DNA of 5,329 nucleotides, taken from IMG/VR virus record IMGVR_UViG_3300045988_044527, positions 1-5,329 of that record, one strand, 5' to 3'. Numbering within the stretch: the stretch's first letter is position 1; every line of letters starts with the position of its first letter. This document shows, one piece after another, positions 1-5,329 of the stretch. The stretch comes from a virus. The position numbers were made by a program, and so were the translations under genes. A model generated the notes under the pieces. It was not told the origin of the DNA, did not search any database, and saw only the letters and a list, made by a program, of their open reading frames with translations.

Positions 1-99
1 ATTTTTTTATGCGTCCTCGCTTGGTTCGCTACTACGGCCCTGATTACGATAATTTGAAACATGGTCGTGTCTATCAGGTTCATTGTCTTTACTCCCATG
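1..99. repeat. Terminal redundancy: exact copy of 5231-5329, indicating a circular genome of 5,230 nt written with overlap
   Basis: Base-by-base comparison shows positions 1-99 are identical to 5231-5329, which is the signature of a circular contig. This is not a biological direct repeat. Confidence 0.95.
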
Positions 100-167
100 G
101 CTTCATGCTGATTGATGATCACAACGAAAAGGCATATGTTTATGCCGGAAATTGTGAGGTGCTATGA
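9..167 (+). CDS. Hypothetical small protein, 52 aa (MRPRLVRYYGPDYDNLKHGRVYQVHCLYSHGFMLIDDHNEKAYVYAGNCEVL); unknown function
   Basis: The ATG at 9 is preceded across the circular junction by GAGGTG (5225-5230) at 8-nt spacing and by the promoter. It ends at TGA 165-167, directly abutting the Rep GTG start in the same frame. I recognise no family for it. Confidence 0.55.
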   Translation: MRPRLVRYYGPDYDNLKHGRVYQVHCLYSHGFMLIDDHNEKAYVYAGNCEVL

Positions 168-1169
168 GTGCCTTGCTATCATCCCATTTACGCCGTTCGT
201 ATCGGTACTAAGGAAAACGGAAAAGCTGAGTTGAAAATGCTTGGTTATACCCCGGATGACCGTGAAACCTATGTCGAATGGCACAACCACCGCTATCCTC
301 GTTCCGCTCTCGTTCCACTGCCCTGTGGTCAGTGTATCGGATGCCGCATTGACTATTCAAGGCAATGGGCAAACCGTTGTTTGCTTGAACTTAAGTACCA
401 TGATTCCGCTTGGTTCTGCACGTTCACCTATGATGATGACCACGTTCCTCGTACTTATTACCCTGATCCTGAAACTGGTGAAGCTATCCCAGCTTTGACC
501 TTGCAAAAGCGTGATTTCCAACTTTTGATGAAGCGTATTCGGAAGAAATTTGAAAATGATAAAATTCGGTTCTTCATGTCCGGCGAGTACGGCTCTCAGA
601 CGTTCCGGCCACATTATCACGCTATTTTGTTCGGTTTGCACTTGGATGATCTCCAACCCTATAAAACTGTCAAGGAAGGAGGTGAGTATTACACTTATTA
701 TAACAGTCCCTCTCTCCAAGAGTGTTGGCCTTATGGCTATGTAGTTGTTGGTGAAGTCACGTGGGAATCCTGTGCTTACACTGCTCGCTACGTGATGAAA
801 AAGCTGAAAGGAAAGGAAGCTAAGTTTTATGCAGACCACAATATTCAGCCTGAGTTTACACTCATGTCCCGAAAGCCTGGGATTGCACGTCAGTATTTTG
901 ACGAAAACCCTCACTGCGTTGAAGAACAGTATATCAACGTTTCTACGCCGAAAGGCGGAAAAAAGTTCCGTCCGCCGAGGTACTACGATAAACTCTACGA
1001 CGTCGAATGCCCCGAAAAGTCCGCAGAGTTAAAAGCCCTACGTGCTAAGCTGGCCCAACAGGCCATGGAAGCTAAGTTGTCTAATACGTCTCTTGATTCC
1101 TATGAACTGAGAGACGTTGAAGAAGAAAAACAGTCCAACCGTTTAAAATCGTTAAGGAGGAATTTGTAA
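168..1169 (+). CDS. Replication initiation protein VP4 (rolling-circle HUH endonuclease, Microviridae Rep), GTG start
   Basis: The 333-aa ORF begins with the N-terminal C-x-x-P-x-x-A-x-R motif (MPCYHPIYAVR) typical of gokushovirus VP4. It has the cysteine cluster CGQCIGCR...C; RCR motif I FCTFTYDD (nt 414-437); HUH motif II PHYHAILFG (nt 609-635); and motif III with the paired tyrosines AYTARYVMKK (Y204 and Y208, nt 777-791), as in phiX174 gene A. The RBS GAGGTG at 156-161 lies 6 nt before the GTG at 168. Confidence 0.92.
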   Translation: MPCYHPIYAVRIGTKENGKAELKMLGYTPDDRETYVEWHNHRYPRSALVPLPCGQCIGCRIDYSRQWANRCLLELKYHDSAWFCTFTYDDDHVPRTYYPDPETGEAIPALTLQKRDFQLLMKRIRKKFENDKIRFFMSGEYGSQTFRPHYHAILFGLHLDDLQPYKTVKEGGEYYTYYNSPSLQECWPYGYVVVGEVTWESCAYTARYVMKKLKGKEAKFYADHNIQPEFTLMSRKPGIARQYFDENPHCVEEQYINVSTPKGGKKFRPPRYYDKLYDVECPEKSAELKALRAKLAQQAMEAKLSNTSLDSYELRDVEEEKQSNRLKSLRRNL

Positions 1170-1276
1170 TGAAAATGCTCAAGCGTAAAGACAAGAAGGT
1201 GTTTTCCCGAACCGCCGCTAAGTCCAAGAAAATTAACATCGCTCCGAAAATCTTCCGTGGAGGTATCCGGCTGTGA
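1169..1276 (+). CDS. Small highly basic DNA-binding protein, 35 aa (MKMLKRKDKKVFSRTAAKSKKINIAPKIFRGGIRL); J/VP8-like DNA-packaging protein
   Basis: The ATG at 1169 overlaps the Rep stop (TAATG). A strong RBS AAGGAGG at 1154-1160 sits 8 nt upstream. Of its 35 residues, 13 are Lys or Arg. It is absent from the ORF track, which omits ORFs this short. It is analogous to phiX174 J and gokushovirus VP8. Confidence 0.7.
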   Translation: MKMLKRKDKKVFSRTAAKSKKINIAPKIFRGGIRL

Positions 1277-1398
1277 GTTCTGTTTCTGTTTGTGTTGATG
1301 GTGTTCCCGTGGCTGTTGTTCCTTTGTGGATGATTAAACATGCCGTTGAGGATGCTATTGCTCAGTATCCTGATAAGAAAATTACTGTGGAGGTCTGA
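1273..1398 (+). CDS. Possible small ORF, 41 aa with a GTG start (VSSVSVCVDGVPVAVVPLWMIKHAVEDAIAQYPDKKITVEV); hypothetical
   Basis: The GTG at 1273 overlaps the stop of the basic protein (CTGTGA). GGAGG at 1258-1262 lies 10 nt upstream. It ends at TGA 1396-1398, just before the next gene. There is no recognisable homology, so the call is weak. Confidence 0.3.
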   Translation: MSSVSVCVDGVPVAVVPLWMIKHAVEDAIAQYPDKKITVEV

Positions 1399-1402
1399 TT
1401 AT

Positions 1403-1654
1403 ATGATTACTGGTATCTATGCTATCAAGGACGCTAAGTCCACGTTCATGCCCTGCACCGTTGATGTAAATGATGCTACTGCCGTCCGCAACTTTGAACA
1501 TGCTGTGAGACAGCCTGATTCCCTGCTTGCATCTCACCCCAACGATTTTGCTTTGTATAAGCTCGCCACCTTTGACAACGTCGGCGGCTATATTGAGCCG
1601 CTGAATCCTCCCCGCCAGCTTTGTGACGCCGCCCAGTGCATTGTAAAGGAGTGA
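1403..1654 (+). CDS. Hypothetical protein, 84 aa (possibly the VP5-like non-structural protein of gokushoviruses)
   Basis: The ATG at 1403 has GGAGG at 1389-1393 with 9-nt spacing. Its size and its position between Rep and the structural genes fit VP5. The same frame is open back to an ATG at 1340 (104 aa with a hydrophobic N-terminus), but that ATG has only a weak RBS. The functional call is tentative. Confidence 0.55.
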   Translation: MITGIYAIKDAKSTFMPCTVDVNDATAVRNFEHAVRQPDSLLASHPNDFALYKLATFDNVGGYIEPLNPPRQLCDAAQCIVKE

Positions 1655-1658
1655 CAAT

Positions 1659-2138
1659 ATGGAGTTTAAAACTCAGTATGATGCCCGTGACCGCATCTTT
1701 TCTGACCCCGGTTCTCCTGAGCATATCACCTATGCCGGTCACTATGATGAAAAAGGCCGTGTAGTGCTTGAGGAATCCGGTCGTGAAAACCTGTATGACT
1801 ATATTCAGTCCTACGCCGAAAGCTGTGATATTCACGTTCTCATGAAGCGTTACGCCAACGGCGATGTTGACGCCCTTTCTCAGAAGCAGGGTTTCTATGG
1901 TGATTTCCTCGATTTCCCCAAGACCTATGCCGAAGCCCTCAACCACATGAATGAAATGGAGCGTCAGTTTTTGGCCCTGCCTGTGGAAACTCGTGAGAAG
2001 TTCGGCAACAGCTTCACGGAGTTTCTTGCCGCTTCTGGTGAAGCTGATTTCCTCGAACGGCTCGGAATTAAGAAAGAGCCTGCTGAGCCTGTCCCTGCTA
2101 TTCCTCAGGTTGAAACTAAGGAGGTTACAAAAGAATGA
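1659..2138 (+). CDS. VP3-like internal scaffolding protein, 159 aa
   Basis: The ATG at 1659 is preceded by the RBS AAGGAG (1647-1652), and the upstream gene's stop lies within that RBS. Its size (~150 aa), acidic character and position immediately upstream of the capsid gene fit gokushovirus VP3. The stop overlaps the VP1 start (ATGA). Confidence 0.6.
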   Translation: MEFKTQYDARDRIFSDPGSPEHITYAGHYDEKGRVVLEESGRENLYDYIQSYAESCDIHVLMKRYANGDVDALSQKQGFYGDFLDFPKTYAEALNHMNEMERQFLALPVETREKFGNSFTEFLAASGEADFLERLGIKKEPAEPVPAIPQVETKEVTKE

Positions 2139-3823
2139 ACAGAAATACCGAATCTCATTTCAGTTTGTCCCCCCATGTAGATATCTCTCGTTCTCGCTTT
2201 GACCGCTCTGCATCCCTCAAGACCTCGTTCAATGCCGGTGACGTAGTCCCTTTTTTCCTCGAAGAAGTGTTACCCGGCGATACGTTCAGCGTAGACACAT
2301 CCAAGGTTGTCCGTATGCAGACTTTGCTCACCCCTATGATGGACAACGTATATCTGGATACCTACTATTTCTTTGTCCCGAATCGTCTTGTGTGGGATCA
2401 TTGGAAGGAGTTTTGTGGTGAAAACACTGAGAGTGCATGGATTCCGCAGACTGAGTATACTATGCCCCAGATTACAAGCCCAGCTGGTCAAGGATGGAGT
2501 GTTGGAACTCTTGCTGACTATTTTGGCATCCCAACTGGCGTTGCTGGTCTCTCTGTGTCTGCTCTTCCCTTCCGGGCTTATGCCCTGATCATGAATGAGT
2601 GGTTTAGAGATCAGAACCTCCAAGATCCTCTTGTTGTGCCCACGGATGATAGTACCGTGGCTGGTGTCAATTCTGGCACGTTTGTGACAGATGTGGCTAA
2701 GGGCGGTAAGCCCTTCATCGCTGCCAAGTACCATGACTATTTCACTTCTGCTCTCCCCGCTCCGCAGAAAGGCCCGGATGTAACGATTCCTGTTGCACAG
2801 GCTGGTAGTTATCCGGTTGTCTCTCTTAATCAATATGTTGATTCTAGTAAGTCTAATGCTTCTGTTGCTTGGCAAAAATTAGATGGATCGGGTTTTTCTT
2901 TGCTTGACGGTTTAGGTATTGCTGTTGGTCAAAAACCTCGTAGCGGTGGCTTTGATTCTAAGTATTTTTCCGGTTCTATGACTGTTTCGGAAGGTGCTAG
3001 CGCAGGTTGGGATATTGCCCCGGCTAACCTTTGGGCTGTTGCTGATGGTAACGCCGCCGCCGCTACCATTAACCAGCTTCGTCTTGCTTTCCAGATTCAA
3101 AAATTCTATGAGCGTCAGGCCCGTGGCGGTTCTCGCTATACGGAAGTTGTTCGCTCCTTCTTTGGTGTGACCTCCCCGGATGCTCGCTTACAGCGGCCTG
3201 AATATCTCGGCGGTAACAGAGTTCCTATCAATGTCAATCAGATTGTACAGCAGTCCGGCACTCAGTCCGGCACTACGCCCCAAGGTACTGTTGTTGGTCA
3301 GTCCCTTACCACGGATAAGCATTCCGACTTTACCAAGTCTTTTACGGAGCACGGTTTGATTATCGGTGTTATGGTTGCCCGTTATGACCACACCTATCAG
3401 CAGGGCCTTAGCCGCCTGTGGTCTCGCAAGGATAAGTTTGATTTCTATTGGCCCGTTTTCGCTAACATCGGTGAACAGGCTATCAAGAACAAGGAAATCT
3501 TTGCACAAGGCAATGATAAGGATAACGAAGTCTTTGGCTATCAGGAAGCATGGGCCGAATACCGCTATAAGCCTAATATGGTGACCGGAGAAATGAGGTC
3601 TGCGTATGCCCAATCTTTGGATGTTTGGCATCTGGCTGATGATTACAGCACCCTTCCTTCTTTATCTGATTCGTGGATCAGAGAGGACAAGGCAAACATT
3701 GATCGTGTTTTGGCTGTCACATCTGCTGTTAGTAATCAGTTTTTTGCTGACATCTACGTGAAGAACTATTGTACCCGGCCTATGCCTATGTACAGCGTCC
3801 CCGGCCTGATTGATCATCATTGA
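2135..3823 (+). CDS. Major capsid protein VP1 (Microviridae F-like), 562 aa
   Basis: The N-terminal region RSRFDRS...LPGDTF...MDNVYLDTYYFFVPNRLVWDHWKEFCGE matches the conserved gokushovirus VP1 and phiX174 F N-terminal blocks (LPGDTF, YFFVP.R..W, W.KF.GE). The RBS AAGGAGG at 2118-2124 is 10 nt upstream. Its length is typical of gokushovirus VP1, which carries a large insertion loop. Confidence 0.95.
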   Translation: MNRNTESHFSLSPHVDISRSRFDRSASLKTSFNAGDVVPFFLEEVLPGDTFSVDTSKVVRMQTLLTPMMDNVYLDTYYFFVPNRLVWDHWKEFCGENTESAWIPQTEYTMPQITSPAGQGWSVGTLADYFGIPTGVAGLSVSALPFRAYALIMNEWFRDQNLQDPLVVPTDDSTVAGVNSGTFVTDVAKGGKPFIAAKYHDYFTSALPAPQKGPDVTIPVAQAGSYPVVSLNQYVDSSKSNASVAWQKLDGSGFSLLDGLGIAVGQKPRSGGFDSKYFSGSMTVSEGASAGWDIAPANLWAVADGNAAAATINQLRLAFQIQKFYERQARGGSRYTEVVRSFFGVTSPDARLQRPEYLGGNRVPINVNQIVQQSGTQSGTTPQGTVVGQSLTTDKHSDFTKSFTEHGLIIGVMVARYDHTYQQGLSRLWSRKDKFDFYWPVFANIGEQAIKNKEIFAQGNDKDNEVFGYQEAWAEYRYKPNMVTGEMRSAYAQSLDVWHLADDYSTLPSLSDSWIREDKANIDRVLAVTSAVSNQFFADIYVKNYCTRPMPMYSVPGLIDHH

Positions 3824-3828
3824 TTCAT

Positions 3829-3860
3829 AGAGGGGGCTTTTGCCCCCTCTTGTTTTTTCT
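3829..3860 (+). terminator. Rho-independent terminator/attenuator between VP1 and VP2
   Basis: A perfect 9-bp GC-rich stem, AGAGGGGGC (3829-3837) pairing with GCCCCCTCT (3842-3850), has a TTTT loop and is followed by TGTTTTTTCT (3851-3860). It lies 5 nt after the VP1 stop. It is analogous to the post-F terminator of phiX174. Confidence 0.75.
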
Positions 3861-3876
3861 GAAAGGAGTTGTTATA

Positions 3877-4740
3877 ATGGCATTTGGTACCACTACTTCC
3901 GCTTACGAAATGGATGGTGTCGGAGCCGCTCCGGCTGTCAACCGTGCCGCTGATCAGATCGCTGGTTTGAAAGGTGTTGCACAAGCTAATTCTGCTTTTA
4001 ACGCTGAGCAAGCTAAAGTTCAGCGTGATTGGACAGAGCAAATGACTGCAAAGCAGATGGACTTTAATGCCGCCGAGGCCGCTAAAAATCGTCAGTGGCA
4101 AGAAATGATGTCCAATACTGCCCATCAAAGAGAAGTCCGTGACCTTATGGCCGCTGGCTTGAATCCTGTTCTTTCTGCTATGAATGGCAACGGCGCCGCC
4201 GTTGGTTCCGGTGCGACCGCTTCAGCGTCCCTTGGAAGCGGTTCTAAGGCCGACGCAGATACAGCCGCTTCCGGTGCTATTGCTAACTTGCTCGGCTCCA
4301 TCTTGGGCGCTCAGACGGCGTTACAGAGTGCAAATATAAACGCCCGTACTCAGGAAGCCGTTGCAGACAAGTACACCGCTATGGAGCATATTGTTGCTCA
4401 GATTTCTGCCGCCGCTGGTATTCGGCAAGCTGGTATTCATGCTGGTGCTACTCGTGATGCCGCCGCTATGAGTTCTTCTGCTACTCGGTATGCCGCTGGT
4501 CAGGCCGCTTTAGCGTCTATCTTTGGTTCTTCCGTGAATTCTGCCGCTACTCGGTATGCTGCGGATCAACATTTGGAAGGCTCCAAGTATGGAGCTGATA
4601 AGTCCTATGACGCTTCTAAGTATGCTTCGGATATCAATTGGGATAAGGCTGTTCATTTTGGTAACGGTAGTTTTATGAATCAGATGGCCGGAAATATTGG
4701 TTTGTCGCTTTCAAGTCTTTTAAAAATGATTGGAGGTTAA
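3877..4740 (+). CDS. VP2 minor capsid / DNA pilot protein (H-like), 287 aa
   Basis: The ATG at 3877 has AAAGGAG at 3862-3868. The ORF is open from 3820, but that stretch overlaps the terminator hairpin. The protein is Ala/Gly-rich and carries the conserved block NRQWQEMMSNTAHQREVRDLMAAGLNPVLS characteristic of gokushovirus VP2. Confidence 0.85.
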   Translation: MAFGTTTSAYEMDGVGAAPAVNRAADQIAGLKGVAQANSAFNAEQAKVQRDWTEQMTAKQMDFNAAEAAKNRQWQEMMSNTAHQREVRDLMAAGLNPVLSAMNGNGAAVGSGATASASLGSGSKADADTAASGAIANLLGSILGAQTALQSANINARTQEAVADKYTAMEHIVAQISAAAGIRQAGIHAGATRDAAAMSSSATRYAAGQAALASIFGSSVNSAATRYAADQHLEGSKYGADKSYDASKYASDINWDKAVHFGNGSFMNQMAGNIGLSLSSLLKMIGG

Positions 4741-4742
4741 GT

Positions 4743-4823
4743 ATGGAAAGTATCATCATGGTTTTGTCTTTGTCCGTAGTCACGGCCGCTGCTCTAAAAA
4801 TCATAAAAGAAATTTTTTCTTAA
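4743..4823 (+). CDS. Small hydrophobic peptide, 26 aa (MESIIMVLSLSVVTAAALKIIKEIFS); single predicted transmembrane helix; candidate lysis/toxin-like membrane peptide
   Basis: The ATG at 4743 is 2 nt after the VP2 stop. GGAGG at 4731-4735 gives ideal 7-nt spacing. A TAA stop lies at 4821-4823. It was not in the ORF track, which omits ORFs this short. A hydrophobic core of about 19 residues is followed by a charged tail, KIIKEIFS. Confidence 0.5.
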   Translation: MESIIMVLSLSVVTAAALKIIKEIFS

Positions 4824-4825
4824 AA

Positions 4826-4840
4826 AGCGGCGTCAGCCGC
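4826..4840. other. Short GC hairpin (GCGGC-GTCA-GCCGC); it resembles an intrinsic terminator on the minus strand only
   Basis: A 5-bp stem is preceded on the + strand by AAAAA and TTTTTT, so on the minus strand a U-tract follows the hairpin. On the + strand the hairpin is followed by CAAAAG, which gives no U-tract. Confidence 0.4.
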
Positions 4841-4845
4841 CAAAA

Positions 4846-4875
4846 GAGACCCACGGTCTAAACGCCGTGGGTCTC
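4846..4875. repeat. Perfect 11-bp inverted repeat forming a hairpin (GAGACCCACGG / CCGTGGGTCTC, 8-nt loop)
   Basis: Reverse-complementarity was verified directly: left arm 4846-4856, right arm 4865-4875. No U-tract follows on either strand. Confidence 0.8.
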
Positions 4876-4904
4876 CGCCTGTACGTCCATTTACATTAGG
4901 CGTA

Positions 4905-4947
4905 CACTCAGCACAGTTAACTCTCTTGATGTTAACTGTGCTGAGTG
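4905..4947. repeat. Perfect 17-bp inverted repeat forming a hairpin (CACTCAGCACAGTTAAC / GTTAACTGTGCTGAGTG, 9-nt loop); candidate ssDNA origin or packaging structure
   Basis: Left arm 4905-4921, loop 4922-4930, right arm 4931-4947, verified as exact reverse complements. It lies in the main non-coding region of an ssDNA genome. Confidence 0.8.
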
Positions 4948-5129
4948 ACACCAAAGGTCACTTTGCGTGTCATAGTAGAAGTTGCTTGCACATGTCTAGA
5001 ACGTATGCAGTATTTCAAGATAAAATGTTTAGTAGGAGACCCCCGTAGGATACAAGTTCCTAAAAAATAATAGATAATAAAGTTTAAAATTTATTGGTAA
5101 ACTGAAATAGAACTACATTCTTGGTTTCG

Positions 5130-5161
5130 TGCACATTTGTGCATTTAGCCTAGAACTAGGC
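5130..5161. promoter_or_regulatory. Two 14-bp palindromes upstream of the promoter (TGCACA-tt-TGTGCA and GCCTAG-aa-CTAGGC); candidate operator sites
   Basis: Both have 6-bp arms around a 2-nt spacer, at 5130-5143 and 5148-5161. They lie 25-55 nt upstream of the -35 element. Confidence 0.3.
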
Positions 5162-5185
5162 CGAAATCTTTAGTAAATATGCAAA

Positions 5186-5214
5186 TTGATATTTTTGTTC
5201 AATCGTACTATTAT
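5186..5214 (+). promoter_or_regulatory. Sigma70-type promoter TTGATA-(17 nt)-TATTAT driving the small ORF and VP4
   Basis: The -35 TTGATA at 5186-5191, a 17-nt spacer, and the -10 TATTAT at 5209-5214 sit in an AT-rich intergenic region. The predicted transcription start is near 5221. The RBS GAGGTG at 5225-5230 and the ATG at 5239 (= position 9 on the circle) lie just downstream. Confidence 0.6.
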
Positions 5215-5230
5215 CACCTTATATGAGGTG

Positions 5231-5329
5231 ATTTTTTTATGCGTCCTCGCTTGGTTCGCTACTACGGCCCTGATTACGATAATTTGAAACATGGTCGTGT
5301 CTATCAGGTTCATTGTCTTTACTCCCATG
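5231..5329. repeat. Second copy of the terminal overlap; contains a partial duplicate of the 52-aa ORF start (ATG at 5239)
   Basis: Identical to 1-99. The ATG at 5239 corresponds to the ATG at position 9. Confidence 0.95.

Follow-up and report, generated by a model that had tools for sequence, protein, structure and literature searches.

The window analysed here is the whole 5,329-nt stretch of viral DNA in IMG/VR record IMGVR_UViG_3300045988_044527. Its two ends, 1-99 and 5231-5329, are 100% identical over 99 nt at a spacing of 5230 (repeat family D1), and this exact end repeat implies a circular genome with a unit of 5,230 nt. Close relatives measure 5,214-5,253 nt and are circular in their deposits. 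Coding is found on the + strand only, in the order orf52-VP4(Rep)-VP8(J-like)-orf41-VP5-VP3-VP1-VP2 followed by a 0.5-kb non-coding region, and a GGAGG-type ribosome-binding site stands ahead of every gene. The features are listed below.

1-99, no strand: terminal direct repeat, copy of 5231-5329, assembly overlap
9-167, + strand: orf52, unannotated 52-aa gene; TGA stop (165-167) abuts the VP4 GTG at 168 in the same frame
168-1169, + strand: VP4/Rep, rolling-circle initiator (HUH endonuclease) by homology, GTG start; PF23343 E=1e-17, phrog_942 E=6e-127
1169-1276, + strand: VP8, J-like 35-aa basic DNA-binding/packaging protein by homology, MKMLKRKDKKVFSRTAAKSKKINIAPKIFRGGIRL; phrog_10695 E=2e-9
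1273-1398, + strand: orf41, small fast-evolving 41-aa ORF; its GTG start and the VP8 stop share GTGA
1403-1654, + strand: VP5 (Phage_ORF5), 83 aa; PF20577 E=2e-23, phrog_1670 E=1.5e-27
1659-2138, + strand: VP3, internal scaffolding protein by homology, 159 aa; PF09675 Chlamy_scaf E=4.9e-38, phrog_1642 E=1.5e-43
2135-3823, + strand: VP1, major capsid protein by homology, 562 aa; PF02305 E=1e-168, phrog_514 E=9e-235
3829-3860, + strand: intrinsic-terminator-like hairpin between VP1 and VP2, AGAGGGGGC TTTT GCCCCCTCT plus a T-run
3877-4740, + strand: VP2, DNA pilot/minor capsid protein by homology, 287 aa; phrog_5158 E=1e-103
4741-5238, + strand: non-coding region, 498 nt, the best-conserved stretch of the genome, with a series of stable ssDNA hairpins
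4905-4951, + strand: candidate viral-strand origin, a 17-bp perfect stem (4905-4921/4931-4947) with loop TCTCTTGAT at 4922-4930 (inverted repeat I1)
4946-4972, + strand: second conserved hairpin, TGACACCAAAG GTCA CTTTGCGTGTCA, directly after the first and present in the computed fold
5186-5238, + strand: promoter-like site TTGATA-17-TATTAT, a hairpin (5213-5232) with the orf52 SD, and a seven-T run before the orf52 ATG

By homology, VP1 is the capsid protein, VP2 the pilot, VP3 the internal scaffold, VP8 the DNA-binding protein and VP5 an accessory protein. The 159-aa protein described earlier as VP3-like is a scaffold homologue by its match to Chlamy_scaf (E=5e-38), with 36% identity to Chp2 VP3 and 30% to phiMH2K VP3, and its stop codon shares ATGA with the start codon of VP1. 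VP1 shares 44% amino acid identity with Chp2 and 41% with phiMH2K; nt 2801-3100 of its gene are hypervariable (only 38-58% identity to close relatives) and presumably encode the surface protrusion loop. VP2 also matches several PHROGs for a pilot protein for DNA ejection. Its start is taken as ATG 3877, preceded by AAAGGAG, in place of the mechanical call at TTG 3820, and its C-terminal half holds three ~11-aa repeats (nt 4436-4568, repeat family D2). The hairpin between VP1 and VP2 has a 9-bp stem, 7 of its pairs being G-C, and then TGTTTTTTCT; relatives keep the same ~53-nt gap between the two genes. Presumably it dampens transcription beyond VP1; a terminator in this place would tune the capsid-to-pilot ratio.

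Gokushovirinae carry a Phage_F-type (PF02305) major capsid protein whose large insertion loop is variable, a trait seen here in the hypervariable segment, and the gene set of the subfamily, VP1, VP2, VP3 (Chlamy_scaf), VP4 and VP5 (Phage_ORF5), is present with strong HMM scores. Pfam and PHROG profile searches gave no phiX-type external scaffold or spike genes, and the remaining ORFs had no family match in them. For each of the six classical proteins there is a homologue in Chp2 and phiMH2K, and a 90% identical relative, KT264760, is classified as Gokushovirinae in GenBank. Gene content, the 41-44% VP1 identity to type gokushoviruses and the taxonomy of this relative together argue for placement in the subfamily. 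With high confidence, the window carries the complete genome, a circle of ssDNA, of a gokushovirus (Gokushovirinae, Microviridae) of human-gut type, from the WZ-2015a/'Microviridae sp.' cluster; none of the observations speaks against this. The preliminary description had already read it as a complete circular gokushovirus-like Microviridae genome of ~5,230 nt, which the exact 99-nt overlap and the protein families bear out.

It had also spoken of extra small ORFs outside the classical set. This holds for orf41 and orf52 only; the J-like ORF is VP8 and the 84-aa ORF is VP5 (the name given to the same gene in the annotations of relatives), both being classical gokushovirus genes. In tblastn, VP8 matches the phiMH2K gene that bears the annotation 'similar to phiX174 J protein' (E=4e-4) and, weakly, Chp2 ORF8. 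It is almost invariant among relatives, with 7/6/29 variable sites by codon position. Of 15 unique relatives, 14 keep the neighbouring orf41 intact. It has VDG..VA.VPLWM..H.I.DA as a conserved core, shows a crude pN/pS of 0.78, and lies in a region of ~65% nucleotide identity as against about 90% across the remaining genome in close relatives. OP549869 annotates it as a hypothetical protein.

VP4 carries motif I as FCTFT (nt 414-428, aa 83-87), motif II (HUH) as HYHAIL (nt 612-629, aa 149-154) and motif III as YTARYVMK with two tyrosines, YxxxY (nt 777-800, aa 204-211). These are the motifs of superfamily I (phiX174 protein A type), and by homology VP4 is a two-tyrosine HUH rolling-circle initiator. 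Most GenBank relatives annotate its start at an internal ATG (237 in the window) and not at GTG 168. From GTG 168, the first 23 codons vary 3/1/10 by codon position, which is a coding pattern; also, the profile alignment begins at residue 1, and an MxC(Y/F)HP N-terminus is kept in distant genomes. Just upstream, orf52 is missing from the annotation of all eight GenBank relatives. It may be noted that it was not among the small ORFs listed in the preliminary description. It is intact and of unchanged length in every close relative, its variable sites fall 8/4/41 by codon position, and its codon differences amount to 201 synonymous against 53 non-synonymous with no stops. By these substitution counts, orf52 is under purifying selection. 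It has no match in Pfam or PHROG. An SD (GAGGTGA) precedes it, and a homologous context, TTGTTCAAT ... ATATGAGGTGATTT..ATG, is found ahead of the equivalent ORF in an Oscillibacter prophage (L039). The abutting stop and start point to a leader ORF translationally coupled to Rep, whereby translation of VP4 from its weak GTG start would be coupled to termination on the upstream 52-aa ORF.

Coming to the gene order, the coordinates agree with the earlier reading of Rep(VP4)-J-like-small ORF-84-aa ORF-VP3-like-VP1-VP2. VP3 does lie directly upstream of VP1. In Chp2 and phiMH2K, by contrast, it follows VP2, and the description was right on this point for both genomes. The conclusion that this order is non-canonical fails, as the same order exists in well-described close relatives. 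Roux et al. 2012 (PMC3394797) give VP4-VP5-VP3-VP1-VP2 for human-gut Gokushovirinae, exactly as in the gene coordinates of the window, so the order is not non-canonical for the group; organisation and VP1-VP5 content are common to both. For enterogokushoviruses the same order is called 'conserved (but not unique)' (Kirchberger & Ochman 2020, PMC7062461), and Kirchberger 2022 notes that VP3 location varies. Eight GenBank genomes, which match the window at 90-91% identity across 94-95% of the genome, have an identical annotated order (VP1-VP2-VP4-VP5-VP3). These close relatives are KT264760 (Gokushovirus WZ-2015a isolate 12Fra21), the first of them to be deposited, in 2015, and the related human records OP971934-37 and OP549869/72/75. 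KT264760 and the related human records fall in the same length class (5.21-5.25 kb) with the same gene order, and carry the non-coding hairpins, orf52, VP8 and orf41 as the window does, at ~9-10% nucleotide divergence. IMG/VR contigs, 88-92% identical to the window, also have this order, as do Clostridia prophages and an E. coli prophage. In all, more than 30 examined genomes share it. It recurs in assemblies made independently of one another, of French, Brazilian, South African, Chinese and US origin and from human, pig, cat and lemur. That the order arose newly in this lineage, or is a rearrangement introduced by the assembly of this one contig, as its difference from Chp2 and phiMH2K might suggest, is already refuted by this synteny in independent assemblies and by publication in 2012 and again in 2020, and has next to no probability left. 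The order is standard for gut-associated and enterobacterial gokushoviruses, and since it was already described for the human-gut group in 2012, the genome is an ordinary one from a well-sampled group.

The arrangement had further been taken, tentatively, to be that of Pichovirinae. This assignment, with VP3 before VP1 as its hallmark, has in its favour only that tentative reading and the enlarged 'Pichovirinae' label that Kirchberger 2022 applies to a mixed clade. Roux et al. 2012 (PMC3394797) define Pichovirinae, small environmental microviruses whose VP1 and VP4 are homologous to those of the window, by the core order VP1-VP4-VP2 and by similarity to other Microviridae confined to VP1 and VP4. 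Around the circle, the window instead reads VP1 (2135-3823), VP2 (3877-4740) and VP4 (168-1169), which refutes the assignment on gene order. Its VP2, VP3, VP5 and VP8 are recognisable, matching gokushovirus families (strongly for VP2, VP3 and VP5) and Chp2/phiMH2K genes, and its 90%-identical relative sits in Gokushovirinae. Membership of Pichovirinae is therefore very improbable.

Compared with the type gokushoviruses of Chlamydia and Bdellovibrio, the window order differs in the position of VP3 (and VP8) and in nothing else. Chp2 and phiMH2K also have all genes on one strand, with VP4 33% and 29% identical to that of the window and with homologous VP3, VP5, VP2 and VP8/J-like proteins, but their genomes are ~0.65 kb smaller and lack orf52 and orf41. 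Enterogokushovirus prophages of E. coli (PMC7062461) share the order VP4-VP5-VP3-VP1-VP2, except that VP8 comes after VP2, and have only 65-71% nucleotide identity over <500 nt of VP1. They are flanked by dif motifs, whereas no dif-like XerCD site is present in the window even at up to 9 mismatches; the window does not show the Enterogokushovirus combination of a dif-like site, an Enterobacteriaceae host and >50% ANI to the genus. Among 5,426 E. coli genomes, 7 gave matches, all short and at 65-71% identity. Related prophages in Clostridia MAGs, which share at most 85% amino acid identity in VP1 with the window and are the sole host link, suggest the host group.

The non-coding region is 94-99.5% identical to relatives, as against about 90% for the genes; a further comparison gave 96-98%. 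An Rfam search of it gave no significant match. Positions 4815-4985 fold at -50.2 kcal/mol, compared with -19.1 +/- 3.1 for shuffles (z=-10). The stem-loop at 4905-4947 belongs to an element found in 78 GenBank phage records. Its loop hexamer CTTGAT (4925-4930) is invariant, and so is TGACAC (4946-4951). Across the stem, 92.6% of cells are paired, while slid controls give 24-35%. Both sides have changed in 8 of the 17 stem pairs, a number reached by 0 of 500 shuffles. Chp2, with an intergenic 14-bp hairpin and loop TCTACTTGAT, and an E. coli gokushovirus prophage have the same loop motif on unrelated stems. In Enterogokushovirus, the CTTGAT-loop hairpin is likewise followed by TGACAC on the gene-sense strand, and lies between VP3 and VP1 where that of the window lies between VP2 and VP4. 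The CTTGAT hairpin was undetected in phiMH2K and SpV4, so not every member of the subfamily has the element.

The hexamer is common to the phiX174 origin, CAACTTG/ATATTAATAAC... (NC_001422 nt 4306; the slash marks the cut), where rep_origin is annotated at the A following the slash in CAACTTG/ATA, and the phiX174 initiator is a two-tyrosine HUH protein homologous to VP4 of the window. The phiX174 origin lies inside gene A, is not displayed in a hairpin loop, and comes with an AT-rich spacer and a key sequence, whereas the window motif, a candidate site, occupies the loop of a 12-17-bp stem that covaries; it is located in non-coding DNA and is followed by TGACAC. The stem-loop is a candidate viral-strand origin on indirect evidence: its loop matches the phiX174 nick core, its stem covaries and it tracks the strand skew. 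VP4 is predicted to nick between G4928 and A4929; nicking of the + strand at CTTG/AT in this loop would start viral-strand synthesis.

The same stem-loop might instead be a complementary-strand (minus) origin for host priming proteins, or a packaging signal, and not the Rep nick site. phiX174 and G4 do prime the complementary strand at intergenic hairpins (PMC9865509; PMC5714925), several more hairpins adjoin the stem-loop, and a hairpin read on packaged ssDNA would likewise follow the T-rich strand. The skew result therefore does not tell the two readings apart. We consider this possible but on the doubtful side. The invariant loop hexamer is the phiX174 nick-site core CTTG/AT, and the loop is kept while stems differ across phages of Chlamydia, E. 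coli and probably Clostridia, which fits the phage's own conserved Rep better than divergent host primosomes. A recombination site (attP or dif-like) or a transcription terminator is a very unlikely identity for the element. Its inverted arms, set on either side of an asymmetric 9-nt spacer, look like the core sites of tyrosine recombinases, it is found in either orientation relative to the genes, and two of the prophages have tyrosine recombinase genes nearby. Against this, it is intact within two integrated prophages (L037 and the E. coli L163), the flanking dif-like sites of L163 are located elsewhere, the window has no dif-like site at up to 9 mismatches, and no hairpin split into halves at attL/attR was seen at prophage junctions. 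No T-run follows the stem, and so it is not an intrinsic terminator.

With the stem-loop as the candidate viral-strand origin, the adjoining hairpins may serve complementary-strand priming. The second hairpin (4946-4972) shows compensatory changes in four of the compared genomes (L014, L018, L024 and L026).

The window is a complete genome from a known cluster of human-gut gokushoviruses; its gene order is the gut type already published, and the virus is no pichovirus. On comparing the window with itself, bases 1-99 were found as an exact repeat at 5231-5329, giving a unit of 5,230 nt; such an exact 99-nt terminal repeat marks a circle that was assembled with overlap. The composition is unremarkable: G+C along the window lies between 38 and 54%, and T exceeds A throughout the + strand. 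All credible genes are on the + strand, every one with a GGAGG-type ribosome-binding site upstream. HMM scans against Pfam and PHROG families were used for the gene identities, which are as follows.

168-1169, + strand, VP4/Rep (PF23343; phrog_942, E=6e-127)
1169-1276, + strand, VP8, a basic protein of 35 aa (phrog_10695, E=2e-9)
1273-1398, + strand, orf41, an ORF of 41 aa (no family)
1403-1654, + strand, VP5 (PF20577 Phage_ORF5, E=2e-23)
1659-2138, + strand, VP3 (PF09675 Chlamy_scaf, E=5e-38)
2135-3823, + strand, VP1 (PF02305, E=1e-168)
3877-4740, + strand, VP2 (phrog_5158, E=1e-103; also DNA-pilot families)

By these identifications and coordinates, the genes and the order listed in the preliminary description are therefore correct. 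The small ORFs that it regarded as extra are also present, but VP5 accounts for the unnamed one of 84 aa, and the J-like one is the gokushoviral VP8, for which the J-like gene in the phiMH2K annotation is a match (E=4e-4). The classical order from which it started is likewise correct: the RefSeq records give VP1-VP2-VP3-ORF8-VP4-VP5 for the Chlamydia phage Chp2 and VP1-VP2-VP3-VP5-J-VP4 for the Bdellovibrio phage phiMH2K. Yet the conclusion that the order in the window is non-canonical is not borne out. Eight GenBank genomes, 90-91% identical to the window over 94-95% of length, carry the annotation VP1-VP2-VP4-VP5-VP3, identical once read around the circle; one of them, Gokushovirus WZ-2015a, came from French faeces and was deposited in 2015, and the remaining close relatives were obtained in Brazil (faeces) and South Africa (vaginal swabs). 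The same order is present in more distant pig, cat and lemur genomes, in IMG/VR contigs, in Clostridia MAG prophages and in E. coli gokushovirus prophages. Over all genomes compared, VP1-VP2-(orf52)-VP4-VP8-(orf41)-VP5-VP3 was found in more than 30 (orf52 being a 52-aa ORF at 9-167), and VP3 follows VP2 in Chp2 and phiMH2K only. For human-gut Gokushovirinae, Roux et al. (2012) gave VP4-VP5-VP3-VP1-VP2 (PMC3394797). Kirchberger & Ochman (2020) reported the order VP4-VP5-VP3-VP1-VP2-VP8 as conserved though non-unique (PMC7062461), and Kirchberger et al. (2022) found the location of VP3 to be variable (PMC9239249). The tentative placement in Pichovirinae is wrong. Members of that group have the core order VP1-VP4-VP2, and their similarity to other microviruses is limited to VP1 and VP4 (PMC3394797), whereas the window has VP1-VP2-VP4 and clear homologues of its VP2, VP3, VP5 and VP8 in Chp2 and phiMH2K. 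The identities to Chp2 and phiMH2K, respectively, are 44 and 41% for VP1, 33 and 29% for VP4, 36 and 30% for VP3, and 31 and 28% for VP5. The observation first made on this genome is thus confirmed and its interpretation partly supported. As stated, it holds nothing new, the order having been described already in 2012, and it matters little, as it adds one more genome to a heavily sampled human-gut cluster. The by-products of the analysis are modest but testable, namely a stem-loop that is an origin candidate, a relation of strand skew to the way it is oriented, and an ORF without annotation that lies upstream of Rep and is putatively coupled to it.

Among ssDNA phages of guts, gokushoviruses rank with the most abundant. 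In relatives about 90% identical overall, nothing else in the genome is as conserved as the non-coding region 4741-5238 (94-99.5% identity vs about 90% in the genes). Folded as ssDNA, 4815-4985 reaches -50.2 kcal/mol compared with -19.1 +/- 3.1 for shuffles (z=-10) and contains at least four stable hairpins (4827-4840, 4846-4875, 4905-4947 and 4946-4972). The third, a perfect 17-bp stem-loop, is shared by 78 microvirus records of GenBank, sampled from many animals and including some in which the surrounding region cannot be aligned, and by many IMG/VR contigs. Among 12 diverse copies, the stem positions pair in 92.6% of cells as against 24-35% with slid partners, and 8 of the 17 stem pairs have changed on both sides, a number reached by 0 of 500 shuffles; CTTGAT, which forms the 3′ half of that loop (4925-4930), and the TGACAC after the stem (4946-4951) do not vary. 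In Chp2 there is a hairpin of 14 bp whose stem is unrelated and whose loop reads TCTACTTGAT. The hairpin of an E. coli gokushovirus prophage (L163, at about 3920-3965) reads CCTGGCACAGT/..CTACTTGAT../ACTGTGCCAGG and is followed by TGACAC; in L004 the element is at about 2905-2945. Over all these genomes the stem has 12-17 bp, the element is always intergenic, its genome position varies and TGACAC is usual. No CTTGAT-type hairpin was found in phiMH2K or SpV4.

The loop hexamer is the same as the nick core of phiX174, CTTG↓AT, whose RefSeq origin of viral-strand synthesis is nt 4306, the A of CAACTTG↓ATA. From this position we infer that the loop would present the nick site of VP4, between G4928 and A4929. 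An attachment site was ruled out as an explanation, the hairpin being intact inside prophages and the dif-like sites in E. coli lying elsewhere; so was a terminator, because no T-run follows the stem. A serious rival is that the stem-loop is the origin of the complementary strand. Searched against Rfam at E<=1, the full window gave a single sub-threshold chance hit (BSnc120, 21 bits vs a gathering score of 114). The searchable literature, older subscription papers on Chp1, Chp2 and SpV4 being outside its scope, gave no specific description of a gokushovirus origin or of this hairpin. As a conserved stem-loop with a phiX174-type nick hexamer, the element is a directly testable origin candidate.

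In the window the element has the conventional sense orientation; in some lineages, among IMG/VR and MAG loci (L019, L034, L037, L040, L056, L140 and the L096/L100 clade, the last abundant in sample 3300045988), it lies opposite all genes and still in the VP2-VP4 spacer. AT skew of the gene strand is -0.21 to +0.20 where the hairpin is sense and about +0.26 to +0.34, that is A-rich, where it is antisense. When the data were collapsed to VP1 clusters at 65% identity, the 11 sense clusters gave -0.14 to +0.19 and the 5 antisense clusters 0.14, 0.30, 0.33, 0.34 and 0.34, the value of 0.14 including host flank (0.30 for the phage only). The difference has a Mann-Whitney p of about 0.001, to be read as coming from few independent lineages without proper phylogenetic control. 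A skew of +0.29 is likewise seen in phiMH2K, where no hairpin was found. Thus, the T-rich strand tracks the hairpin and not the genes, a pattern that fits the element marking the packaged strand, and the antisense lineages may package the antisense strand. It is conceivable, though we hold it rather doubtful, that 4905-4947 is a previously unmapped viral-strand origin of gokushoviruses which carries the phiX174 nick core and has been kept from Chp2 and the enterogokushoviruses of E. coli to gut phages, and that the inverted lineages package the strand complementary to mRNA, because the element would set which strand is displaced and packaged. If true, these lineages would be 'negative-sense' microviruses. 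The link of orientation and composition raises a testable question, which is the strand that some lineages package.

The ORF upstream of VP4, orf52, is kept without interruption or change of length in all close relatives. Its variable sites fall 8/4/41 by codon position, and codon differences are 201 synonymous vs 53 non-synonymous, a pattern of substitution indicative of purifying selection. It has no Pfam or PHROG match in the HMM scans and is unannotated in all 8 close GenBank records. The TGA stop of orf52 abuts the GTG start of VP4 in the same frame. A sister clade, to which the Oscillibacter prophage L039 belongs and whose VP4 is at least 54% identical, has in front of VP4 a 57-62 aa ORF that ends in ...DDVVMLL and runs into the VP4 start (overlap GTGA, ATGA or TTGA); this ORF family shows no similarity to orf52 (blastp E>10) and has no PHROG match. 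More distant genomes have no upstream ORF, and their VP4 starts with ATG and a strong SD. These junctions argue for a translation of Rep that would be coupled to the upstream ORF by termination-reinitiation. Since orf52 and VP4 are in frame, recoding of TGA (genetic code 4) or readthrough fusing the two was also considered; it was rejected because TGA ends 6 of the 8 genes and because the upstream ORF of the sister clade is out of frame with VP4. A hairpin region at 5213-5238 (ATCACCTTATATGAGGTGAT) contains the Shine-Dalgarno of orf52, followed by T7 and then ATG, and a promoter-like TTGATA-17-TATTAT lies just upstream; the two could possibly control expression of orf52 and VP4.

VP4 begins at GTG 168. 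The match to the family profile takes in the N-terminus MPCYHP... from its first residue, the form MxC(Y/F)HP is kept in distant genomes, and variation in codons 1-23 is third-position-biased (3/1/10 by codon position). In GenBank OP971934-37 and KT264760 (L001, L003 and L006-L008 in our comparison), VP4 is begun 23 codons too late, at an ATG inside the gene, so that MPCYHP is lost, and VP8, orf41 and orf52 are not annotated. The result is thus of use for annotation: public records of the cluster miss the conserved 52-aa gene, most truncate the VP4 N-terminus, and many leave VP8 and orf41 unlabelled. HUH motifs I, II and III all occur in VP4, the two-tyrosine YTARY among them.

With each bacterial species represented by one genome, a scan gave 15 related VP1 loci, mostly on long Clostridia/Bacillota MAG contigs. 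The closest, with 85% aa identity in the VP1 N-terminus, 82% in VP8 and 60% in VP4, is on a contig of an uncultured Oscillibacter and has the order VP4-VP8-VP5-VP3-VP1; a tyrosine recombinase, an IS3-family transposase and a GH18 gene are located upstream. On a 118 kb Christensenella contig, the prophage has housekeeping genes on both flanks. Tyrosine recombinase genes (PF00589) near prophages are at 2742-3749(-) in L039 of Oscillibacter, starting only about 240 nt from the upstream ORF of the phage, and at 12586-13638(+) in L035 of Christensenella. Four prophages on Clostridia MAG contigs (L032, L035, L036 and L043) are linearised between VP4 and VP8, and L039 and the E. coli prophages in the VP2-VP4 spacer; therefore, attachment sites differ between lineages. 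No tRNA genes were found near the prophage ends, and the window has no integrase and no dif-like site. An enterobacterial host was considered and rejected, the VP1 matches in 7 E. coli genomes being weak and short. The Clostridia prophages are leads to the host of the window and not proof, and Kirchberger et al. (2022) advise caution on MAG-based assignment to Gram-positives (PMC9239249).

The VP2 start is ATG 3877 rather than the mechanical TTG 3820. The resulting 53-nt gap between VP1 and VP2, the same in relatives, holds a strong intrinsic-terminator-like hairpin at 3829-3860 (stem of 9 bp, 7 of them G-C, and a T-run behind it), which may attenuate transcription after the capsid gene. In VP1, nt 2801-3100 are hypervariable, with 38-58% identity to close relatives, and presumably encode the surface protrusion loop expected in gokushoviruses. 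The nearest relative varies by genome segment (VP1 of L016 is 98.6% aa identical, the whole L016 genome about 90%), which suggests recombination. Of 15 unique relatives, 14 keep orf41 intact, its core VDG..VA.VPLWM being conserved; it is a hot spot of divergence (65% nucleotide identity vs about 90% in the flanks; crude pN/pS 0.78), and one genome, L021, has an unrelated ORF at its position. The C-terminal half of VP2 carries three imperfect 33-nt (11-aa) repeats at 4436-4568, of the form ...ATR(Y/D)AA...

Follow-up and report, generated by a model that had tools for sequence, protein, structure and literature searches.

The gokushovirus genome plan consists of the replication protein VP4 (Rep), VP5, VP3, VP1, VP2 and a small DNA-binding protein, and it is seen in e.g., Chlamydia phage Chp2 and the enterogokushoviruses (Kirchberger and Ochman 2020, PMC7062461); in this canonical six-gene plan the non-coding region leads directly to VP4. 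The stretch of DNA analysed in this work (the window, 5,329 nt) is a circular gokushovirus genome of 5,230 nt followed by a terminal duplication of 99 nt, positions 1–99 being identical to 5231–5329 as the terminal redundancy of a circular-genome assembly. The phage is a temperate gokushovirus from the human gut, and its gene order is the canonical one, i.e., VP4, a 35-residue basic protein, VP5 (PF20577), VP3 (PF09675), VP1 and VP2; however, its clade adds a leader gene, here called ORF52, between the non-coding region and VP4. The boundary between ORF52 and Rep resembles those of coupled bacterial and phage gene pairs (ATGA, TAATG or TGA-NTG), with 0 nt from stop to start and the Shine-Dalgarno sequence of the second gene placed within the upstream coding sequence at a spacing of 6 nt; likewise, its geometry is maintained although the relative frame of the two genes changes. 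In contrast with the known pairs, the coupling of ORF52 and Rep is one that we infer, and a small orphan protein, replaced in sister lineages by a non-homologous one, takes the upstream position. This boundary also shares with readthrough extensions, such as the A1 coat extension of Q-beta, the presence of two in-frame ORFs with one UGA between them. The coordinates of the features discussed below are collected in Table 1.

Table 1. Features at the ORF52–Rep junction and in the region upstream of it (window positions).
Feature	Position	Strand	Basis or remark
Rep (VP4), HUH rolling-circle replication initiator, 333 aa, GTG start	168..1169	+	PF23343, phrog_942
Rep Shine-Dalgarno GAGGTG	156..161	+	ORF52 codons 50-51 (Glu-Val), 6 nt upstream of GTG 168
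ORF52, probable leader cistron of an ORF52-Rep operon	9..167	+	dN/dS, codon-position variability, predicted fold
ORF52 stop / Rep start, TGA-GTG	165..170	+	conserved juxtaposition; breakpoint of two prophage remnants within 0-3 nt
ORF52 second copy, first 91 nt only	5239..5329	+	inside the 99-nt terminal redundancy
Promoter-like site TTGATA-17-TATTAT, upstream of ORF52	5186..5214	+	consensus scan; putative function
Terminator-like hairpin ATCACCT-TATAT-GAGGTGAT, then T7-8 run	5213..5232	+	terminator scan
dif-like attP with left arm AATATGCAAAT (degenerate), centre TGATAT and right arm TTTTGTTCAAT (perfect)	5176..5203	+	att junctions of relatives

ORF52 starts with the ATG at position 9, has 52 codons and ends in ...AAT TGT GAG GTG CTA TGA (the TGA at 165–167). 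The initial annotation of this DNA had described ORF52 and Rep as sharing one frame, with a single TGA between them and the GTG at 168 as the next codon, and the sequence confirms it; it had also placed the Rep ribosome-binding site GAGGTG within the last codons of ORF52, which was borne out. The start of Rep is well defined by comparison with its relatives. The protein matches PF23343 (1.3e-17) and phrog_942 (5.9e-127), and its N-terminus is considered correctly placed because the alignment to phrog_29197 begins at profile position 1. An N-terminal M-x-C-Y/F-H-P motif is located at the very start of Rep in all the relatives, down to 44% identity, and these proteins begin M/V/L-x-C-Y-H-P right after a Shine-Dalgarno sequence. 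The start codon itself toggles between GTG, ATG and TTG; thus, the relative L021 has ATG at the position of the Rep start codon, and L016 has an ATG that gives the same MPCYHP N-terminus. The Rep Shine-Dalgarno sequence is invariant across the clade with the one exception of L021, which combines GAGGTT with an ATG start, and the site entropy is ~0 at positions 156–160 while the synonymous sites on either side vary. Rep is a polypeptide separate from ORF52, with GTG 168 as its initiation codon. In five of six GenBank records inspected, VP4 was annotated from an internal ATG, so that its N-terminal 23 residues, and with them the conserved CYHP motif, are missing.

As regards ORF52, its status as a gene was evaluated with 26 unique sequences. 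The dN/dS ratio is 0.074 in its own frame versus 1.6 and 1.25 in the other two, and the variable sites are distributed 18/18/45 over the three codon positions, i.e., the third position dominates. ORF52 has its own Shine-Dalgarno sequence and ATG, it is found in at least 36 related loci, and its proteins form 14 clusters of 73–98% identity with 26 invariant residues. Given that all these relatives are close (at least 73% amino acid identity), the comparative evidence represents a shallow clade. ORF52 is a genuine protein-coding gene under purifying selection in one frame only. The gene is absent from the annotation of all eight related GenBank records. The ATG at 164, which forms an ATGA overlap in the window, was considered as a functional decoy start and rejected, since the Leu codon tolerates any third base (A/G/T/C).

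The initial annotation had recognised no family for the ORF52 product; in agreement with this, ORF52 alone has no Pfam or PHROG match at E <= 1. An HMM profile search of 1.84 billion proteins (1.84e9 representatives) recovered only members of its own clade (52–95 aa) and two spurious matches; P0016 and P0017 were rejected as relatives, these being tandem-repeat proteins with inflated scores. The family is a clade-restricted orphan. The AlphaFold2 model (pLDDT 82) shows five beta strands and resembles SH3 and KOW domains with TM values of 0.6–0.77, albeit with weak Foldseek E values against the PDB (0.05–0.3); among small uncharacterised phage proteins, BFVD also contains many that are similar. 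The product is therefore predicted to be an all-beta protein of ~6 kDa with an SH3-like barrel. This predicted five-stranded barrel of 52 residues is reminiscent of the SH3-like small beta-barrels (SH3, KOW, Tudor and the integrase C-terminal domain); however, it has no sequence similarity to them and no conserved ligand-binding motif, so the likeness is generic and at the level of the fold. Our best guess is that the protein modulates, as an accessory factor, either the initiation of replication or the decision between lysogeny and replication, because its gene is the first downstream of attP and is co-expressed with Rep.

Another relevant aspect of this locus is the variation of the junction among relatives. 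Where ORF52 is present, the junction reads TGA GTG in ~30 loci, TGA ATG in L021, and TAATG in L016, in which the two genes overlap by 1 nt and Rep lies in another frame; conservation of the TGA, a check put forward with the initial annotation, was hence found in ~30 loci and in L021, whereas L016 has TAA. In sister lineages, Rep is preceded by a non-homologous leader gene of 57–59 residues, with Rep in the +1 frame, and the junction forms are ATGA, GTGA, TTGA or TGATG. This alternative leader family is conserved at 30–40% identity and has a predicted alpha/beta fold (pLDDT 91); its homology with ORF52 was rejected, given an hhalign probability of 0.2% and the different predicted folds (all-beta versus alpha/beta). 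Its last codons contain GGTGGTG, which is analogous to the GAGGTG of the Rep Shine-Dalgarno sequence. In all the relatives that have a leader gene, the stop codon abuts or overlaps the Rep start, and an SD-like GGTG is present in the last codons of the leader. The conserved feature across three junction geometries and two unrelated leader families is the stop-start juxtaposition together with the embedded Rep Shine-Dalgarno sequence, and the shared frame of ORF52 and Rep, for which the prior chance is 1 in 3, is apparently a coincidence, the relatives indicating that frame is not what is conserved.

A natural loss of the leader gene was also detected. The near-complete genome IMGVR_UViG_3300045988_000002 (L134) lacks the region corresponding to window positions 1–155, by a deletion between two GAGGTG motifs, and it keeps Rep, VP5, VP3, VP1 and VP2 intact, as well as the Rep Shine-Dalgarno sequence, in the absence of ORF52. 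ORF52 is dispensable in this one natural near-complete genome.

Conservation of the stop-start juxtaposition and of a Shine-Dalgarno sequence within the last codons of the leader argues for ordinary translational coupling, and both are kept whatever the frame; among the readings offered in the initial annotation, that of two translationally coupled genes with Rep initiating at GTG 168 is thus supported. We consider it very likely that ORF52 is a real accessory gene heading an operon of two cistrons, that Rep is a separate protein coupled to it by termination-reinitiation, and that the shared frame is accidental. With the ORF52 stop abutting the Rep start, terminating ribosomes would be placed to reinitiate, or would unmask the site for new ribosomes, and the coupling would tie the low-level synthesis of a cis-acting replication initiator to the translation of ORF52. 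The common frame would be an accident of a history of few-nucleotide indels at the junction and would carry no recoding signal. Coupling probably operates in vivo and probably keeps Rep low; nonetheless, Rep has its own Shine-Dalgarno sequence, which could recruit ribosomes independently, and coupling is not obligatory, because in the L134 variant Rep is served directly by such a sequence. A predicted RNA hairpin at 154–176 would mask the Rep Shine-Dalgarno sequence, the stop and the start; this region is no stabler than shuffled sequence (z = -0.7), and none of the covariation in the hairpin is significant, though it is 96–97% paired among relatives.

The region upstream of ORF52 combines regulatory and integration signals. 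The initial annotation had ORF52 transcribed from the only strong promoter; the promoter-like site ahead of ORF52 is indeed the best sigma-70-like site of the plus strand and is conserved across phage and prophage copies, but promoter-like sites in the window are no more numerous than in shuffled sequence (7 found versus 7.2 expected). The terminator-like hairpin lies between the -10 element and the ORF52 ATG, and its 3' arm is the ORF52 Shine-Dalgarno sequence; among 13 relatives (97% paired) it showed one compensatory change, C-G to U-A, which is not significant (87/500 shuffles). The dif-like attP overlaps the -35 element, and this element changes to ATGATA upon integration. In relatives found as prophages, the attL and attR junctions fall at attP, and ATTGAACAAAA in attL is the arm contributed by the host, whose own site is a palindrome of 28 bp, ATTGAACAAAA-TGATAA-TTTTGTTCAAT; in the sister phage pair L152/L150, a 38-nt core is duplicated at both prophage ends. 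The phages of this clade are temperate and integrate at the 28-bp palindromic dif-like site. A gene for an XerC/D-like recombinase (336–340 residues, PF02899 and PF00589) adjoins the integration site in L150 and in L154–156, and a host Xer recombinase presumably catalyses integration. Integration at dif-like sites is common to the enterogokushoviruses and the relatives of the window; however, in the clade of the window the site is a perfect palindrome beside a single Xer-like recombinase gene, and the host is a Gram-positive, Oscillospiraceae-like Clostridia bacterium. No match to ORF52 was found among the GTDB representative genomes, and the flanking CoA-transferase has best GTDB matches of only 75% (uncultured Clostridia) and 71% (Oscillibacter); the host is an Oscillospiraceae-like species without a representative genome. 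The correlation between the leader gene and the dif-like site is not clean, as prophage L194 has the site without a leader gene.

Besides coupling, the initial annotation had offered two readings in which the shared frame has a meaning. Programmed readthrough of the UGA would give an N-terminally extended Rep of ~386 residues in addition to the two separate proteins. UGA is the leakiest stop codon in bacteria, and the ORFs are in frame with one UGA between them in ~30 close relatives; nevertheless, in contrast with A1-type readthrough, neither the frame nor the identity of the stop is conserved, given the TAA and the displaced frame of L016 and the +1 position that Rep always has relative to the leader in the sister lineages, and no ORF52-Rep fusion is present among 5.8e9 sequences or 1.84e9 representatives. 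Immediately 3' of the stop, GTG alternates with ATG among relatives, as would be expected of an initiation codon, Rep has a conserved Shine-Dalgarno sequence of its own, and the variant without ORF52 retains an intact Rep. Furthermore, TGA ends most other genes of the genome; as it is the ordinary stop of six of the nine genes of the window, there is no sign of recoding at the junction, and its use as a sense codon was ruled out on the same grounds. The initial annotation had itself held that an unrelated upstream ORF in a different frame would make the shared frame coincidental, and this is the situation in the sister lineages, with L016 also out of frame; we regard readthrough as highly improbable. 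A virtually negligible probability is assigned to ORF52 having once been the N-terminal domain of a longer ancestral Rep, detached by a recent split of the gene. The phrog_942 profile does have ~58 positions N-terminal to the start of the alignment of this Rep, and some members are longer, but adding ORF52 to Rep does not extend the alignment or raise the score (424.2 bits for the fusion versus 426 for Rep alone), and ORF52 by itself matches none of the PHROG or Pfam families. Moreover, ORF52 has its own initiation signals and is under independent purifying selection, and relatives hold the unrelated alpha/beta protein in the same slot. The profile search of 1.84 billion proteins revealed no protein that joins an ORF52-like segment to Rep, and none of the Reps has an ORF52-like N-terminus.

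Two other readings concern the role of ORF52 and of the junction itself. ORF52 could be only a translated leader that controls Rep expression, its product having no function, and this would agree with the occurrence in this slot of two sequences that are unrelated and share one coupling geometry, and with the natural genome that dispenses with ORF52. However, the low dN/dS (0.07), the 26 invariant residues and the confidently predicted compact fold indicate that the amino acid sequence is under selection beyond mere translation, and the alternative family is also well folded and conserved; for these reasons a functionless product seems quite unlikely. As to the junction, two independent prophage remnants, which occupy different host loci and carry different alleles of ORF52, both terminate at a distance of 0–3 nt from 164/165. 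From this coincidence, the junction could be a site-specific point of breakage and joining, i.e., a Rep nick site or a pseudo-origin, at which rolling-circle events starting from the prophage would delete all that lies beyond it, from Rep onward, and leave ORF52-only remnants. In rolling-circle replicons, deletions that terminate on one side at the nick site are known to occur. Dif motifs have been reported at the N-terminus of VP4 in some gokushoviruses (Kirchberger and Ochman, PMC7062461). Against it, there are two events only, and a metagenome scan for the 3' end of ORF52 followed by a base other than T gave four chance matches and no further breakpoint; there is no dif-like sequence at the junction, nor a long conserved cis element, because the synonymous sites around it vary freely. 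A much better candidate for the origin is the hairpin at 4905–4947, which has an invariant loop with CTTGAT (CTCTTGATG) and compensatory changes, and is conserved across both leader types. For the remnant L018, an exact search of IMG/VR for its right flank returned nothing, and in intact prophages the 2.3 kb of sequence that follows attR on the right does not contain this flank. In the literature searched there was no report of the junction as a Rep cleavage site in Gokushovirinae. That the junction is a Rep nick site, with attL-promoter-ORF52 remnants left in gut Clostridia and the leader protein perhaps persisting there (e.g., as an immunity or regulatory factor), is therefore doubtful; as part of this reading, the Rep-coupled leader genes would form an exchangeable accessory position found specifically in temperate gokushoviruses that infect Gram-positive bacteria.

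For the annotation of these phages, the results mean that ORF52, conserved and under selection, is missing from the related records and that VP4 is often truncated at its N-terminus. If the breakpoint were site-specific, it would help to locate the Rep cleavage site in Gokushovirinae. Returning to the coupled two-gene operon, the Rep of an abundant clade of human-gut microviruses is made as a separate protein from a non-ATG start and is not a readthrough product, and very probably its translation is coupled to that of the small upstream gene. The leader slot sits immediately 3' of a dif-like attP, with its promoter and the attP overlapping, and it is occupied by small proteins of at least two unrelated families; as such, it offers a concrete target for studying how ssDNA prophages in the Gram-positive bacteria of the gut regulate Rep and, through it, lysogeny versus replication.

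The circular gokushovirus genome in this stretch is 5,230 nt long (47% GC in the window) and was assembled with a terminal duplication of 99 nt (1-99 = 5231-5329); its genes follow the canonical order. Eight GenBank records of human-gut or vaginal Microviridae share approx. 90% identity with it across the genome. As reported in the initial annotation, ORF52, the 52-residue leader gene, and Rep (VP4) abut in the same frame, exactly to the nucleotide: ...AAT TGT GAG GTG CTA TGA / GTG CCT TGC TAT CAT CCC. The Shine-Dalgarno sequence (SD) of Rep, GAGGTG (156-161), precedes GTG 168 with a spacing of 6 nt, and that of ORF52, also GAGGTG (5225-5230), precedes ATG 9 with a spacing of 8 nt. Since TGA ends six of the nine genes of the window, the genetic code is standard.

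Features of the gokushovirus genome in the window
Feature	Position	Strand	Family or remark
ORF52	9-167	+	
Rep/VP4	168-1169	+	PF23343, phrog_942
Basic protein, 35 aa	1169-1276	+	
41-aa ORF	1273-1398	+	
VP5	1403-1654	+	PF20577
VP3 scaffold	1659-2138	+	PF09675
VP1	2135-3823	+	
Strong terminator-like hairpin	3829-3850		AGAGGGGGC-TTTT-GCCCCCTCT, then T-run; 3' of VP1
VP2	3877-4740	+	
Hydrophobic 26-aa ORF (MESIIMVLSLSVVTAAALKIIKEIFS)	4743-4823	+	directly 3' of VP2; GGAGG ribosome-binding site; may encode a membrane or lysis peptide
Structured non-coding DNA	~400 nt		after 26-aa ORF
Further GC-rich hairpin	4846-4876		GAGACCCACGG...CCGTGGGTCTC; in non-coding region
dif-like attP	5176-5203		AATATGCAAAT-TGATAT-TTTTGTTCAAT; matches host site

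The shared frame had been read as two coupled genes, as UGA readthrough yielding a Rep of about 386 residues, or as a recently split gene. Comparison with related loci revealed that it is coincidental. The junction CTA TGA GTG is kept in nearly all of 36 loci, and in L021 it reads TGA ATG, indicating that the codon after the stop acts as a start codon. The TGA is not conserved in L016, the most divergent relative (73% amino acid identity), where the stop is TAA (GAGGTGATC TAATG CCG) and the ATG of Rep (MPCYHPIYA...) shares one base with it, in another frame. Sister lineages, with Rep 61-92% identical, encode an unrelated protein of 57-59 residues in the position before Rep; the TGA of this gene either shares bases with the start codon of Rep (ATGA, GTGA or TTGA) or abuts it (TGATG), out of frame in every case, and a GGTGGTG SD lies inside its last codons. 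No ORF52-like segment joined to Rep was found in any protein, including 1.84 billion representatives searched, and an ORF52-Rep fusion adds nothing to the Rep profile score (424 versus 426 bits for Rep alone). Moreover, the near-complete genome IMGVR_UViG_3300045988_000002 (4,908 nt; L134 + L255) lacks exactly window positions 1-155, and so ORF52; the deletion lies between the two GAGGTG copies, merged into ...AGGAGGTGTTATGA GTG..., and Rep, VP5, VP3, VP1 and VP2 are intact. This genome also lacks window positions 1283-1403 (the 41-aa ORF). Because of the relatives' variable frames and stop, the absence of fusions, and the genome that keeps Rep without ORF52, both readthrough and gene splitting were rejected. 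The window itself retains an ancestral-looking ATGA (ATG 164 overlapping TGA 165-167); approx. four extra nucleotides relative to the lineages with MSCYHP shifted the frame of Rep, which as a result starts at GTG 168. ATG 164 is not conserved among relatives, as it begins with a synonymous site that varies freely.

It was shown that Rep starts at 168 and that ORF52 and Rep are two separate, selected genes. The VP4 deposited for L001, L002, L004, L005 and L006 (OP971934-37, KT264760) starts at an internal ATG (window 237), which removes 23 N-terminal residues, the conserved PCYHP motif among them; in GenBank, only OP549869 starts VP4 at the GTG. In distant relatives (Rep at most 59% identical) Rep begins right after an SD, often with TTG or GTG, with no conserved leader upstream.

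ORF52 is a real, unannotated orphan gene. Its homologues form 14 protein clusters (73-98% amino acid identity) and occur in 19 IMG/VR contigs and eight GenBank records, none of which annotates it. The 26 unique nucleotide sequences give a dN/dS of 0.074 in frame with ORF52 versus 1.6 and 1.25 in the two alternative frames, with 18/18/45 variable sites per codon position, a constraint comparable to that on Rep (0.01-0.09). The AlphaFold2 model is a confident five-stranded all-beta fold (pLDDT 82), nearest in the PDB to SH3 and KOW barrels (TM 0.6-0.77, with weak E-values); in BFVD it matched many small uncharacterised phage proteins as well as A0A858NIQ7, an unnamed UniProt entry 92% identical to ORF52. 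When 1.84 billion representative proteins were searched with its profile, all matches came from its own clade apart from two repeat-protein artefacts, hence ORF52 is clade-restricted. The second leader family (37 clusters; L136, L138-L145, L179-L189; proteins P0018-P0053), mostly unannotated as well, has no similarity to ORF52 (hhalign probability 0.2%). An alpha/beta domain is confidently predicted for it (pLDDT 91), with no PDB match for the fold and no PHROG match.

The conserved feature is the stop-start juxtaposition with its embedded SD, the hallmark of translational coupling, and ORF52-Rep is probably an ordinary coupled leader-Rep pair. Ribosomes ending at the UGA would reinitiate at the abutting GTG or free the site for new ribosomes; Rep output would thereby be tied to leader translation and, with a non-ATG start, held low. 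A predicted RNA hairpin (154-163 / 167-176, AUG triloop), 96% paired in the clade with zero compensatory changes, would sequester the SD together with the stop and start codons. Another hairpin with a T-run (5213-5232; 97% paired, one compensatory change, not significant) lies directly 5' of ORF52, downstream of the -10 element and ahead of the ATG, and its 3' arm holds the ORF52 SD. It may terminate read-through transcription, and transcripts from the TTGATA-17-TATTAT promoter would begin within its loop.

The phages of this clade are temperate. ORF52 is also present in bacterial chromosomal contigs, and many IMG/VR 'viral' contigs of the clade represent ORF52-type prophages that are integrated, intact and bounded by attL and attR. 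When the free genome L152 was mapped onto the corresponding prophage, L150, a 38-nt core proved to be duplicated at both ends (L150 9929-9966 and 15169-15206); a dif-like site is also found at about 4790-4827 in L241/L247. The corresponding site in the host is a perfect palindrome of 28 bp, ATTGAACAAAA-TGATAA-TTTTGTTCAAT; in L150 and L154-156 a single XerC/D-like recombinase gene adjoins it. In the window, attP and the -35 of the ORF52 promoter overlap, and integration turns this -35 from TTGATA into ATGATA. These phages infect an Oscillospiraceae-like species of Clostridia that lacks a close representative in GTDB. Lysogeny at dif sites is known for enterogokushoviruses (PMC7062461), and the first report of microvirus prophages in isolates of Firmicutes dates from 2022 (PMC9239249); neither study describes a leader gene upstream of VP4. 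Presence of a leader does not correlate cleanly with the dif-like site. Beside the gokushovirus prophage, L150 carries a putative ssDNA element (554-9541; Rep_OBD and Zot-like domain genes), which suggests that different elements occupy the site in tandem. In one host lineage (L007 11459-13282, also L008 and L012) the prophage is cut at window position 1521, so that a UvrD-family helicase ORF of 607 aa is joined in frame to the initial ~40 codons of VP5, beside intact ORF52, Rep and two small ORFs.

Two chromosomal derivatives retain attL, the promoter and ORF52, and have lost everything from the stop codon on. L013-15 share the host locus of the truncated prophage L007, and their junction (...GAGGTGCTA/CATATCCCG) interrupts a host gene of the minus strand at its codon 31. 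The host locus of L018 (...GAGGTG(T)TA/GAAGGCAAG) is that of the intact prophage L024 (95.5% identity). The breakpoints (L013 10156/10157, L014 242/243, L018 2328/2329; window 164/165) agree within 0-3 nt at the boundary between the last codon and the stop of ORF52, and the events are independent because the ORF52 alleles differ by ~11%. Possible causes include nicking by Rep at this site, a hairpin loop and selection. The coincidence of independent breakpoints would fit a nick site or pseudo-origin at the junction, but this seems unlikely, given that nearby synonymous sites vary freely, that the searches made found no further remnants broken there, and that the non-coding region holds a stronger candidate replication origin. 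The latter is a 17-bp hairpin (4905-4947) with an invariant loop, CTCTTGATG / (C)TCTCTTGAT, and then ACACCAAAGGTCAC; compensatory changes in the stem occur in the lineages of both leader types, and 4824-5008 folds as ssDNA with z = -9. The CTTGAT in this loop is similar to the nick core of phiX174, ACTTG^ATA.

It is the surroundings of the gene pair that lift its interest modestly above routine: temperate gokushoviruses from Gram-positive bacteria of the gut have a replaceable leader-gene slot beside a dif-like attP, and breakpoints recur at the junction.

What the first reader, a model, noticed from the sequence alone, without database searches (positions are those of the whole stretch)
4731..4823. 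Strongly RBS-coupled 26-aa transmembrane peptide directly downstream of VP2
MESIIMVLSLSVVTAAALKIIKEIFS has a GGAGG exactly 7 nt upstream, and its ATG is 2 nt after the VP2 stop. This context argues for real translation. It is a single short transmembrane helix with a charged tail. That makes it resemble type I toxin peptides of the Fst, Hok or TisB kind, or small single-gene lysis and membrane peptides. No lysis gene analogous to phiX174 E is evident elsewhere in this genome.
Basis: partly seen in the sequence, partly recalled or inferred. Interest (0 to 1): 0.7.

Follow-up and report, generated by a model that had tools for sequence, protein, structure and literature searches.

The report
Unannotated membrane peptide gene after VP2
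A tiny gene that no database annotates sits right after the pilot-protein gene of a human-gut microvirus and encodes a conserved 26-residue membrane-type peptide, which is the best current candidate for how this phage group, which has no known lysis gene, damages or bursts its host.

Summary
ATG 4743 to TAA 4823 encodes MESIIMVLSLSVVTAAALKIIKEIFS. GGAGG (4732-4736) lies 6 nt upstream, and the ATG is 2 nt after the VP2 stop.

It is a real gene, not a chance ORF.
- 39 copies (26 distinct DNA sequences, 18 distinct peptides) from GenBank, IMG/VR and metagenomes all keep exactly 26 codons, the ATG, a ribosome-binding site and the hydrophobic core.
- Synonymous changes are in excess only in this frame (70 synonymous / 90 non-synonymous, p=5e-6).
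- The ORF survives when its context changes: different VP2 ends, or a position behind another small ORF.

No record annotates it, and it is too short for gene callers. It matches no Pfam or PHROG family, including the type I toxin families and phiX174 E.

It belongs to a variable slot between VP2 and the origin hairpins. In gut gokushoviruses this slot holds single-helix peptides of 25-51 aa; a few genomes have none.

Function is inferred, not shown. The most likely role is a membrane-acting lysis effector (about 0.4). Rivals are superinfection exclusion or another membrane role, or a VP2 accessory. Type I toxin membership is not supported. Related prophages in Clostridia MAG contigs suggest Gram-positive hosts.

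The parts
4732..4736 (+). Shine-Dalgarno GGAGG of the small ORF, lying inside the last VP2 codons (GGA GGT)
   Evidence: Five of the six + strand GGAGG sites precede ORF starts. An SD-like motif (GGAGG, AAGGAG, GGTGA or AAGGA) is kept in relatives whose upstream context differs.
4743..4823 (+). 26-codon gene for the hydrophobic peptide MESIIMVLSLSVVTAAALKIIKEIFS (stop TAA 4821-4823)
   Evidence: One search gives the ORF. Searches give 39 copies, 26 unique DNA sequences and 18 unique peptides, always 26 codons with no internal indel. Synonymous changes are in excess only in this frame (p=4.9e-6). One search gives the hydropathy and flank charges.
3877..4740 (+). VP2 (DNA pilot protein) gene. 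Its stop codon lies 2 nt before the small ORF's ATG, which suggests translational coupling.
   Evidence: homologues are annotated VP2 / DNA pilot protein in GenBank relatives; the RNA minimum-free-energy fold pairs the SD region with VP2 codons upstream (inference only).
3829..3850 (+). Intrinsic-terminator-like hairpin plus T-run between VP1 and VP2. VP2 and the small ORF would then be expressed only from read-through transcripts.
   Evidence: 9-bp stem with 7 GC pairs, followed by TGTTTTTTCT. This is a consensus match only, and its function is inferred.
4827..4840 (.). Hairpin 1 (GCGGC-GTCA-GCCGC), starting 4 nt after the stop codon. It is part of a nucleotide-conserved element (ATTTTTTCTTAAAAAGCGGCG...) that overlaps the 3' end of the ORF.
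   Evidence: The element persists where the ORF ends earlier (L026-29) and where the ORF is absent (L007, L138). It reads as a terminator-like site on the minus strand.
4846..4875 (.). Hairpin 2 (GAGACCCACGG / CCGTGGGTCTC). The structure is conserved while the sequence varies.
   Evidence: 9 of its 12 pairs show compensatory double changes across 12 relatives.

Best explanation
The ORF at 4743-4823 is a genuine, so far unannotated protein-coding gene of a roughly 5.23-kb gut gokushovirus.

Shown:
- It has its own strong SD and an ATG 2 nt after the VP2 stop.
- It is kept as exactly 26 codons under purifying selection across a clade of human- and animal-gut gokushoviruses.
- Its product has a conserved layout: a short acidic N-terminus (Met-Glu-Ser), a 15-16-residue uncharged hydrophobic core, and an amphipathic, net-positive C-terminus (K-I-I-K-E-I-F-S).
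- It belongs to a variable slot between VP2 and the origin-region hairpins that holds small single-helix peptides in most relatives.

Inferred:
- It is transcribed on the low-abundance read-through transcript that also carries VP2.
- It is translated by ribosomes that terminate on VP2 or load at the SD.
- It inserts into the host cytoplasmic membrane in an N-out/C-in orientation (positive-inside rule).
- As it accumulates late in infection, it compromises the envelope. It could do so by depolarising or permeabilising the membrane, which in Gram-positive hosts can unleash autolysins. Or it could block a membrane step of peptidoglycan-precursor supply, as the single-gene lysis proteins of phiX174 and ssRNA phages do. 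Either way it would release progeny from a phage that encodes no endolysin.
For: Real gene:
- ORF, SD and spacing.
- Chance expectation of 0.1%.
- All close relatives (8 GenBank genomes, about 20 IMG/VR contigs and 12 metagenome contigs) keep it.
- Diverged members exist where VP2 is only about 60-75% identical: L031, L033, L034, L041, L133, L134.
- A minimum-spanning-tree count gives 70 synonymous and 90 non-synonymous changes against an expected synonymous fraction of 0.27 (p=4.9e-6). This is significant separately for codons 1-18 and codons 19-26. The other two sense frames and all three antisense frames sit at expectation.
- pN/pS is 0.41 in this frame against 0.75 and 1.18 in the other sense frames.
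- Replacements are hydrophobic-for-hydrophobic or charge-conserving, e.g. K22R and E23D in L134.
- One-base indels occur just after the stop codon but never inside the ORF.
- The ORF is kept in changed contexts: after other VP2 C-termini with other SDs, overlapping the VP2 stop (ATGATGG in L031), or behind another small ORF.

Membrane character: every 26-aa member has an uncharged run of 15-16 residues, an N flank of -1 and a C flank of +1.

Lysis inference:
- The genome encodes Rep, a VP8-like protein, VP5, the VP3 scaffold, the VP1 capsid and VP2, but no peptidase or endolysin.
- The literature states that gokushoviruses lack a known lysis gene (PMC7062461; PMC3394797).
- The ORF meets the operational criteria used to find single-gene lysis genes: at least 25 codons, an SD and a TMD (PMC7693330).
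- The slot is filled by different small TM ORFs in different lineages: 25-, 26-, 28-, 33-, 35/36- and 37-51-aa types. This mirrors the lineage-specific turnover described for lysis genes of ssRNA phages.
Against: - There is no functional or expression data of any kind.
- The hydrophobic run is short, and TMHMM/DeepTMHMM could not be run.
- The genome is T-rich, so hydrophobic ORFs arise easily.
- The 3' end of the ORF overlaps a nucleotide-conserved element, which inflates C-terminal conservation.
- Three related genomes have no small ORF in the slot: MG945402 (L007), MG945428 (L138) and MG945227 (L140). E. coli gokushovirus prophages carry a basic VP8-like ORF there instead. The peptide therefore cannot be the general gokushovirus lysis solution.
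- In the ssRNA-phage screen only 33 of 293 candidates had any phenotype, and most TMD-bearing candidates had none.
- A strong SD is unusual for a lysis gene that must act late.
Confidence: 0.42

Rival explanations
1. It is a real membrane peptide with a non-lytic role. Options are superinfection exclusion (blocking entry of incoming microvirus DNA), modulation of host membrane physiology during a carrier or lysogenic state, or a toxin that stabilises the episome or prophage (type I toxin-like addiction).
For: - The evidence for a gene and for membrane character is the same as for the best explanation.
- Relatives of this clade occur as prophages inside long Clostridia/Bacillota MAG contigs, next to cellular genes and a XerC/D-like recombinase. 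A temperate or carrier lifestyle is therefore plausible.
- Presence or absence between close relatives fits an accessory gene.
- A terminator-like hairpin on the minus strand abuts the 3' end of the ORF, and a weak promoter-like site lies at 5101-5074 on the minus strand. Together these could in principle give a convergent RNA.
Against: - No type I toxin profile matches.
- No antisense transcript is known in any microvirus; this rests on established knowledge and was not tested here.
- The promoter-like count equals the shuffle expectation.
- The SD is strong and coupled to VP2 rather than sequestered.
- The window itself shows no clear dif-like site.
Confidence: 0.25
2. It is an accessory of the VP2 pilot protein: a separate membrane anchor or helper for DNA delivery or assembly. 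Alternatively it is fused to VP2 by a -1 ribosomal frameshift at TTTAAAA (4719-4725), which would put the peptide frame in phase with VP2.
For: - It is adjacent to VP2 and coupled to its translation.
- T_TTA_AAA lies in the correct X_XXY_YYZ phase, and the -1 frame is open into the ATG (read).
- The window's VP2 has no obvious strongly hydrophobic segment of its own.
Against: - The slippery heptamer is not conserved. It is absent or out of phase in L003/L012/L013/L019, L025/L030, L026-29 and L031, whereas the ATG and SD are always kept.
- In L032-34 and L041 the peptide gene is separated from VP2 by another ORF.
- Three relatives with an ordinary VP2 lack the peptide.
Confidence: 0.1
3. It is a translated leader-like or uORF-like element. 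What matters is the act of translation, which would modulate folding of the hairpins that start 4 nt after the stop (mRNA 3'-end stability or termination). The peptide itself would have no function.
For: - The stop codon lies 4 nt before hairpin 1, so a terminating ribosome would cover its 5' arm.
- Hairpin 2 is structurally conserved.
Against: - Amino-acid-level constraint: synonymous excess, conservative replacements, fixed length and a conserved charge pattern.
- In L026-29 the ORF ends about 30 nt before the hairpin and is still conserved.
Confidence: 0.05
4. It is a non-functional chance ORF in a T-rich intergenic stretch, conserved only because the DNA is constrained as part of the origin or hairpin region.
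For: - The T-rich + strand produces many hydrophobic ORFs.
- The last codons overlap a conserved DNA element.
- The region 4500-5220 is more conserved (94-95%) than the genome average of about 90%.
Against: - The synonymous excess is frame-specific, also in codons 1-18 outside the conserved element.
- Start, stop, length and SD are kept at up to about 45% nucleotide divergence and in new contexts.
- The chance expectation is 0.1%.
Confidence: 0.06

Closest known systems
phiX174 lysis protein E (Pfam Microvir_lysis), the single-gene lysis protein of Bullavirinae microviruses
   Same: It is a small membrane protein of a microvirus that has no endolysin, and its activity resides in one N-terminal transmembrane helix. 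It would fill the same gap in the life cycle. The 28- and 35-aa relatives in the same slot even carry an F-P motif in the helix. This recalls the essential proline of E, which is recalled knowledge and not tested here.
   Different: There is no sequence similarity. The peptide is 26 aa against 91 aa for E. It is a stand-alone gene after VP2 rather than overprinted in the scaffold gene. The window's peptide has no proline. The probable host is Gram-positive. The target is unknown.
Single-gene lysis proteins (Sgl) of ssRNA phages, e.g. the 37-residue LysM that blocks MurJ (PMC12506998), and the metagenomic Sgls of Chamakura et al. 2020 (PMC7693330)
   Same: They share the operational signature of at least 25 codons, an SD and one TMD. 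They also share very small size, lack of homology between lineages, and lineage-specific gain, loss and relocation, as seen in the post-VP2 slot.
   Different: This is a DNA phage. The gene is not embedded in another gene. No lytic phenotype has been shown. At 26 aa it sits at the very bottom of the size range.
Type I toxin peptides (Fst/Ldr, Hok/Gef, TisB)
   Same: They are similar in length (about 20-50 aa) and have one hydrophobic helix with a short polar or charged end. A membrane-depolarising mode of action is plausible for both.
   Different: No profile matches. No antisense RNA antitoxin is evident. The gene sits in a phage late operon with a strong coupled SD rather than a repressed mRNA. 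It is conserved as part of a virus genome, not a chromosomal or plasmid addiction locus.
Other occupants of the same slot in gut gokushoviruses. These include the 35/36-aa type (KT264763; Dulem virus 152 'hypothetical protein' XCD03433.1) and the 37-51-aa 'PY...R.LWHaG' type (Dulem virus 156 XCD04057.1; KX513865).
   Same: They share the position (directly after VP2, before the origin hairpins), an SD-coupled start, and one hydrophobic helix plus a basic or amphipathic tail. The 26-, 28- and 35-aa types align at the N-terminus: MES-IIM against MEGTSSAIVM. KT264763 shares the GGAGGTTAA-N-ATGGAAGG junction.
   Different: The WHaG type has no detectable similarity to the 26-aa peptide. It can sit in front of the 26-aa peptide in the same genome (L032-34). 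It is found only on contigs of about 5 kb, in 22 unnamed clusters. None of these has a known function.

Membership tests
Type I toxin peptides (Fst/Ldr, Hok/Gef, TisB and similar) | Small hydrophobic peptide (under about 60 aa) with one membrane helix | tested here: met
   26 aa, with an uncharged run at residues 3-18 of mean Kyte-Doolittle 2.33.
Type I toxin peptides (Fst/Ldr, Hok/Gef, TisB and similar) | Sequence match to a described toxin family profile | tested here: not met
   hmmscan against Pfam-A at E<=1 gives only DUF2677 at E=0.23 (11.8 bits against a cut-off of 27). PHROGs gives nothing.
Type I toxin peptides (Fst/Ldr, Hok/Gef, TisB and similar) | Antisense RNA antitoxin that base-pairs with the toxin mRNA | tested here: inconclusive
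   The minus strand has only consensus matches: a terminator-like site at 4842-4828 and a 9/12 promoter-like site at 5101-5074. The number of promoter-like sites equals the shuffle expectation. No Rfam family matches. No transcript data are available.
phiX174 E (Microvir_lysis) | Gene overprinted in the +1 frame inside the external scaffold gene | tested here: not met
   The ORF is a stand-alone gene that starts 2 nt after the VP2 stop.
phiX174 E (Microvir_lysis) | Sequence similarity to the family; N-terminal helix with the essential proline | tested here: not met
   There is no Pfam hit and no proline in the 26-aa peptide.
phiX174 E (Microvir_lysis) | Inhibition of MraY, dependence on SlyD | not testable with these tools
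   This needs genetics or biochemistry.
Single-gene lysis (Sgl) candidate, operational definition of Chamakura et al. 2020 | [quoted passage not shown] | tested here: met
   26 codons and GGAGG with a 6-nt spacer. The hydrophobic run was scored by hydropathy scales only, because TMHMM was not available. The criteria are quoted.
Single-gene lysis (Sgl) candidate, operational definition of Chamakura et al. 2020 | Lysis or growth arrest on induced expression | not testable with these tools
   This needs an experiment. In the cited screen only 33 of 293 candidates scored positive.
Holins | Small membrane protein encoded next to an endolysin gene, which it releases or activates | tested here: not met
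   The genome contains no endolysin or peptidase. All larger ORFs are Rep, VP5, VP3, VP1 and VP2. From recalled knowledge, 26 aa with one short helix is below the size of described holins.
Post-VP2 small membrane peptide family of gut gokushoviruses (defined here) | ORF of 26-28 codons starting M-E/S-S-I-I-M, directly after VP2 or after another small ORF, followed by the GCGGCG hairpin element | tested here: met
   The window is one of 39 copies. The 28-aa subtype is in L026-29 and L095.

The most novel reading that the evidence does not exclude
The 26-residue peptide would be the lysis effector of a clade of human-gut gokushoviruses whose hosts are Gram-positive Clostridia. The VP2-to-origin slot would be a hot-spot where microviruses repeatedly evolve new single-helix lysis peptides. 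If so, it would be the first lysis gene identified in Gokushovirinae, among the smallest phage lysis proteins known, and a new 'protein antibiotic' lead against Gram-positive anaerobes.
Probability: 0.35. Interest if true: 0.8.

Novelty: new variant of a known kind. Interest (0 to 1): 0.62.

Why it matters
Gokushoviruses are among the most abundant ssDNA phages in the human gut, yet the literature states they lack any recognisable lysis gene (PMC7062461, PMC3394797). This gene is invisible to standard annotation, because at 81 nt it falls below gene-caller limits and is absent from a collection of 15 billion proteins. Here it is shown to be under protein-level selection, so it supplies a concrete, synthesisable candidate and a defined genomic slot to test. 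If it is lytic, it would extend the 'single-gene lysis / protein antibiotic' concept to very small peptides and probably to Gram-positive hosts. If it is not, it is still a conserved virus-encoded membrane micro-protein of unknown role. It would also show that microvirus gene counts are underestimated.

Tried and rejected
1. Chance ORF: rejected by shuffles and by frame-specific synonymous excess.

2. Antisense-strand gene: rejected. All three antisense frames carry stop codons in most members (15, 21 and 22 of 22 sequences) and their synonymous/non-synonymous counts sit at about the neutral expectation.

3. VP2-peptide fusion by a -1 frameshift at TTTAAAA (4719-4725): the phase is right in the window, but the heptamer is not conserved while the ATG and SD are. 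Rejected as the general mechanism.

4. Embedded VP1 +1 ORF 3606-3761 as the 'real' lysis gene:
- It stays open in the clade with at least 85% VP1 identity, including L007.
- Its amino-acid sequence drifts freely.
- It is broken in L009, L041, L046 and L137, and also in L138 and L140, which lack the post-VP2 ORF. There is therefore no complementary distribution.
- Synonymous diversity in VP1 dips at 3650-3805. This is left unresolved.

5. Homology searches:
- Pfam and PHROGs gave nothing.
- tblastn against 50,697 phage records found only the 8 close relatives.
- The exact sequences are not in the protein collection.
- The search for homologous proteins refuses queries under 40 aa.
- The representative-library search and structure prediction need at least 30 aa, so they could not be used for the peptide.

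6. A profile search with the neighbouring WHaG family found only 22 unnamed clusters on microvirus-sized contigs and gave no functional hint.

7. Using the origin hairpin as an anchor in IMG/VR mostly retrieved gokushoviruses with a different gene order, in which VP3 lies next to the origin. It added only one new member, L095.

8. Rfam: no match.

Full report
**What the window is.** The 5329-nt window is one circular gokushovirus-type microvirus genome of about 5230 nt. Bases 1-99 are repeated at 5231-5329.
- All genes lie on the + strand:
  - a 52-aa ORF at 9-167
  - Rep/VP4 at 168-1169
  - a 35-aa basic VP8-like ORF at 1169-1276
  - a 41-aa ORF at 1273-1398
  - VP5 at 1403-1654
  - the VP3 scaffold at 1659-2138
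  - the VP1 capsid at 2135-3823
  - VP2 at 3877-4740
- The closest GenBank records are eight human faecal or vaginal microviruses at about 90% identity: KT264760, OP549869/72/75 and OP971934-37.

**Check of the observation.**
- The ORF at 4743-4823 encodes MESIIMVLSLSVVTAAALKIIKEIFS.
- GGAGG lies at 4732-4736, a 6-nt spacer follows, and the ATG starts 2 nt after the VP2 stop at 4738-4740.
- Five of the six + strand GGAGG sites lie 6-10 nt before ORF starts.
- In 2000 dinucleotide-preserving shuffles of 4701-5228, an ORF with SD + ATG + at least 25 codons + a hydrophobic core appeared in 0.1% of shuffles, or 1.85% without the SD.
- The hydrophobic, uncharged run is residues 3-18, which is 16 aa and short for a membrane span. 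The N flank has charge -1 and the C flank +1.

The description is correct. The 'charged tail' is better described as a weakly basic, amphipathic tail.

**Is it a gene?** None of the eight GenBank relatives annotates it, yet all keep it.
- VP2-anchored and peptide-anchored scans of IMG/VR and a metagenome scan brought the total to 39 copies, 26 distinct DNA sequences and 18 distinct peptides.
- Every copy has exactly 26 codons. No indel occurs inside the ORF, while 1-nt indels occur in the A-run just after the stop.
- Diverged members include:
  - MESVIMICCFGLLGAFTLKIIKEIFS (L031)
  - MENIIMICCLSLVAAFTIKIIRDIFS (L134)
  - MESIIMILVCGTMTCVFLKVINNIFS (L041)
  - MTEIICCICCMVSLAVACKTIEKIFS (L033)
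- A minimum-spanning-tree count gives 70 synonymous and 90 non-synonymous steps, against an expected synonymous fraction of 0.27 (p=4.9e-6).
  - The excess holds for codons 1-18 (p=9e-4) and for codons 19-26 (p=1.2e-3).
  - The two other sense frames (p=0.55 and 0.94) and the three antisense frames are at expectation.
- Pairwise pN/pS is 0.41 in this frame, against 0.75 and 1.18 in the other sense frames.
- Replacements are conservative: I/V/L/C/M/F swaps, small-for-small changes, K22R and E23D.
- The ORF and an SD are kept in changed contexts:
  - after different VP2 C-termini, with AAGGAG or GGTGA as the SD
  - overlapping the VP2 stop (ATGATGG in L031)
  - behind another small ORF (L032-34, L041)

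I conclude with about 0.9 confidence that this is a translated, selected gene.

**Why it has been missed.** At 81 nt it falls below usual gene-caller limits. The exact 26- and 28-aa sequences are absent from the collection of 15 billion proteins, whereas the longer neighbours of 38-46 aa are present but unnamed.

**A caveat on the C-terminus.** The last codons (ATT TTT TCT TAA) and the following AAAGCGGCG...GCCGCC hairpin form a nucleotide-conserved element.
- The element persists where the ORF ends earlier. In L026-29 the 28-aa subtype MESIIMIICLTAVMFPFFVLLKKLIDKL ends about 30 nt before it.
- It also persists where the ORF is missing (L007, L138) or reduced to a relic (L009: MKKIINDFFS).
- Part of the C-terminal conservation is therefore DNA-level. 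The ORF and the element are nevertheless separable, and the selection signal also holds for codons 1-18.

**The surroundings.**
- Upstream, a canonical intrinsic-terminator-like hairpin plus T-run lies between VP1 and VP2 at 3829-3850. VP2 and the peptide would then come from read-through transcripts; this is inferred.
- The RNA minimum-free-energy fold pairs the SD with VP2 codons. That fits translational coupling but was not tested for conservation.
- Downstream lie three hairpins:
  - hairpin 1 at 4827-4840
  - hairpin 2 at 4846-4875, where 9 of 12 pairs show compensatory changes
  - a long hairpin at 4905-4947, whose loop TCTCTTGAT is 85-94% conserved in 78 phage records and occurs in 43 IMG/VR contigs. 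It probably carries the Rep nick site.
- No Rfam family matches.

**The slot.** In gut-type gokushoviruses, the space between VP2 and these hairpins holds small single-helix ORFs of several kinds.

| Type | Example sequence | Where found |
|---|---|---|
| 26 aa | the window's peptide and its variants | the window clade and the diverged members listed above |
| 28 aa | MESLILIVLLLVFGFPVVGILWKLFRKL (L095) | L026-29, L095 |
| 35/36 aa | MEGTSSAIVMLVVLIAFLFPIRKLFKAVIDWLDRH (KT264763) | KT264763, L040, Dulem virus 152 |
| 25 aa | – | MG945296 |
| 33 aa (own reading) | – | L046 |
| 42 aa | – | L045 |
| 37-51 aa 'PY..R.LWHaG' | – | KX513865, Dulem viruses 156 and 164, L032-34, L037, L043 |

- KT264763 shares the same GGAGGTTAA-N-ATGGAAGG junction with the window.
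- The 26-, 28- and 35-aa types align at their N-termini.
- In L032-34 and L041 a longer TM ORF precedes the 26-aa gene.
- The WHaG family occurs only on contigs of about 5 kb, in 22 unnamed clusters.
- Three relatives have nothing in the slot: MG945402, MG945428 and MG945227.
- E. coli gokushovirus prophages carry an unannotated basic VP8-like ORF there.
- The slot is therefore an accessory, fast-turnover position, not a core gene.

**Comparison with known families.**
- Pfam-A, which includes the type I toxin families and phiX174 E, and PHROGs give no match.
- Type I toxin membership fails the profile test. There is no evidence for an antisense RNA, since the minus-strand signals are only consensus matches at chance frequency.
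- phiX174 E membership fails on gene architecture, sequence and the proline.
- There is no endolysin that a holin could serve.
- The ORF does meet the operational Sgl-candidate criteria of Chamakura et al. (at least 25 codons, an SD and a TMD). That study also shows that most such candidates have no phenotype.

**Host lead.**
- VP1 relatives lie inside long contigs of Clostridia, Bacillota, Christensenella and Oscillibacter MAGs.
- The closest one, L115, shares 85% identity over the N-terminal 216 aa of VP1.
- Its upstream flank carries a GH18 hydrolase, an IS3-type transposase and a XerC/D-like recombinase.
- Homology to Dulem virus 164 starts near a dif-like sequence.
- Strong SD use by all genes fits Bacillota hosts.
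- MAG-based host calls are error-prone, and microviruses of Gram-positive bacteria were first reported only in 2022 (PMC9239249).

**Mechanism.**
- Shown: a selected 26-codon gene with an SD, and a membrane-type composition with conserved flank charges.
- Inferred: late, VP2-coupled expression, followed by insertion into the cytoplasmic membrane in an N-out/C-in orientation.
- Inferred: envelope damage that leads to release. The damage could be depolarisation, which can trigger autolysis in Gram-positive bacteria (recalled knowledge). It could also be a block of a lipid-II pathway enzyme, as with E or LysM.
- I give this 0.42.
- Rivals are a non-lytic membrane role such as superinfection exclusion or addiction (0.25), a VP2 accessory or frameshift fusion (0.10), a regulatory uORF (0.05) and a chance ORF (0.06).
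- The -1 slippery heptamer TTTAAAA at 4719-4725 is in the right phase in the window but is not conserved.
- The embedded +1 ORFs in VP1 behave like by-products of T-rich third codon positions. A dip in VP1 synonymous diversity at 3650-3805 is unexplained.

**Verdict.** It is a new, unannotated micro-protein family and a concrete candidate for the open question of gokushovirus lysis, though only for this clade.

Noticed in passing
window 4905-4947: A long perfect hairpin (CACTCAGCACAGTTAAC / GTTAACTGTGCTGAGTG) with the loop TCTCTTGAT. This stretch is 85-94% identical in 78 otherwise diverged phage records, and the exact core occurs in 43 IMG/VR contigs, including gokushoviruses with a different gene order. 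The loop resembles the phiX174 gene A nick site CAACTTG/ATATTAATAAC (recalled from memory). It is probably the plus-strand origin.
   Followed up: partly
window 4827-4840 and 4846-4875: Two hairpins lie directly after the small ORF. Hairpin 1 is sequence-invariant. Hairpin 2 keeps its structure through compensatory changes in 9 of 12 pairs. They are possibly a complementary-strand origin or an mRNA 3'-end structure. Hairpin 1 followed by a T-run reads as an intrinsic terminator on the minus strand.
   Followed up: partly
window 3829-3850: A strong intrinsic-terminator-like hairpin (AGAGGGGGC TTTT GCCCCCTCT followed by TGTTTTTTCT) lies between VP1 and VP2. It suggests attenuated expression of VP2 and the small ORF.
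   Followed up: no
window 3606-3761 and 2415-2588: Hydrophobic +1-frame ORFs of 51 and 57 aa with SD-like sequences are embedded in VP1. The 51-aa ORF stays open in relatives with at least 85% VP1 identity, but its amino-acid sequence is not conserved and it is broken in more distant genomes. VP1 synonymous diversity drops from 0.25-0.33 to 0.14-0.17 at 3650-3805, which is unexplained.
   Followed up: partly
window 9-167 (= 5239-5329...), 5186-5232: A 52-aa ORF (MRPRLVRYYGPDYDNLKHGRVYQV...) lies upstream of Rep. It is preceded by a promoter-like site (TTGATA-17-TATTAT, 5186-5214) and a hairpin plus T-run at 5213-5232. Relatives carry an unrelated, conserved 57-60-aa ORF (M.F.DL.VCNKDW...LWFRD.VV.L.) in the same position.
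   Followed up: no
L008 4278-4433; L009 2532-2672; L137 2625-2753; L032-34, L037, L043: A second family of small membrane proteins (37-51 aa; invariant P, R, W and G in ...PY....R.LWHaG.W.K...) lies directly after VP2. In some genomes the 26-aa gene follows it. A profile search found only 22 unnamed clusters, all on microvirus-sized contigs.
   Followed up: partly
L115 1-6772; also L108-L113, L119: Gokushovirus prophages sit inside long Clostridia, Bacillota, Christensenella and Oscillibacter MAG contigs. L115 is flanked by a GH18 hydrolase, an IS3 transposase and a XerC/D-like recombinase. The phage/host junction lies near a dif-like sequence (TTTGTTCAATAG...TAATGTAAATA in L009). This suggests temperate gokushoviruses of Gram-positive anaerobes.
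   Followed up: partly
L109 7495-7581: A Bacillota-MAG gokushovirus prophage has a 28-aa hydrophobic ORF (MDTIKKVFKVFIWFMLIMCVFYLLGLLL) with an AAGGAG SD. It lies between VP1 and VP2, so it is a small membrane ORF in a different slot.
   Followed up: no
L141 6589-6708 (E. coli C41 chromosome NZ_CP127252): In an E. coli gokushovirus prophage the ORF coupled to the VP2 stop (GGAGGTAATATG) is a 39-aa arginine-rich VP8/J-like DNA-binding peptide. PGAP did not annotate it.
   Followed up: no
window 4719-4725: T_TTA_AAA is a -1 slippery heptamer in the correct phase. A slip there would fuse VP2 to the small ORF's frame. It is not conserved in relatives.
   Followed up: partly
window 1169-1276 and 1273-1398: Two further small GGAGG-preceded ORFs lie between Rep and VP5: a 35-aa basic VP8-like ORF and a 41-aa ORF (MSSVSVCVDGVPVAVVPLWMIKHAVEDAIAQYPDKKITVEV). 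They are annotated only as 'hypothetical' in OP549869 and not at all in the other relatives.
   Followed up: no

Follow-up and report, generated by a model that had tools for sequence, protein, structure and literature searches.

The hairpin cluster at positions 4827-4972 of the analyzed stretch of viral DNA (the window, 5,329 nt in length) probably represents the origin region of a gokushovirus, composed of a viral-strand (plus) origin in a perfect 17-bp hairpin (4905-4947, + strand) and an accessory 11-bp hairpin (4846-4875, + strand), the latter most likely a complementary-strand signal. Judged from its sequence, the 17-bp hairpin is very probably the place where the phage Rep nicks the DNA for rolling-circle copying. 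This signal is common to most gokushoviruses, and no earlier description of it was found; the gokushovirus origin is undescribed in the full-text literature searched, which did not extend to the older papers on SpV4, Chp1 and Chp2. The hairpins of the gokushovirus intergenic region are thus not all of one kind: origin, accessory hairpin and terminator are separable by their conservation pattern.

Hairpin cluster in the intergenic region

The window comprises the whole circular genome (5230 nt) of a gokushovirus (Microviridae), in which all genes are encoded on the + strand. As claimed in the original prediction, which was made from the letters of this DNA, two exact inverted repeats (4846-4875 and 4905-4947) are located between the last gene and the promoter: the stop codon of the last ORF is at 4823 (that of VP2 at 4740), and a sigma-70-like promoter follows at 5186-5214. 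The claim that both are unlikely to be terminators, lacking a U-tract, also holds, as their tails (CGCCTGTACG and ACACCAAAGG) are free of T/U runs and both hairpins are absent from the terminator scan.

Folding as ssDNA, proposed at that time as a check, yielded -13.3 kcal/mol (z -6.4) for the 11-bp hairpin and -19.8 kcal/mol (z -9.1) for the 17-bp hairpin. For the surrounding region (4800-5000), folding at -52.7 kcal/mol (z -10.3) gave a series of about five hairpins. In a set of 300 random genomes of equal composition, generated by a first-order Markov model, perfect stems (loop of 3-12 nt) of at least 11 bp arose in two, and none was longer than 12 bp. The 17-bp stem therefore lies far outside chance expectation, and a stem of 11 bp is unusual (~0.7 %). 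A search of the whole window against Rfam retrieved no family at threshold and one sub-threshold chance match (BSnc120, 21 bits versus a gathering score of 114). Comparison with GenBank microviruses revealed no conserved non-coding element elsewhere in the genome beyond that of the 17-bp hairpin.

The motif GAGACCC of the 11-bp stem does recur at 5036-5042, as had been noted, but a function of this repeat as a signal is not borne out. Where the stem of relatives reads GAGAGCC, the copy at 5036 is still GAGACCC, so that the two do not co-vary, and the 5036 region is deleted in three relatives (L066, L094, L155). Occurrence of such a 7-mer twice in 5.2 kb is close to chance expectation.

Conservation of the 17-bp hairpin among gokushoviruses

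The arms of the 17-bp hairpin (CACTCAGCACAGTTAAC, 4905-4921, and GTTAACTGTGCTGAGTG, 4931-4947) enclose a 9-nt loop (TCTCTTGAT, 4922-4930) with a conserved CTTG^AT core, in which Rep is predicted to nick between G4928 and A4929. The 3' arm and the adjoining TGACACC flank (together 4931-4952, + strand) are conserved in sequence and presumably form the Rep-binding determinant 3' of the nick, in a position analogous to the binding part of the phiX174 origin. In the window, the element is intergenic and precedes the Rep ATG by 539 nt. A second exact copy of TCTCTTGAT (0.07 expected) is found within the Rep gene (1089-1097), in a hairpin of 7 bp. Close relatives differ there at synonymous sites, and the copy was dismissed as coincidence.

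An 81-nt query around the hairpin produced matches in 227 GenBank microvirus records; other intergenic sequence matched close relatives only. The elements share one layout, i.e., a varying but complementary stem and a loop ending in CTTGAT, followed by the conserved 3' arm and TGACACC, with ACTGT and TGACAC being present in most of them. Pattern scans of contigs of 3.5-9 kb, in which only loop, 3' arm and flank were fixed and the 5' flank was left free, yielded 183 unique elements. The free 5' flank supplies a perfect stem of at least 7 bp in 84 % of these, compared to 0.25 % with shuffled flanks. Values of column conservation are inflated, since this pattern-based sampling held several columns fixed, and alignment A3 consists of sequences chosen beforehand for pairing. 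The stem sequences diverge widely, yet always complementarily (e.g., GTTAACTGTGC, GTCTACTGTGC, GTAATGGGCACGAGT and CTGTTATACGCTAG). A formal count across 66 non-redundant elements revealed changes on both sides in 15 of the 17 pairs, 140 cells with two-sided change (48 ± 6 in shuffles) and a covariation score of 0.344, as opposed to 0.131 for shuffled sequences and 0.05-0.11 with slid partners. Compensatory changes in relatives, which the original prediction had named as a test of conservation, were found for the 11-bp hairpin as well (see below).

As an unbiased sample, 80 loci were picked by the Rep protein alone. The element is present in 70 of them (55 strict, 14 with divergent stem, plus L286), in each case on the Rep-coding strand and mostly 190-650 nt upstream of the Rep match; the strict elements are without exception on the + strand of these Rep-oriented loci. 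It was not found in the other 10, which include clearly partial contigs as well as L272-L275 (70 % Rep identity). A different position, ~1.6 kb downstream of the Rep start, characterizes one clade (L288, L290, L292, L293, L296 and L315). The cultured phages Chp2, phiMH2K, SpV4 and Chp1 each possess a perfect hairpin of 9-14 bp with CTTG in the loop, located upstream of Rep where the records annotate this gene; the element is intergenic in Chp2, phiMH2K and Chp1.

Base pairs in the stems are 96 % Watson-Crick, and G.T and A.C mismatches are about equally frequent (31 versus 25, p = 0.5). This pairing pattern is unlike that of an RNA helix and argues for a structure formed at the DNA level; in the absence of asymmetry between the two counts, no strand preference emerges. 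No copy of the consensus element was found in complete E. coli genomes, so the enterogokushovirus system gave no confirmation. Bacterial genomes likewise contained no match to the exact clade-specific pattern; the degenerate pattern matched five MAG contigs.

Relation to the phiX174 origin and predicted action of Rep

The presumed counterpart of the 17-bp element is Rep (VP4), encoded at 237-1169 on the + strand in an ORF that is open from GTG 168. Rep matches Pfam PF23343 at 1e-17 and contains the HUH motif RPHYHAILF as well as the two-tyrosine (YxxxY) motif AYTARYVMKK, both of which are invariant in the Rep alignment. It is therefore a predicted HUH endonuclease that would act on the 17-bp hairpin.

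In phiX174 (Bullavirinae), gene A protein cuts the 30-nt origin CAACTTG^ATATTAATAACACTATAGACCAC between G4305 and A4306. The nick-proximal 14 nt of the gokushovirus element match this mapped origin (CAACTTG^ATATTAAT). A 14-column weight matrix (consensus TACTTGATGTTAAC) ranked position 4300 (AACTTGATATTAAT), the annotated origin, as top match among 10,772 phiX174 positions, with 13.7 bits versus 9.0 bits for the next best; AACTTGATATTAAT and TACTTGATGTTAAC are identical in 11 of 14 positions. The loop with the start of the 3' arm (TCTCTTGATGTTAA) corresponds to CAACTTGATATTAA in phiX174. No homology was found past these ~14 nt, since the right-half matrix missed the phiX174 origin and the full-length matrix ranked it fourth.

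Both phages belong to the same family, and both employ a Rep with HUH and YxxxY motifs. The site is on the viral strand in either case, and the conserved footprint is similar, covering a few nt 5' and ~24 nt 3' of the nick. However, phiX174 has its origin within the coding sequence of Rep (gene A), whereas the gokushovirus site is intergenic and is placed in the loop of a covarying stem. A presentation in a hairpin loop is not known for the phiX174 origin. The distal binding halves are unrelated in sequence (ACTGTG..TGACACC in gokushoviruses versus ACTATAGACCAC in phiX174), and the distal part of the phiX174 origin (AT-rich spacer and binding sequence ...CACTATAGACCAC) has no counterpart in sequence in the gokushovirus element, whose own conserved block takes up that position.

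Conservation of loop and 3' flank across hosts, the location on the Rep strand and the CTTG^AT core together point to recognition by the phage Rep. The original prediction had placed the hairpins in the replication of ssDNA phages, which is maintained here, with complementary-strand origins as lead idea and Rep recognition as the last-listed alternative. For the 17-bp hairpin the order is reversed: loop and 3' flank conservation, strand and nick core favour Rep recognition and speak against a complementary-strand origin. For the 11-bp hairpin the lead idea is plausible and remains the leading, though unproven, reading.

The following sequence of events may be envisaged. The inverted repeat would fold in the supercoiled replicative form, by cruciform extrusion, or in displaced ssDNA, exposing the loop TCTCTTG^AT. 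Rep, as a two-tyrosine HUH endonuclease of the phiX174 protein A type, would read the 3' arm and TGACACC, cut between G4928 and A4929, presumably requiring the hairpin to do so, and become covalently attached to A4929 at the 5' end, leaving the 3'-OH of G4928 as a primer from which host enzymes could carry out rolling-circle synthesis. Once a round is complete, the second tyrosine would cut the regenerated hairpin, and the displaced strand would be ligated to a circle and then packaged. The 11-bp hairpin, which would be displaced last like the sso of rolling-circle plasmids, may stay folded in the SSB-coated viral DNA.

The 11-bp hairpin upstream of the predicted origin

The arms of the 11-bp hairpin (GAGACCCACGG, 4846-4856, and CCGTGGGTCTC, 4865-4875) enclose an 8-nt loop; the structure begins 23 nt past the last stop codon and ends 29 nt 5' of the origin stem. 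Across 24 clade members, 6 of the 11 pairs change on both sides, 99.6 % of the cells are paired and the loop varies freely. The hairpin is thus a conserved accessory structure, selected separately from the 17-bp hairpin and by shape rather than sequence. Curated families revealed no sequence similarity.

Corresponding structures are general among gokushoviruses. In 61 % of 202 elements, the 55-nt segment preceding the origin arm belongs to the most stable 5 % of windows of the respective genome. The strong hairpins found there (n=166) contain 65 % GC and are separated from the origin arm by a median gap of 14 nt. Gokushoviruses in general thus have a stable, GC-rich hairpin that lacks a T-tract and closely precedes the origin hairpin.

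For the 11-bp hairpin, a signal for priming of the complementary strand is the favoured interpretation. It is stable, present on the viral strand, non-coding and maintained by compensatory changes, which is the structure expected of a complementary-strand origin. In these respects it resembles the sso of rolling-circle plasmids and the complementary-strand origins of G4, phiX174 and Ff phages, i.e., stable hairpins of conserved structure on the displaced or packaged strand; its location just 5' of the nick, and hence displacement last, is shared with the sso. Among the sequence motifs of known classes are RS_B and CS-6 (TAGCGT type) of ssoA; no TAGCG is present in 4824-4975.

Alternative explanations

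Assignment of both hairpins to complementary-strand (minus) origins for host primase, PriA or RNA polymerase, as in G4 or M13, can draw on their stability in the viral strand, the compensatory conservation of both and their position in the main intergenic region; the same reading has been weighed for the Cap-Rep hairpins of very small microviruses (PMC9865509). The position of the 11-bp hairpin just 5' of the nick would also suit the placement of the sso. In rolling-circle plasmids, the sso is located just 5' of the nick. Moreover, an invariant CTG is found 4 nt 3' of the 11-bp stem, as at the G4 origin, but CTG is common by chance and the trinucleotide preference of primases is host-specific. 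For the 17-bp hairpin, such a function is difficult to reconcile with a loop and 3' flank of conserved sequence next to a freely varying stem, and the loop matches the phiX174 nick core rather than the phiX174 PriA site. In addition, conservation spans phages of Chlamydia, Spiroplasma, Bdellovibrio, gut and marine hosts with differing priming systems, their common factor being the phage Rep. Two minus origins are thus improbable. A packaging signal in the 17-bp hairpin, with the nick located elsewhere, would agree with conservation on one strand, as expected for recognition by the capsid or a Rep complex, and an intergenic hairpin indeed serves as packaging signal in filamentous phages. However, the nick-core match to phiX174 is specific, and no other conserved non-coding element was found in the genome. 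In Microviridae, packaging and Rep-driven strand synthesis at the origin are coupled, as established for phiX174. A signal for packaging only is very improbable.

Hardly credible is a role of the repeats as duplex palindromic operators of a dimeric regulator or as a recombination site (dif/att-like). Perfect palindromic arms near the promoter region could be read in this way, and dif-like sites do exist in non-coding DNA of some gokushoviruses. The arms, however, vary yet stay complementary and the loop of the 17-bp element is conserved, a pattern contrary to that of an operator. The genome encodes neither a regulator nor a recombinase, and the element also occurs in the strictly lytic Chp2. 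Its layout differs from the 11-6-11 arrangement of dif, and it has no copy in E. coli genomes. A dif-like site was also sought by eye in the AT-rich stretch 5056-5100, using the general layout and the B. subtilis dif for comparison, and was rejected (arm matches of 9/11 and 4/11). More serious, although still rather unlikely, is an action of the 11-bp hairpin, together with the 5-bp hairpin preceding it, in RNA, as partial terminator without U-tract, pause site or 3'-end stabilizer of structural-gene transcripts. Since mRNA and viral strand share one sequence, DNA- and RNA-level roles of the 11-bp hairpin cannot be distinguished from sequence. Located 23 nt past the stop codon, it is transcribed, and it is GC-rich and very stable as RNA; phiX174 has terminator hairpins after structural genes, and the equivalent upstream hairpin is followed by a T-run in 15 of 166 other gokushoviruses (9 %). 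On the other hand, 91 % of the equivalent hairpins lack a T-run and lie at a median distance of 14 nt from the origin arm, and the present hairpin has no U-tract, though the genome does possess T-run terminators at 3829-3850 and 5213-5239. A complementary-strand signal thus remains the preferred reading for the 11-bp hairpin, next to a Rep-nicked plus origin in the 17-bp hairpin.

Comparison with other replicons and significance

With its nick motif in the loop and its covarying stem, the 17-bp element has the properties of a hairpin-loop rolling-circle origin. Stem-loops of CRESS-DNA viruses and pT181-type plasmid origins likewise display an invariant nick motif toward the 3' side of the loop, a stem kept by complementarity, an adjacent Rep gene and an HUH endonuclease requiring a single-stranded substrate. 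They differ in the loop motif and in their Rep, since the gokushovirus protein has two tyrosines and no SF3 helicase domain. Furthermore, the gokushovirus element has a single TGACACC block, and no significant direct repeats (iterons) flank the stem in the window. The intergenic region of Ff phages is similar in order, with gene end, accessory hairpins, nick hairpin, AT-rich stretch and Rep promoter following one another.

Within Microviridae, conserved Cap-Rep hairpins with conserved loops and compensatory stem changes were described for reekeekee- and roodoodooviruses; their function was left undecided, leaning to negative-strand initiation, and no nick motif was named (PMC9865509). These hairpins share with the present ones the intergenic position before Rep, but they belong to other clades, and neither a link to the phiX174 nick core nor a subfamily-wide spread was drawn there.

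As a tentative generalization, and one somewhat less likely than not, most Gokushovirinae could share one unannotated plus origin (hairpin loop YTACTTG^AT, followed by ACTGTG..TGACACC) with a nick core homologous to that of phiX174, and the closely coupled GC-rich hairpin upstream could be the minus origin. If so, the Microviridae origin would be ancient; its location would have shifted between the Rep gene in Bullavirinae and the intergenic region in Gokushovirinae, and its form from a linear to a hairpin-presented site, and plus and minus origins would constitute a compact two-origin module of ~100 nt.

In gut and aquatic viromes, gokushoviruses rank with the most abundant ssDNA phages. With a defined origin of ~50 nt and a predicted nick, thousands of metagenomic genomes would gain a DNA-level marker and a natural zero point for their coordinates, and VP4 biochemistry would gain a substrate that can be tested directly. 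Minimal replicons, phagemids and HUH-tag reagents could be built on this origin. It would also represent an evolutionary link from the phiX174 origin to the hairpin-type origins of other rolling-circle replicons.

Neighbouring hairpins, promoter and terminators

Three further hairpins complete the cluster. Directly after the last ORF, a 5-bp GC hairpin (GCGGC-GTCA-GCCGC, 4827-4840, + strand) folds with -6.8 kcal/mol (z -3.3), and three of its five pairs change on both sides in the clade. It is terminator-like on the minus strand, where no genes are encoded. Between the 11-bp and 17-bp hairpins, the block CTGTACGTCCATTTACATTAGGCGTACA (4877-4906, + strand) forms a weak hairpin (TGTACG/CGTACA; -5.0 kcal/mol, z -3.8) that has 2 nt in common with the origin stem. 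This block is nearly invariant even where intergenic identity is as low as ~77-84 % (L001, L155); one compensatory change was observed (L151). Downstream of the origin, an imperfect, lineage-specific hairpin (4946-4972, + strand) uses TGACAC as its 5' arm and folds with -8.9 kcal/mol (z -5.0), with one compensatory pair in the clade. Such a downstream TGACAC hairpin was rejected as a general feature, as an unusually stable downstream fold occurs in only 21 % of the elements.

The sigma-70-like promoter TTGATA-17-TATTAT (5186-5214, + strand; 10 of 12 consensus matches), identified by consensus match only, is conserved in the clade and precedes the operon of the small ORF and Rep. The terminator scan detected a canonical terminator with T-run after VP1 (3829-3850) and a canonical hairpin followed by a T7 run at 5213-5239 (+ strand; z -5.6). 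The latter is conserved, L141 showing a compensatory change, and would stop transcripts that read through; the 3' arm of this hairpin is at the same time the Shine-Dalgarno sequence (GAGGTGAT) of the Rep operon. This arrangement resembles T_H of phiX174, which lies over the ribosome-binding site of gene A: in both cases a terminator at the end of the structural transcript is located next to the Rep promoter, with its 3' arm providing the ribosome-binding site of the Rep operon. The sequences are unrelated, however, and in the gokushovirus a small ORF of 52 aa precedes Rep.

Genome organization and the hairpin cluster

Since bases 1–99 of the window are repeated exactly at 5231–5329 (99-nt terminal repeat), the window represents a complete circular genome of 5230 nt plus assembly overlap, cut inside a 52-aa ORF upstream of Rep. 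All genes are located on the + strand: the 52-aa ORF (9–167; beginning MRPRLVRYYG...), Rep/VP4 (237–1169; Pfam PF23343), a small basic protein (1169–1275), VP5 (1403–1654), the scaffold protein VP3 (1659–2138), the capsid protein VP1 (2135–3823) and VP2 (3877–4740). Directly after VP2 follows a 26-aa hydrophobic ORF (MESIIMVLSLSVVTAAALKIIKEIFS; 4743–4823, +) with its own Shine-Dalgarno sequence and without Pfam match, which may encode a small membrane or lysis peptide; this slot holds a quite different sequence in the relatives L135, L053 and L080. The genome is ~90 % identical to human-faecal gokushoviruses (e.g., OP971934, OP549869, KT264760). Its sole long non-coding stretch (4824–5238) harbours both hairpins in the first third.

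The two exact inverted repeats were found as originally placed, i.e., an 11-bp stem with 8-nt loop (4846–4875) and a 17-bp stem with 9-nt loop (4905–4947). Perfect stems never exceeded 12 bp in 300 composition-matched random genomes, only two of which reached 11 bp. Folding as ssDNA yielded –13.3 kcal/mol (z –6.4) for the 11-bp and –19.8 kcal/mol (z –9.1) for the 17-bp hairpin, and region 4800–5000 folds into about five consecutive hairpins (z –10.3), the further members being a 5-bp GC hairpin (4827–4840), a weak hairpin (4880–4906) and an imperfect one (4946–4972). A terminator scan bore out the absence of a U-tract behind both stems. The recurrence of GAGACCC at 5036, to which attention had also been drawn, carries no signal: this copy does not track changes of the stem, and three relatives lack it through deletion. 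An Rfam scan of the window found nothing.

Spread and conservation of the 17-bp hairpin

With the whole intergenic region as blastn query, close relatives were aligned end to end, and more than 100 distant microvirus records aligned at the 17-bp hairpin only (83–94 % identity). An 81-nt query centred on this element matched 227 records from human, pig, lemur, rodent, bee, blackfly, sea-squirt, plant-associated and freshwater samples. Six annotated records all place it directly before Rep, while the preceding gene varies (VP2, VP3 or peptidase). The common layout comprises a 5′ arm (most often ..GCACAGTTAAC), a loop ending with CTTGAT, a 3′ arm starting with GTTAACTGTGC and the flank RRSTGACACC.

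Stem pairing was independently tested by scanning IMG/VR with three patterns that constrain loop, 3′ arm and flank only and leave the 5′ flank free, yielding 183 unique elements on microvirus-sized contigs. A perfect Watson-Crick stem of at least 7 bp between the free 5′ flank and the 3′ arm is formed in 84 % of these (median 9 bp), versus 0.25 % with shuffled flanks. Stems vary greatly across lineages, always complementarily (GTAGAC/GTCTAC, GTACAC/GTGTAC, GTACGT/ACGTAC, GTTCCC/GGGAAC, ACTCGTGCCCATTAC/GTAATGGGCACGAGT and, in the cultured gokushovirus Chp2, CTAGCGTATAACAG/CTGTTATACGCTAG). An alignment of 66 non-redundant elements, pre-selected for pairing and hence with a percentage paired that is not independent evidence, displays both-sided changes at 15 of the 17 pairs, 140 compensatory cells (48 ± 6 after shuffling) and a covariation score of 0.344 (0.131 shuffled, 0.05–0.11 with slid partners). 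In the window's own clade the stem is almost unchanging, with a double compensatory change in one relative (L046).

In an unbiased sample of 80 loci chosen by Rep protein similarity alone, the element is present in 70 (55 strict, 14 in which the stem differs but loop and flank are the same, and L286); the ten negative loci include several partial contigs. All copies are on the Rep-coding strand, mostly 190–650 nt upstream of the Rep match. In one clade of IMG/VR loci with Rep 42–47 % identical to that of the window (L288, L290, L292, L293, L296, L315), the element (CTTGATGTAACTGTTCCCACTGAC) is found ~1.6 kb downstream of the Rep start, indicating a different place of the origin in the gene order. 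Each of the four classic cultured gokushoviruses possesses a perfect hairpin whose loop contains CTTG: Chp2 (14-bp stem, loop tctaCTTGat, flank gtgatag), phiMH2K (11 bp, loop ..ctaCTTGttgtaa), SpV4 (10 bp, loop attaCTTGttata, flank ttgacgaca) and Chp1 (9 bp, loop cctCTTGgct, flank gagcgacac). It is intergenic and precedes Rep in the records of Chp2, phiMH2K and Chp1; the capsid gene is the sole annotation of the SpV4 record. The GenBank record of Chp1 annotates four other hairpin-like structures (h1–h4), not the one at 2750–2777.

Nine IMG/VR contigs (L012, L021, L044, L226, L295, L298, L301, L324, L332) contain two copies, either spaced by roughly one genome length or located at each end of the contig; these are assemblies of circular genomes that are concatemeric or terminally redundant. 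The flanks of the two copies differ slightly in L012 and L021. A degenerate origin pattern is present in five bacterial MAG contigs (L344–L348), among them contigs of Alphaproteobacteria (44 kb, sheep rectum), Micavibrio (12.9 kb) and Oscillospiraceae (14.6 kb). These may be integrated or mis-binned gokushoviruses and could hint at hosts. No copy was found in E. coli genomes. A second exact copy of the loop 9-mer (TCTCTTGAT) at 1089–1097 inside Rep (chance expectation 0.07), within a region (1086–1117) forming a 7-bp hairpin (ACGTCTC/GAGACGT), was dismissed as coincidence; close relatives vary at synonymous sites there.

The 17-bp hairpin as probable viral-strand origin

A freely varying stem whose loop and 3′ flank are invariant, located on one strand beside Rep in phages of unrelated hosts, points to a site read by the phage's own initiator. 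This pattern argues against recognition by host priming enzymes, as implied by the originally predicted complementary-strand origin, and equally against a dimeric repressor as reader; the alternative proposal of a Rep-recognition signal is supported. In the Rep protein, the HUH motif (RPHYHAILF) is accompanied by a tyrosine pair spaced four residues apart (AYTARYVMKK), an arrangement shared with protein A of phiX174. The phiX174 origin is a 30-nt sequence, CAACTTG^ATATTAATAACACTATAGACCAC, cut between G4305 and A4306. When both strands of phiX174 were scored with a weight matrix built from the 14 gokushovirus columns nearest the nick (TACTTGATGTTAAC), the best match fell exactly at this origin (AACTTGATATTAAT at 4300; 13.7 bits versus 9.0 for the next best), whereas the distal half of the phiX174 origin does not match the element. 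On the basis of conservation pattern, Rep motifs and nick-core match, the 17-bp hairpin is very probably the plus-strand (viral-strand) origin, with a predicted nick at G4928/A4929 in the loop. Both hairpins of the original prediction stand as observations; its interpretation holds in part.

Origin stems are 96 % Watson-Crick paired and G·T is not more frequent than A·C (31 vs 25), which speaks for pairing at the DNA level, rather than an RNA helix, as the target of selection, the count being silent on which strand folds. The footprint resembles that of phiX174 in comprising few bases 5′ and ~24 bases 3′ of the nick, but the gokushovirus site is intergenic and presented in a hairpin loop, as are the nick sites of CRESS-DNA viruses and pT181-type plasmids. 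In phiX174, the top score of the full-length gokushovirus matrix falls at 3905–3934 (...GGATTGACACC), overlapping the pA –35 sequence TTGACA. The conserved flank TGACAC itself matches a –35 hexamer at five of six positions; in the window, no –10 stands at a suitable distance behind it.

The element, a phiX174-type nick core in a hairpin loop, is common to most gokushoviruses. While rolling-circle origins as a kind are already known, the hairpin-presented phiX174-type origin and its spread over a very abundant group of phages seem not to have been described. The literature searched, which did not extend to older work on SpV4, Chp1, Chp2 and phiMH2K, describes no gokushovirus origin. The nearest report (2022) concerns two clades of very small microviruses in which Cap-Rep hairpins are conserved and covary; its authors left their function open (PMC9865509).

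The 11-bp hairpin as accessory structure

The sequence of the 11-bp hairpin is specific to the window's clade. Across 24 clade members, 99.6 % of cells are paired, the loop varies freely, and both-sided changes occur at 6 of 11 pairs: 4846/4875 (G-C to A-T), 4847/4874 (A-T to T-A), 4848/4873 (G-C to A-T), 4849/4872 (A-T to C-G and to T-A), 4850/4871 (C-G to G-C, six sequences) and 4853/4868 (A-T to C-G). This covariation was matched by none of 500 shuffles, and slid controls are 25–40 % paired. The hairpin is thus clearly selected as a structure, and compensatory changes, the proposed check on the stems, are found for both hairpins. They are also seen in the preceding 5-bp hairpin; the block following the 11-bp hairpin (4877–4906) is near-invariant in sequence, even where the relatives' intergenic region is only 77–84 % identical.

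Gokushoviruses generally have a stable hairpin just 5′ of the origin hairpin. For 202 unique elements, the median z of the 55 nt upstream is –2.3 versus own-genome windows, and in 61 % of cases these 55 nt rank among the most stable 5 % of windows. The strong upstream hairpins (n = 166) are 65 % GC, are separated from the origin arm by a median of 14 nt and carry a T-run in only 15 cases.

The genome also encodes canonical terminators. One follows VP1 (3829–3860), with stem AGAGGGGGC-TTTT-GCCCCCTCT (3829–3850) and T-run TGTTTTTTCT, and would split transcription of VP1 and VP2. The other, at the far end of the intergenic region (5213–5239), consists of the hairpin ATCACCTT/AGGTGAT (5213–5232) plus T7; it is conserved, one relative (L141) showing a compensatory C/G to T/A change. 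The Shine-Dalgarno sequence of the Rep operon is formed by its 3′ arm, a layout also seen in phiX174, where T_H lies over the gene A ribosome-binding site. The hairpin overlaps the –10 of a promoter-like site (5186–5214), so RNA initiated there would lack the 5′ arm. Read-through structural transcripts are accordingly provided with a proper terminator beyond the origin.

The 11-bp hairpin is regarded as a selected accessory structure, for which a priming signal and an RNA element are the candidate roles; comparative data fit both alike because mRNA and viral strand are identical in sequence. Being directly 5′ of the nick, it lies in the region displaced last, which is the location of the single-strand origins in rolling-circle plasmids and Ff phages. 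This position ranks complementary-strand priming first, albeit tentatively. An RNA 3′-end or pause element comes second, as somewhat less likely; the T-run of the genome's terminators is missing from the 11-bp hairpin.

The Rep-proximal intergenic region

Close relatives (L011, L036, L038, L053, L066, L094, L158, L162, L177) carry two alternative modules downstream of ~5204 (5204–5329 = 1–167 in the window): the window type with terminator hairpin and the 52-aa ORF, and a G-rich type (TAAGGGAAGGGCGAGCC...TTTTGACAAAGTGAACG...). Both occur together in some contigs. This points to recombination, or an exchange of modules, at the Rep-proximal end. A very AT-rich stretch (5060–5100) with a near-perfect palindrome (AATAAAGTTTAAAATTTATT, 5076–5095) lies between the origin hairpins and the promoter, at a position that would suit an unwinding or bending element; the left part of this stretch is loosely similar to one arm of a Firmicutes dif site, the other arm being unlike. 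A further palindrome (G-TGCACA-TT-TGTGCA-T, 5129–5144), ~45 nt upstream of the –35, has a covarying flanking pair (G..T in the window, T..A and A..T in the relatives L041 and L001, respectively) and may be an operator or another small hairpin.
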